Shown: positions 1 to 49,060, counted from the first letter of the stretch. The stretch is DNA of 49,060 nucleotides from Pseudobdellovibrionaceae bacterium (GCA_044359815.1 JBIKLL010000014.1:1-49060), one strand, 5' to 3'. Notes: generated by a model from the letters alone, not told the origin. Numbers and translations are program-made.

Positions 1-784
1 ATAACTGCGAACGCTTAACTGAATCAAAGATATTTTGCGGAACGATCGCATCTGTGTTTTCAAAAACAAAATCTGACATCATGGCAAACAACTGCACATC
101 AAGGCTAAAATATTTTTGATTTTGGAGGGATCTGAACATCCCACTGTCAGAATCATAAAATACAGTCATGAAATTTTTAAAAGCATTTTTAAATCGCTGG
201 TCTTGATATTTATCCAGTACACAACAATACAAAAAATTTGTGTAAGCAGTTTTTCCCAAACGTTTTGCTGAATCCTGCCAGTCTGAAAACGCCGGCTGCA
301 CAATCAGTCCATCTGAATCCAGCATTGAATCATAGTAATCAATCAAACCAGAAATTTCGACTTCATTGTCTGAAAACCATTTTGGATTAAATTTCTGAAA
401 ACATTTTGCAGCCAGCATAAACAACAAATTGGAATCAATTGCTTTTGAGCCGTGCTCATCATGGTACTGAGGCTTCAGGGAGCCACTGATAGGCAATGCA
501 ATCCCAGGAACCAAACAGGCTGCTGCTACCCTGATGGGTACAGGCAAACTGTCGATCACTCGGGGAATCAGATTTGAACTGTTTTTTGATTTTAACAACA
601 GTTCCAGATGATCATGCACTGTTTGGGTTTGCCCCAAGGTCAAAAGCCCTGGCACAGAATAAGCAAAATCCCTGGTCCACAAAGTTTTAAATTGATGTCT
701 GCCGGCTGTTAAATATTTTTTCCCATTCAGATTTTCAATATTTGCCAATAGTGATTGGGAGGCGATTTCATTAAGGCTTTTCAT
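1..784 (-). CDS. Six-hairpin (alpha/alpha)6 glycosidase-like protein (amylo-alpha-1,6-glucosidase/invertase-like); runs off the window edge and is absent from the ORF track
   Basis: My translation from ATG at 784 (TAATG overlap with the upstream stop): MKSLNEIASQSLLANIENLNGKKYLTAGRHQFKTLWTRDFAYSVPGLL...IDSNLLF...QPAFSDWQDS, open to the edge. The AG..F...W.RD and DW.DS motifs are typical of this clan. Confidence 0.65.
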   Translation of the reverse strand, partial: MKSLNEIASQSLLANIENLNGKKYLTAGRHQFKTLWTRDFAYSVPGLLTLGQTQTVHDHLELLLKSKNSSNLIPRVIDSLPVPIRVAAACLVPGIALPISGSLKPQYHDEHGSKAIDSNLLFMLAAKCFQKFNPKWFSDNEVEISGLIDYYDSMLDSDGLIVQPAFSDWQDSAKRLGKTAYTNFLYCCVLDKYQDQRFKNAFKNFMTVFYDSDSGMFRSLQNQKYFSLDVQLFAMMSDFVFENTDAIVPQNIFDSVKRSQL

Positions 785-1818
785 TAATAATCTGCTGCAA
801 AACCAAATGAAAACAAAGTGCTGGTAAAATCTTTGCTTTGATCAAGGCCTTTCATAAAACGCCCTTCAAGTGTGATCCATACATCAGCAAATCCATAATC
901 AGACGCCAATATATAGGCAGAATCTGGATCCAATCTGGTCAGCGAAAAATTTAATCCCCCGCCCCCACCAGTGGCTGGTGCTCCTGCAATGGTGTAAGAA
1001 TCCTTGTCTTCGCGTTTTTCAATCATGCCGTAATAGGTAAATCCCCCGTTCACATAGGGAACAATTGCTTGTTTTGAAGTGTATTCCAGTTTGTAGGAAA
1101 CAAAGGCCGTCAGTGGAACTATGAACATCTGAATGCTTTCTTTGGCCACAGTGATTTGCGATGTCCCCACCGGTGTTTCAAAGCGCCCCTTACCTGACAG
1201 AGTCGCCAATCCAGATTCGACTTGTAAGCCAAGCTTGCCAAAACTTCTGAAAGCCTGCCATTCATAGCCTCCTAAAAATATCGGGAAATTTCCTGATGAA
1301 TAAATTGTTTTAAATGTGATGTCGCTGTTAGCACCTGTAATTACAGGAGGACTCATCATACCAAAGCGAAACCATCCAGACTGCGATTTATCTTTTTTAA
1401 AGGTTTCGTACTGATAAACGTTTTGCTTGCTGATTCCCAGCAGACCTTTTTTGGCGCTGGGGTGGGGCAAATAAACCTTGCCGCCCTGAGGGGGACCTTT
1501 TGGTTTTTCGAAGTAAGGTTTGTGATCAGGATATCGATTAGCATCAGGATCTGGCGAAACCTCTTCGCTGTAGTCCTTTTTTTCGTTTAATATTTTGTTC
1601 TGCAAATCGTTTTCTTGATCCACCAACGACCTGCTGGATTTTGCAGTATCAGAATTTATTGGATTCAGATCAATCGGCGGATCATCTGCAAAATCAGTCG
1701 GTGGCTCGCTACTTAAATCAGTCGGTGGCACATCTGTCTGGATCAAATCACTTTGAGCAAAAAGATTTTGTGAAAGACTGAATATCGACAGAAATAACAA
1801 AAGTAATCCTACCTTCAT
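784..1818 (-). CDS. Outer-membrane beta-barrel protein (MXAN_2562-like)
   Basis: Signal peptide, Pro/Asp-rich N-terminal linker, amphipathic strands and terminal aromatic strand (FSFGFAADY); directly follows a CFI-box-CTERM gene. Confidence 0.65.
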   Translation of the reverse strand: MKVGLLLLFLSIFSLSQNLFAQSDLIQTDVPPTDLSSEPPTDFADDPPIDLNPINSDTAKSSRSLVDQENDLQNKILNEKKDYSEEVSPDPDANRYPDHKPYFEKPKGPPQGGKVYLPHPSAKKGLLGISKQNVYQYETFKKDKSQSGWFRFGMMSPPVITGANSDITFKTIYSSGNFPIFLGGYEWQAFRSFGKLGLQVESGLATLSGKGRFETPVGTSQITVAKESIQMFIVPLTAFVSYKLEYTSKQAIVPYVNGGFTYYGMIEKREDKDSYTIAGAPATGGGGGLNFSLTRLDPDSAYILASDYGFADVWITLEGRFMKGLDQSKDFTSTLFSFGFAADY

Positions 1819-3152
1819 AATTCCCTTCGCGATTGAGATCTAAACAGAAAATACAGCGAGCCAAAAACCCCCAAGAGCAAAATATACCAGCCCCCGCCCT
1901 CTAAGAATAGAGCCGCCGACGTGACCACTGGCCACAGCAAAGTCCGCACAAAAGTTCTGGCGGTTTCGTTTTTTTTCAACCATTCAGCCCATTCAGGTGA
2001 TTTTGCATAGTAAAACTGAACAAATCTTTTCCCCCAAGGATTGGGTAATAAAATCTGATCACGAAAATTTCTGAGTATTTCAACAGGCGGAGCCCATTCT
2101 GAACCAAAGGCTGCTGTGGCTATAAAACATTTTTTACCATCCAAAAGCCCAACAACCTTGGTGGGTGTGGCAGAATGTATTGTCTCAACCCACCCGCCTC
2201 CAATAATCTGTTCTATATTTCCTGCCTGGTCCACTGTGCCCACAGTAAAATAATACTGAATCCCATTGGCCAATCCAGATATCGAGCCATTTTGCAATGT
2301 TGAATCCTTGGTTTTTATATCTGTGATTGGCACATCATGGTGCCGGCCTGAGCTTGGGTTAATCCCTGTGATTGCATTAGTGCGAATAGCGTCCGTTGTG
2401 TAAAAAACCCTGATGGCTTTCCAATATATGGTCCCTGAAGATTCGGGTTTAGTGCCATCGCGAACGGGTGACAGTAAATAAACTTTTTCATCCCCCGGAA
2501 AAACTTCAAATTTGTAATAAGCATTATCTGGTGAAGTCGCAGTAGAGCCATAGTTGGGAAAGCTTGCAGATGTTGGTTTTCGCATATTGACCGTGATTGA
2601 TGCCGCATTGGCTGTGTCTAGTGTTGTTGCCCCGCTGGCTGCCAATCCTACGCGCAGAGTTCCAGAATATTCGGTAAAGGTTGCAGCCGTGCAGGGGGAT
2701 GAACTGGACACTGCGCAGATTTGACTCCACGGAATACTGACTGTGAACTGAGTTCCCACGCCGATTGTTCCTGTCACAGTCACATCTGTTGATATGATTG
2801 TCGCCGTGCTGGACGAAGTCGGCGTAAAATCCACAACCACAGTGGTGGACGGTGCTGCATTGAGGGTCAGTGAAACTGCTAAAACAGTGTTGTCATGAAT
2901 GGCTTTTTCGTTACAAGCATACTGAGTTCCCGAAATGCTGGTCATGCCCGCACATGAATTACAGGTATTTGAACCAGCCAAATCAGCCGATGTGCAGTAC
3001 GCAGAATCTTGCAGTAATCCAGCATAGACCACGGGCTTTAAGGGTTCTGGGATTTCAACAACAGAAACACCAGCCACTGATACAGCCGTCACGGCTGCAT
3101 AGGCTGATAAATTAAAATTTAAAAATATTAAAATCCATAGGGATAGCTTCAC
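1815..3152 (-). CDS. Secreted Ser/Thr/Cys-rich protein with an FN3-like region and a CFI-box-CTERM C-terminal domain
   Basis: Signal peptide ending AYA; ISGLANGIQYYFTV (FN3-like); KCFIATAAFGS...LRNFRDQIL...GKRFVQFYY..SP followed by a TM helix and basic tail. Confidence 0.8.
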   Translation of the reverse strand: MKLSLWILIFLNFNLSAYAAVTAVSVAGVSVVEIPEPLKPVVYAGLLQDSAYCTSADLAGSNTCNSCAGMTSISGTQYACNEKAIHDNTVLAVSLTLNAAPSTTVVVDFTPTSSSTATIISTDVTVTGTIGVGTQFTVSIPWSQICAVSSSSPCTAATFTEYSGTLRVGLAASGATTLDTANAASITVNMRKPTSASFPNYGSTATSPDNAYYKFEVFPGDEKVYLLSPVRDGTKPESSGTIYWKAIRVFYTTDAIRTNAITGINPSSGRHHDVPITDIKTKDSTLQNGSISGLANGIQYYFTVGTVDQAGNIEQIIGGGWVETIHSATPTKVVGLLDGKKCFIATAAFGSEWAPPVEILRNFRDQILLPNPWGKRFVQFYYAKSPEWAEWLKKNETARTFVRTLLWPVVTSAALFLEGGGWYILLLGVFGSLYFLFRSQSRREL

Positions 3153-3174
3153 TAAAATATTTCAACACGGGTGA

Positions 3175-4203
3175 CTAGTTGATGTCAAAAATTTGATTGG
3201 CGATCTGAAGGCCATTTAAAGCTGCGCCCTTCAGTAAATTGTCAGAAACTATCCACATCAACCAGGTTTTGCTGTCATTGGGGTCTTTGCGGATTCTGCC
3301 AACGTAAACGGGGTCTTTGCCAGAAATTTTGTTTTGCAATGGATAAACAGAATTTTTAGGATCGTCCTCGATCACCAGACCCGGCGCTGATTTAAGACAA
3401 TCTAAAAAATCAGCTTTTGAAATGTCTTTTTGCAATTGCACCCAAACAGCCTCAGCATGAGCATTCAGAACTGGGACTCGGACAGTTGTTGCAGAAACCT
3501 TGATTTGTTGATTGCGAAGAATTTTTTTGGTTTCGTTCATGACCTTTTTTTCTTCGCTGGTAAAACCCTGATCATCAAAAGAACCAATCTGAGGAATGCA
3601 ATTAAAGGCAATCACGTGGGGCAATTGACTGGCGCTTGGTGATTTGCTGTTTCGGATATCATCAACCTGCTTTAAAAGCTCATCATGCGCTGCTTGCCCA
3701 GCACCACTGACCGCCTGGTAGCTTGAAACCTTGACGTCAGATATACCAAAACTTTTCATCAAGGGATTAAGAGCCACTACCAACTGGATAGTTGAACAAT
3801 TGGGATTAGCAATGATTTGGGGCTTATCACCATTTAACAAATCACCATTAACCTCGGGCACAACCAAATGTGTGTTGGCATCCATTCTGAAAGCTGCCGA
3901 ATTATCAACAGCCCAAGCACCCGCCTGCACGGCCACTGGTGCCCATTCTTTACTGATAGGATCACCCGAGGAAAAAAACACTAAATCCAATTTATCAAAA
4001 CAATTTTTTGCTAAAGTTTGAACTTTGAATTTACGCGAACCAACCGAAACTTCTTTACCCACACTGTTGTCACTGGCAAACGGCCGCAACTCCCCCAACG
4101 GAAATTGCTTTTGTTCCAGGATATGCATAAAGGCTTTGCCAACCATGCCGGTTGCGCCAACCACACCGATATTTAAATTTCGATTTAATTTATTTTTTCT
4201 CAT
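3175..4203 (-). CDS. asd: Aspartate-semialdehyde dehydrogenase
   Basis: VVGATGMVG, DNSAAFRM, VVPEVN, catalytic ANPNCST, YQAVSGAG, DNLLKGAALN. Confidence 0.97.
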   Translation of the reverse strand: MRKNKLNRNLNIGVVGATGMVGKAFMHILEQKQFPLGELRPFASDNSVGKEVSVGSRKFKVQTLAKNCFDKLDLVFFSSGDPISKEWAPVAVQAGAWAVDNSAAFRMDANTHLVVPEVNGDLLNGDKPQIIANPNCSTIQLVVALNPLMKSFGISDVKVSSYQAVSGAGQAAHDELLKQVDDIRNSKSPSASQLPHVIAFNCIPQIGSFDDQGFTSEEKKVMNETKKILRNQQIKVSATTVRVPVLNAHAEAVWVQLQKDISKADFLDCLKSAPGLVIEDDPKNSVYPLQNKISGKDPVYVGRIRKDPNDSKTWLMWIVSDNLLKGAALNGLQIANQIFDIN

Positions 4204-5029
4204 CTTCTTCCTCGATCAAATCCACTTCTGATGATGAAACCGGAGGTAAATAAACATTGTTTTTAATACGTCTACGTCTGCCAGTTCTCAAGACACCGAA
4301 CACTGCACCTAAAATTGCATAGGTTAAAAACAATAAAAATAAATTCACTTCAGGTCTGTAAGCAACCACTGACAAAACCACAACCCCAATAACCAAATAT
4401 CTGAACGGCAGTCGTTCCTTTAAATCCAAATCTTTAAATGATCTGTATCTGAATGTGCTGACCATCACGATGGCCAGCAAAAATGTCATCATCAGCAACC
4501 AAATATTACCCAGCGGATCCATGCCCAAATCCTGAAAGGCCAGCACTGAGGAAGCCACTATGCCCGCTGACATCGGAATGGGTAATCCCTGAAAATAAGC
4601 TTTTTCAATAACGTTCGCTTGAACATTAAACCTGGCCAGCCTGAGGGCTCCACAAGTTAAAAATAAAAAACAGGCCAGCCATCCCAATCGCCCAAATGGA
4701 TGAAGAGACCACATGTATAACAACACAGATGGTGCCGCACCAAAGCTGACCAAATCACACAGAGAATCATATTCGGCACCAAATTTTGAGGTCGCTCTGG
4801 TCAATCGGGCCAGACGTCCATCCATCAAATCAAAAACTGCGGCTGCAACAATCGCGTAGGCCGCAAAGGTAAAATTTCCACGTATCGCCTGCACGATGGC
4901 AAAGAAACCAAAAAATATATTTCCGGTCGTCACCAGATTTGGGAGCAGATAAATGTGCATGGATAATTTTTTAGTTGGTTCATCATTCACATACATATCA
5001 GAATTATTTTTTGAGTCGGTAGAAGACAT
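4190..5029 (-). CDS. pssA: CDP-diacylglycerol--serine O-phosphatidyltransferase
   Basis: LLPNLVT, DLMDGRLAR...FGAEYDSLCDLVSFG (CDP-alcohol phosphotransferase motif), LRLARFN, FQGLPIP. Start placed at ATG 5029, just after the upstream stop. Confidence 0.93.
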   Translation of the reverse strand: MSSTDSKNNSDMYVNDEPTKKLSMHIYLLPNLVTTGNIFFGFFAIVQAIRGNFTFAAYAIVAAAVFDLMDGRLARLTRATSKFGAEYDSLCDLVSFGAAPSVLLYMWSLHPFGRLGWLACFLFLTCGALRLARFNVQANVIEKAYFQGLPIPMSAGIVASSVLAFQDLGMDPLGNIWLLMMTFLLAIVMVSTFRYRSFKDLDLKERLPFRYLVIGVVVLSVVAYRPEVNLFLLFLTYAILGAVFGVLRTGRRRRIKNNVYLPPVSSSEVDLIEEEDEKK

Positions 5030-5030
5030 A

Positions 5031-5702
5031 TTAATTAAAAGCTCCAAAATAGTTGAAAAGAACCCAAATACAGCTAGCACTGATCACTGGCAAAGTAAAA
5101 TTGTCATCCAAATCAAATACTGGAACTAATTCTGCCAATGCTCCAATCACCCCACATAACAAACTGACAACAACCATGTTTTGTACCAAAATCTCATTAG
5201 TCGCTAAAAACATTGCCGTGGTGACGCTGCAAACAAAAAACGCAGCCATGGTTCCTTGCAAGGATTTGCGACCAAAAATTTTATCAGTTCCGTATTTTAT
5301 ACCGATATAACTGGCGCTTGGATCAGCTAGGGCCAAAAATAGCAAAGTCAGCACCACTACATTTTTAGGAAACAACAATACGATGATGGCTGTTCCTGCC
5401 AACAGATAGGTTGTTCCTGCAAGCTTGTTGACTTCGTTTTCGCGAATGATCAACTTGAACCATTTAACAATCAAAGCGTTAAACTTTTTGTTTTTCTGTC
5501 TAAAAATATCCAACGGGATAAAGGCCAAAATCGCCACAGACAAAATCGAAATGCTGACGACTTTGGGTGCATAGTTAAAAACTAAAGCCATCGCCAGAAC
5601 CATTCCGACATGCCAAATCTTGCGAGCCAAATGCAAATCTGAACGGTTTTTTAACTTTTGATTGATAGTCAAAGCCACGTTTTCCCCCATTTTTGGGCTC
5701 AA
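5031..5702 (-). CDS. CTP-dependent diacylglycerol/polyprenol kinase family membrane protein (Dgk1/dolichol/phytol kinase-like)
   Basis: ARKIWH, IIRENE, LALADPSASYIG..YG, KSLQGT and DDNFTLP motifs; multiple TM helices. Confidence 0.85.
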   Translation of the reverse strand: MSPKMGENVALTINQKLKNRSDLHLARKIWHVGMVLAMALVFNYAPKVVSISILSVAILAFIPLDIFRQKNKKFNALIVKWFKLIIRENEVNKLAGTTYLLAGTAIIVLLFPKNVVVLTLLFLALADPSASYIGIKYGTDKIFGRKSLQGTMAAFFVCSVTTAMFLATNEILVQNMVVVSLLCGVIGALAELVPVFDLDDNFTLPVISASCIWVLFNYFGAFN

Positions 5703-5905
5703 TTTTGTTACCAGCTGTAAACTGAAACTTTACATTAAATCTTGGAAAATATTGAGGAATATATCAGCCCCTGACTGATGGGCCAAAACTTATTCACATC
5801 CAGGGGTAAATGCCTATTGGAGCTTAAAACCACGCAAAAATACCCAATATATTCAGATACTTAGATTTAAACCCAGGCCCTGGCATTGCATTATTAAAGC
5901 AATGT

Positions 5906-6721
5906 ATGAGAGCGATTTTGGGTGTTTTAATTTTGTTAAGCCTGTTTTTCAATGAGCTGTCTTGGGCTCAAAAGGCCAGCCATTTTCATGGTTATACTAA
6001 CAATGTAAAGCACGAAAAATCCCAAAATTTTCGCGAAATATTTATTTACAGCTACGTGCCTGATAAAAAAAATAAATTGCTTGAAGTGATTTTCAATCCT
6101 CAATTATCAAAGGAATTCAAAGACAGATACCGCGAAAAATTTGGCGAACTGGATACCGAGAGCCTGATTTATTTAAATTCACGGACTAAATTTATTGAAG
6201 CTCCATCCAGAGTCCCATTGGATGACGAAATTGAAAATCAAAAACGCCGAGATTACGCAGAATACATGATCAAACGACTGACTGAATGGCATGTAGACAA
6301 TTATGTGAAAACTGAACCCGCAGTGCGGCCGCTGTATGAAACCAAGGAAAGACTAAGTCACATCGAGGTTAAAGTTTCCGAGGAATCAAAACTGGATTTC
6401 AGATACGATCTGGCAGCTAACAATCTGGATTTAATTTATATAAATCCTTGGGTTGAAACTAAATACGGTCTTGAGATGGATCCCGATGCCTTTGGCCCAT
6501 CGACCACGATTGAAAGCAAACTGAAGCTCGAAAAGCAAATCAACAGTTCGCTCAGAATAAAATCACACACAGCCTTTATTGACGGGATCACCAGATTGGA
6601 ATTTGAAAAATGGCTTCCCAAGGCCTGGATGTTCAGGCTAGCTGGCAGCACATTTTTTAAAGATCAAGGCGTCACTATCCGCGAAAGTAAAATCGATTTA
6701 GGTTTTTCAAAATCTTATTGA
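5906..6721 (+). CDS. Secreted hypothetical protein, possible C-terminal beta-barrel
   Basis: Signal peptide ending SWA; C-terminal amphipathic strands ending LGFSKSY. Confidence 0.6.
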   Translation: MRAILGVLILLSLFFNELSWAQKASHFHGYTNNVKHEKSQNFREIFIYSYVPDKKNKLLEVIFNPQLSKEFKDRYREKFGELDTESLIYLNSRTKFIEAPSRVPLDDEIENQKRRDYAEYMIKRLTEWHVDNYVKTEPAVRPLYETKERLSHIEVKVSEESKLDFRYDLAANNLDLIYINPWVETKYGLEMDPDAFGPSTTIESKLKLEKQINSSLRIKSHTAFIDGITRLEFEKWLPKAWMFRLAGSTFFKDQGVTIRESKIDLGFSKSY

Positions 6722-6726
6722 TAGGC

Positions 6727-6900
6727 AAAGCCCTAGAAATGCAAAAAAATTAGAAAATTAAATACACACTTTTTTTTAAAGAGGTCCTCTGCGGAGCCTG
6801 GACGGCGGGGGCTTGGCCCGAGCAGAGAAGCAGGAGCTGTGACCTCTTTAAAAAAAAGTGTGTATTTAATTTTCTAATTTTTTTGCATTTCTAGGGCTTT
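6727..6900. repeat. Perfect 60-bp inverted repeat (6727-6786 / 6841-6900) around a 54-bp GC-rich structured core
   Basis: The left arm AAAGCCCTAG...TAAAGAGGTC is the exact reverse complement of the right arm; inner stem CTCTGC/GCAGAG; lies between convergent genes. Confidence 0.95.
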
Positions 6901-6910
6901 ATTTATTTAT

Positions 6911-7972
6911 TTACTTAGGGACGCCTTTGAGTTCGATGCCGACCAGCAGTCCAATGATGTCTTGCAATTCAACCCAAGGCTGAGTGCTGTTTGGCAGGTC
7001 TTCCTTAAGTTCCATGGTCAAAACTGGGGTTTTCCGTTCAAACCACATATAGCGACCTAATGATCCTGGATAGTGCCCTAGAGATTTCCATGGCAGATAA
7101 TCAAATTTAGGTGGCTTAATTTTAGGACCATCAAAATCCAAAACTTTAAGCGGAGTGTGCACTGACACAACAAAATCTGGCTTAAATTCATCCAAATGCC
7201 TTAGGGCACACTGGGTTTCAGGTTCACTGTTTGATTTGTTTCCAGGAAATCTGCGCGGATTGGATTTTGTGTCTTTCTTCCAGTAACTCAAGGCCTTATC
7301 ATCCCAGTCCTTTGTTGGAAAATTACGATTCACATCGACTTTATTGGCATTGGTTCGCGTGCGCGCTTTTAATCCGTCAGGATTTAACACAGGCACTACC
7401 CGCCAAGTGTTTCTGGGATCGATGCTTTCCAGTCGCTCCATCCAATAACGTCCCACGCTGCCGGCTGGAACTTCATCACCATGGATCACGCTAAAAACTA
7501 AAATTTTCTGAGAATCTTTTGAAGTTCCCATTCGGTTGTAATGATAAATCGGCACACCATTGACGCTGAAACATTCGGGGAATAATTCAGTTTTTGCACA
7601 AGCTTGTTTCAGTTTTTCTTTGTCGTATTTGCCCGGAAACTCTGACAGAGTTTTTTCGCAAATTTCTGCAAAATTAATTATAGTATTTTGCTTTAATGAA
7701 ACACCGCCATCCATAATTTTGGGCTCAAGTTTAGACTCGATTTTAGATTCAATCTTGGCTTCTGGTTTAGATTCAGTCTTGGCTTCAACTTTAGCTTCAG
7801 CTTTGGACTCAATTTTAGATTCGATTTTGGTCTCGGATTTTGCTTCAATTTTAGCCTCAGGTTTAGGCTCAGATTCTTGGGCCACGACAAAATCAGTATT
7901 TAAAATCGCAGCCATCAAAACACCGCAAAATCTTGCGCAAGCAATGGGATGATTAAGAGTCTTTTTTGTCAT
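6911..7972 (-). CDS. M14 zinc carboxypeptidase (murein peptide amidase A-like) with an N-terminal E-x-K-x repeat tract
   Basis: IHGDE, NPDG, NANKVDVNRNFP, SEPET, SVHTP and terminal catalytic TMELK; putative signal peptide. Confidence 0.88.
   Translation of the reverse strand: MTKKTLNHPIACARFCGVLMAAILNTDFVVAQESEPKPEAKIEAKSETKIESKIESKAEAKVEAKTESKPEAKIESKIESKLEPKIMDGGVSLKQNTIINFAEICEKTLSEFPGKYDKEKLKQACAKTELFPECFSVNGVPIYHYNRMGTSKDSQKILVFSVIHGDEVPAGSVGRYWMERLESIDPRNTWRVVPVLNPDGLKARTRTNANKVDVNRNFPTKDWDDKALSYWKKDTKSNPRRFPGNKSNSEPETQCALRHLDEFKPDFVVSVHTPLKVLDFDGPKIKPPKFDYLPWKSLGHYPGSLGRYMWFERKTPVLTMELKEDLPNSTQPWVELQDIIGLLVGIELKGVPK
7715..7870 (-). repeat. 13 degenerate 12-bp tandem repeats encoding E-[SAPT]-K-x
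   Basis: EPKP EAKI EAKS ETKI ESKI ESKA EAKV EAKT ESKP EAKI ESKI ESKL EPKI (aa 35-86 of the peptidase). Confidence 0.9.
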
Positions 7973-8135
7973 CAGGCAGCTCTTTGTATTCAGCGTCGAT
8001 TTCGTTTTTAGCGTCCCTAAATCCTTTGATGGATTTACCGATGGCCTTAGTTAATTCTTGGATTCGCTGGGGTCTGAATAAAATTAACACAACAATAACT
8101 AAAACTAATAAATGTGTCAGACTTAAAGGACCCAT
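7953..8135 (-). CDS. tatA: Twin-arginine translocase TatA/TatE family subunit
   Basis: Single N-terminal TM helix, amphipathic helix IQELTKAIGKSIKGFRDA, charged tail. The FG hinge reads FR here. Confidence 0.85.
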   Translation of the reverse strand: MGPLSLTHLLVLVIVVLILFRPQRIQELTKAIGKSIKGFRDAKNEIDAEYKELPDDKKDS

Positions 8136-8186
8136 ATAAATAACTTTATTCGATACTCAATTAACCTAGCAAGGCTAACTTGCCGA

Positions 8187-8375
8187 TTACCTTGGGCCTA
8201 GGTGTGGTAATTTGAACTGATAATTTGAGTTTAACTGATGAGCTGCTTCAGGAACTTGATTAACGTCAGATGATCTTTTGATTTCAGACTGCACCAACAA
8301 GATTTTCAATCCGCGCAGGATGATTCTGACAACAAAGTACATAGCGAGTGCGATAAATCCAAAAAACTTGATCAT
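8187..8375 (-). CDS. Small hypothetical membrane protein
   Basis: GGAG RBS upstream and an N-terminal hydrophobic helix; same strand as neighbours. Confidence 0.45.
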   Translation of the reverse strand: MIKFFGFIALAMYFVVRIILRGLKILLVQSEIKRSSDVNQVPEAAHQLNSNYQFKLPHLGPR

Positions 8376-8484
8376 ATTTGCTCCGATAAATGAGCGAAAT
8401 AGTTATCAAATTTCCCAGGGGTTTGGCTACTTTATGCAGTTTATTTGTAAAAATGAAACGCTATGTTGTTATGAAACTGTGCAA

Positions 8485-8877
8485 TCATACCTTGGATTTA
8501 ACAAAACGCCTGATCTTTCGCTGATTGTTTGAGCATTTTTTAACCTGACCCTTTGAATCAACTGGGCAAGCGGCGGTTCTGGAGTTTTTGGCCTCAAGCT
8601 CGTTGTCAAAGCAGATTCTGTTAAGCGTGGTTGGATTGATCCGGGTTACAAACATCATTTGATCATACAAAGCGCTGTTGGGCAGGTAATAAACCCCCGA
8701 GGCCACATCACCCACAATCGGACAATCAATCATACGATAGATTTTGTTAGAACTAGCGCTGGCATTTATACCTTGATCGATAAATTCGTGTTCTCGGTCA
8801 TCTTTGTCGTTAAGCAACTTTGTTTGCGAAAATCCAAACTGCGCCAAAATAACAAAAAATAAATTACTCACCATCAT
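8485..8877 (-). CDS. Small secreted protein with an Ada/thermonuclease-C-terminal ('sunset')-like Cys domain
   Basis: CPIVGDVASGVYYLPNSALYDQM...ICFDNELEAKNS resembles CPIKGN..sgIYH.P....Y...CF.te.eA; overlaps the upstream gene by 14 nt. Confidence 0.6.
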   Translation of the reverse strand: MMVSNLFFVILAQFGFSQTKLLNDKDDREHEFIDQGINASASSNKIYRMIDCPIVGDVASGVYYLPNSALYDQMMFVTRINPTTLNRICFDNELEAKNSRTAACPVDSKGQVKKCSNNQRKIRRFVKSKV

Positions 8878-10474
8878 TTAATTTACCCTCTGCGCTTTCC
8901 AGTGCTGGCAGGCCAAAAAATGGAGTGGCTTTACTGTACAATTGTTCGTTGTTTTTCAATTGAACTTCGGATTTCCAATATCTTTCGTGAAATTTTCTGA
9001 AATGACCAACAACAGTGGGAATAGTTATGTAATAACTGTTAACCATGTTTTTAGTGAAATTCACTGCTGTGAACTCACCCCCACCTGTGTAAACAGCCAC
9101 GGGCGTATTTTCCCTGAACAATAAAAAATAATTGGCATTAAAAATTTGCTGATCCTGCGAATTGGTTTCAAAAAACCGAGCATAGGCCCCTCGGGAAGCC
9201 AGATCCTCGATAAACAGCCATTCTCGAGTATCAATGCGCGATGGGTGGTTGGGATTTTTTTGCCTGTAGTACATATCATCATCCAGCAAAAATCTGATTT
9301 CGGGCCGCGTTTTTTCATAAAGTCTGTTTTTAAGGGCCGCGTTCATGCGGTTATAAAAAAATCTGTGCGCCCCAATCCAAATTCGCTGAGCATTTTTGAT
9401 ACCCGGGAACGCTCCATAACCAGATTCCAGAAACTTCCAGGCCGATTTACCTGTGCTGCCGTTATCCAGCTTGCCATCATCACGGTTTTGGCCTTCGCCG
9501 GGTGCAAAGAACGCTTTGATGTCCTTTTCCTCATACACGCCCTTGTCGGCCAGATAATTTCGGCAGGCTTTGATGGATTTCATAAATGAAACTCGGTCTG
9601 TGCCTGTGGGGTCTTCCCACACAGAATTATACACACACAAATGCAACTGCGAAAAATAAGCTCCAGCGGCGGTCGTGATAAAATTCCAATTTTCAAAATT
9701 AATCACAGGGCCATTTGCCAGATTGCCGTTAAAAATACTGATTCTGAATTTATCATCATCGGCAAACTGGGTCTTCCAATCCTGGTTGATGTTAAGCTCT
9801 TTATTAAGCACCATAAACATTTTTATGTTGTAATAGCCTAAACCATTTTCCAGACCGCGGATTTTGTAATTAACCCTTTGGGGATTGCAGCGCTTAAGCT
9901 CTTCTGCGACGGAGGTGTCCTCGGACACTGACATTATAAACGAAACATTGATTTCGTTTTTACGGGTGCGTTCGCAAAGGGCCTTTTTGATGGCTTGGTT
10001 TCGAAACGACAGCGAGCTAAAAATAATTTCTTTGGCATTAGGGTCGTTGATCCATTCAAGCATTCTAAACTGCGGGCTTTTGTGATTGTCGCCCGAGGAA
10101 ATCAAATCATTTTGGCTTCTACAAAAAATATTGTGCGGTTTTGATTTTAGCGCTGTGCCTTTGATCGATTTAACAGATGAGGTGTAAGAATATTTTTTGC
10201 AACTGGGTTCTGAAAACAAAACTTCAAAATAAGTGTCTTTGGTAATGTTGCTGTCGTCCCTATATTTAGTGTTCATCAACGTGATTCCACCGCTCATAGT
10301 GCTGGTGGATTCGGTGATGACAGCGGTTGCTGAAATCACAGGTTCATCGGATTGGTTTTCTGCAGAATCTGATAAGGGTTGATCGACAACATCTTGAGTG
10401 GGTGCGCTGGAACAACCTGTGATCACCAAAAATATTAGTGGGCTTACACATAATCTTAACAAAACATTGTTCAT
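8864..10474 (-). CDS. Lipoprotein with two phospholipase-D/nuclease-fold domains and degenerate HKD motifs
   Basis: Lipobox VITGC; PLD-like layout with GYYNIKMFMV...NGNL...NFENWNFI and QIFNANYFLL...TGGGEFT...NMVNSYYI. Start placed at ATG 10474 (ORF extends to 10513). Confidence 0.65.
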   Translation of the reverse strand: MNNVLLRLCVSPLIFLVITGCSSAPTQDVVDQPLSDSAENQSDEPVISATAVITESTSTMSGGITLMNTKYRDDSNITKDTYFEVLFSEPSCKKYSYTSSVKSIKGTALKSKPHNIFCRSQNDLISSGDNHKSPQFRMLEWINDPNAKEIIFSSLSFRNQAIKKALCERTRKNEINVSFIMSVSEDTSVAEELKRCNPQRVNYKIRGLENGLGYYNIKMFMVLNKELNINQDWKTQFADDDKFRISIFNGNLANGPVINFENWNFITTAAGAYFSQLHLCVYNSVWEDPTGTDRVSFMKSIKACRNYLADKGVYEEKDIKAFFAPGEGQNRDDGKLDNGSTGKSAWKFLESGYGAFPGIKNAQRIWIGAHRFFYNRMNAALKNRLYEKTRPEIRFLLDDDMYYRQKNPNHPSRIDTREWLFIEDLASRGAYARFFETNSQDQQIFNANYFLLFRENTPVAVYTGGGEFTAVNFTKNMVNSYYITIPTVVGHFRKFHERYWKSEVQLKNNEQLYSKATPFFGLPALESAEGKLNDGE

Positions 10475-10614
10475 CAAAATTAGTTTTTCATTATAGCCTT
10501 GCGTTATCAACACAAATTAAAAGATCACAGGATTTTTTGACCCTTTCAAAAAATTGATTCCGAGATTTTAAGTCTCTGCTTTTTGTCCAAATGAATTTTA
10601 GATCACTCTAGCAC

Positions 10615-10631
10615 TTGGTCCAACACTTGCT
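10615..10631 (+). promoter_or_regulatory. Candidate sigma54 (-24/-12) promoter for the 10713 gene
   Basis: TTGGTCCAACACTTGCT has the GG-N10-GC spacing with TTGC. Confidence 0.45.
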
Positions 10632-10712
10632 TTTCAAAATGCCAAAACCATCACCACAATGAAGTAGTGATCTAACTGCCAGGGATAATACCGGGCGACA
10701 TAGGGGGACCAA

Positions 10713-11120
10713 ATGAATTCAAAATTTTTTACAGCCGCTTTAGCAACAGCAACAATGACAATCTTACCAATGATGGCTTCAGCCGGTGATCAAAGACCCG
10801 AGGAAAAAGAAGTCGTTGTAGGCATCAGTGATGCTTTGGTGCCAGGTGGTTTTGACAGTCAAACAGATGCATATGTGATTGAGTCAGGCGTGTTTCCAAA
10901 TGGTTGTTACAAATGGAAGCGTGCAGACGTTACGAATCCAAAAGCGAACCTGCTAGAAATTCGCACGATCGCTTCTGTCAGTCAGGGCATGTGCCTGATG
11001 GTTTTAGTTCCGTTTACTAAAGAGGTTAAATTGGGAAGACTCTCTGCTGGAACCCACACTCTGCGTTTTATAAATGGTGATGGCACTTATTTAGAACGTA
11101 CAGTGTCAGTAGAAGAATAG
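10713..11120 (+). CDS. Small secreted beta-rich hypothetical protein with a Cys pair
   Basis: AGGGGG RBS; signal peptide ending ASA; FPNGCY and MCLMVLVPF. Confidence 0.8.
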   Translation: MNSKFFTAALATATMTILPMMASAGDQRPEEKEVVVGISDALVPGGFDSQTDAYVIESGVFPNGCYKWKRADVTNPKANLLEIRTIASVSQGMCLMVLVPFTKEVKLGRLSAGTHTLRFINGDGTYLERTVSVEE

Positions 11121-11204
11121 ATATTACCGTTAACCTACCCTCTGGGCCGTCTGTCTTGGTAGGCGGCCCTTTCCATTAATAATAATTTCTTGCTGGAGGG
11201 AACC

Positions 11205-12548
11205 ATGAGAATTTTATTTTTAGTTCTATTAATCGCAGGATGCTCAAAACCACCACACATTGAATCTGTAAATTGGAATGGCCTTGGAGCCAAACCACAA
11301 ATCAATATGAAATCCATGCAGCCAGAATGGATCACTCAGGCTGGATCTGATCAAGTTCATTTTTATCAACAAAATGTCAATGGCGCTTGGGTTGAAGGAT
11401 CATTTGTTAAAGAGCTGAAAAAATCCGACAACCAAACAAAATACCTGATGGCCGAATACGCTAGCCGTGTCCCCAAAAAATCCAGAGACAAAATCGAAAC
11501 TATGTTGGAAAGATCTCCGACCGTAGTCCCCGAGCTAATGAATCGGGATTCAAGATTTAAAAAATATAAATTTGATGGACCACCGACTGTCGTCATCGTG
11601 CCAGAAAATGATTTTGATGTTTTTTGGAAGCTTGTGTTTTTTGATGAACAAGGTCTGGGACATTCTGTCCTGGTCAGCCAAAATTATGTTTTATCCAACG
11701 AACAACCCGTAGGGTCGTCGTTTCATGAAGCCTCTGCTTGGGTTTATCCCGAGGGCCCAAAAGCTAGCGAATTAAAAGAGGTCACCCTGGATGATTTAAC
11801 CGGTGACGGATCATTAACATCAGCCAGCTTGTCGGTGGTCACAGAATCTGTAAACAAGGCCCGCGAGGAAAATCAGCAGTTCAAATTTTCGCCTAATGAT
11901 GAGAAATTTGACCAGGTTCAGATGTATTTTTATGTGGACAAGGCACTGAGCTTTTTCAAAGACAAGCTAAAGGTCACCATGCCCTTTGCTATCAGAGGAG
12001 TTTCTTCGCTGGGGTTTCCAGAAAAAACAAATTCTGCTTTTTATTATTCTGGGCAAATCAGACTCGGCGCCGGGGATGATGTGACATTTAGCAAGATCCC
12101 TCAGGATCCATCGATTGTAATCCACGAAACCTGTCACGCATTGATAGAGGCTTTGGCAAAGCTGCCCTATCAGGGTGAGGGCGGATCGCTGAATGAAGGC
12201 TTTTCGGATTTTTTTACGACAGTGTTATTAAAAAATCCAAAACTGGGAGAAGCTTCGTATAAAAAGGGCCCCTTTAAACGAACTGTTGAAAATGACAAAA
12301 AAGTTTCGGATAAGAAAGGCGCTTTGTATGCTGACAGCGGTATCGTCAGCGGAACGCTGTGGGAAATTTATCAAAAACTGGGTCAGGAAAAATCTTTGCA
12401 GTTTGCCCTGGATGTTTTGACCAGACTGGGACCTAATTCGAATTTTGAACAAACAGGAATGGTTTTTAAAGATTTGCTGAACACCGAATATGCCAACAAA
12501 GACCAAGAAGTTTTAAAAACTGTGCTAAAGGAAAGAGGATGGCTTTAA
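11205..12548 (+). CDS. Thermolysin-like (M4/M36) zinc metalloprotease lipoprotein
   Basis: GGAGG RBS before ATG 11205; lipobox LIAGC; NSAFY, HETCH (HExxH), GGSLNEGFSD. Confidence 0.88.
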   Translation: MRILFLVLLIAGCSKPPHIESVNWNGLGAKPQINMKSMQPEWITQAGSDQVHFYQQNVNGAWVEGSFVKELKKSDNQTKYLMAEYASRVPKKSRDKIETMLERSPTVVPELMNRDSRFKKYKFDGPPTVVIVPENDFDVFWKLVFFDEQGLGHSVLVSQNYVLSNEQPVGSSFHEASAWVYPEGPKASELKEVTLDDLTGDGSLTSASLSVVTESVNKAREENQQFKFSPNDEKFDQVQMYFYVDKALSFFKDKLKVTMPFAIRGVSSLGFPEKTNSAFYYSGQIRLGAGDDVTFSKIPQDPSIVIHETCHALIEALAKLPYQGEGGSLNEGFSDFFTTVLLKNPKLGEASYKKGPFKRTVENDKKVSDKKGALYADSGIVSGTLWEIYQKLGQEKSLQFALDVLTRLGPNSNFEQTGMVFKDLLNTEYANKDQEVLKTVLKERGWL

Positions 12549-13000
12549 TATTTTTGGTAGTTTTAGGAATGTTGTCGCCAAACACGCAGGCAGCTGATTG
12601 GCGCAGTAAAAATCAGTTTTGGACAGCTAATCCATCGGCCCCCCTAGGCGAATGGCAGTATTACGGATTTATCTATGATGGCAGGCAATACCCGGCACCC
12701 GATCCCAGTTTGTATTTGTCGTTCACGTTTTTCCCCACCCGAGTGGTCAGATTGTACTGGAAAAGATCAGATGAAGATTTTTTTTGCGAACGATTGGCTT
12801 CGTACAAAATCAAAGACAACGTCATCGTGCAAAAAATCATTTGGGTGAATCCCAAGAATCATCAAAGCTGTGGCAATGATCCCGACATGCAAATGGGTCG
12901 GGAAACCGAAAACCAATTGCTGTGGGACCAACATAAAATGCAATTATTTTTAGAGCTCAGCGGAAAGCCGCTGATATATCTGTTGAACCGAGTTTTATAA
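12539..13000 (+). CDS. Secreted hypothetical protein, lipocalin-like
   Basis: Signal peptide ending TQA; LGEWQY motif; overlaps the protease gene. Confidence 0.6.
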   Translation: MALIFLVVLGMLSPNTQAADWRSKNQFWTANPSAPLGEWQYYGFIYDGRQYPAPDPSLYLSFTFFPTRVVRLYWKRSDEDFFCERLASYKIKDNVIVQKIIWVNPKNHQSCGNDPDMQMGRETENQLLWDQHKMQLFLELSGKPLIYLLNRVL

Positions 13001-13924
13001 AGTTCGTACCGGACGGCAATTAACAGCGCCTTTTAGTGAGCTGACTTTGTCCTGATCACATTCAAAATTAATTTCCAGTCTGTCAGCTTTGCGGGTTGCA
13101 GTCATTGCACATTCGCCTTCGTTAAATGCTGTGACCTCGGTCATCGTTTGGTCAGAATTTGATTCCAGCAAACGGATGGTGTGAACTTTTACGGGCTCTT
13201 CTGATTTCGCCAATTCAAAAACATCGCTGTCCAGTTCAAATCTGAGCTGACGCTGTCCCTGATCAGTCACAGCCTGCAGAATGTTTCTGGTTTTTAGTTT
13301 CAATGGATTGATTTCTGGTTCTGATTCTTTTCTGATCAATGAACAAGAATCACCCACAGATCCTGAGCTGGTTTGAACTTGGATGGGCTTTTCGTCAGCA
13401 GACAGTTCTGCGTTAAAGCTGATGTTTGCACTGTTAGGGTTTAATAATTCGACTTTGGATTTTGCATACATATCATCTGTGATTTTTGAAAGCCTAAGGG
13501 TTTTAACATCATTGCCTGAGGTTTTTTGGATTCTGAGGATTTGCAAATCGCCTTCATTGACCAAGTCTAACAAACGGTAGTGAGTGTCGGCACTGTCGCC
13601 TTTGATATGAAACAGATTGATCCCAACCATTTCAAATTCGGCGGTTTCAAGTTTTGAAATCGTAATATTTTGATTGGTGATAGAGGTTCCAATGACTGTG
13701 GGTGTGTCGCTGGTTTTCTCGATGCGGTTTTTATCAAAAGAATAAATTTGAGCTGTGCCTTGGGGTGACAGTTTAGATTCGCCATTGATTTCTGTGGATA
13801 CCAATTGCCATTTACCAGAAAAATTGATTTCAGCTATAGGAGTGGCTTCGTCCTTGGTACAAGCGGTCATCGCAAATGCGATAGTCATGCAGATTAACGA
13901 TGCGATCAGTAGCGGCGATTTCAT
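12995..13924 (-). CDS. Lipoprotein with an N-terminal lipocalin-like domain
   Basis: AGGAG RBS before MKSPLL; lipobox MTAC; FSGKWQLVS motif. Confidence 0.65.
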   Translation of the reverse strand: MKSPLLIASLICMTIAFAMTACTKDEATPIAEINFSGKWQLVSTEINGESKLSPQGTAQIYSFDKNRIEKTSDTPTVIGTSITNQNITISKLETAEFEMVGINLFHIKGDSADTHYRLLDLVNEGDLQILRIQKTSGNDVKTLRLSKITDDMYAKSKVELLNPNSANISFNAELSADEKPIQVQTSSGSVGDSCSLIRKESEPEINPLKLKTRNILQAVTDQGQRQLRFELDSDVFELAKSEEPVKVHTIRLLESNSDQTMTEVTAFNEGECAMTATRKADRLEINFECDQDKVSSLKGAVNCRPVRTL

Positions 13925-14131
13925 GGTAACTCTCCTGTTTAAAGGTGATCGCATCATACTGAATATTTTTTAAAGCCAACAGTTGCGAAATATTGTCACT
14001 GTTGTCAAAAATCTGATCAATGGGAATTTATTTGGCGGGATTATCAATGATTTGCAAGTTTGCGTGGATTTTTGCCTGTCAAAACAGTTGTCATGTAAGC
14101 AGGTAAAAAAGTGCTGGTTTGGTGGCTGGGA

Positions 14132-16639
14132 TTACTGAGAACTGTCAGATTCTGAAGAGGATGTTGTCGCAGGAACAACCGCAGTTGGATTTAATGCTCT
14201 CCTAATGTCATTGTTAAAGCATTGAAGTGCGCTTAGTTTACTGCTCCCATTTTCAGCTTGTGCTCGGCTAATGCAATTATCCAGTTTCGCATTTACATCG
14301 TCTTGGGCTAGCTTTTCAGAATTTTCATCTAACATGGCAAATATTCTTTTCTCAAGAGACAAGATCTGACTATTATCCTCTGGCTTTGTGACTAACACTG
14401 AGGTTTTTTGCGCAATAGTAACCTTGGCCAAACTGACATTAAGTTTTGGTGCACCAGTACTGGCCAATGTTCTTTCGGGATTAGTTTGATCAGTTGATGA
14501 ACCCTGACCATTTGCAGCAGTGGCAGATGATCTCCCTCTTCTACTTTTAGTAGTACCTTTTGATCCCGCAGATGCACTAAAACCAAATACAGAATTTGTA
14601 CCAGAAGCCTGTCCAGAACTTGAACCAGCCTGCGGTCGTCCCGGCTGTGGCAATGATCCCGAACCGTTAGCTACTGTTGGATTTCTGGAATTGTTTGAAT
14701 TTCGGCTGTTACCTTTTGAACTGTCACTTGTAATTGGTGCTGATAAACTGGAAGTGGATGAATCCCTGGTACTGGTGATTGGGCTGGCGTTAGTTAATTT
14801 TCCACCAGCATTAAAATCAGCTAAACTTCTGGTTGCTGACCTAGAACTACCGCTTGAAGGAGTACCAATTGCAGACCCTGTTGTTGATCCACCGTTCAAT
14901 CCTCCGCTAGCTGCCGAAGATCCCGCTGCAGCACCTGCAGGCGCTGAAGCTGGAGTCGCTGCTGGTGTCGCATTTGGTGCCGAAGCTCCGCCTGATACTG
15001 GATAATTAGGATTTCCATAAAATTTTTGAATAACTCCGCCATAAACTACTTTCAGCTGGTCGGATTCTTCCTTAGTGATTCGCATACCGTTGATCATCTT
15101 CATAAATGTAACGTCATCCAAATCTTTATCTTTGATCAAATCACAAACCAGGTCGGCCTTTTTATTGGTATCAAAGCAAAAATAAGCTTTTGCTTCCCTT
15201 TCAGTTTTACTTACAAACGCAAGGATTGCATTGTGGTTAATGTCAGCTCTGAGTTTCTCTATTTTTCTTTGTAATTCTTTATTTTCTAAAGATGTCGCTT
15301 GTTCTTTTCGCAATTCTTTATTAGACCCCATTAATGACTGAGGTGATAATGTCGGATCCAGTTTTCTTTTTGGATCTACTGGGCTTTGATTCATTGATCT
15401 ACCAGCGGACGCTTCTTTAAAAACAGACTGAACTTCGCTACCGTTTGCAATAAAACCAATATGTTGATGAATAAAGTTAAAATCTACAGTCTTGTATGCG
15501 GCTTTCTGAATAAGGGCCTCTTGGATTTTATTTGCGGTTTCGGCATCTGATGTATCAATGGCATCACCAGATCTAGTCAATCCAGAGGTTCCCGTAAAAT
15601 TACCCCTAGCCAAAGTTGAAAATAAAGCATCTAAAGCATGAATATCTGAGGATATGGAAAGTGCTTTAATCTTATCAGCAAATTTTTGATTGTTTTTAGG
15701 ATCTAACAACCATTGATTACCGACTTTTTTGGACCAACCGTACCAACTCGAGAATCCTAATAAAATTCTATCGGAACGTTCACTAATGCAGTTTTTGCTT
15801 TGAATTGAGTTTACTAATTCTTTGTAGTCGATTTTTTGTCTTTCAATTCCTTGAACAGAACCCTTTTCGCCCTGGCAGACTTTTGCCAGTTCTTTACCGT
15901 TTTTACCTTTTCTTCCAGTCAGACGAAATGACTGGTAACTGGTTTCTTCCAAAATTTGTTCAATTGTCTTTTCGCCATTAGCAGGCTTTGCCGCTGTACT
16001 GGCTGGGGCTCCGGCCGGCGTAGATCCAGCTAATTCAGGTGCATTAGCTGCAACTGCTTGTTGATTCAATCCCATCAAAGCATAAAAAGGTGCTTGTAAA
16101 AACGGAAACATTTTTGCTGTCTTAAAAACAGGCTCGATCTGAGATAGCAATTCATTGATTTTTTTAAGATCTAAATTCTTGGACGAAATCGTAGAATAGG
16201 TGATCGCAAACAATTTGCCTTTATGAACAAAAACCTGCTCGAGGTTTTGCATCACTAAAAAATCATCGATATTTAAACGACTGGACACACTAATGACCGA
16301 ACCCATTTTTTGATGATTGTTTTTGGTGATTTTATTAATCTGAAAATTAGTGAATGCAAATTCCTTTATACTGGATGATCTGATTTTTTGAACTGTCATT
16401 TGGTGTAAATACAGTTCACTAAAAAACTGTGCTTCCTCACTATTAACATCAAATGAATGCACTGAAACGTATTGGGGGATTTGCAGTTCGGCATCGACAT
16501 TGATAAATGTCGTCAGGTCAGATTCGTTGATCATCATTTTCCATGATGAATCCAGTTTCACTGAAAAATCAGGGTTAACACCGGCATAAGCTGGTTGCAC
16601 TGATAATGCTGCTAAAACTATAAATCCCAGAATTTTCAA
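14132..16639 (-). CDS. Large secreted hypothetical protein (835 aa) with a long Ser/Gly/Ala-rich disordered region
   Basis: GAGGGG RBS, TTG start, signal peptide ending AYA; low-complexity region about aa 550-730; Cys pairs. Confidence 0.8.
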   Translation of the reverse strand: MKILGFIVLAALSVQPAYAGVNPDFSVKLDSSWKMMINESDLTTFINVDAELQIPQYVSVHSFDVNSEEAQFFSELYLHQMTVQKIRSSSIKEFAFTNFQINKITKNNHQKMGSVISVSSRLNIDDFLVMQNLEQVFVHKGKLFAITYSTISSKNLDLKKINELLSQIEPVFKTAKMFPFLQAPFYALMGLNQQAVAANAPELAGSTPAGAPASTAAKPANGEKTIEQILEETSYQSFRLTGRKGKNGKELAKVCQGEKGSVQGIERQKIDYKELVNSIQSKNCISERSDRILLGFSSWYGWSKKVGNQWLLDPKNNQKFADKIKALSISSDIHALDALFSTLARGNFTGTSGLTRSGDAIDTSDAETANKIQEALIQKAAYKTVDFNFIHQHIGFIANGSEVQSVFKEASAGRSMNQSPVDPKRKLDPTLSPQSLMGSNKELRKEQATSLENKELQRKIEKLRADINHNAILAFVSKTEREAKAYFCFDTNKKADLVCDLIKDKDLDDVTFMKMINGMRITKEESDQLKVVYGGVIQKFYGNPNYPVSGGASAPNATPAATPASAPAGAAAGSSAASGGLNGGSTTGSAIGTPSSGSSRSATRSLADFNAGGKLTNASPITSTRDSSTSSLSAPITSDSSKGNSRNSNNSRNPTVANGSGSLPQPGRPQAGSSSGQASGTNSVFGFSASAGSKGTTKSRRGRSSATAANGQGSSTDQTNPERTLASTGAPKLNVSLAKVTIAQKTSVLVTKPEDNSQILSLEKRIFAMLDENSEKLAQDDVNAKLDNCISRAQAENGSSKLSALQCFNNDIRRALNPTAVVPATTSSSESDSSQ

Positions 16640-16667
16640 TTGAATCCCCTCTTTACATACACCCTAG

Positions 16668-16696
16668 TTATCGGCACATTGCCCGTCCCAAGTTAA
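16668..16696 (-). promoter_or_regulatory. Candidate sigma28/FliA promoter for the 835-aa gene
   Basis: Minus strand reads TTAAC-N16-GCCGATAA, about 30 nt upstream of the start codon. Confidence 0.6.
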
Positions 16697-17161
16697 CCCT
16701 GTGACTGAACAATTATGTCGCTAATAACTTATTCCCCTAGACCTTGGCCCATTAAATCCATCCAAGACCTATCTATCCGAATACAAAGCAAAAGGCGTAC
16801 AACCATGAAGGCTTATTTAAACCCCAATGGCGCAAAAACACTGTCCAAAAAAAACACACTTGCAAATGATCTGCTTTACATCGGTTTTAAAAATACAGTT
16901 CCTTTCTGCCCATGAAACCATGCTTGAATTGCCAGACGTTGAGCCAGGTACATATAACTTTCAGTACTGATTCTATGGTTCCACCTACTAATTTGAAGTC
17001 TTAGTCCGTATCAAAATGAGATTTTTTGCGCCTGCCCGTTCGCTCCAAATGGGTCATTAAATCCCCACAAAGCCCTCTGGTTTCATCAGGTTACAGCTGG
17101 CTGCGGGCACTAAATTTGTACTGCATATCCGTTAACACAAAACCTTACCAAGGAGTTAACA

Positions 17162-17569
17162 ATGAAAGCCATTCCAACGATTCAAAAATTTATGACTACG
17201 ACGCCTCACTCAATCAATTACGAAGCCCCGTTGGAAGAAGCCATTAAATTAATGGAGAAAAACAAATTCAGACATCTGCCTGTTATCAAAAACGGTGAAG
17301 CTTTTGGTTTGTTAAGTGATCGCGATGTTAAAAATCTGCTGACATTTGCGGGAACTAATCCCAAAACCACAAAGGTCGGCGATGTTTGTGGTGATGAACC
17401 CTATGTCACTAAACCCCAAGCCCCAATCAATGATGTGGCTGCAATCATGGCCGAGAAAAAATACGGTAGCGCTTTGGTCATGGACAACGGCAAATTAGTC
17501 GGGATCTTTACGTTGACTGATGCCTGCAAAGCCTTAGCAGAAATCGTTGAACAAAGATTTCACAATTAG
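17162..17569 (+). CDS. CBS-domain pair protein
   Basis: MTTTPHSI...FRHLPVI...GLLSDRD and YGSALVMDNGKLVGIFTLTD; AAGGAG RBS. Confidence 0.92.
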   Translation: MKAIPTIQKFMTTTPHSINYEAPLEEAIKLMEKNKFRHLPVIKNGEAFGLLSDRDVKNLLTFAGTNPKTTKVGDVCGDEPYVTKPQAPINDVAAIMAEKKYGSALVMDNGKLVGIFTLTDACKALAEIVEQRFHN

Positions 17570-17724
17570 TCTGACCAAGGTTTGGTTGCAGATTAGCAGT
17601 CTTAACGTTGAGCTAATTTTGCAACAGTGCGATCGGACCTGTTTGCTGGTGCAAGGTCCGGTTGCTGCCATTTAACGGTAAAAAACAATACGACCAAAAT
17701 GCTAATTGTCCTATACTGAAACCT

Positions 17725-18297
17725 ATGAATAATGTCGCAGCTTTAGAAGAAAAACGAATATTTCTGGTAGCCAGTAATTCCAAACAAAGATCAGATTTGT
17801 TCACTTATGTGATTCAAAAGCACATTGCCAGTGCCAAGATTTTTTATTCGCTGGATGGTGTTGATTGTATGTTTCGTATATCAAACCAGGTTCCGAATAT
17901 GTCGATCACCAGAGCTCTTAACTGGATCGCCAAGGGTGACAATAACGAATACCATTTGCGATTTTTAGTACCACGAGAAGTTTTGTTCAGACAGGGTCAG
18001 CCTGGTGATTGTGCTTATTTTGTCCGTAAGGGTGAACTGAAGGCTTACACCGGTACAGGTTTGGCTGAAAAAATGCTGGGCGAAATCAATGTTAATGAAT
18101 TCGTGGGTGAAATGGCTCATATCAATAACGAACCCAGATCAGCAACCGTCGAAGATATTTCGGATTGTGAACTGATTGAAATTCCATTTGGGACTTTGGA
18201 TTCGGTGTTGTTTTCAAAACCCGCATGGGCCAAGGCACTGGTAATGACATTATCCAGACGACTGAAAATGACCAATTCGAAAATAGTGAACGGTTAA
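17725..18297 (+). CDS. cNMP-binding domain protein with a truncated receiver-like N-terminus
   Basis: LFRQGQPGDCAYFVRKG...FVGEMA...PRSATV (Crp-type cNMP domain); start placed at MNNVAA. Confidence 0.8.
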   Translation: MNNVAALEEKRIFLVASNSKQRSDLFTYVIQKHIASAKIFYSLDGVDCMFRISNQVPNMSITRALNWIAKGDNNEYHLRFLVPREVLFRQGQPGDCAYFVRKGELKAYTGTGLAEKMLGEINVNEFVGEMAHINNEPRSATVEDISDCELIEIPFGTLDSVLFSKPAWAKALVMTLSRRLKMTNSKIVNG

Positions 18298-18317
18298 CCA
18301 GTTAAGAGGTAGTGCAT

Positions 18318-20267
18318 ATGCGCTTTGTGTTTCTGCTCGAAAATGAACCTAAATTCGAAAAAGAAATTGCAGAATCGATTTATCAAATCGACCCCAAAAT
18401 TCAGTTAAAAGTTTTTAAATCGCTGGAAGCCTTTGCAGCCTGGATAAAAGTTTTTATGCAAAACGGGCCTCAGTCTGTTGAAGGTGCCGGAGAATACCCA
18501 CAGGGAGTATTTTTTGAACCATTGGCAAAAGGCGACAAACACACATTGGCCCTGGTGATTTCAAAGGTCGAGTTTTTAGGTGCCGAACAATTGGGATTAC
18601 TGCGTAAAACCCGCGACATGTTTATCCAAAGGGGCCTTTGTACCAAAGAAGACCCCACAGGTTTTGTATTAACAGTATTTGATGATCCCAATTATCATGT
18701 GCACGATCTGCAAGACAATATTTTGAATAACATTTTATATAAACCTTTTGATCGATTGATCCTGACCCAGCATTTGACCTACGCCATTGACGGCAGACAC
18801 CCCCCGTCCAAATACACAATTGCCAATCAAAAAACCACAGCCATTGTTGAAATGCTGAAAGAACTTAAACTGGAATCCATGAGTGAAATTGGATTCAGAA
18901 GCATTTCTGATCGCGAAATCCCAGTGGGAGTTATTTCGAAATACTACGCTGGACAATTTATATCTGACCGGCACTTATCCTTGATGGGTGTTACAAGATC
19001 CTGTAAACCCCACCCCAGCGTAGCCAATCATTTTCAAGTCGAAGTCCAATATTTCGCAGTGGACCCCATACAGATTCAAAATTTACGGAAAGACTGTTTT
19101 AAAAGCTACACATCAAATCCAGACGGTGCATGGTTTCAAAACGTATCTGACCCAACCGCCACGTACACCTTTATCGGTGTTGATCCCGATGAAATGGGAC
19201 CAGCCGGATTGTTTGCACAAATCAACCGGCGTTTTAAAAACGTCAATCACATTGATTTTGAAAACTTCGCTGATTTTATGGCAGAGCTTGATCCAGAAGC
19301 CAGCCTGAAACAGGGTGGGATTTTTGGCAAATCCTTTGGTGGAAAACCTGAAACCATTTTACGATTTGATAAAACCGGCAACATGTATTTAGGAGTCGAT
19401 GACAAAGCCCAGGTTTCAACTTTATTTGGAAAACCTCCTGAAGAATGGAAAAACAAAACAGGTTGGATGCCATCAATTCTGGATGCTGACTCAAAAGAAA
19501 ATTTCAAAAAGATTTTTAAACCCGATGGCGGCAATCAATTGCTGGTGTTATCAGCCAAAAGCGGAGAAGAAAAATTTCTGGTCTATGTCACCAAGATTGA
19601 ACCGCTGGATAAAGAAATTAAAGTCAGTTTAAAAGAACTAACAGATTCAGAAAAAGCAGCCTTTTTAAAGAAGGTCTCAAAAATCCCAGCCAAAGTTGAT
19701 TTTTTAATTATCAGTCACCGTTATGCTGGTGATAAACCTGTCGAACGCTGGGGTCCATTGTTGGAAGCCCTCGAGAAAAAAACCGGAAAAAAGCCTCTGT
19801 TGTTTTTGTCATCGAAAAAAGACTATACGGATAATGAAGAGCGAGACATTTCAGCCGTGTTTCATGATATTTGGTTTAAGCCCGTTGATAAGGTTTATAT
19901 GTTTCAAAAACTAAAAATGTTTTTCCCAACTCTAGCTGACGATGGAGAACCCATCCAGCTTCACCCATTTAAAACAAACGAAATTATAAAATCCGCAAAC
20001 CCAATCAAGGTCATTCAAATTTCCGAGGCCGGATTTATCATGCAATACAACCGCGCTATACAAATTGGGAAATTTCGCGAAATGGTGTTATTGCAGCCCT
20101 ATGAAATCGGTTCCCCAGAGCTTAAGGCCAATTGCAATTTTAGCGAAGCCAAGGGCAAAGAAGGATTTGATAATCACTTTGTGTTTTTTGGGATGAACGA
20201 TCAATTTTTAAAGCACATTCGCCAATGGATACTAACCAACTACGTCCAATCCAAAGAAAAAGGTTAA
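18318..20267 (+). CDS. Cytoplasmic signalling-type protein with two degenerate REC/PilZ-like modules
   Basis: FVFLLENE start; repeated KPFD/KPVD followed by SMSEIGF/QISEAGF and terminal F....Q....IR segments. Confidence 0.55.
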   Translation: MRFVFLLENEPKFEKEIAESIYQIDPKIQLKVFKSLEAFAAWIKVFMQNGPQSVEGAGEYPQGVFFEPLAKGDKHTLALVISKVEFLGAEQLGLLRKTRDMFIQRGLCTKEDPTGFVLTVFDDPNYHVHDLQDNILNNILYKPFDRLILTQHLTYAIDGRHPPSKYTIANQKTTAIVEMLKELKLESMSEIGFRSISDREIPVGVISKYYAGQFISDRHLSLMGVTRSCKPHPSVANHFQVEVQYFAVDPIQIQNLRKDCFKSYTSNPDGAWFQNVSDPTATYTFIGVDPDEMGPAGLFAQINRRFKNVNHIDFENFADFMAELDPEASLKQGGIFGKSFGGKPETILRFDKTGNMYLGVDDKAQVSTLFGKPPEEWKNKTGWMPSILDADSKENFKKIFKPDGGNQLLVLSAKSGEEKFLVYVTKIEPLDKEIKVSLKELTDSEKAAFLKKVSKIPAKVDFLIISHRYAGDKPVERWGPLLEALEKKTGKKPLLFLSSKKDYTDNEERDISAVFHDIWFKPVDKVYMFQKLKMFFPTLADDGEPIQLHPFKTNEIIKSANPIKVIQISEAGFIMQYNRAIQIGKFREMVLLQPYEIGSPELKANCNFSEAKGKEGFDNHFVFFGMNDQFLKHIRQWILTNYVQSKEKG

Positions 20268-20424
20268 GATTTTGCCTGTTGCCAATGACATTTATCCCTT
20301 GCATCGCAAGCTTGCCCATATGTTTGTGTCGTACTATTAAACAGTCCTTGAATTTATTTCTAACTACCCTGATTGCAGTCTAAAGACCTTTAAATCAACC
20401 AATCATTCCTGCTAAAAATAACTG

Positions 20425-22263
20425 ATGAGTAAACAGACTATAGCAACTAAAAGCCATCTGCGGAATCTTTCTCCTGACAGTTATAAATTTAAAAAATTGT
20501 ATCTGCCAATTGCCCTGGTGATTCTGTCACTGATCAGCCAACCGCTGTTTGCCAAAAGGGCCTGTGAATCATCTTTTAAAATTGAAACCGGGATTTTTGA
20601 ATCCCCAGTTAATATCACCAGACAGTCTTTGGACACTCTGGTTACCGAAAACCGCGTTAGTTGGAAAAACATCCAAGCCGGATCCGAGCAAAACAATCCC
20701 CTGCAAATCGGCACCAAACCTTATCAGCGAATAGTCTTGGGCCAATCTGGTTCAGACATTGTATTGCCAGCTTTTATGAAGACCTTGGCTTCAGAGCAAT
20801 TTCAACAAGTACGCAAGGCCTTGAATCAGGAAAAAATTGAACTGGAAGTCTGGCCCACAGAAAACGACAATGGGGATTACACATGGACGATCGCGCGCTT
20901 TCGAAAAAACTCCAAAAGCCACTGGCAATGGCTTAGTAGCGATTTAAAGATTGAGTCAAAATCCACAGCACCAGAATTGCCAACAGTTTATAATATCACT
21001 GACCCAAAGGATTTTGGATATTTGTTTACTGATGTTTTAGACATGCCCGATCTGTATGATAAACCCATGTTTGCCAATACCGTGTTTACCAGCACAGATG
21101 GCCGATTGGTTTACCAGGCTTGGCCCCTGACAGAAACCCGTGAATTGCTGAAGGAATATTACACCAACAGTCCCAGTTTTGCTAAAACAGTGGTGGCCAG
21201 ATTTTTTACCCAACCACCAAGGCTGAATGAAGAACCGGTTTCATTCTCGGTGTCTGTCACAGAATCAGGCATTGAATTTAACAGAGCTATCAGTTGGGAT
21301 CCTCGCAAACCGTTGCCACCAATAAGACATCAATTTCAAAAGGTGCAGTTTCCCCAGAATTTCCAGCAACAGTATAAAACTGACGTTAAGACTTTTGCGG
21401 GCGAACTGACTGCGGAATTTCCTATTTCAAAAATGCTTGCGACATTTACCCGCAAAAACAACACACAAGCTGAAAATCAATTATTGCTGATGGCCCAGTA
21501 TTTTAAAGAACGCTACGCCATGATGGGGCTTAAAACCTTTGAAACAAAATTTAAATGGCGGGGCATGGATCATTCAAACGTGATTGCTGTCATCCCTGGC
21601 ACCAACAAAGGCGCTGACAATAAGCCTGTGATTTTGGCCGATCATTTTGACACAGCTTATGCCGAAGACGTGTTTGAAAAAACAGGCAAACGGGTCGCGG
21701 CCCCCGGCGCTGATGACAATTACACTGCCACAGCCGCATTGTTAGCCGCAGCCGCAACGTTAAAAGATTCTAAACCCAAAAACGATATTTGGCTTTTACA
21801 TTTAACAGGCGAAGAATTTCCTGCTGATGATTTGGGTGCTAGGGTTTTTATCCAGTACATGTTGGAAAACAAAATCCAAACTTCAGGGATTATAATTATG
21901 GATATGATTGGTCATAATCCTGATGGCAAAAAGATGTTTCAAATCAGCTCTGGTAAATCCGATGAATCCATCCGCATCGCTGAGCTGTTACATCAGGTGA
22001 CAGGGACTGTGGCTCCTGATCGAGACGGCAAAATCAGGGACAGGTTTAGTGATTTGAGCTATCTGTACAACACCGACGGCAGGGTGTTTAGTGCCTTTGG
22101 GTTTCCAGTGGTTTTATTAAACGAACATTTAAATCGTAAATTCAGGTTGTTTCGCGATGGGTATCACAAAACATCAGACAACAGTTCAAAGATTGATTGG
22201 AATTATGCTTTGGATATCGTCAGGGTTGCTATCACTTCAGCAAATGCGCTGGCTCAGAAATAA
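20425..22263 (+). CDS. M28 family aminopeptidase with a long N-terminal domain
   Basis: ADHFDT, PGADDN, TGEE, MDMIG, YHKTSD; hydrophobic signal-like segment near aa 28-43. Confidence 0.88.
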   Translation: MSKQTIATKSHLRNLSPDSYKFKKLYLPIALVILSLISQPLFAKRACESSFKIETGIFESPVNITRQSLDTLVTENRVSWKNIQAGSEQNNPLQIGTKPYQRIVLGQSGSDIVLPAFMKTLASEQFQQVRKALNQEKIELEVWPTENDNGDYTWTIARFRKNSKSHWQWLSSDLKIESKSTAPELPTVYNITDPKDFGYLFTDVLDMPDLYDKPMFANTVFTSTDGRLVYQAWPLTETRELLKEYYTNSPSFAKTVVARFFTQPPRLNEEPVSFSVSVTESGIEFNRAISWDPRKPLPPIRHQFQKVQFPQNFQQQYKTDVKTFAGELTAEFPISKMLATFTRKNNTQAENQLLLMAQYFKERYAMMGLKTFETKFKWRGMDHSNVIAVIPGTNKGADNKPVILADHFDTAYAEDVFEKTGKRVAAPGADDNYTATAALLAAAATLKDSKPKNDIWLLHLTGEEFPADDLGARVFIQYMLENKIQTSGIIIMDMIGHNPDGKKMFQISSGKSDESIRIAELLHQVTGTVAPDRDGKIRDRFSDLSYLYNTDGRVFSAFGFPVVLLNEHLNRKFRLFRDGYHKTSDNSSKIDWNYALDIVRVAITSANALAQK

Positions 22264-22367
22264 TTTTTTGGCAGAAAGGCCCAGCCAGTATTGCTGGACC
22301 AGTTAGTTTAAAACCTACAGATTTGATAAAATATTTTTGCTTTCAAATCTGCTTTTAGTTTGTTGGA

Positions 22368-22805
22368 TTAGTCTAAATGCAGACTTGTGAAAACTTCTTG
22401 TGAAATAGGTCTTCCGTCTTTGTCCGTGCGTTTACAAACAGTCAAAACTTTTACTATGATATTGTTAATTTCGGTAGGTGACACCATGTTTCTGGTGTCG
22501 CACTCTTTAGCATTAATAACTCCAGTCCTAAATCCGTTTTGCAAAAGATCGAGCTTGAATGTGTGTGAAGCATTGGCTGACATCCACAGGCCTCTGGCAT
22601 CAACCGTCAGTAAACATGATTGTCCTGAGTGGATTGTTTTTTGAACCAAGCCTCTGACCTGAACTGATTCTACGTTTGAGGTTTCGCAGATTCTTTCCTC
22701 TGTTGTTGATGGCTGTGGCGCTGGAATGGTGTTTCCGTCGTCGTATCCTGAATTTGCCAGGGCTACGTTTGCCGACAATACTAGGGCCAGAGTTATTGCT
22801 TTCAT
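22368..22805 (-). CDS. Secreted hypothetical protein
   Basis: AGGAGA RBS before MKAITLALVLSANVALA; four Cys. Confidence 0.7.
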   Translation of the reverse strand: MKAITLALVLSANVALANSGYDDGNTIPAPQPSTTEERICETSNVESVQVRGLVQKTIHSGQSCLLTVDARGLWMSANASHTFKLDLLQNGFRTGVINAKECDTRNMVSPTEINNIIVKVLTVCKRTDKDGRPISQEVFTSLHLD

Positions 22806-23065
22806 GGGATCTCCTATTTTTTGGTTAAACTGTGTTTTTAAATATTTAGTTTCTAAGTCTAAATGAACTGATCTGTTGTCTGTTTTGACGTTGTTTTTAA
22901 ACATTCGACGCAATGTAGCACGAAGGGGCGCAATTCTTCCACCGCTTTTGTTAAAGGCTCTCAATCCTTAAAAATTTTCCACTTTGCGCCCTCTCTAAGA
23001 CCCCTCATTCAATAGGTGCACATACAGAGGGATGCAGACCAACGACCAAATTCAAAAATAGCGGT

Positions 23066-23107
23066 TTGACTTACACATATTTTACAGTGTAAGTTATATG
23101 TAAGTTA
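23066..23107 (+). promoter_or_regulatory. lexA promoter with an overlapping LexA (SOS) box TTAC-AGT-GTAA
   Basis: -35 TTGACT (23066-71), -10-like TAAGTT (23090-95), TTACAGTGTAA at 23082-92 matching the Bdellovibrio LexA consensus TTAC-N3-GTAA. Confidence 0.8.
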
Positions 23108-23119
23108 CAAGGATAAAAC

Positions 23120-23902
23120 ATGGCAAACAAAACTAAGACTTCTAAATCAAAACCTGAATCTGCGATTAAGAATCCATCCAGAGTTTTGTCTTCTGCTGAT
23201 CAAACTCCCCCTCCGACCCCACTGACAGCCAAGGAAAAATCTGTACTCGAATTTGTCGAGCACAGTTTGGCTGACAGTGGTGTGTCTCCTTCTTACCAAG
23301 AAATTAAGGAGCACTTTGGGTTTGCATCTTACAACTCGGTTCAAAATTATCTGAAACAACTTATCAGTAAGGGGTACATTCAAATCCCCTCTAACCAAAA
23401 GCGAGCCATTCATATTCTGCGCCCATCGACGGCAGTGCAAACTCAGCTTGAAGAAATCCGCGCATCCTCTCCTCGTGCTTCACTTCTACCCAATAGGAGT
23501 GAGGGCGGGGAGCTAATTTCTCTTCCTCTGCTGGGCCGTGTGGCGGCAGGGGCTCCCATTGAAGAATTTGATCACGATGAACATATCGATGTCCCGCCCA
23601 GTATGATTCGAAATCCCACAAAATCCTTTGCCCTGAAGGTTAAGGGAACCTCAATGGTGGATGATGGGATTTTAGATGGGGATATTATTTTGGTTCAGCG
23701 ACAGGCCAGCGCCATTAATGGCGAAATCGTTGTGGCCACAGTGGAAAACGAATCCACTGTTAAAAGACTTTTTACTAATACAGACTCAAACCGAAAACTC
23801 GTGGAACTGCGACCTGCAAACTCAACAATGAAATCCATGTGGTACCCTCCGGATCGAATACATATCCAAGGGGTCGTCGTCGGCTTGATAAGAAAGTTCT
23901 GA
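23120..23902 (+). CDS. lexA: SOS repressor LexA
   Basis: N-terminal wHTH (LTAKE...SPSYQEI...SVQNYL), cleavage site VAAG, catalytic Ser (GTSM) and Lys (TVKR). Confidence 0.96.
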   Translation: MANKTKTSKSKPESAIKNPSRVLSSADQTPPPTPLTAKEKSVLEFVEHSLADSGVSPSYQEIKEHFGFASYNSVQNYLKQLISKGYIQIPSNQKRAIHILRPSTAVQTQLEEIRASSPRASLLPNRSEGGELISLPLLGRVAAGAPIEEFDHDEHIDVPPSMIRNPTKSFALKVKGTSMVDDGILDGDIILVQRQASAINGEIVVATVENESTVKRLFTNTDSNRKLVELRPANSTMKSMWYPPDRIHIQGVVVGLIRKF

Positions 23903-23981
23903 TAGGAAAAATGAAAACACAAACGCGCTGAAATAACCCAGCAGAATTTCTGCTGAGCGCACAAATCTGACGGTGTACACT

Positions 23982-24065
23982 GATTTGCCTTCTGGTCCGC
24001 TGGCCGATCCGCTTGTTGATCTGCTGGCCGATTCATTTGCTGATCTGTTTTTAGATCTGTTTGCA
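23982..24065. repeat. Seven degenerate 12-bp tandem repeats between lexA and imuA
   Basis: GATTTGCCTTCT GGTCCGCTGGCC GATCCGCTTGTT GATCTGCTGGCC GATTCATTTGCT GATCTGTTTTTA GATCTGTTTGCA. Confidence 0.75.
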
Positions 24066-24096
24066 AATCGTCGCACTGTCATTTACGGAGGAATTT

Positions 24097-24861
24097 ATGT
24101 CTGCAGCTCTTGCATTGGCAGAGTTTTCTGCCAAAGGGGATTGCTTTACCCAAAATTTGCCCAGACCACAGTCGTTGGCACAGCTTCGGCAGGAGCTGGG
24201 AAACAAGCTTTTGTCAGTGGATCAGTTGCGCCCACCTGAGGGATTACCCACAGGAATTTCCACATTCGATAATTTTTTGCTGTGGAAGGGAATTCCCAAA
24301 GGAGAAATTTCTTTGCTGTACGGTCATCCAGGGACAGGCTGTACTTCGCTATGGCTCAGCACCGCCAGACAGATTCACGCTCAGAAAAAATGGGTAGCTT
24401 GGGTTAATTCGGATTGGGAATTACTGCCATCACATCTGGTGCAAAAACAATTGGATCTGAACCGATTGTTGGTGGTGCAAAAGCCCAGCGATAAATCGCA
24501 GATGTTTTATATTTTGCAAGAACTGATCACCAGCTCATTGTTTGAAATGATTGGATGTCATCTGCAGTTGATGGATTTAAAAATTCATCAATTAAATAAA
24601 CTCAAAAAACTGGCCAGTCTGCACAAGGTCGCGTTGGTGATTATCAGCTCGGCCCGCAGACTCAGAAATCATCCTCTGTTTAGTTTGATTATTGATTTTC
24701 AGAAGGACTTTTTAACAGTTCGCAGAGCTTTACACAGACCAACCCCCTTCCACATAGCGAGGGATCGTTCGGAAACACAACTTAATTACACCGGGAGGAA
24801 TATCTATGAGAACTTTATGCGTGAACTTACAATGCCAAACGATGGACCCAAACTGCGCTGA
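24097..24861 (+). CDS. imuA: ImuA-type RecA-like mutasome protein
   Basis: GGAGG RBS; TGISTFD...GIPKGEI, degenerate Walker A GHPGTGCT, LDLNRLLVV; precedes imuB-dnaE2. Confidence 0.85.
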   Translation: MSAALALAEFSAKGDCFTQNLPRPQSLAQLRQELGNKLLSVDQLRPPEGLPTGISTFDNFLLWKGIPKGEISLLYGHPGTGCTSLWLSTARQIHAQKKWVAWVNSDWELLPSHLVQKQLDLNRLLVVQKPSDKSQMFYILQELITSSLFEMIGCHLQLMDLKIHQLNKLKKLASLHKVALVIISSARRLRNHPLFSLIIDFQKDFLTVRRALHRPTPFHIARDRSETQLNYTGRNIYENFMRELTMPNDGPKLR

Positions 24862-26131
24862 GATTTTTTTAAAATTTTCTCCGCGGGTGCAGATCAGAAA
24901 ACCTGGCTACCTGTTTATTGATATTGAATCCACCAGTGGCTTGCATGGTGGAGAATTTAAACTGATGAAGGCGGCCCTGCAGGCTGCGCGCAAATTTGCC
25001 AGCAACGCCACGGCGGCCATTGCCGATACGGCTTATTTTGCCCAAGCCTTGGTCCACTATAAGCCGTTTGAAATTTCACCCAGCGGCGAAGATCACAAAA
25101 TTTTGTTTCCCCTGCCCGTTTCAATTTTGCGAGAAATGGAGGGCCTAGAACCCTGGAGTAAAGTGAAATCCATCGAGCATGTGATTGGGACCTTCCAAAA
25201 CGTGGGGTTTCACACCTTTGAAGATCTGTTTCATCTGGAGCTCAGTCAATTTCGCGAACGCTGGGGCGAACTGGGTGTCACCATCTGGAAAAGGGTTCAT
25301 GAACGCGAAAAACAAGTGATAGCCCCGTTGATTTCACAGGAACCTCTGTCGGGGTATTGTCATCTGGATGATCCCATCAGTCTGCAGCAGTTTTTAGAAC
25401 CCTATGTAAAGAAACAACTGGAATATTTATTTATGCGGCTTGAGGGTTTAGGCAGATTTGCAAAAAAAGCCGAAATCACCTTGCACTGTGAATATTCAAA
25501 CAAAAAATATTTTATCCCCGTAGAGCCGGTGAAACCCAATCGTGATCTGAATTTGTTTTTTGATCTGTTTTGCAAACGACTGTCTGAGCTGGATTTGGAA
25601 AATCCGATTCGTGAATTTGAAATCTATATTTATGATGTGCCAGAAAAGGTAACACAGTTGGATTTTTTTGAACCCCGCGATGTCAGCGAGGACAAATGGC
25701 GACGCCTGATCAGTTTTGCAAAAGCTGCTGGCTGCAATATGGGATTTTTGCAGATTGAAAATTCGTATCTGCCAGAGGCCAGTTACAGTCTGAAGGATGA
25801 CTGGAGCCAGGATTTAAACATCAAAGACGTTGTTGAGTTTTCAGAAGAAGCCATTCAGATCAAAACTTCCTATGGAAAAGCTTTATTGAAAAGCCCCAGG
25901 CCTTCGCTGCTACTAAAGGAACCCAGTCCTATGCCAAGTGATCAGATAAAAAGTCTGAAGTTTTTAACTCAGCTACCCCAAGAGCGTGTCGAAAGCCCTT
26001 GGTGGAAATCTTGGATTCAGAAATTTCCGCAGCGTGATTATTATTTTGCCTTTACCGCCACCGGACAATTGCTGTGGGTGTTTCAAAATGCTTTTGATCA
26101 AAACTATTATTTGCACGGTTATTTTGATTGA
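24806..26131 (+). CDS. imuB: ImuB, catalytically inactive Y-family polymerase
   Basis: FSPRV...LFIDI; QLDFF clamp-binding-like motif; C-terminal ERVESPWW...RDYY...WVF...YLHGYFD. Confidence 0.9.
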   Translation: MRTLCVNLQCQTMDPNCAEIFLKFSPRVQIRKPGYLFIDIESTSGLHGGEFKLMKAALQAARKFASNATAAIADTAYFAQALVHYKPFEISPSGEDHKILFPLPVSILREMEGLEPWSKVKSIEHVIGTFQNVGFHTFEDLFHLELSQFRERWGELGVTIWKRVHEREKQVIAPLISQEPLSGYCHLDDPISLQQFLEPYVKKQLEYLFMRLEGLGRFAKKAEITLHCEYSNKKYFIPVEPVKPNRDLNLFFDLFCKRLSELDLENPIREFEIYIYDVPEKVTQLDFFEPRDVSEDKWRRLISFAKAAGCNMGFLQIENSYLPEASYSLKDDWSQDLNIKDVVEFSEEAIQIKTSYGKALLKSPRPSLLLKEPSPMPSDQIKSLKFLTQLPQERVESPWWKSWIQKFPQRDYYFAFTATGQLLWVFQNAFDQNYYLHGYFD

Positions 26132-29100
26132 AATCCGTGGCTGCCTATGTGCCCTTTGTTGAATTATTGGGTCGGACTAATTTTTCATTTCTGCAAGGGG
26201 CCTCACATCCTGACGAAATGGTCGAAGCCGCCATAGAGCTGGGGTATAACGGCATCACCATCTGTGATCTGCATGGCCTGTACGGAGTTGTTCAGGGATA
26301 CAAAACGGCTAAGGCTCCTTCACTGTTTAAGGCTTCTTTGCATTCCAGCCAAGGATTTAGCTACCTGATTGGAACCGAATTTATTTTGACCGATCAATCA
26401 CACATTGCCCTGCTGCCAATGACACAAATTGGTTACACACAATTATGCCAACTGATCACCGTTGGTAAACGGCAGGCCACCAAAGGCTTTTGCAAACTGT
26501 CACTGACAGATATTAAAAATCATAATCAGGATCTGATTGCACTGGCACTGCCGCCAACCAGTGTGGACCGATTTGAATCCCTGCACGAGATTTTTGGCGA
26601 CCGTCTGTATTTGCCAGTCTGGCGGGACATGACCTGGGAATCGCGACAGTTTTTACAGCAGGCTCTGTATCTGGAAAAATCCCACAATGCCCAGCTGTTT
26701 GTTACCAACAGACCCTACATGCATTCGCCAGAGCGAAAACCTGTGTTTGATACTTTGACCTGCATTTTACATCATACGACCCTGGATGAAGCAAAAACAA
26801 AACTGCTGCAGAATTCTGAAAATCATCTAAGACCCATCGAAGAGCTTCTAAAAATCTGGAGCGACAGGCCTGATCTGCTGGCTGCCACACAAAAAATTGC
26901 TGACAGAATTCAATTTGATCTGGGGCAGATTCGTTATCGGTATCCGACGGCTCAGTTGCCAGCGGGAATGAGCTCTGCTGAATATTTAAAAAAACTGACC
27001 CACGAGGGTTTGCACTGGAGGTTTCCGGATAAAATTCCAGACAGTGTTTTAAAAATGGCTCAGCATGAGCTTACGCTGATCGCAGATCTGAAATACGATG
27101 ATTATTTTTTAACTCTTTATGAAATTTGTCAGTTTGCACGGGAAAAACAAATCCTTTACCAGGGACGAGGCTCGGCTGCAAATTCGGTGGTTTGTTTTGC
27201 CCTGGGACTGACAGCGGTTGATCCGACCAAGGTGGATTTGCTGTTTGAAAGATTTATTTCAAAAGAACGCGACGAACCCCCTGACATAGATATTGATTTT
27301 GAACACCAACGCCGCGAAGAAGTGATTCAGCATATTTATCAAAAATACGACGAAAACCACGCGGCCATGGTGTGTACCATCATCAGATATAAATCGCGCA
27401 TGGCTTTGCGTGAAACGGCCAAGGTTTTTGGGATTCCGCTGGGAACCATTGATCGCATAATCAAGTTTATGGGTCGCGATGGAATGCGCAGGCTCAAGGA
27501 AACCGAAACTATTTTTGCAGAATTTGGAATCGATTCTGAAAAATGGATGATGATGATGGCCATTGCCCAGGGGATTTACGGATTCCCACGTCACGTGGGG
27601 ATTCACACCGGAGGATTTTTGATCACTCAGGATTTTATTTGCCAGATGGTTCCCGTTGAAAAAGCCACGATGCAGGGCCGTTACGTTATACAGTGGAACA
27701 AAGACGATGTGAATTTTATGGGATTAATGAAAATCGATTTGCTGTCGCTGGGAATGCTGACTGCGATAAAAAAATCTCTTGAATCACTGAGCAAACATAA
27801 GAACCTGCATTACAATCTGGCCACCCTGCCCGCCGAGGACAAAACCACTTACGATATGATCAGTCGGGCTGATACTGTTGGGGTTTTTCAGATCGAATCA
27901 CGGGCACAGATGCAAACACTGCCCAGGATGAGGCCACGAAATTTTTATGATCTGGTGGTTGAAGTGGCGTTGATCCGTCCAGGCCCATTGCAAGGGGGCA
28001 TGGTGCATCCCTATCTGCGCAGACGCCAGGGGCTTGAAAAAGTCCAATATGGTCATCCAAAACTGGAAAGCGTGTTGAAAAAAACTTTGGGTGTTCCGAT
28101 TTTTCAAGAGCAAGTTATGAAAATCGTGATGGAAGCTGCAAGCTTTAGTGCCGGAGAAGCCGACGAACTGAGACGATTGATGTCTGCAGCTTGGCGGGGC
28201 AAGGGCACCATGGATGGAGTCCGCCATCGCATCATGAGGGGATTTAAAGAAAACGGGATTCCTGATGATTACGCAGAAAAAATTTATAAAACCATAGAGG
28301 GCTTTGCGAACTATGGCTTTCCTGAAAGCCATGCGGCCAGTTTTGCCCTGCTGACCTATGCAAGTTGTTATTTAAAATGCCATCACCCCGAGGTTTTTAC
28401 CTGCAGTTTGTTAAACAGCCAACCCATGGGATTTTATGCGCCCCGAACGTTGATCGCCGATGCTCAGAGACACGGCGTCCGTGTGCGGCCCTTGTGCGTG
28501 CAAAAATCTGATGTGGAATACACTCTGGTTAAATCAGACACTGCCGTTCAACACAATCCCGATGCCGCTTTTAAAAAAGACCTTGATCCGAAATGTGCTG
28601 CTGAGTCTGCAAATCGTTTCTTGGATCTGCAGATTGGGCTTTGTTCTGTGTATGGGGTTGCACAACATTTTTTAAATATTTTGGTCCAAGAGCGCACAAA
28701 AAATGGCAGCTTTAAAAATCTGTCTGATCTGATTATGCGAACCTGTTTGCCAAAATCAGTTTTGCTCAGACTGGCTGCCAGTGGTGCCATGTCCAGTTTT
28801 AAAATCCCGGCCCGCGAATTGATTTGGCAAATCGAAGCCACAGAATTAAGTGATCAAAGTTTTCTGTGGACTCTGCCGCGCGAAAGCTTTCAGTCACTCA
28901 CAGCCAATCAAACAAAACCCGAATCCGAATGGCAGTCATTGCACCGCGAGTACACGACAAAGGGATTTTCGATCGACAATCATCCGATCAAATTGCTGCG
29001 GCAAAAATCTTGTTTGAGCTCAAAAGATTTATCCAAATTACCTAATAAAAAACGTTTGCAGATTATGGGTCTGTTGGCCTTTACCCAAAGACCGCCGACG

Positions 29101-29292
29101 GCCAAGGGTATGTGTTTTATGACTCTTGAGGATGAGTTTGGATTTATTAATGTTGTGGTGCCGCCATTGGTTTACGAAAAGTGCAGATTAGTGATTTATA
29201 ACCAGTGTTTGTTGCAGATTTCGGGTGTGCTCGAAAAAAAATCAGGGGTTTTAAACGTTCGTGCAGATCATATTAGTGGTCTATATCGCTAA
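26128..29292 (+). CDS. dnaE2: Error-prone DNA polymerase III alpha subunit DnaE2 (ImuC)
   Basis: PHP NFSFLQGASHP, GRGSAANS, PPDIDIDFEHQRREEV, GVFQIESRAQM, YGFPESHAASFA, NSQPMGFY, OB-fold RPPTAKG. Confidence 0.97.
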   Translation: MKSVAAYVPFVELLGRTNFSFLQGASHPDEMVEAAIELGYNGITICDLHGLYGVVQGYKTAKAPSLFKASLHSSQGFSYLIGTEFILTDQSHIALLPMTQIGYTQLCQLITVGKRQATKGFCKLSLTDIKNHNQDLIALALPPTSVDRFESLHEIFGDRLYLPVWRDMTWESRQFLQQALYLEKSHNAQLFVTNRPYMHSPERKPVFDTLTCILHHTTLDEAKTKLLQNSENHLRPIEELLKIWSDRPDLLAATQKIADRIQFDLGQIRYRYPTAQLPAGMSSAEYLKKLTHEGLHWRFPDKIPDSVLKMAQHELTLIADLKYDDYFLTLYEICQFAREKQILYQGRGSAANSVVCFALGLTAVDPTKVDLLFERFISKERDEPPDIDIDFEHQRREEVIQHIYQKYDENHAAMVCTIIRYKSRMALRETAKVFGIPLGTIDRIIKFMGRDGMRRLKETETIFAEFGIDSEKWMMMMAIAQGIYGFPRHVGIHTGGFLITQDFICQMVPVEKATMQGRYVIQWNKDDVNFMGLMKIDLLSLGMLTAIKKSLESLSKHKNLHYNLATLPAEDKTTYDMISRADTVGVFQIESRAQMQTLPRMRPRNFYDLVVEVALIRPGPLQGGMVHPYLRRRQGLEKVQYGHPKLESVLKKTLGVPIFQEQVMKIVMEAASFSAGEADELRRLMSAAWRGKGTMDGVRHRIMRGFKENGIPDDYAEKIYKTIEGFANYGFPESHAASFALLTYASCYLKCHHPEVFTCSLLNSQPMGFYAPRTLIADAQRHGVRVRPLCVQKSDVEYTLVKSDTAVQHNPDAAFKKDLDPKCAAESANRFLDLQIGLCSVYGVAQHFLNILVQERTKNGSFKNLSDLIMRTCLPKSVLLRLAASGAMSSFKIPARELIWQIEATELSDQSFLWTLPRESFQSLTANQTKPESEWQSLHREYTTKGFSIDNHPIKLLRQKSCLSSKDLSKLPNKKRLQIMGLLAFTQRPPTAKGMCFMTLEDEFGFINVVVPPLVYEKCRLVIYNQCLLQISGVLEKKSGVLNVRADHISGLYR

Positions 29293-29505
29293 CTTCTTTT
29301 TGGATTTATTTTTTTCGGCGTAGGCCTGCAGAACTTCTCGTATTAAAACTTGATATCGACCTTCGTAATCTTCGTTAAGTGACAATTTCTTCAAGTCCTT
29401 CACCAGATTAAGAGGCAACCTAATTGAAATATGAGCAGTGATATTTTCATCCACGAAATCTTCAATCGGTATGTTGACGTTACCAGTTTTTAATTTTTTA
29501 GCCAT
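29281..29505 (-). CDS. Ribbon-helix-helix (BrnA/CopG-like) putative antitoxin
   Basis: ISIRLPLNLVKDLKKLS...GRYQVLIREVLQAY; overlaps the DUF4160 gene. Confidence 0.7.
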   Translation of the reverse strand: MAKKLKTGNVNIPIEDFVDENITAHISIRLPLNLVKDLKKLSLNEDYEGRYQVLIREVLQAYAEKNKSKKKLAI

Positions 29506-29737
29506 GCAACTCCTCCCATCTTTCTAACAACAATAATCTGTTTTCCTTAACGACTCGTAAAATTCTGTTCAAAGTTGATGTCGTAAATTCAGTTTCTGAA
29601 TCCATGACTTCAAGATTCAACAAATTTATCCGAACAGAAGCCCCCATACCCTCAACATGCACATGAGGCGGACTATGGTCGTTCTCATTGATTTTATAAA
29701 TCAAATGTTTAGAAGAAAGGGCTTTAACCCTAGTCAT
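29498..29737 (-). CDS. DUF4160-family (HicA-like fold) putative toxin
   Basis: NENDHSPPHVHV...ASVRINL...ENRLLLLERWEELHG; start placed at ATG 29737 from the promoter position. Confidence 0.8.
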   Translation of the reverse strand: MTRVKALSSKHLIYKINENDHSPPHVHVEGMGASVRINLLNLEVMDSETEFTTSTLNRILRVVKENRLLLLERWEELHG

Positions 29738-29745
29738 GCTTAAAA

Positions 29746-29774
29746 AGAATACAATATATACTGTATATACGCAA
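29746..29774 (-). promoter_or_regulatory. Sigma70 promoter of the TA-like pair with an internal palindromic operator
   Basis: TTGCGT-N17-TATTCT on the minus strand, 8 nt before ATG; palindrome TATATAC-T-GTATATA at 29755-29769. Confidence 0.7.
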
Positions 29775-29933
29775 CATCTTTTTAACAAACAAAAATTTAA
29801 GATACGAGCTGCATTTTAAACAATCTGAACCTAAAAAACTAGGGTTACAGGGGCTTTAGCGACTACAGCGCCAGCGTTATAACTGCTTGAAAAACGCAGA
29901 AATTCCTGTCAAAAGGATTACATCAAAAAATAC

Positions 29934-30025
29934 GGAGAGGTGGCCGAGTGGCTGAAGGCGCTCGCTTGGAAAGCGAGTTTACCCGTTAAAAGGTAACGCG
30001 AGTTCGAATCTCGCCCTCTCCGCCA
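29934..30025 (+). tRNA. tRNA-Ser (anticodon GGA)
   Basis: Acceptor GGAGAGG/CCTCTCC-GCCA; anticodon arm CTCGC-TTGGAAA-GCGAG; long variable arm; T-loop GTTCGAATC; encoded CCA. Confidence 0.97.
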
Positions 30026-30239
30026 AATAAAAAAGCACCCAAAGCGGTGCTTTTTTATTTGCTGAAAGATGTGAATTTCGAATCTCTCACAGTTTGCGAG
30101 TTCGACAAAAATCGCAGGAAGCCATCGAGGCGTTAGCCGAAGAAGCGACGAAGTCGCGCTGGCGAAGCGATTTTTGAGTGAAAGCCCCTTGTGGGTGAGG
30201 GTCATTGATGGCCCGAACAATCTCGCCCTCTCCGCCAAA
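30007..30239 (+). repeat. tRNA-linked repeat: 21-bp direct duplication of the tRNA 3' end enclosing a structured element
   Basis: AATCTCGCCCTCTCCGCCAAA at 30007-30027 and 30219-30239; internal stem CAAAAATCGC/GCGATTTTTG. Confidence 0.85.
30025..30060 (+). terminator. Intrinsic terminator after tRNA-Ser, possibly bidirectional
   Basis: AAATAAAAAAGCACC-CAAAGC-GGTGCTTTTTTATTT. Confidence 0.85.
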
Positions 30240-30297
30240 AACACACACATCAAAAAACTTCGAACATGCGGTGCTCGCCTTTTCAAGGCTGCGCTCG

Positions 30298-31317
30298 CTA
30301 TTTTAAAAAAGACGGAATTGGAATATCAACATCACCAATCCGATAGCTATAAAAAACCTGAGTGCTAAAAGTTGCCTGACTGACCTGTCCATCTTCTACT
30401 GTGGTGGAGTTTTGATCCACAATAATCTGAATACCAACGGCATGACTATTATAGTTATAACCGGTGCCCAGCCGCAAACCTACGCGATGAAGAGACGAAT
30501 TTGACCACTTCCCAGATTTGTCGATGACTTCTGCTTTTTGATAACCAATACCGGCACCCAAATACGCGCTACCTACAAAATAATAATGAGTCCAAATAGG
30601 TAAAGTATAGCCATAGCCAGCACCACCCATTAAATAGTGAGTCTGCAATGAAATCAGATCATGAATACGACTTCGACCAGAAGTGATATAGGAAGGTAAC
30701 ATTGGCGAGTCACTTTTGATATTTGTACGGCCGGCGCTGGCCCACAATAGAAAACTCCCTCCGCCCTCTTTTTGAATTCCACTTTGAGCAAAAGCCACAG
30801 CATTTGAAAAGTACGCAGGAGATAGAACTGTGATGTAGTTATATCCCACAGTTTGTACCTGCATGTCGGGACGCAATTGAGGTTGACCTGTCAATGCATC
30901 CTTCCAATCTTGGATCGAATATCCCTTGAAGTCTTGATAAATTAACTCGTGGGTATCGCGATGACCAAAAAATCGAAGCTGATAATCTTGAATTGCCGAT
31001 GTGCCCTTTTCTTCGATAGAAGCCGCATCTGGCGATGATGGCAATTGAAAGCTAAAACCGACATTTTGATATCCAACCCCAAATGAAAGAAGAGTGGGAC
31101 TGTTTGGAATATAAACGACATCAGCTCCGGGACCTGAGACTGTAAAATCCAAACCCGGTCCTATCAATGCAGCTCGCAGACTCAAAGTTTTGTCGTGCTC
31201 TGGGGTCCACCGAGGTTCTGAAGCTAAGCATGCTAAAGCAGAAAATAATAAAAAGTTTACGATTGAGAGCAAGAATATCAGCATAAATTTTAGCTTGCAA
31301 ATAGCCTCTAAACGCAA
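30298..31317 (-). CDS. Outer-membrane beta-barrel protein (DUF4421-like)
   Basis: Signal peptide; YIPNSP, YQDFKGY, LRPDM, FAQSGIQKEGGGSFL, RLGTGYN. True start may be 31284. Confidence 0.7.
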   Translation of the reverse strand: MRLEAICKLKFMLIFLLSIVNFLLFSALACLASEPRWTPEHDKTLSLRAALIGPGLDFTVSGPGADVVYIPNSPTLLSFGVGYQNVGFSFQLPSSPDAASIEEKGTSAIQDYQLRFFGHRDTHELIYQDFKGYSIQDWKDALTGQPQLRPDMQVQTVGYNYITVLSPAYFSNAVAFAQSGIQKEGGGSFLLWASAGRTNIKSDSPMLPSYITSGRSRIHDLISLQTHYLMGGAGYGYTLPIWTHYYFVGSAYLGAGIGYQKAEVIDKSGKWSNSSLHRVGLRLGTGYNYNSHAVGIQIIVDQNSTTVEDGQVSQATFSTQVFYSYRIGDVDIPIPSFLK

Positions 31318-31472
31318 AATTGATTGGTAGGCTTAATAACATAAAACGAAAAAACAGTTGAGATCAAAGACATTGAATTACTCAGCCCACTCCAAACAAA
31401 AAGTTCGAAAGCTATCTACTTCTGCTAGCCAAAAGTCCGTTACTAAAAGCTTTAGAATCACAAGTGACACCA

Positions 31473-31506
31473 TTGATTTTGATAGTATCATTTGATACTA
31501 TCAAAA
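31473..31506 (+). promoter_or_regulatory. fic promoter (leaderless) overlapped by a 14-2-14 palindromic operator
   Basis: TTGATT(31473-78)-N17-TACTAT(31496-501), ATG 6 nt later; TTTTGATAGTATCA-TT-TGATACTATCAAAA at 31477-31506. Confidence 0.75.
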
Positions 31507-31507
31507 A

Positions 31508-32479
31508 ATGAATCTACCACCATTTCAATTGACCCCAAAGATAGTCAATCTCTTAAGTGAAATTCAATTTATGCTGGGTTCCCTGCAACCGCAGGCCTTA
31601 ACCAGGGCACCAGTTAAGCTCAGAAAAGAAAATAAAATCAAAACCATTCAACACAGTCTGGCCATCGAGGGTAACAGCCTTAACCTGACTCAAGTCACCG
31701 ATCTGGTTGATGGAAAAAGAGTGTTGGGACCAAAACGCCAAATCCTAGAGGTCCAAAATGCGATCAAAGTCTACGAAACGCTTGCTAGCTTTAAGTGGAA
31801 CTCTGAGAAAGATCTTCTTAGAGCCCATAAATTGCTGATGCAAGACCTGGTAAAGAATCCCGGCAAATACAGAAGTGAGAGTGTTGGCATCTTCAAAAGC
31901 GGAGTCGTGAAACACATGGCCCCTTCAGCCAAACAGGTTCCGAGCCTAATGGGTAAGCTATTTAATTTCTTGAAACAGGATTTAGACACTCACCCTATAG
32001 TCAAAGCCTGTGTTTTTCACTACGAGCTTGAGTTTATTCACCCGTTCATGGACGGAAATGGCCGCATGGGCAGACTGTGGCAACAGGTCATTTTAATGAA
32101 CTTTTCTGAAGTTTTTGAATTTCTATCTATTGAAACTTTAATTCATCAAAGGCAACGCAACTATTATTTGGCACTTGAGAAAAGTGACAAGGCTGGTGAA
32201 TCAACAACCTTTGTTGAGTTTAGCCTTGAAGTCATTCGAGACACACTCACCGAATTTTCAAATGATTTCAGGCCAAAGAAAGCTAGTGCCAGCGATCGCA
32301 TTGAATCTGCTCTCGAAAAATTTGGACCCAGGCCCTTTAGTCGAAAAGATTACTTGAGATTTCATAAAACTCTATCAACGGCCCAAGCAAGCCGGGATCT
32401 TAAGCATGCAGTCGATCAGGGGTTAATCAACGCCAAAGGAAGCAAAGCTCTAACCACTTATAAAAAGGTATCGACGTGA
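31508..32479 (+). CDS. Fic-family adenylyltransferase with a C-terminal winged HTH
   Basis: Intact HPFMDGNGRMGR; N-terminal inhibitory motif SLAIEGN; C-terminal STAQASRDL..AV..G. Confidence 0.93.
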   Translation: MNLPPFQLTPKIVNLLSEIQFMLGSLQPQALTRAPVKLRKENKIKTIQHSLAIEGNSLNLTQVTDLVDGKRVLGPKRQILEVQNAIKVYETLASFKWNSEKDLLRAHKLLMQDLVKNPGKYRSESVGIFKSGVVKHMAPSAKQVPSLMGKLFNFLKQDLDTHPIVKACVFHYELEFIHPFMDGNGRMGRLWQQVILMNFSEVFEFLSIETLIHQRQRNYYLALEKSDKAGESTTFVEFSLEVIRDTLTEFSNDFRPKKASASDRIESALEKFGPRPFSRKDYLRFHKTLSTAQASRDLKHAVDQGLINAKGSKALTTYKKVST

Positions 32480-32489
32480 GCACTAACAA

Positions 32490-33329
32490 ATGACTGCAAT
32501 TTTATTATTTTTTGTCACACCGATATTAGCATCCCAAAGTTTTTCAGTCGAAAGCAAATTCAGTCGACTGTCCATTGAATCAATCCTGCAATACCAATAT
32601 TTTCAATCAGCTGATAATGAAAAATGGAAACATTGGATGCTGGAGGTTTTTAAATACCAGGACAAAATCAACACAAACAATCATTCCCAGGGATTCAGCA
32701 CAACATACGATATGGATCTGAATCAAAACGTAAATCTGGGGTTTGGCATAGGTTATGAAAAATCTGAACCAGGCCCTATGATAATTATTGATCCAAAAGT
32801 TTTTTTGACTTTGGATTTTCCGGTTCAACCAGATAAATCCCTGTTACCTAAACTGAAATTTTCGCAAATCCGAATCAGGGACAACGGGGCAGCAAACACA
32901 ACCTCGGATTCAGACAGGGTTTTGATATTGAATTCCATCGAAGCTGGTTTGGGTTATCAGAAACTTAAAAGTTTTTATTTTGAAATCGGAGTTTCGAAAA
33001 CCACAACGGCCGAAGGCTTAGCCAGCAGGCTGGGCCTACGCAGGACTGAAAAAATTAATTATTCTGGTAGTGCCGTTGATTCTGGCTTTTACAGCAAATT
33101 TTCTTTTTTTTGGAATCTGGATCACATCACTGATTTGAGCTTTCAGAATCAAAAGGACTTGGTTGAAGAAGCCTCTAACCAAACCTGGGAATTGGCTCAT
33201 CAGATTTATTGGTCAGACAGTTTTTCATCACAGATTGGATTAGGATTATTAAAAAGCTGGGATGCCACCATTCAATCGTATCAAAATGATACATCCGGCA
33301 GAATCAAGCTGACCTACAGCCCCGAATAA
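32490..33329 (+). CDS. Probable outer-membrane beta-barrel protein
   Basis: Short signal peptide; alternating aromatic/polar strands. Confidence 0.55.
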   Translation: MTAILLFFVTPILASQSFSVESKFSRLSIESILQYQYFQSADNEKWKHWMLEVFKYQDKINTNNHSQGFSTTYDMDLNQNVNLGFGIGYEKSEPGPMIIIDPKVFLTLDFPVQPDKSLLPKLKFSQIRIRDNGAANTTSDSDRVLILNSIEAGLGYQKLKSFYFEIGVSKTTTAEGLASRLGLRRTEKINYSGSAVDSGFYSKFSFFWNLDHITDLSFQNQKDLVEEASNQTWELAHQIYWSDSFSSQIGLGLLKSWDATIQSYQNDTSGRIKLTYSPE

Positions 33330-33371
33330 ACCCCTAAATACTCCAATGATTTTGAACTGTTAAAAAAAACC

Positions 33372-33408
33372 GTAACCTTTCCTGTTGATCCCCGTTTAAT
33401 CAACAGGA
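33372..33408 (+). promoter_or_regulatory. Candidate ECF-sigma promoter plus an RBS-occluding hairpin
   Basis: GTAAC-N16-CGTT at 33372-33396; TCCTGTTGAT/ATCAACAGGA inverted repeat (33380-33408) covers the start of AGGAGG. Confidence 0.6.
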
Positions 33409-33416
33409 GGTACTGA

Positions 33417-34298
33417 ATGAGTATCAAAATTTTGTTAGCAATGTTAATCGGACTTTCCTTTTTGGGCTGTGGCAAAAAAAACGCAGCTGACGATGAAACA
33501 CTAAATGCAGTGGAAGCCACTGTTGAATCCGGTGTTTCAATGATTTCGGGTCTAAGCGACGATCAATCGGGTACCAGTTACGCCAGCAAAAGCGAAACTG
33601 CCCCTAAAAATATTTGGCAATTACTGCTGGGTGAAAAAGCCTATGCAGATAACTGCACCAGGGCGATTTTTCAAAGCTGTGTTTCCGGAGTCAAAACAAC
33701 GGACTTTGATTCTTGCCAAATTGCTGGAACACTCAGATCTATAACTGGCAATGTGACCCTGTCTTTCAGTGATTCAGGATGTTCAATGGCCAGTGTCGGC
33801 AATAGCGTTAACAGAACCTATGATCTGGATATCAGCGGCCCCCGCGGAGGAGTTGTTTCGATCACTTCAGCAACCAATGCTGATTACAACGGTAATTCGT
33901 ACGGTGGCGGCGGTGTGCTTGAAAAAACCAGTGGTGGTTGGGAAATCGAGATCCTGGGCAGACATTCTGCTTTGTCAAAAAACGGAAGGCAGTTTTTTAA
34001 TATCAGCACCAGAACACTGAGCAACGTTCAAATTACCGGAAGCCTGGACCGATCAAACCGAGTGGTCAACAGCGGACAAATAGAAGTGAATCATAATTTA
34101 GCGAAATTCACAGCTCTGTTTCAGCCTAACAATCTGACTTGGACATCAAGCTGCTGCCATCCTGTATCAGGATCATTAGGTGTCACATACAGCGGATCAA
34201 AAACTGGAACAGCCACTGTTACATTTAATGGTTGCGGAACAGCAGAGCTAGATGAAGATGGACAAAAAACTGATCTTACGCTGAGCTACTGTGAGTAG
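33417..34298 (+). CDS. Cys-rich, beta-rich lipoprotein
   Basis: AGGAGG RBS; lipobox FLGC; multiple Cys; first gene of the ECF operon. Confidence 0.8.
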   Translation: MSIKILLAMLIGLSFLGCGKKNAADDETLNAVEATVESGVSMISGLSDDQSGTSYASKSETAPKNIWQLLLGEKAYADNCTRAIFQSCVSGVKTTDFDSCQIAGTLRSITGNVTLSFSDSGCSMASVGNSVNRTYDLDISGPRGGVVSITSATNADYNGNSYGGGGVLEKTSGGWEIEILGRHSALSKNGRQFFNISTRTLSNVQITGSLDRSNRVVNSGQIEVNHNLAKFTALFQPNNLTWTSSCCHPVSGSLGVTYSGSKTGTATVTFNGCGTAELDEDGQKTDLTLSYCE

Positions 34299-34838
34299 AT
34301 GAATGACGATACACAGTTAATAAAACAAATCGCAGATGGGGACTCAAAAGCATTTGAGTCCTTGTTAGATAAGTACAACAACCAAATCTATGGATTTTGT
34401 ATGAGAATGTTAGCAAATAAAAACTTAGCAGAAGACATCGCCCAAGAAACCTGGCTGAGGGTTATTCAGAACGCAAAAAATTATTCGCCCAAAGCTCAGG
34501 CCAGTACTTGGATAATCACGATCGCTAAAAATCTGTGCCTGGATGAAATCAGAAAAACCGCAAAATTCGAAGAGCTTGATGCTGAAACCGAAAATCTGAC
34601 CCAAGATCCCAGCGAGAATTGCCTGGAATATCTGAGCAAAGCTTCTGACACAGAAACAGTAAAGCAAGCCCTGGATCAGCTTACAGACCGGCACCGCACA
34701 GTGCTTTGTCTGTGGATTTATGATGAATGCTCGTTGGCTGAACTGGCTATTCAACTTAAAATTTCAGTCAATGCGGTTAAGGTTCTGCTTCACCGGGCTA
34801 AACAAAACTTTGAAATCGAGTATTCAAAACTAAAATGA
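34299..34838 (+). CDS. ECF-type RNA polymerase sigma factor
   Basis: GDSKAFESL, AEDIAQETWL, TWIITIAKNLCLD, region 4 SLAELA...VKVLLHRAK. Confidence 0.93.
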   Translation: MNDDTQLIKQIADGDSKAFESLLDKYNNQIYGFCMRMLANKNLAEDIAQETWLRVIQNAKNYSPKAQASTWIITIAKNLCLDEIRKTAKFEELDAETENLTQDPSENCLEYLSKASDTETVKQALDQLTDRHRTVLCLWIYDECSLAELAIQLKISVNAVKVLLHRAKQNFEIEYSKLK

Positions 34839-35197
34839 AAAACAAAAACGATATTTTTAATGATAAGCCCTCTAAAGATTTCAAAGACAAATTGATGTCT
34901 AAGGCCTTGCCATTATTGGCTGATAATAAAAGACAAAACCGCAGGTCTTTTTTTGCGAACTGGCAGTTTATTGTTGCCGCCAGTGCCACAGCCACGGCCG
35001 CATTAGTTGTTTTGTTAAACAGAAAATCTGTTCCCGATAATCAGTTTGAAATATTAGAATTTGCGGAACTGGACGCCAACGACGAGGAAATGCAACTACT
35101 GACTGAACTTGAACTTGATGAGTTTGAATTATTAAGTGACGATCAGTTTAGTAAGGAGTTTGAAGACTTTGTTACCACTGAAACCAAGGAGTCCTAA
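34835..35197 (+). CDS. Putative single-TM anti-sigma factor
   Basis: ATGA overlap with the sigma gene; short cytoplasmic domain, one TM helix, acidic Leu-rich C-terminus. Confidence 0.7.
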   Translation: MKNKNDIFNDKPSKDFKDKLMSKALPLLADNKRQNRRSFFANWQFIVAASATATAALVVLLNRKSVPDNQFEILEFAELDANDEEMQLLTELELDEFELLSDDQFSKEFEDFVTTETKES

Positions 35198-35322
35198 TGA
35201 ATAACGACGATAAAGAAATCATCGAGAATCTGGATATGTTGATGAATCTGGATTTGTTGGAAGATGAAGACAATGAGGTTATCGAAACCATGGACGAAGG
35301 GCGGGAAAATGAACCGTCGTAG
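35197..35322 (+). CDS. 41-aa acidic small protein (below the ORF-track cutoff)
   Basis: AAGGAG RBS, TAATG coupling; MNNDDKEIIENLDMLMNLDLLEDEDNEVIETMDEGRENEPS. Confidence 0.65.
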   Translation: MNNDDKEIIENLDMLMNLDLLEDEDNEVIETMDEGRENEPS

Positions 35323-35701
35323 TTTTTTAAAATTTTCATTGTTAGCCGCAGCCGCTGGTACCTTTGCCCTTGATTCAAAGGCTCAGACAACCACTGGCAC
35401 CAATCCAACTTGGGATAATCTGACTGATGCGCAAAAGGACGAATTGCGACAAAAATGGAAGAGATTTAAATCTTTGCCAGCAGACAAACAAGAGCGGATT
35501 CGCACGGCCTTTAGAAGGTTTCAGGGATTTTCGCCCGAGAAAAAAGAACGCATTCGCGCCAATTTTCAGCGCTGGAAAAATCTGAACGCCGATCAAAAAT
35601 CAAAAATCAGAACCAGACATCAACGATGGATGAAGCTAACACCTGAACAAAGAAGAAATCTAAAAATGAAGTGGATGCACAAAAGACGACAGAATCGCTA
35701 G
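35309..35701 (+). CDS. DUF3106-like helical repeat protein with a Tat signal peptide
   Basis: MNRRSFLKF Tat motif; repeated W/F..L.pe.k.r.r..f.rw units; highly basic. Confidence 0.8.
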   Translation: MNRRSFLKFSLLAAAAGTFALDSKAQTTTGTNPTWDNLTDAQKDELRQKWKRFKSLPADKQERIRTAFRRFQGFSPEKKERIRANFQRWKNLNADQKSKIRTRHQRWMKLTPEQRRNLKMKWMHKRRQNR

Positions 35702-35725
35702 GACCTAGGTCGGGATTCAGCAGCA

Positions 35726-35819
35726 GCCATTGCTCGACTTTGGGCCAATGAATTGGTTATTTTGGCCGATGCCTCCAGCATAATGAATTTGATAAAAATT
35801 TGCTGCCATTGCTCGACTT
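35726..35819. repeat. 15-bp direct repeat within degenerate ~40-bp tandem units
   Basis: GCCATTGCTCGACTT at 35726-40 and 35805-19; AATGAATT recurs in both intervening units. Confidence 0.6.
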
Positions 35820-35845
35820 GCAAGGGTTGCTGCTTGTGCCGATAA
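35820..35845 (+). promoter_or_regulatory. Candidate sigma28/FliA promoter for the 670-aa gene
   Basis: GCAAG-N13-GCCGATAA ending 10 nt before ATG 35856. Confidence 0.6.
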
Positions 35846-35855
35846 GTCTGTCATA

Positions 35856-37868
35856 ATGAATGTCCTTAAATTATTAGTTAGTGTTATTTTTCTTCCAGTT
35901 TTTGGATTTAGCTCGGAACTTGGTAAACCAAATTCTGGGACTAAATCCTTTCAGGGATGTCATCAATCCTGGCAACAAAGTTGTCAAAAATTTGCAGCAC
36001 AGTACGGGGAAGATAATCTGATCCCCTGTAATAAAAACCCCTCTGAAACCACTACAGACAGCACTGTTACAGATTGCTTTAATGGAATCAGGGATTCCAT
36101 AGAGTTCACCGCCATGGGACCGCTTTATCTGATCGAGGCAGTTCAGAATTTTTCGACTCAGTTTATCCAGTCTTGCAAAGGCGAAACCTTAGAGCTCAAT
36201 ACGCTAAGGCAGGAAGCCCGTCAAAACCTGCTAAGATTGGAAGCTGAATATTTTAAAGAACTTAATAAAACCCAGCCTGCACCCGTCGAGGGATCTTGGG
36301 AAACATTAACATGCGAAGAGCTTAATCAGATTAATACAGTTTGCAGTTCCGAAAATACTTCTGATTTCTGTTTAGAAACCAAAATCAAACAGCAAAAAGC
36401 ACAGCAGCTGGTACAAAAAAGCATTTACTATCAGCAACTGTCTGTATCTAAAGAGTTAAACGGTAAAAAAGTTATTTTTAACGATTCCCAAGTGAATCGA
36501 GCCATGTTGGATTTCAGAGTCAATCAATGCAAAGATTTTATCCGCAAATACCAACCAGTCACAAAAATTCAGAACGATTATTTAAAAAAAATAAAAGACA
36601 GCAGTCGTAAAACCGGTGCCTGCACAGAGGCCATCAATGAGGTTTTAGATTGGACCCAAGAAGCCGCAGTTGGTGCTGGAAATTTTATGTTGGATAATCG
36701 CGACCATTCAAATGCTGCCAGACAAAACAGATCAGCGGCGCGACTTAAAGAACAATCATGCTTTACAAGCGCCTATCTGACCAAAAGAAACTGCGAAATA
36801 GCTTTTGATATTGCTACCATGATCGGCCCCTCGGCTGTCGCTGCATTGAAACTGAATAAAACATTCCAATCTGTGAAAGCCATGATCACACCCAGCAGAT
36901 CTGGCTCAGGCATAGTTTTAGCGGACGCAGCCGCGAGCAAAACCATTGATAGGTATTTAACCCTAACCAGTGATATTAACGTCGCCAATGCTCTGAAGCG
37001 GGCTCACGAAATGGACGGATCCTTTGGTAGCTTTACCGTCCCCGCGCTAAGGCAAAAGTACAAAAATATTCTGGATGAACTGTCAAAAGTTGGCGTCACA
37101 GGTGATGAAGCAAAACAATTGGCCAGCAAATGTATCAGAAGCGGACTTTGTGGGGATCTACCGGCAGACCTTGTAACTCTGAATATGGCTGCCGAAGATT
37201 ATTTAAAACAAATACCTTCAGCCTATGAAGAGTATGAAACCGCGCGGAAGACGGGGGATGTAAAAGACGCAGCAGAGATTCTGGACAAGTATATACCCTA
37301 TATATGGAAAGATCTTGATCTTAGCAACGATGGAAAAATTCCCCATTCCCTGCGAAAATACCCAAAACCAAAAGCGGGTTCAGCTTCTGGTTCGGTTTCC
37401 GGCTCGAGTGTTAGGTCTTCGGCATCAGGCTCAAGTGTTAGGTCTGGATCAAATATAGGATCCAGTGCCAAAAGTGACTTTGATATAGTCAGAGAAAAAC
37501 CCAATTTAATTCAACCCGACAAAGTGTATGATGTCCCAATTGCTGAGGGAACAAATTTAGCATTTAGGGCCTCAAAGGTTCAGTTTCAAAAGAATGCATT
37601 AAAGGACCTTGATAAGCTGGACAGTATAACACAAGGAAAACTTCTGGATGCGTTAGTTGTGGGAGGTACCGAGACTCAAGGAAAATCTGGCTTAAAACTT
37701 ATGAATGATGTTTCACCTGGATTTGTTGAAGTAAAAGCCATACCTGGAAAAATGCGTTTGTTAGGTTGTATGAAAAATGGAGTTTTAGAAATTAAAAAAG
37801 TCTTCGAAAAAAAAGAAAATGGGCAAACCCTTGCTTCCCGTCCCGAGCTTAAAAAACTTTGTAAATAA
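35856..37868 (+). CDS. Secreted multidomain protein with a C-terminal RelE/ParE(HigB)-like domain
   Basis: Signal peptide, Cys-rich helical N-terminal half, hydrophobic helix, Gly/Ser linker, then VQFQKNALKDLDKLD...FVEVK...MRLLG...LEIKKVFEKK. Confidence 0.65.
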   Translation: MNVLKLLVSVIFLPVFGFSSELGKPNSGTKSFQGCHQSWQQSCQKFAAQYGEDNLIPCNKNPSETTTDSTVTDCFNGIRDSIEFTAMGPLYLIEAVQNFSTQFIQSCKGETLELNTLRQEARQNLLRLEAEYFKELNKTQPAPVEGSWETLTCEELNQINTVCSSENTSDFCLETKIKQQKAQQLVQKSIYYQQLSVSKELNGKKVIFNDSQVNRAMLDFRVNQCKDFIRKYQPVTKIQNDYLKKIKDSSRKTGACTEAINEVLDWTQEAAVGAGNFMLDNRDHSNAARQNRSAARLKEQSCFTSAYLTKRNCEIAFDIATMIGPSAVAALKLNKTFQSVKAMITPSRSGSGIVLADAAASKTIDRYLTLTSDINVANALKRAHEMDGSFGSFTVPALRQKYKNILDELSKVGVTGDEAKQLASKCIRSGLCGDLPADLVTLNMAAEDYLKQIPSAYEEYETARKTGDVKDAAEILDKYIPYIWKDLDLSNDGKIPHSLRKYPKPKAGSASGSVSGSSVRSSASGSSVRSGSNIGSSAKSDFDIVREKPNLIQPDKVYDVPIAEGTNLAFRASKVQFQKNALKDLDKLDSITQGKLLDALVVGGTETQGKSGLKLMNDVSPGFVEVKAIPGKMRLLGCMKNGVLEIKKVFEKKENGQTLASRPELKKLCK

Positions 37869-37876
37869 AAATAAAT

Positions 37877-38449
37877 TTATTCAACAAAATGTAATTCAAA
37901 AGGTCTTGATGCTGGATCGATATTTATATCGACGGGATCATAGCGTCTTACATAACCCTGACATCCGCTATATGGTAATGTGTAAGTCAGTTCTAACATT
38001 TGTTCCTGGTGAATCAGAGTTTTTGATGAGGTATCATTACAATCTGGAATTTCGTAAACCTTGATATCTACAGAATCGAATACTTCGTACACAGAAGCTA
38101 ATATTGAACTGTCTGTTCTTTGAATGTTAACGTACTGGCCTATGTTTACAGCTTCACAGGTATTTCCCTTAAAAACATAATCAGCTCTGACATATCCGGC
38201 ATTTGGATTTTGTGGATCGACAATTCTGGGTGTAAATTCAAATTCATAGTTTGAATTCAGCTGACCCAGCATTGAATGAAATTTAAAGGGAATGGGCTCA
38301 ATTATAAACTGCATGGTGCAGACTTCATAATCATAGCCATCGGAATCACCCAGCTTGGGCTCTGAAGCCACTTCTTTGCAGCCGATATTGGCAGCACAAG
38401 CTACCAATACAGTGATTTTAAAAACGTATGATTTTAAGACATTCCCCAT
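37877..38449 (-). CDS. Hypothetical lipoprotein
   Basis: Start placed at ATG 38449 (MGNVLKSY...ANIGC lipobox), downstream of a sigma54-like motif. Confidence 0.65.
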   Translation of the reverse strand: MGNVLKSYVFKITVLVACAANIGCKEVASEPKLGDSDGYDYEVCTMQFIIEPIPFKFHSMLGQLNSNYEFEFTPRIVDPQNPNAGYVRADYVFKGNTCEAVNIGQYVNIQRTDSSILASVYEVFDSVDIKVYEIPDCNDTSSKTLIHQEQMLELTYTLPYSGCQGYVRRYDPVDINIDPASRPFELHFVE

Positions 38450-38464
38450 ATAACAACTTATAAT

Positions 38465-38481
38465 TGCAACAGAAATGCCAA
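38465..38481 (-). promoter_or_regulatory. Candidate sigma54 promoter
   Basis: Minus strand reads TTGGCATTTCTGTTGCA, a near-consensus -24/-12 element. Confidence 0.65.
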
Positions 38482-38574
38482 TTGGATCATCCCAAGACCG
38501 TATATACTCGGTCGCTGAGTCCTTTTCGCAGCCCAATCTGTTCAGGTTTTTAAATTCGTACGAAAGATAACCAG

Positions 38575-39309
38575 CTATGGTTTTGAGCTTGTTCTGTAGT
38601 TCCAGGCTATACTGACGATGCCAGTCAGTGCGCTTAAAACCTCGTTTATCGAGGTATTACTGACACCCCTAACCCGATTAACAAAAATTATGGGAAAGCT
38701 TTTAATAACAAATTTCTGAGTTAAAAAATAAGACAGAGTTTCGCTTAAATAAATATAGCCCTTATTTTTTTGTGGCATTTTAACCATCAAAGCTGCGGCC
38801 TTTCGATTATAAAATCTAAAGCCATTGGTGAAATCACAGATTTGCCAACTGATTAAAATTCTGGCCAACAGGTTTGCACAAAAGCTCAAAACCCGTCTGT
38901 GAATGGGCCAACCAATAATTTTCCCGTCGGGATACCTGGAACCCAAAACCACATCAGCAGAGCCCAACATTTGATAGCCCTTTGGTATGGAATCCGGCGG
39001 GTGCGAAAAATCACAATCCATTTCAACAAACACATCAAAATTTTTGCCAATCCCCCACTGAATGCCCTCGCGAACGGCCCCACCCCGCCCGTCTTTTTTT
39101 AATCTAACAATTAAATGCACTGATGAACTGTCTGTAAACTGAGCTGCATTTTTATCAATATATGCTTTAACTTTTTCAGATGTTTTATCAGGACTGTTAT
39201 CATCGACTACGCAAACGGAATTTTCAGGATCCACTTTGCGAATGGCTTCGATCAATTGAATGATGTTATCGCTTTCGTTATAAGACGGCAGGACAATGAG
39301 CTTTCTCAT
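38575..39309 (-). CDS. GT2 polyprenol-phosphate glycosyltransferase (DPM1-like)
   Basis: VLPSYNE, VVDDNSPD, EMDCDFSH, GSRY, DFTNGFR, IIFVNR..G.S. Confidence 0.9.
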   Translation of the reverse strand: MRKLIVLPSYNESDNIIQLIEAIRKVDPENSVCVVDDNSPDKTSEKVKAYIDKNAAQFTDSSSVHLIVRLKKDGRGGAVREGIQWGIGKNFDVFVEMDCDFSHPPDSIPKGYQMLGSADVVLGSRYPDGKIIGWPIHRRVLSFCANLLARILISWQICDFTNGFRFYNRKAAALMVKMPQKNKGYIYLSETLSYFLTQKFVIKSFPIIFVNRVRGVSNTSINEVLSALTGIVSIAWNYRTSSKP

Positions 39310-40523
39310 AAAGCCGCAAGTTTTTTACAAGCGTTTTCCAGAACCTGCAAATGCTCAGATTCAATTTTTGGATGACATCCAATCATCAGACCGCGGGTCA
39401 GGATATTGTTGGCATTGTTTAACGGCGATCCAATTCTGTGTTGAATGTATTTTACACCTGGATGTTCAGCAATGTTGCCTGCAATGATGGGCCGAGTTTC
39501 CACACCGTTTTGCTCCAAAATTTCATGAACTTTTTTAACATTCACCGGAGCATCAGCTGCCAGTCGCAGTGGTAAACTCATCCAAGAATGTCTGCGGCCG
39601 TTTCTGCCTGAAACTTTGTTTAAATAATCTTTGCCGATTAATTCAATCCAAGAAACCTTAGACAAAATTTCTTGAGCCGCCTGGGCGACCTGCAATCTTT
39701 TATCCAAAAACTGATCCAGCTTTTTTAATTGAACCAATCCAATGGCCGCTTGGACTTCCATTGGTCTGACATTGTAACCAGGCATAATAAACATAAACCG
39801 CGGATCAATGTTTGAGTAATCATCCACCCATTTTTGTTTATCACTGCGTTCACGAATCCAGCCATGGGCCCTTAAGCTTCTCAGATCATCGGCCAGCTGA
39901 TCGTCGTTTGTAAAAACACAGCCGCCTTCCATTGTCGTTAAATGATGCGAGAAAAAATGCGAAAGCGTTCCGCCCAATCCAAAATTTCCTACGTGCTTGC
40001 CTTCATAAAAGGCCCCAAGGCTTTCACAACAGTCTTCCAACAGTTCTATTGAATTGTTTTTGCAGAATTTATTGTATTCAGACATGTCACAGGCCAAACC
40101 CAAAACATGAATCAAAAACATTCCCTTGGTTTTAGGGCTCAGGCTTTTTTGAGCTGCCTTTAAATCAATGGCCAAAGTTTTTTCATCACAATCCACAAAA
40201 ACAGGAACCAATCCCAACTGTACCAGTGGCCAAACAGTCGTTGACCAAGCCAGCGCTGGAACCAAAACTTCATCACCTGTTTTGAATTTTGCCAATTTTG
40301 GATTTGTTCTGGTGATCATTGCCTGGATCAATAACAAATTTGCTGACGAACCCGAGTTCACCATTATGACGTGCTTAGCACCAATCCATTTACCGATTTC
40401 AGATTCGAAACTTTTGACCTGCTCGCCCATAGTATAAAATCGAGAATCCAAAACTTTTTTGGCGGCATTGATTTCTTCTGCTTCAAATGTGTCGCTAGCT
40501 AGCGGGAATCGAGTCATGGTCAT
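39306..40523 (-). CDS. colD: PLP-dependent GDP-4-keto-6-deoxymannose 3-dehydratase (ColD-like; DegT family)
   Basis: [31 protein letters not shown] (His at the usual Schiff-base Lys), RAHGW with no Fe-S Cys cluster; next to gmd. Confidence 0.8.
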
Positions 40524-41524
40524 TTCTTTTTTTGTAAATATTTAATGTCTTCATCTACCATTAGTTTAACTAAATCTTCAAATCCTAAAGAGTGTTTCCA
40601 GCCTAATTTGTTTTTGGCCTTGCTGCAATCGCCAATTAGCAAATCCACCTCTGTAGGACGGTAGTATTTGCTATCGACCTCAACATGTTTTTTCCAATCC
40701 AATCCAGCGTGAGAAAAAGCAATTTCGCAAAATTCTTGAACTGTGTGAGTTTCACCTGTCGACAATACATAATCTTCGGGCTCGTCCTGCTGCAGCATAA
40801 GCCACATTCCAGTGACGTAATCCTTGGCAAAGCCCCAGTCTCGCTTTGCATTAAGATTTCCTAAGCGGAGTTTTTTCATAAGCCCCAATTTTATACTGGC
40901 TACGCCCAGAGTGATTTTTCTAGTAACGAAGTTTTCTCCCCTACGAGGAGACTCGTGGTTAAACAAAATCCCATTGCACACAAACATCTGATAGGCCTCT
41001 CGGTAATTTACCCCCAGCCAATAACTAAAAACCTTGGATATTCCATAGGGCGATCTGGGATAAAATGGTGTGGTCTCTTTCTGTGGAGTTTCCAAAACTT
41101 TACCGAACATTTCTGATGAACCCGCCAGATAAATTCTGGATTTTAAATTCAATTCACGGACTGATTCCAGCAATCTTAAGGTCCCCATCCCCGTCGCATC
41201 CGCAGTGAAAAAAGGCATTTCAAAACTGACCTTTACATGGCTTTGAGCTCCCAGATGATAGATCTCATCGGGTTTTACCTTTTTCAAAACATGATATAAC
41301 GAGCTAGTATCCAAAAGGTCTCCGTAGTGCAAAACAAACTGGGCGTTTGCACCGGCCTCATCATTTAGGTTTTTCAAATCATAGAGGTGTTCAATCCGCT
41401 GACGATTAAAGGTGCTGCTGCGTCTAACGATCCCGTGCACTTCATAATTTTTCTGCAGCAAAAACTCGGCCAAATAGCTGCCATCTTGTCCCGTAATACC
41501 TGTAATCAACGCCTTTTTTTTCAT
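40520..41524 (-). CDS. gmd: GDP-mannose 4,6-dehydratase
   Basis: [53 protein letters not shown] before ATG 41524. Confidence 0.97.
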
Positions 41525-41604
41525 TGTCTCTCCATCAAAACACAAAGTTGCTTATGCACTTAAAAACTATTGCAGAGGGATAAAACTATCAATAAAAAGA
41601 GATC

Positions 41605-42492
41605 ATGGCCGAAGGAGTCGAAGTGGATCCGATTAAAATTTTTGTGGGCACAGACGAATCCCAGTTTTTAGCAGTGAAGGTCTTAGAATATTCGATTAAA
41701 AAACACTGCAAGAATCCAGTTGAAGTGATTCCAATGATTAATCTTAAGGTTCCCAAACCTAAGGATCCACAAAACCAGGCCCGTACAGGTTTTTCGTTTT
41801 TCAGATTTTGCATACCTGAACTTTGTCACTACAAGGGCCGCGCGATTTATATGGATGCCGACATGTTGGTGTTCAGAAACATTCAAGAACTGTGGAATCT
41901 GCCCTTCAACGGTAAAAAACTGCTTGCTCAATCCGAACTAACTGATGAGCAAAAATCTAACGTTAATATCAATTCGCCAAAACGACGCTGGAAACAATGT
42001 TCTGTGATGCTGTTGGATTGTTCAGCCCTGCAGTGGGAGGTAAAAGCCATTGTGCAGGATTTGGATGCTGGTAAATACAATTACGATCAGTTGTTTCGCG
42101 AGCTTTGCATTTTGGAAGAAAGCGATGTGGGATACACAATCCCTTACGAATGGAATTCTCTGGAACACTGGGATCAAAAAACCGGAAACATTCATTACAC
42201 CGATATGGGAACTCAGCCTTGGGTTTCGCCTTTCAACAAATGGGGCCTCAAATGGTATGAAACCGTCAAAGAAATGATGGACCAAGGGATTCTGTCCAGA
42301 AATCAAATCATCAGCGAAATCGCCAAAGGACATTTTAGACCTTCGTTATTAACTGAAATCGATAATTTTAATGCCGGCACAAAATACAATAGACTTAAGG
42401 CAAGCTATTATTTTGTATGCGACAAGCTGGCGGGTTACAAAAAACACAAAATTGTTTATCAGCAAACTAAGGATTTAAAATTAAATGATTAA
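41605..42492 (+). CDS. GT8-like glycosyltransferase
   Basis: IFVGTD, TGFSFFRF, YMDADM (DxD), SVMLLDC, EWNSLE, HYTD..TQPW. Confidence 0.8.
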   Translation: MAEGVEVDPIKIFVGTDESQFLAVKVLEYSIKKHCKNPVEVIPMINLKVPKPKDPQNQARTGFSFFRFCIPELCHYKGRAIYMDADMLVFRNIQELWNLPFNGKKLLAQSELTDEQKSNVNINSPKRRWKQCSVMLLDCSALQWEVKAIVQDLDAGKYNYDQLFRELCILEESDVGYTIPYEWNSLEHWDQKTGNIHYTDMGTQPWVSPFNKWGLKWYETVKEMMDQGILSRNQIISEIAKGHFRPSLLTEIDNFNAGTKYNRLKASYYFVCDKLAGYKKHKIVYQQTKDLKLND

Positions 42493-43300
42493 TTTTTTAG
42501 ATTTTTTCAAACCAAAAAATTCTGCTGATCTGACAAAGGCGGCTCATGAAATTCCAGGCCTTCGTTATTTGACCAAGGCTCAGATCAAAGAGCTCAATGA
42601 ACTGTTGCCGTGGAGCTGTTTTACTGTGGATAAACAGGGTAACACTTTTGGCTCTCGTGCCAGTCACGTCAAAAGGGAAACCCCACAAACAATACCCGAT
42701 AAAAGAATTTTACAATTGAATGATCTTATAAATTTAAAAAATAAAACTGTGACTGAATTTGGATGTTTTGAGGGCATTCACACCATTGCACTGAGTGATT
42801 TAGCAAAACATGTTAAGGCCATTGATTCGCGAGTTTTAAATGTTGCAAAAACCATGGTCCGATTAGGTTTTTACAAAAAAACTGCTGAGGTTTTTCTGTA
42901 TGATTTAGAAAACCTGGGTCCCGAAAATTGTTCAGATCTAGAATGTGATGTTTTGTTTCACGTGGGAGTGTTTTATCATTTATCAGATCCCGTAAAACAT
43001 CTAAAGACTCTCCCGCTTTTTACCAAACAGGCAATCCTGCTGGACACTCATTACGCAAAACCAGAATCAGTTAATAAGTCCTATTCTGTCGATGGTCAAA
43101 GTTACAAATATTTTAAATATGCCGAACACGGATACACAGAGGTTTTTTCTGGGATGAAAGATCATTCAAAATGGCTGACCCTGGATGCAATCACTGATTT
43201 ACTAAATGCAGGTGGCTTTAATAAAATCACAATCTTGAGTGATAAATTACAACGGAACGGACCCCGAGTTTGTCTGCTAGCTGCCAGAAACAATCTTTGA
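42485..43300 (+). CDS. Class I SAM-dependent methyltransferase
   Basis: VTEFGCFEG motif I, AIDSR, DVLFHVGVFYHL.DP. Confidence 0.85.
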   Translation: MINFLDFFKPKNSADLTKAAHEIPGLRYLTKAQIKELNELLPWSCFTVDKQGNTFGSRASHVKRETPQTIPDKRILQLNDLINLKNKTVTEFGCFEGIHTIALSDLAKHVKAIDSRVLNVAKTMVRLGFYKKTAEVFLYDLENLGPENCSDLECDVLFHVGVFYHLSDPVKHLKTLPLFTKQAILLDTHYAKPESVNKSYSVDGQSYKYFKYAEHGYTEVFSGMKDHSKWLTLDAITDLLNAGGFNKITILSDKLQRNGPRVCLLAARNNL

Positions 43301-43301
43301 T

Positions 43302-44129
43302 ATGAAGGTCGCAATCATTCTGTGCACATACAATCCACCAATAAAGTTTTTGAAAGAACAATTGGAATCCATTGCCAATCAATCTTACACCAACTGGGAA
43401 TGTTTTATTAACGACGATTGTTCTTCTGATGAATTCAAAGACCAAATCAAAAACTTGGCTGCGGATGATCCCAGATTTAAAATAAATTTTTGGGAAACCA
43501 ATAACGGAACGGTTTATAATTTTGAACGGGGCCTAAACCTGGTCACACCTGATTTTGACTATGTTGCCCTATGTGATCAGGATGATATTTGGCACAGCAA
43601 TAAACTGGAAACAATGGTCAATTTGCTGGAGCAATCTGGCCTGATGCTGGCTCATTCGGATTTGCGTGTCATCGACGAAATTGGATCAGTGATCAGCGAA
43701 TCCTGTTGGAAACTGGAAAAGCGAAATTTGTATTCGTTTAATCCCTGGCAATTGATTGTTCGCAATTCAGTCACAGGCTGTGCGACTCTGTTCAAAAGAC
43801 GACTACTGGATCGCGCTCTGCCCTTTCCGCGACAAAAAGCCAAAAGACCTACATTTTATCACGATCATTGGCTGTCGATTTGTGCCGAAAGTTCGATATT
43901 ACCCATTAAAAATGCATTGATTGATTACCGACAACATTCAGGTAATCAGGTGGGCGCACAACGGCGAACAATTTGGGCGCGATTTAAACAATTCAGATAT
44001 ATTTTGTACAGAATCAAAGAGCGGATTTTTCTGATTAACAATTATTTGGATTACCGATACAGGGAAAAAGAACGTTTAAAAATTTTAGCCGAGAAAACTA
44101 AAACTTTGGCTCAGAAGAATATTCCTTAA
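43302..44129 (+). CDS. GT2 glycosyltransferase (rhamnosyltransferase-like)
   Basis: LCTYN, QLESI, DDCSSD, CDQDDIW, VTGC, HDHW, YRQH.GN.VG. Confidence 0.88.
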   Translation: MKVAIILCTYNPPIKFLKEQLESIANQSYTNWECFINDDCSSDEFKDQIKNLAADDPRFKINFWETNNGTVYNFERGLNLVTPDFDYVALCDQDDIWHSNKLETMVNLLEQSGLMLAHSDLRVIDEIGSVISESCWKLEKRNLYSFNPWQLIVRNSVTGCATLFKRRLLDRALPFPRQKAKRPTFYHDHWLSICAESSILPIKNALIDYRQHSGNQVGAQRRTIWARFKQFRYILYRIKERIFLINNYLDYRYREKERLKILAEKTKTLAQKNIP

Positions 44130-44646
44130 AACCGATCGCCGACAAATCTTTATCACTCAGCAGTGGATTTTTAATGGGCCAATCAATACCCAGCTGCGAA
44201 TCGTTCCAGATAATTGCGCCCTCACCCTGTGGACCATAGGGCTGATCGACCTTGTACATTACATCAGCTTCAGATTCAGAAATATTTAAAAACCCATGGG
44301 CAAAACCAGCGGGCACCCAAAACCAGGAGGGCTTTTCGCCGTCTAACACTACAGATACGTGCTTACCAAAAGTTTTAGAATTTTTGCGAATATCCACTGC
44401 CACATCAAAAATTTTCCCTTTGATACAGGTCACCAGTTTTCCCTGAGCAGGGGCAAACTGGTAATGCAGACCCCTAAGTACTTTGGGCGCAGACCTTGAA
44501 AAATTGTCTTGTACAAACTGACGACCCAAAATTTCAAAATCAACCAACTTAAATCTTTCGCAAAAAAATCCCCGCGAATCAGCAAAAGTTTTATTTTGAA
44601 ACAGTAAGGGGCCGTCCACAGAAAATGATTTTACTTCTAGGGCCAT
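44098..44646 (-). CDS. rfbC: dTDP-4-dehydrorhamnose 3,5-epimerase
   Basis: DSRGFF, QDNFS.S...LRGLHYQ, DVAVDIR, PAGFAHGF. Confidence 0.96.
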   Translation of the reverse strand: MALEVKSFSVDGPLLFQNKTFADSRGFFCERFKLVDFEILGRQFVQDNFSRSAPKVLRGLHYQFAPAQGKLVTCIKGKIFDVAVDIRKNSKTFGKHVSVVLDGEKPSWFWVPAGFAHGFLNISESEADVMYKVDQPYGPQGEGAIIWNDSQLGIDWPIKNPLLSDKDLSAIGFKEYSSEPKF

Positions 44647-45516
44647 TTATAAATCCATTGCCAGACGTTTGACGTACAGGCCGTATTCTGAATCCGGCAT
44701 CTGTTCAGCTAAATTTAAAAATTCTTTTTTGCTCAGAAAGCCTTTGCTAAATGCGATTTCTTCCAGACAAGCAATTTTAAGCCCCTGCCTTACTTCCAAT
44801 GATTGAACAAATTGGGTTGCAGAAACCAAAGATTCAGGAGTTCCCGAATCCAGCCAGGCCACTCCCCTGCCCAGTCTTTCCAAGTGCAGATTTTTTTCTG
44901 TTAAATAGCTTTTGATTAAATCTGTGATTTCTAATTCATTTCTTTTAGAGGGCTTTAGCTTTGCAGCCTTGTCGCAAACAGAGCCATCAAAACAATACAA
45001 ACCCGTGACGGCCCAGTTGGATTTGGGCTCTGCAGGCTTTTCCTCGATGGATAAAATATTTCCCTGCGCATCTGATGCCACCACCCCATATCTTTTGGGA
45101 TCATTGACCTGATAGGCAAAAATAGTTGCGCCCTTATCTTTGGCAACTGCTGATTCCAACTGTTTGGTAACATCATGACCGTAAAAAATATTGTCGCCTA
45201 AAATCAAACAGGCAGCTTGGTTATTTAAAAACTGTTTTGCAATGATAAAAGCCTGAGCAATGCCTTCGGGCTTAGCCTGTTCCGCAAAAGAAATTTGAAT
45301 CCCCCACTGCTTGCCATCACCCAATAAATTTTTAATTACTGGCAAATCCCTGGGCGTGCTGATGACTAAAATTTCTTGCAAACCAGCCAACATCAATGTG
45401 GACAAGGGATAATAAATTGTGGGCTTGTCATAAATGGGCAACAACTGTTTTGAAAGGCTTTTTGTGGCCGGATACAGTCTGGTACCGCTACCCCCTGCTA
45501 ATAAAATACCTTTCAT
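44647..45516 (-). CDS. rfbA: Glucose-1-phosphate thymidylyltransferase
   Basis: GILLAGGSGTRLYP, KQLLPIYDKP, LGDNIF, EEKP, RGVAWLDSGT. Confidence 0.97.
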   Translation of the reverse strand: MKGILLAGGSGTRLYPATKSLSKQLLPIYDKPTIYYPLSTLMLAGLQEILVISTPRDLPVIKNLLGDGKQWGIQISFAEQAKPEGIAQAFIIAKQFLNNQAACLILGDNIFYGHDVTKQLESAVAKDKGATIFAYQVNDPKRYGVVASDAQGNILSIEEKPAEPKSNWAVTGLYCFDGSVCDKAAKLKPSKRNELEITDLIKSYLTEKNLHLERLGRGVAWLDSGTPESLVSATQFVQSLEVRQGLKIACLEEIAFSKGFLSKKEFLNLAEQMPDSEYGLYVKRLAMDL

Positions 45517-46526
45517 TTCAAGACTCCCTTCGCCTTAATTTTTTCAATCCATTGGCCGTTTTCAAGATACCACTTAATGGTGTGCAATAATCCCTGTTCA
45601 AAGTTTTTAAATTTTCTGGTGAATCCAAATTCAGACATGGCCTTGGAATCATCAATCGCATACCGCCAATCGTGGCCAGCTCGATCGTCTACAAAATGAA
45701 TCAGATCGGAGTATTTAGATTTCATTGGTTTTAATTCATCCATGACTCTGCAAATGGCGTTCACTAAATCGATGTTTTTCAGCTCGCAACGCCCACCAAA
45801 ACAATAATGCTCCCCAGGCTTCCCCTTTTGCGCCGTCAAAAATATCCCCTCACAATGATCATCAACATAAATCCAATCACGGGTGTTTAACCCTTTACCG
45901 TAAACAGGGATTTTCCGGCCCTCTAGACAGCACAAAATGGTTTTAGGGATCAATTTTTCCGGCAGCTGATTGGGACCATAGTTATTTGAGCAATGAGTGA
46001 TTGAAATGGGCAAACCATAGGTATGGAACCATGCATCACAAAGCAAGTCACCGCTGGCTTTGGTTGCTGAATAGGGTGAATGAGGTTGGTATTTTGATTC
46101 TTCGGTAAAAAACCCCGTATCACCTAAACTTCCAAAAACTTCATCAGTTGAAATCTGAACGTACCGACTGGATTTATTTTTTGCATAATAGTTTTTAAAA
46201 ACCTCCAGGCAATTAAAGGTTCCCAAAATATTTGTATTCACGAACTCAAGCGGACCCAAGATCGAATTATCCACGTGGCTTTCAGCAGCCATATTGATAA
46301 AAACATCAGGCGCAAATTCATTCACAGTTTTGCGTAAAAATTCGATATCGCAGATAGAGCCTTTAACAAACTGGAATTTTTTATTTGAATTCAATGATTC
46401 CAAATTTTCCAAATGGCCAGCATAGGTCAAAGCATCAAAAACCAAAATTTCATGACCCCGATTAACAGCCATCTTACAAAAATTGCTGCCAATAAATCCT
46501 GCGCCACCGGTTATAAGTAATTTCAT
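45513..46526 (-). CDS. rfbB: dTDP-glucose 4,6-dehydratase
   Basis: TGGAGFIGSN, AAESHVD, STDEVFG, PYSATKA, SNNYGP, RDWIYV.DH. Confidence 0.97.
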   Translation of the reverse strand: MKLLITGGAGFIGSNFCKMAVNRGHEILVFDALTYAGHLENLESLNSNKKFQFVKGSICDIEFLRKTVNEFAPDVFINMAAESHVDNSILGPLEFVNTNILGTFNCLEVFKNYYAKNKSSRYVQISTDEVFGSLGDTGFFTEESKYQPHSPYSATKASGDLLCDAWFHTYGLPISITHCSNNYGPNQLPEKLIPKTILCCLEGRKIPVYGKGLNTRDWIYVDDHCEGIFLTAQKGKPGEHYCFGGRCELKNIDLVNAICRVMDELKPMKSKYSDLIHFVDDRAGHDWRYAIDDSKAMSEFGFTRKFKNFEQGLLHTIKWYLENGQWIEKIKAKGVLK

Positions 46527-46566
46527 AGCTTCCTCTAAAGAATCTGGATACTATATTCTACTAGCT

Positions 46567-47913
46567 ATGGCAATTCGTCGATTTTCAAAATTTTTGTTTA
46601 ACTTAAAGCTCTTTGTATTGGGCATTGATCTGTTGTTGCTGTCTGCCGTGACCTATTGTGTGTTTCAATACCGGGTGCTGGATGCAACGGCGACTGATTT
46701 GTTTTCAAGCCCGGGATATTGGTTTTTTGCATTTTCAGCTCTGTTTTTTTGCTATTTATTCGGGTCCTATGACATCGACAAAAGATTTCGCAAGGTTTTA
46801 ATTTCTTGCTTTCTGGGTGTTTTCTTTTCTGCCTTGTTTGTGACCTTTGTAAACTACGTCTTATACAAAGAACGTTCAGGGATTTTTGGTCGAGGCGTCT
46901 TGGTTGGATCATCTCTGGGATTTTTAGTATTAGCCATTTTTCTGAGATTTTTCTTTTCGCAAATTTTTAACAAAATAAAAAGCCAAATCGAATGGACAAT
47001 GTTTGTTGATAAAGAATTTAAGTCTGACATCGAAGCTGACATTAAAAGAAAAAACATAGAGGGCATGTTCAGATGGGAAATCGCCCAACCGCAAATCACT
47101 TGGCATGAAATGCAGAAAATCATCGACAAAAGCAGCCACCTGGTGATTGGCGTTAAACCACAAGCTTTTGATCAAACCGTGAACAACGGGATTTTGGAAA
47201 ACCGACTGAGTGGAAAATCATTTATAGATTTAGCCGAATTTTACGAGCGCTTTTTGGATTGCATGCCCGTTTTTTATTTGAATCCTCAAACTCTGGTTTT
47301 TTCATCGGGCTTTTCACTGCTTGAAAATTCTTATCAAATCAAAACCAAAAGGCTTGCTGATATTCTGTTGGCTGTGTTGGTTTTTGTTTTAACTTGTCCT
47401 TTTCTGCTGTTGACGGCCTTGTTAATTAAATTAACCAGCAAAGGACCTGTTTTTTATTCGCAAATCAGAACGGGCAAAGACGGCAAACCCTTTACGCTGC
47501 ATAAATTTAGATCGATGATCACAGCGGCTGAAAAAGACGGCCCTCAATGGGCCTCATTAAATGACAACAGAATCACAGTTATCGGAAAATTTATCCGCAA
47601 AACCAGGATTGATGAACTGCCTCAGCTATTAAATATCCTCAAGGGCGAAATGAGCTTTATCGGCCCCAGGCCCGAACGACCCGAATTTGATAAGGAACTT
47701 AAAACACAAATTCCTTATTATGATTTGCGATACATTGTCAGACCGGGGCTGACTGGTTGGGCCCAGGTCGAATTTCCTTACGGTGCCAGCATCGATGACT
47801 CTAAAAAGAAACTTCAGTACGAAATTTATTATATTAAAAATTATAGTTTTTATTTTGATTTACTGATTTTGCTAAAAACTTTTCGGGTTGTGTTTTTTGG
47901 CAGGGGCCGATGA
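46567..47913 (+). CDS. Priming undecaprenyl-phosphate sugar phosphotransferase (WbaP/WcaJ-like)
   Basis: N-terminal TM helices; KRLADI, KFRSM, RIDELPQL.N...GEMSFIGPRPER, PGLTGWAQV; start placed at ATG 46567. Confidence 0.93.
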   Translation: MAIRRFSKFLFNLKLFVLGIDLLLLSAVTYCVFQYRVLDATATDLFSSPGYWFFAFSALFFCYLFGSYDIDKRFRKVLISCFLGVFFSALFVTFVNYVLYKERSGIFGRGVLVGSSLGFLVLAIFLRFFFSQIFNKIKSQIEWTMFVDKEFKSDIEADIKRKNIEGMFRWEIAQPQITWHEMQKIIDKSSHLVIGVKPQAFDQTVNNGILENRLSGKSFIDLAEFYERFLDCMPVFYLNPQTLVFSSGFSLLENSYQIKTKRLADILLAVLVFVLTCPFLLLTALLIKLTSKGPVFYSQIRTGKDGKPFTLHKFRSMITAAEKDGPQWASLNDNRITVIGKFIRKTRIDELPQLLNILKGEMSFIGPRPERPEFDKELKTQIPYYDLRYIVRPGLTGWAQVEFPYGASIDDSKKKLQYEIYYIKNYSFYFDLLILLKTFRVVFFGRGR

Positions 47914-49060
47914 AAACAATGCGCTCTTTATTGTTGCTGACTTTTGTTGGCACCCTCAGCTCGCAATCACTGATGGATTTGTTCACAGCGATTTTGTGCC
48001 TGTTTGCTGGTTTTAGTTTATTCCAATTAGACAGAGTCTCAGTCAAAAAACATCTTAGGTTATTTTTTATAAATCCTGCTGTGATCGCTGCTGGCATTTG
48101 GTTTTTATGTGCTGTCGTAGGTTTTGTTTTGGCAAACCCCTCAGATTGGCCTTATTCGACTGAAAGATTGCTGGAATTCAGATGGATTTTGATTTTGTTT
48201 TTTCTGACATTTTCTTTGTTCACTATCAAATTTTCTGAGGCTGACTTGAAACCCGCAGCCATTGTGCTGATTTTATTTTCTGCCTACGCCTGTGGTTTGT
48301 ATTTTTTGGGATTTGATCCATTAAAACCACAGGAATCCATGTCTGCAGCGATGAATATTAATCGCACAGGTGGCTTGATTGGAAATTCTATGACCTTTGC
48401 TCACATGTACAGCTTATTTGCTGTTTTGTTTTTCGCAATTTCATTCAAAGACGGCCTCAGCAAAGAAATTTTAAAATCAGTTTATTTCTGGGCAGGGTTA
48501 TTAACATTTGCAGGAGTGATATTTAGTTTTACCAGGGGCGTTTGGATATCAATGACTGCTGGATTGCTGTTGGCGGGGTTTGTGATTCACAGACGTATCG
48601 GTAGCATGATGCTGGGTGGATTATCACTGGGATTTGTATTGGTGTTTACCGTTTGGCGCGATTTCCGTGAACGAATTTTATACGTGTTTAATCCGACCAG
48701 TTACGATGAAACCCGATTATGGCTTTGGAAAGCCCATCTGAAGATTTTTTCAGACAATCCAGTTTTCGGTGCGGGATACGGATTAAACACACGTAAAATA
48801 CCTGAGGTCTATTCAGCCATAGGCGCACCTGGCGATACCTTGGTAAGCCATGCTCATAATCAGTTTATACATTTGCTGTCGGCCACAGGAATCATTGGCT
48901 GTGCCGCTTACATTTTTATGCAGGGATATTTTATGCTCATCGCTTACAGAACCTTCAGAAATTCCCACAGCGCAATTGATAGGGCTATGGCGATCGGACT
49001 TTTTTGTGCCATGGTAGCTTTTAATATTGGGTCTTTAACAGAATCAAATTTTGAACATGC
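47910..49060 (+). CDS. O-antigen ligase (WaaL/Wzy_C) family protein; runs off the window edge and is absent from the ORF track
   Basis: ATGA overlap; my translation shows many TM helices, RTGG, SFTRGVW, RLWLWK...NPVFGAG and HAHNQFIHLLSATGIIG. Confidence 0.88.
   Translation, partial: MKTMRSLLLLTFVGTLSSQSLMDLFTAILCLFAGFSLFQLDRVSVKKHLRLFFINPAVIAAGIWFLCAVVGFVLANPSDWPYSTERLLEFRWILILFFLTFSLFTIKFSEADLKPAAIVLILFSAYACGLYFLGFDPLKPQESMSAAMNINRTGGLIGNSMTFAHMYSLFAVLFFAISFKDGLSKEILKSVYFWAGLLTFAGVIFSFTRGVWISMTAGLLLAGFVIHRRIGSMMLGGLSLGFVLVFTVWRDFRERILYVFNPTSYDETRLWLWKAHLKIFSDNPVFGAGYGLNTRKIPEVYSAIGAPGDTLVSHAHNQFIHLLSATGIIGCAAYIFMQGYFMLIAYRTFRNSHSAIDRAMAIGLFCAMVAFNIGSLTESNFEH

Follow-up and report, generated by a model that had tools for sequence, protein, structure and literature searches.

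The protein encoded at 35856..37868 of the analysed DNA (49,060 nucleotides, hereafter the window), which we call P0001, is predicted to end in a domain of the RelE/ParE fold, nearest to the Gp49/HigB type. This domain of about 115 residues lies behind a signal-peptide-like start, an all-helical N-domain with 12 Cys and a disordered Gly/Ser linker, and it defines an unannotated clade of Bdellovibrionota proteins that have no conserved neighbour gene and whose export is predicted from their signal-like starts. Our preferred reading, to which we give a probability of roughly one half, is that P0001 is a disulfide-rich, Sec-exported protein of carrier-linker-toxin build; its activity, delivery and target we infer.

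The reading frame, its source and its modules

P0001 comes from an uncultured metagenome-assembled genome (MAG) obtained from lake water. The asd gene of the window has its nearest named relatives in Bdellovibrio and Pseudobdellovibrionaceae (63-67% identity), which points to a source genome of the Bdellovibrio family; as the organism has not been cultured, a predatory lifestyle is suggested solely by this kinship. Among 1.84 billion representatives, 22 proteins matched P0001 at E<=0.001, and four other metagenome runs from lake water contain contigs with the same DNA, each contig differing at 0-1 letters. Together these observations argue that the open reading frame (ORF) is more than a product of chance. 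No RNA run carrying this DNA was present among the listed runs.

Conventional searches gave little. Pfam, NCBIfam and PADLOC hold no family for P0001, its tail or the convergent neighbour ORF, and neither the whole protein nor aa 575-670 matched a curated family at E<=1 (Pfam ParE_toxin, Gp49, HigB-like, YafQ and YoeB; NCBIfam). A PDB sequence search with P0001 and two profile searches returned no RelE-type chain, the rows obtained being coiled-coil or chance matches. When 5.8 billion proteins were searched through a word index, the whole sequence yielded zero matches; a profile of the tail domain ('longer' lengths) yielded four proteins, all annotated as 'hypothetical'. The ESM Atlas provided no usable lead for P0001. 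The protein can be divided as follows.

35856..37868, + strand: the P0001 ORF, a modular protein predicted to be exported (670 aa; 670-codon frame intact)
35856..35912, + strand: signal-peptide-like N-terminus, aa 1-19, with MNVLK, a hydrophobic core and, ahead of the probable cleavage site, the small residues G-F-S (by eye and hydropathy)
35943..36890, + strand: N-terminal all-alpha 12-Cys 'carrier' domain, aa ~30-345 (homology and AF2 helices 37-344)
36795..36854, + strand: conserved, moderately hydrophobic helix EIAFDIATMIGPSAVAALKL, aa 314-333 (AF2 helices 305-323 and 325-332)
36912..37313, + strand: helical middle region, aa 353-486, ending in two acidic helices and containing the Cys pair 426/432 (pLDDT reaching 91 within aa 371-430)
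37305..37463, + strand: disordered Gly/Ser/Lys/Pro linker, aa 484-536, with two copies of GSSVRS (AF2 pLDDT <50)
37521..37865, + strand: C-terminal RelE/ParE-superfamily domain, Gp49/HigB-like, aa 556-670 (AF2, VIA, exhaustive structure search and hhalign)

Most of these modules had been proposed in a first-pass annotation of the DNA and stand as described there. The Sec-type signal peptide, judged by eye, agrees with a Kyte-Doolittle 11-mer mean of 2.88 at aa 6-16 and with an AF2 model in which aa 2-17 form a helix followed by disorder. The helical N-terminal half, said to contain about 12 Cys, contains exactly 12 (aa 35-313), and a further two at 426/432 and two at 638/669 bring the total to 16, an even number in each part (12 + 2 + 2). 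The two GSSVRS copies reported for the Gly/Ser linker start at aa 516 and 525; TRF detected no tandem repeat in the linker DNA. The claim of a hydrophobic helix at EIAFDIATMIGPSAVAALKL holds in part: the helix is present and conserved, but its 19-mer hydropathy is only moderate (1.48) and indicates no clear membrane span.

The carrier domain is homologous to six metagenomic proteins (P0003-7 and P0010; E 3e-28 to 4e-06). Seven Cys are invariant in the alignment of this family, and C313, which immediately precedes EIAFDIATMIGPSAVAALKL, is invariant throughout. When N- and C-parts were compared pairwise in nine sequences representing seven distinct proteins, the N-parts were significant in 36/36 pairs and the C-parts in 4/36, two of these four being a fragment matched to its own full-length form. 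Carrier domains of this type form a rare family whose members bear unrelated C-terminal modules, and the homologues with swapped C-termini that the first-pass annotation had proposed to look for do exist in the six other metagenomic proteins. Among 401 Bdellovibrionota genomes, the carrier domain, like the whole architecture, occurs in the source genome only (1/401), and two profile scans of genome contigs and one of metagenome contigs found no relative. Foldseek with the full-length model returned RelE rows and, for the N-terminal 500 residues, nothing but helical-repeat noise (probability <=0.14), with no credible PDB fold match. Similarly, P0003-7 and P0010 have no Pfam family at E<=0.1, and phmmer searches of the PDB with the alternative C-termini of P0006, P0029, P0005 and P0007 were empty at E<=1. 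The middle region has only a short CIR.GLCG motif in common with one ORF of another genome (G041). A second motif, 'kAH.iG', was considered as a shared element of this region and dropped as not significant (E 0.16-0.37).

Fold and signature residues of the C-terminal domain

AF2 modelled aa 551-670 with a pLDDT of 89.7 and a pTM of 0.83. In model numbering, the tail comprises a strand (24-27), two helices (29-36 and 40-52), four further strands (62-65, 73-77, 83-90 and 93-101) and a last helix (113-116), that is, the compact arrangement of a strand, two helices and 3/4 antiparallel strands, with or without a C-terminal helix, typical of RelE/ParE proteins. AF2 also places an extra strand at aa 557-559, in which Tyr558 is invariant. 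The residue pattern from which a RelE/HigB-like domain had originally been proposed is present, but the folded domain begins at about aa 556 (nt 37521), before the boundary of 37578 given at that time.

Structural comparisons support the proposed fold. All credible Foldseek rows for the tail model were RelE, HigB, YoeB, YafQ or ParE proteins, with a probability of ~1 and a best E of 3.6e-3 (zero rows at E<=0.001). VIA gave a Z of 8.8 to M. tuberculosis HigB1 (7awk; 93 aligned, rmsd 2.7) and of 8.4 to E. coli RelE (4fxe_E; 76/82 residues, rmsd 2.2, 22% identity), values of 8-9 being barely above VIA's own 'middling' range; a RelE/ParE-type domain was present in 50/50 entries among the matches listed. 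In an exhaustive search of 48,161 representative chains, carried out without Foldseek, ranks 1-22 all belonged to the RelE/ParE superfamily (Z 8.2-4.7), and the first clearly unrelated row appeared at Z 3.9. Profile comparison points the same way. With hhalign, 19 domain sequences matched 31 Gp49 toxins of the phylum at a Prob of 89% (E 2.3e-6, 82 columns) and 30 ParE_toxin members at 79% (E 1.5e-5), while reversed or unrelated controls reached 0.1-0.3% and Gp49 against ParE_toxin 96%. On these models and profiles the tail is predicted to have a RelE/ParE fold, nearest to the Gp49/HigB type. The domain is also basic, with a pI of 9.66 in P0001 and a median of 9.9 in the family (basic in 34/34 rows), against 9.8 for canonical Gp49 and 10.0 for ParE/RelE proteins of the same phylum.

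The likeness to Gp49/HigB toxins (PF05973; HigB-TAC 7awk/7nbu; S. pneumoniae HigB 6af3) extends from structure (Z 8.8 and 8.2, 92-93 aligned) and best profile match to the basic pI and an E-x-[KR]/R/F-x-K-K signature. In contrast, these toxins are cytoplasmic, have about 110 aa and are accompanied by a HigA antitoxin gene, whereas P0001 has 670 aa, is predicted to be exported and lacks HigA; its tail further differs in having no Pfam match at E<=1 and in the extra N-terminal strand. The hhalign register aligns E625-V-K627 with Gp49 'E-l-R', R634 with 'y-R-v-f-Y' and F650-E-K652-K653 with 'f-x-K-K'. E-x-K belongs to strand 2 and R to strand 3, and F-x-K-K follows strand 4. According to PMC9098466, the catalytic residues of HigB-TAC are E66, R68, R77, F93 and K95, of which R68/R77/K95 are equated with RelE K54/R61/R81, and toxicity is abolished by K95A, R68A and R77A. 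By alignment, E625, K627, R634, F650 and K652 appear to match this catalytic set. Through the same equivalences (PMC9098466), K627, R634 and K652 would hold the positions of K54, R61 and R81 in E. coli RelE (4fxe, 4v7j), a ribosome-dependent mRNA endonuclease.

Within the close subfamily, E625, K627, R634, C638 and C669 are each conserved in 15/15 members and K652 in 11/15. Phylum-wide, R634 is found in 19/19 members and K627 in 17/19; K652 is found in 2/19, and part of the wider family may therefore be non-catalytic. The end of the domain departs from HigB. After K653 the chain reads ENGQTLASRPELKKLCK, with a single 4-residue helix, and the hhalign alignment ends at N655; N73, Q98, K99 and the long C-terminal helix of HigB have no counterpart in the P0001 tail. 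In HigB this helix, with Q98/K99, contacts mRNA and the P-site tRNA; in P0001 its place is taken by a short tail with a conserved Cys at its end. Four residues before this final Cys, 12/15 subfamily members have a Tyr or Phe, which we take to be the equivalent of RelE Tyr87. P0001 differs from E. coli RelE in having Leu665 at this position, as it does in its predicted export and in the lack of a RelB partner. C638 and C669, an invariant pair in the subfamily, probably form a disulfide.

The wider family, gene neighbourhood and promoter

The tail domain occurs in 19/401 Bdellovibrionota genomes, and all complete genome-derived ORFs that bear it (15/15) have a signal-like hydrophobic start. In the literature searched on Bdellovibrio RelE toxins, Bdellovibrio polymorphic toxins and Tox-RelE, we found no description of this family. 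In its small members (143-145 aa) only a short region separates the signal peptide from the domain, and in 23 of 30 an acidic pre-domain region precedes the basic domain. This acidic helical pro-region may mask the basic domain in the manner of a fused antitoxin. An acidic in-cis pro-region was considered for P0001 as well and dropped, its pre-domain pI of 8.4 being unlike that of the small family members. Around P0001, the following features were recorded.

33417..35701, + strand: upstream cassette of a lipoprotein-like ORF, an ECF sigma factor, a putative anti-sigma factor and a DUF3106 protein with a TAT signal (Pfam)
35728..35819, + strand: 13-nt direct repeat CATTGCTCGACTT in the 154-nt upstream gap, in two copies (35728 and 35807), the only two in the genome
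35838-35845, + strand: match to the sigma-28 (FliA) -10 element, GCCGATAA, an exact octamer ending 10 nt before the ATG
37877..38536, - strand: convergent neighbour, a 219-aa orphan ORF 8 nt after the P0001 stop, with a lipoprotein-like start (..LVAC..)

The first-pass annotation had observed that the next gene is convergent and that an antitoxin is missing, and comparison with related loci bears this out. No conserved neighbour gene, antitoxin or immunity gene, was found among the 19 tail-domain loci and the window, and in 12 of these 20 loci the nearest downstream ORF of at least 100 aa is convergent. The 219-aa ORF itself belongs to no family, is present in 1/401 genomes of the phylum (its own only) and has no homologue beside other members of the tail-domain family. 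P0001 thus departs from type II toxin-antitoxin systems: its locus has no adjacent co-transcribed antitoxin, and in place of a small cytoplasmic toxin it encodes a 670-aa protein whose start is signal-like and which contains 16 Cys. The ECF cassette is also found in four relatives (G040, G011, G005 and G017), each time with a different, unrelated gene downstream, and the idea that cassette and toxin gene form one conserved unit was dropped on this account.

In the sigma-28 (FliA) consensus, the -10 element is preceded, at a distance of some 15 nt, by the -35 element TAAA. Of the FliA-type promoter suggested earlier for P0001, the -10 octamer can be retained, but TAAA is absent 14-16 nt upstream of GCCGATAA, where the bases are TGCA, TTGC or GCAA. 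Moreover, the octamer is barely enriched in the genome (97 observed vs 79 expected), and the P0001 site is outside the 8 full -35/-10 sigma-28 matches of the genome.

Function, alternatives and significance

P0001 is most likely an exported RNase toxin that is made harmless to its producer by export. Given that a partner antitoxin is lacking, the protein is probably a weapon sent against other bacteria. Like RelE and HigB, the tail domain would be an active endoribonuclease that cleaves mRNA at the A site of the ribosome, and its destination would be the cytoplasm of another bacterium, prey or competitor. The N-terminal and middle parts may serve in surface retention, receptor binding or import, and the linker could permit release of the toxin domain. 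The chain would exit the cytoplasm unfolded via Sec and the domain would fold only outside, stapled by the C638-C669 disulfide; because the chain exits unfolded, the producer would need no antitoxin. Counting against the toxin reading, there is no evident route across the inner membrane of the target cell, and the EIAFDIATMIGPSAVAALKL helix is of modest hydropathy. A disulfide-dependent fold would, in addition, face the reducing cytoplasm of the target, and the immunity gene that is usual beside classical polymorphic toxins is absent here.

Classical polymorphic toxins have their immunity gene adjacent. P0001 shares with them a conserved N-part followed by varied C-terminal domains (36/36 vs 4/36 pairs); directly downstream it has a convergent orphan instead of an immunity gene, and its tail is preceded by a low-complexity Gly/Ser linker alone, Pfam recognising no RHS/filamentous repeats and no pre-toxin/HINT region. 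Secreted toxin domains of the RelE type are not a new idea: Tox-RelE domains were described in secreted polymorphic toxins in 2012 by Zhang et al., where they are linked with Imm54, HINT and RHS (PMC3482391). With Tox-RelE and other BECR-fold RNase domains (PMC3482391; CdiA-CT NC101, colicin D/E5), P0001 has in common a multidomain build with secretion, predicted in its case, a C-terminal RelE-type domain and the conserved [KR] and R; Sec/T2SS-type export and an N-module shared by proteins with other C-termini can be added. It differs in its lineage, Bdellovibrionota, in the lack of Imm54, HINT and RHS (Pfam on the protein and its neighbour) and in having no adjacent immunity gene in the 20 loci, and CdiA-CT and colicin D reach merely Z 3.4-3.7 with its tail.

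MafB-type Sec-dependent toxins of Neisseria likewise have a signal peptide, a conserved N-domain of a few hundred residues and swappable C-modules. These are accompanied by MafI immunity, whereas P0001 has no immunity gene and its N-domain is Cys-rich and all-alpha. Kinship with MafB was considered and dropped: PF06255 was unmatched at E<=1, and the sole link was a feature score of 0.86 in the ESM Atlas, which falls short of that tool's threshold. Finally, Cami1 (8phb/8phj; Z 6.4-6.5 to the P0001 tail) is an example of a RelE-fold, ribosome-dependent RNase that functions at the C-terminus of a larger, antitoxin-free protein. In contrast to P0001, which is predicted to be exported and is sensor-free, Cami1 is cytoplasmic, carries a sensor domain and is activated by cyclic nucleotides in CRISPR defence.

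Export without an immunity gene would be natural for a digestive enzyme, and the fold, the basic charge and the conserved E/K/R are just as consistent with one. One alternative, which we regard as unlikely, is an exported scavenging RNase whose tail, as a general RNase independent of the ribosome, digests RNA and ribosomes of already breached prey or of the environment for nutrients, the N-parts only anchoring or targeting it and no import step being required. No import machinery is indeed visible in P0001 (Pfam; Foldseek with the full-length model), and the small family members carry merely a signal peptide and a short region besides the domain. Bdellovibrio secretes DNases, which offers an analogy for such a role. 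Its release of nucleases in sequence during predation is reported in PMC7925074. What weighs against scavenging is that the top structural neighbours (HigB1, RelE and S. pneumoniae HigB) are ribosome-dependent toxins, while the ribosome-independent BrnT and MqsR score far lower (Z 3.7 and 3.1), and that a 550-aa carrier with swappable C-termini exceeds the needs of a digestive enzyme. RelE-type domains, moreover, show very little activity away from the ribosome.

A life outside the cytoplasm, where ribosomes are lacking, is suggested by the conserved Cys pair and by the predicted obligate export. There the domain could do something other than cleave RNA, as a periplasmic or surface binding module or as a ParE-like inhibitor of, for example, gyrase. 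ParE toxins do have the same fold (Z 6-7; hhalign to ParE_toxin 79%), K652 is retained in just 2/19 of the wider family, and the pairing of acidic pre-domain and basic domain in 23/30 small members could be merely structural. In addition, HigB2 and HigB3 of M. tuberculosis have the same fold and yet were non-toxic (PMC9098466). We nevertheless consider such a role improbable: the E-x-K...R residues, invariant in 15/15, coincide with catalytic positions of HigB and RelE, the profile comparison favours Gp49/HigB over ParE, and all solved proteins with the tail fold among the matches listed are toxins or nuclease effectors. That P0001 is an evolutionary relic, with a gene at a variable locus that arose by recombination or is decaying and now has no function, would fit the restriction of the full architecture to the source genome (N-domain 1/401), the in-frame TGA inside the tail domain of G028, its nearest family-level relative, and the variable position behind a conserved ECF cassette, but it is very hard to reconcile with an unbroken 670-codon frame, the retention of all 16 Cys and the signature residues, two domains modelled confidently by AF2 and a sequence unchanged in metagenomes labelled 2020 and 2024.

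Returning to the exported toxin, it is tempting to extend this reading to the phylum, albeit only as a tentative and rather doubtful proposal. Bdellovibrionota might carry phylum-specific, antitoxin-free, Sec-exported translation toxins of the RelE/HigB type, of which P0001 would be a polymorphic-toxin-style version on a swappable carrier; topology and redox would protect the producer, a stable enzyme arising only after C638-C669 has formed outside.

In the textbook picture, RelE/HigB toxins poison the cell from within and are restrained by the antitoxin of an adjacent gene. In the present case, the RelE fold and its catalytic signature appear behind a signal-like start in a whole clade of proteins from a predatory lineage, and the partner gene is absent. 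If the domain is inactive, this would represent a rare reuse of the RelE fold outside the cytoplasm. If it is active, an immunity protein could be dispensable through export and folding outside the cytoplasm, and the polymorphic-toxin repertoire would be enlarged by two new domains, an unannotated toxin and a Cys-rich carrier. An active domain would also be a concrete candidate, open to testing, for the means by which Bdellovibrio-like predators or their free-living relatives disable other bacteria. Should the phylum-specific family of exported toxins prove true, its members would come directly into consideration as the factors that halt protein synthesis in prey at an early stage of predation.

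The candidate toxin gene, its surroundings and its product

The candidate toxin gene is read here against the following features.

33417-35701, plus strand: cassette of four genes (lipoprotein-like ORF, ECF sigma factor, putative anti-sigma factor, DUF3106 protein with a TAT signal)
35728-35740 and 35807-35819: 13-nt direct repeat CATTGCTCGACTT, copies 79 nt apart in the 154-nt upstream gap
35838-35845, plus strand: GCCGATAA, match to the sigma-28 -10 element, ending 10 nt before the ATG
35856..37868, plus strand: candidate toxin ORF (protein P0001), intact, 670 aa
aa 314-333 of P0001: helix EIAFDIATMIGPSAVAALKL
37877..38536, minus strand: convergent neighbour ORF, starting 8 nt past the toxin stop

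The genome assembly (2.95 Mb, 125 contigs, 91% complete) carries an asd gene whose product is nearest, among named proteins, to those of Bdellovibrio and Pseudobdellovibrionaceae (63-67% identity). The FliA-type promoter proposed by the first-pass annotation stands in its -10 half and falls in its -35 half: TAAA is absent 14-16 nt upstream of GCCGATAA, the octamer has 97 genomic copies where 79 would be expected, and both sigma-28 halves occur together at just 8 genome sites, the toxin-gene site not among them. No Shine-Dalgarno sequence is visible before the toxin ATG. The two copies of CATTGCTCGACTT are the only ones in the genome, each with GCCGAT 18-24 nt beyond it, and the pair could be a duplicated promoter or operator.

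The four-gene cassette recurs in at least four relatives (L091-L094; first gene 46-51% identical), and because it precedes a different, unrelated gene of unknown family in each of them, the toxin gene is the occupant of a variable slot. The plus-strand cluster of which the toxin gene is the last member has a Fic/DOC-family gene just upstream of it (31508-32479, Pfam E 1.3e-22). Elsewhere in the window, 23120-29292 looks like an SOS mutagenesis cassette, with a LexA gene and, after it, a RecA-like (ImuA-type) ORF, an ORF of 441 aa and another gene for DNA polymerase III alpha, the second, of DnaE2 type. On the other side, the convergent neighbour is itself an orphan: one genome of the 401 searched has it. 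Among the domain loci no neighbour gene is conserved, save in one orthologous locus pair and one probably coincidental pair, and the nearest downstream ORF of at least 100 aa is convergent in 12 of 20. The convergent next gene and the lack of a co-oriented immunity gene are as first described.

P0001 starts with MNVLK and a 13-residue hydrophobic run (hydropathy 2.88 over aa 6-16), modelled by AF2 as a helix (aa 2-17) followed by disorder; judged by eye, this is probably the Sec-type signal peptide that had been proposed. Its 16 Cys fall at aa 35-313 (12, in the helical half, as previously noted), 426/432 and 638/669, an even number per part that fits the expectation for a disulfide-bonded exported protein. 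The hydrophobic helix EIAFDIATMIGPSAVAALKL is present, but its hydropathy of 1.48 across 19 residues is no more than moderate. The Gly/Ser linker, with GSSVRS at aa 516 and 525, lies as expected in an AF2-disordered stretch (484-536). Modelled at full length (pLDDT 70.6), the protein is all-alpha through aa 485, and a structure search with the model found no credible relative of this part. In the middle region, a motif KVG[IV]..AK.LA..CIR.GLCG (aa 409-460; 37080-37235) recurs in an ORF of 311 aa from another genus (L004, G041:C1; 40% identity over 52 aa).

Fold and signature residues of the C-terminal domain

Despite its RelE/HigB likeness, the C-terminal domain lies outside every curated family, and neither curated family models nor a PDB sequence search gave a match. 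HMMER against 1.84 billion representatives returned 22 proteins matching P0001 at E<=0.001, 15 of which match aa ~505-670 only, in every case with their own C-terminus. For aa 551-670, a 15-sequence alignment yielded an AF2 model with pLDDT 89.7 and pTM 0.83. The Foldseek matches listed were almost exclusively RelE, HigB, YoeB, YafQ and ParE toxins at probability ~1, with weak E-values (best 3.6e-3, none <=0.001). VIA-align superposed the model on M. tuberculosis HigB1 with Z 8.8 over 93 residues (2.7 A) and on E. coli RelE with Z 8.4 over 76/82 residues (2.2 A, 22% identity), and 50/50 entries among the matches listed contained a RelE/ParE-type domain. In a Foldseek-independent search of 48,161 representative chains, ranks 1-22 all belonged to the RelE/ParE superfamily, with Z from 8.2 down to 4.7; a clearly unrelated chain first appeared at Z 3.9. 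For profile comparison, 19 domain sequences were set against toxin genes that other members of the phylum carry, 31 of them Gp49 and 30 ParE_toxin.

Hhalign comparisons of the domain with two Pfam families of the RelE/ParE superfamily
Domain vs Gp49: probability 89%, E 2.3e-6, 82 columns
Domain vs ParE_toxin: probability 79%, E 1.5e-5, 74 columns
Control, domain vs reversed alignments or one unrelated alignment: probability 0.1-0.3%
Benchmark, Gp49 vs ParE_toxin: probability 96%, E 1.9e-9, 68 columns

The structure searches and hhalign thus support the RelE/HigB reading of the tail made in the first-pass annotation, at the level of fold and remote homology.

In the hhalign register, E625-V-K627 aligns with Gp49 'E-l-R', R634 with 'y-R-v-f-Y' and F650-E-K652-K653 with 'f-x-K-K', the pattern earlier taken as typical of HigB/Gp49. 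For HigB-TAC (M. tuberculosis HigB1), published work proposes E66, R68, N73, R77, F93, K95, Q98 and K99 as catalytic, equates R68/R77/K95 with RelE K54/R61/R81, and reports loss of toxicity in K95A, R68A and R77A (PMC9098466). All 15 close subfamily members keep E625, K627 and R634, and 11/15 keep K652; in the phylum-wide set the figures are 19/19 for R634, 17/19 for K627 and only 2/19 for K652. The domain is basic in 34/34 rows (median pI 9.9; canonical Gp49 and ParE/RelE toxins of the phylum, 9.8 and 10.0). Against full equivalence count the absence of the long HigB-TAC C-terminal helix with Q98/K99, and Leu665, where 12/15 relatives carry Tyr or Phe. A RelE/ParE-fold module that is non-catalytic or has another target is a reading that we consider unlikely beside the conservation of E625, K627 and R634 in the close subfamily. 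C638 and C669 are present in 15/15 of the close subfamily and may form a disulfide linking the tail to the central strand.

Carrier swapping and the domain family in Bdellovibrionota

Residues ~25-350 of P0001, the carrier, match six metagenomic proteins (E 3e-28 to 4e-06), with seven invariant Cys in the alignment. When nine sequences (seven distinct proteins) were split at aa 345, the N-terminal parts matched in 36/36 pairs and the C-terminal parts in 4/36, two of these being a fragment with its own full-length form and two P0006 with P0010/P0030. The C-terminal swapping foreseen earlier is therefore found, among metagenomic homologues. The carrier is rare: none of 400 other phylum genomes showed it, nor did scans of genome- and metagenome-contig collections. 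Two phylum genomes hold the P0006/P0010/P0030 module by itself, in frames of ~240 aa (L088, G040:C27, E 3e-19; L089, G338:C6, E 3.5e-7). The G040 frame contains one in-frame TAA, and by eye its sequence looks kinase-like (Gly-rich SGxEG motif, IIDF motif).

A profile search places the domain in 19/401 phylum genomes, including that of P0001. One group, to which P0001 belongs, has the Cys pair and mostly small members (143-385 aa); the other comprises 560-650-aa proteins without it. All 15 complete genome-derived ORFs with the domain have a signal-like start. Of the members, few are named; these come from Bacteriovoracaceae or Oligoflexia and are annotated 'hypothetical protein'.

In nearly all members a Cys, often in C-x-E/D-hydrophobic, lies 3-15 residues past the predicted signal-peptide cut. 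In the 200-385-aa members (P0012-P0022, L005, L007, L011, L015, L019, L020, L024) the helical region between signal peptide and domain is acidic (pI 4.4-5.5, net -3 to -12) and the domain basic (net +4 to +12), a pairing that resembles antitoxin on toxin and suggests a fused pro-region; P0001 has no overall acidic region before its domain (pI 8.4). The only other genome of the same family with the domain holds a 693-codon frame (L003/L009, G028:C10:63507-67112) with one in-frame TGA that falls after strand 1 and before helix 1 of the RelE-like domain; the gene could be a pseudogene or be read through, or the stop could stem from a sequencing error.

The genome of P0001 also encodes a 285-aa exported paralogue with a divergent domain (L024, G000:C79:9634-10326, minus strand; E 1.1e-8 to the profile), followed 13 nt downstream by an ORF of 234 aa on the same strand that matches no known family. 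It has no ParE_toxin match, one small canonical Gp49 gene over the Pfam cut-off (G000:C111:758-982, 33 bits) and a further, weaker Gp49 match on C31, so that the exported clade coexists with ordinary toxin-antitoxin toxins.

A proposed exported toxin and its known counterparts

The analysis shows how P0001 is built, the fold, charge and signature residues of its tail, its modular make-up, export signals throughout the domain family, and that no partner gene is conserved beside it. We give a probability of about one half to P0001 being an exported RelE/HigB-type RNase toxin against other bacteria. The chain would leave the producer cytoplasm unfolded via Sec and its domain would fold outside, export and outside folding together protecting the producer. 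The linker may be cleaved and the domain imported to act catalytically on its target; the producer itself would presumably be a predator. A scavenging RNase would share the export signals and the RelE-like residues and need no import; we regard it as improbable, a carrier with swapped C-termini seeming superfluous for a digestive enzyme. A decaying gene is very improbable, as the ORF is intact and its DNA recurs: four further metagenome runs from lake water hold contigs that carry it with 0-1 differences, which shows the DNA to be real.

'Tox-RelE' has already been catalogued as a domain of polymorphic toxins, in company with Sec/T2SS export, Imm54, HINT and RHS, and a single case of a classical RelE domain in a polymorphic toxin is noted (Zhang et al., 2012, PMC3482391). 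In contrast to Tox-RelE as described there, the P0001 system lacks an immunity gene as well as HINT and RHS; its domain forms a separate clade, unrecognised by the models tried, and bears a subfamily-specific Cys pair. This clade is confined, as far as searched, to Bdellovibrionota, and no prior description of it was found in the literature searched. A secreted RelE-type toxin domain was already known; what is new is an exported clade of Bdellovibrionota and a previously undescribed carrier domain.
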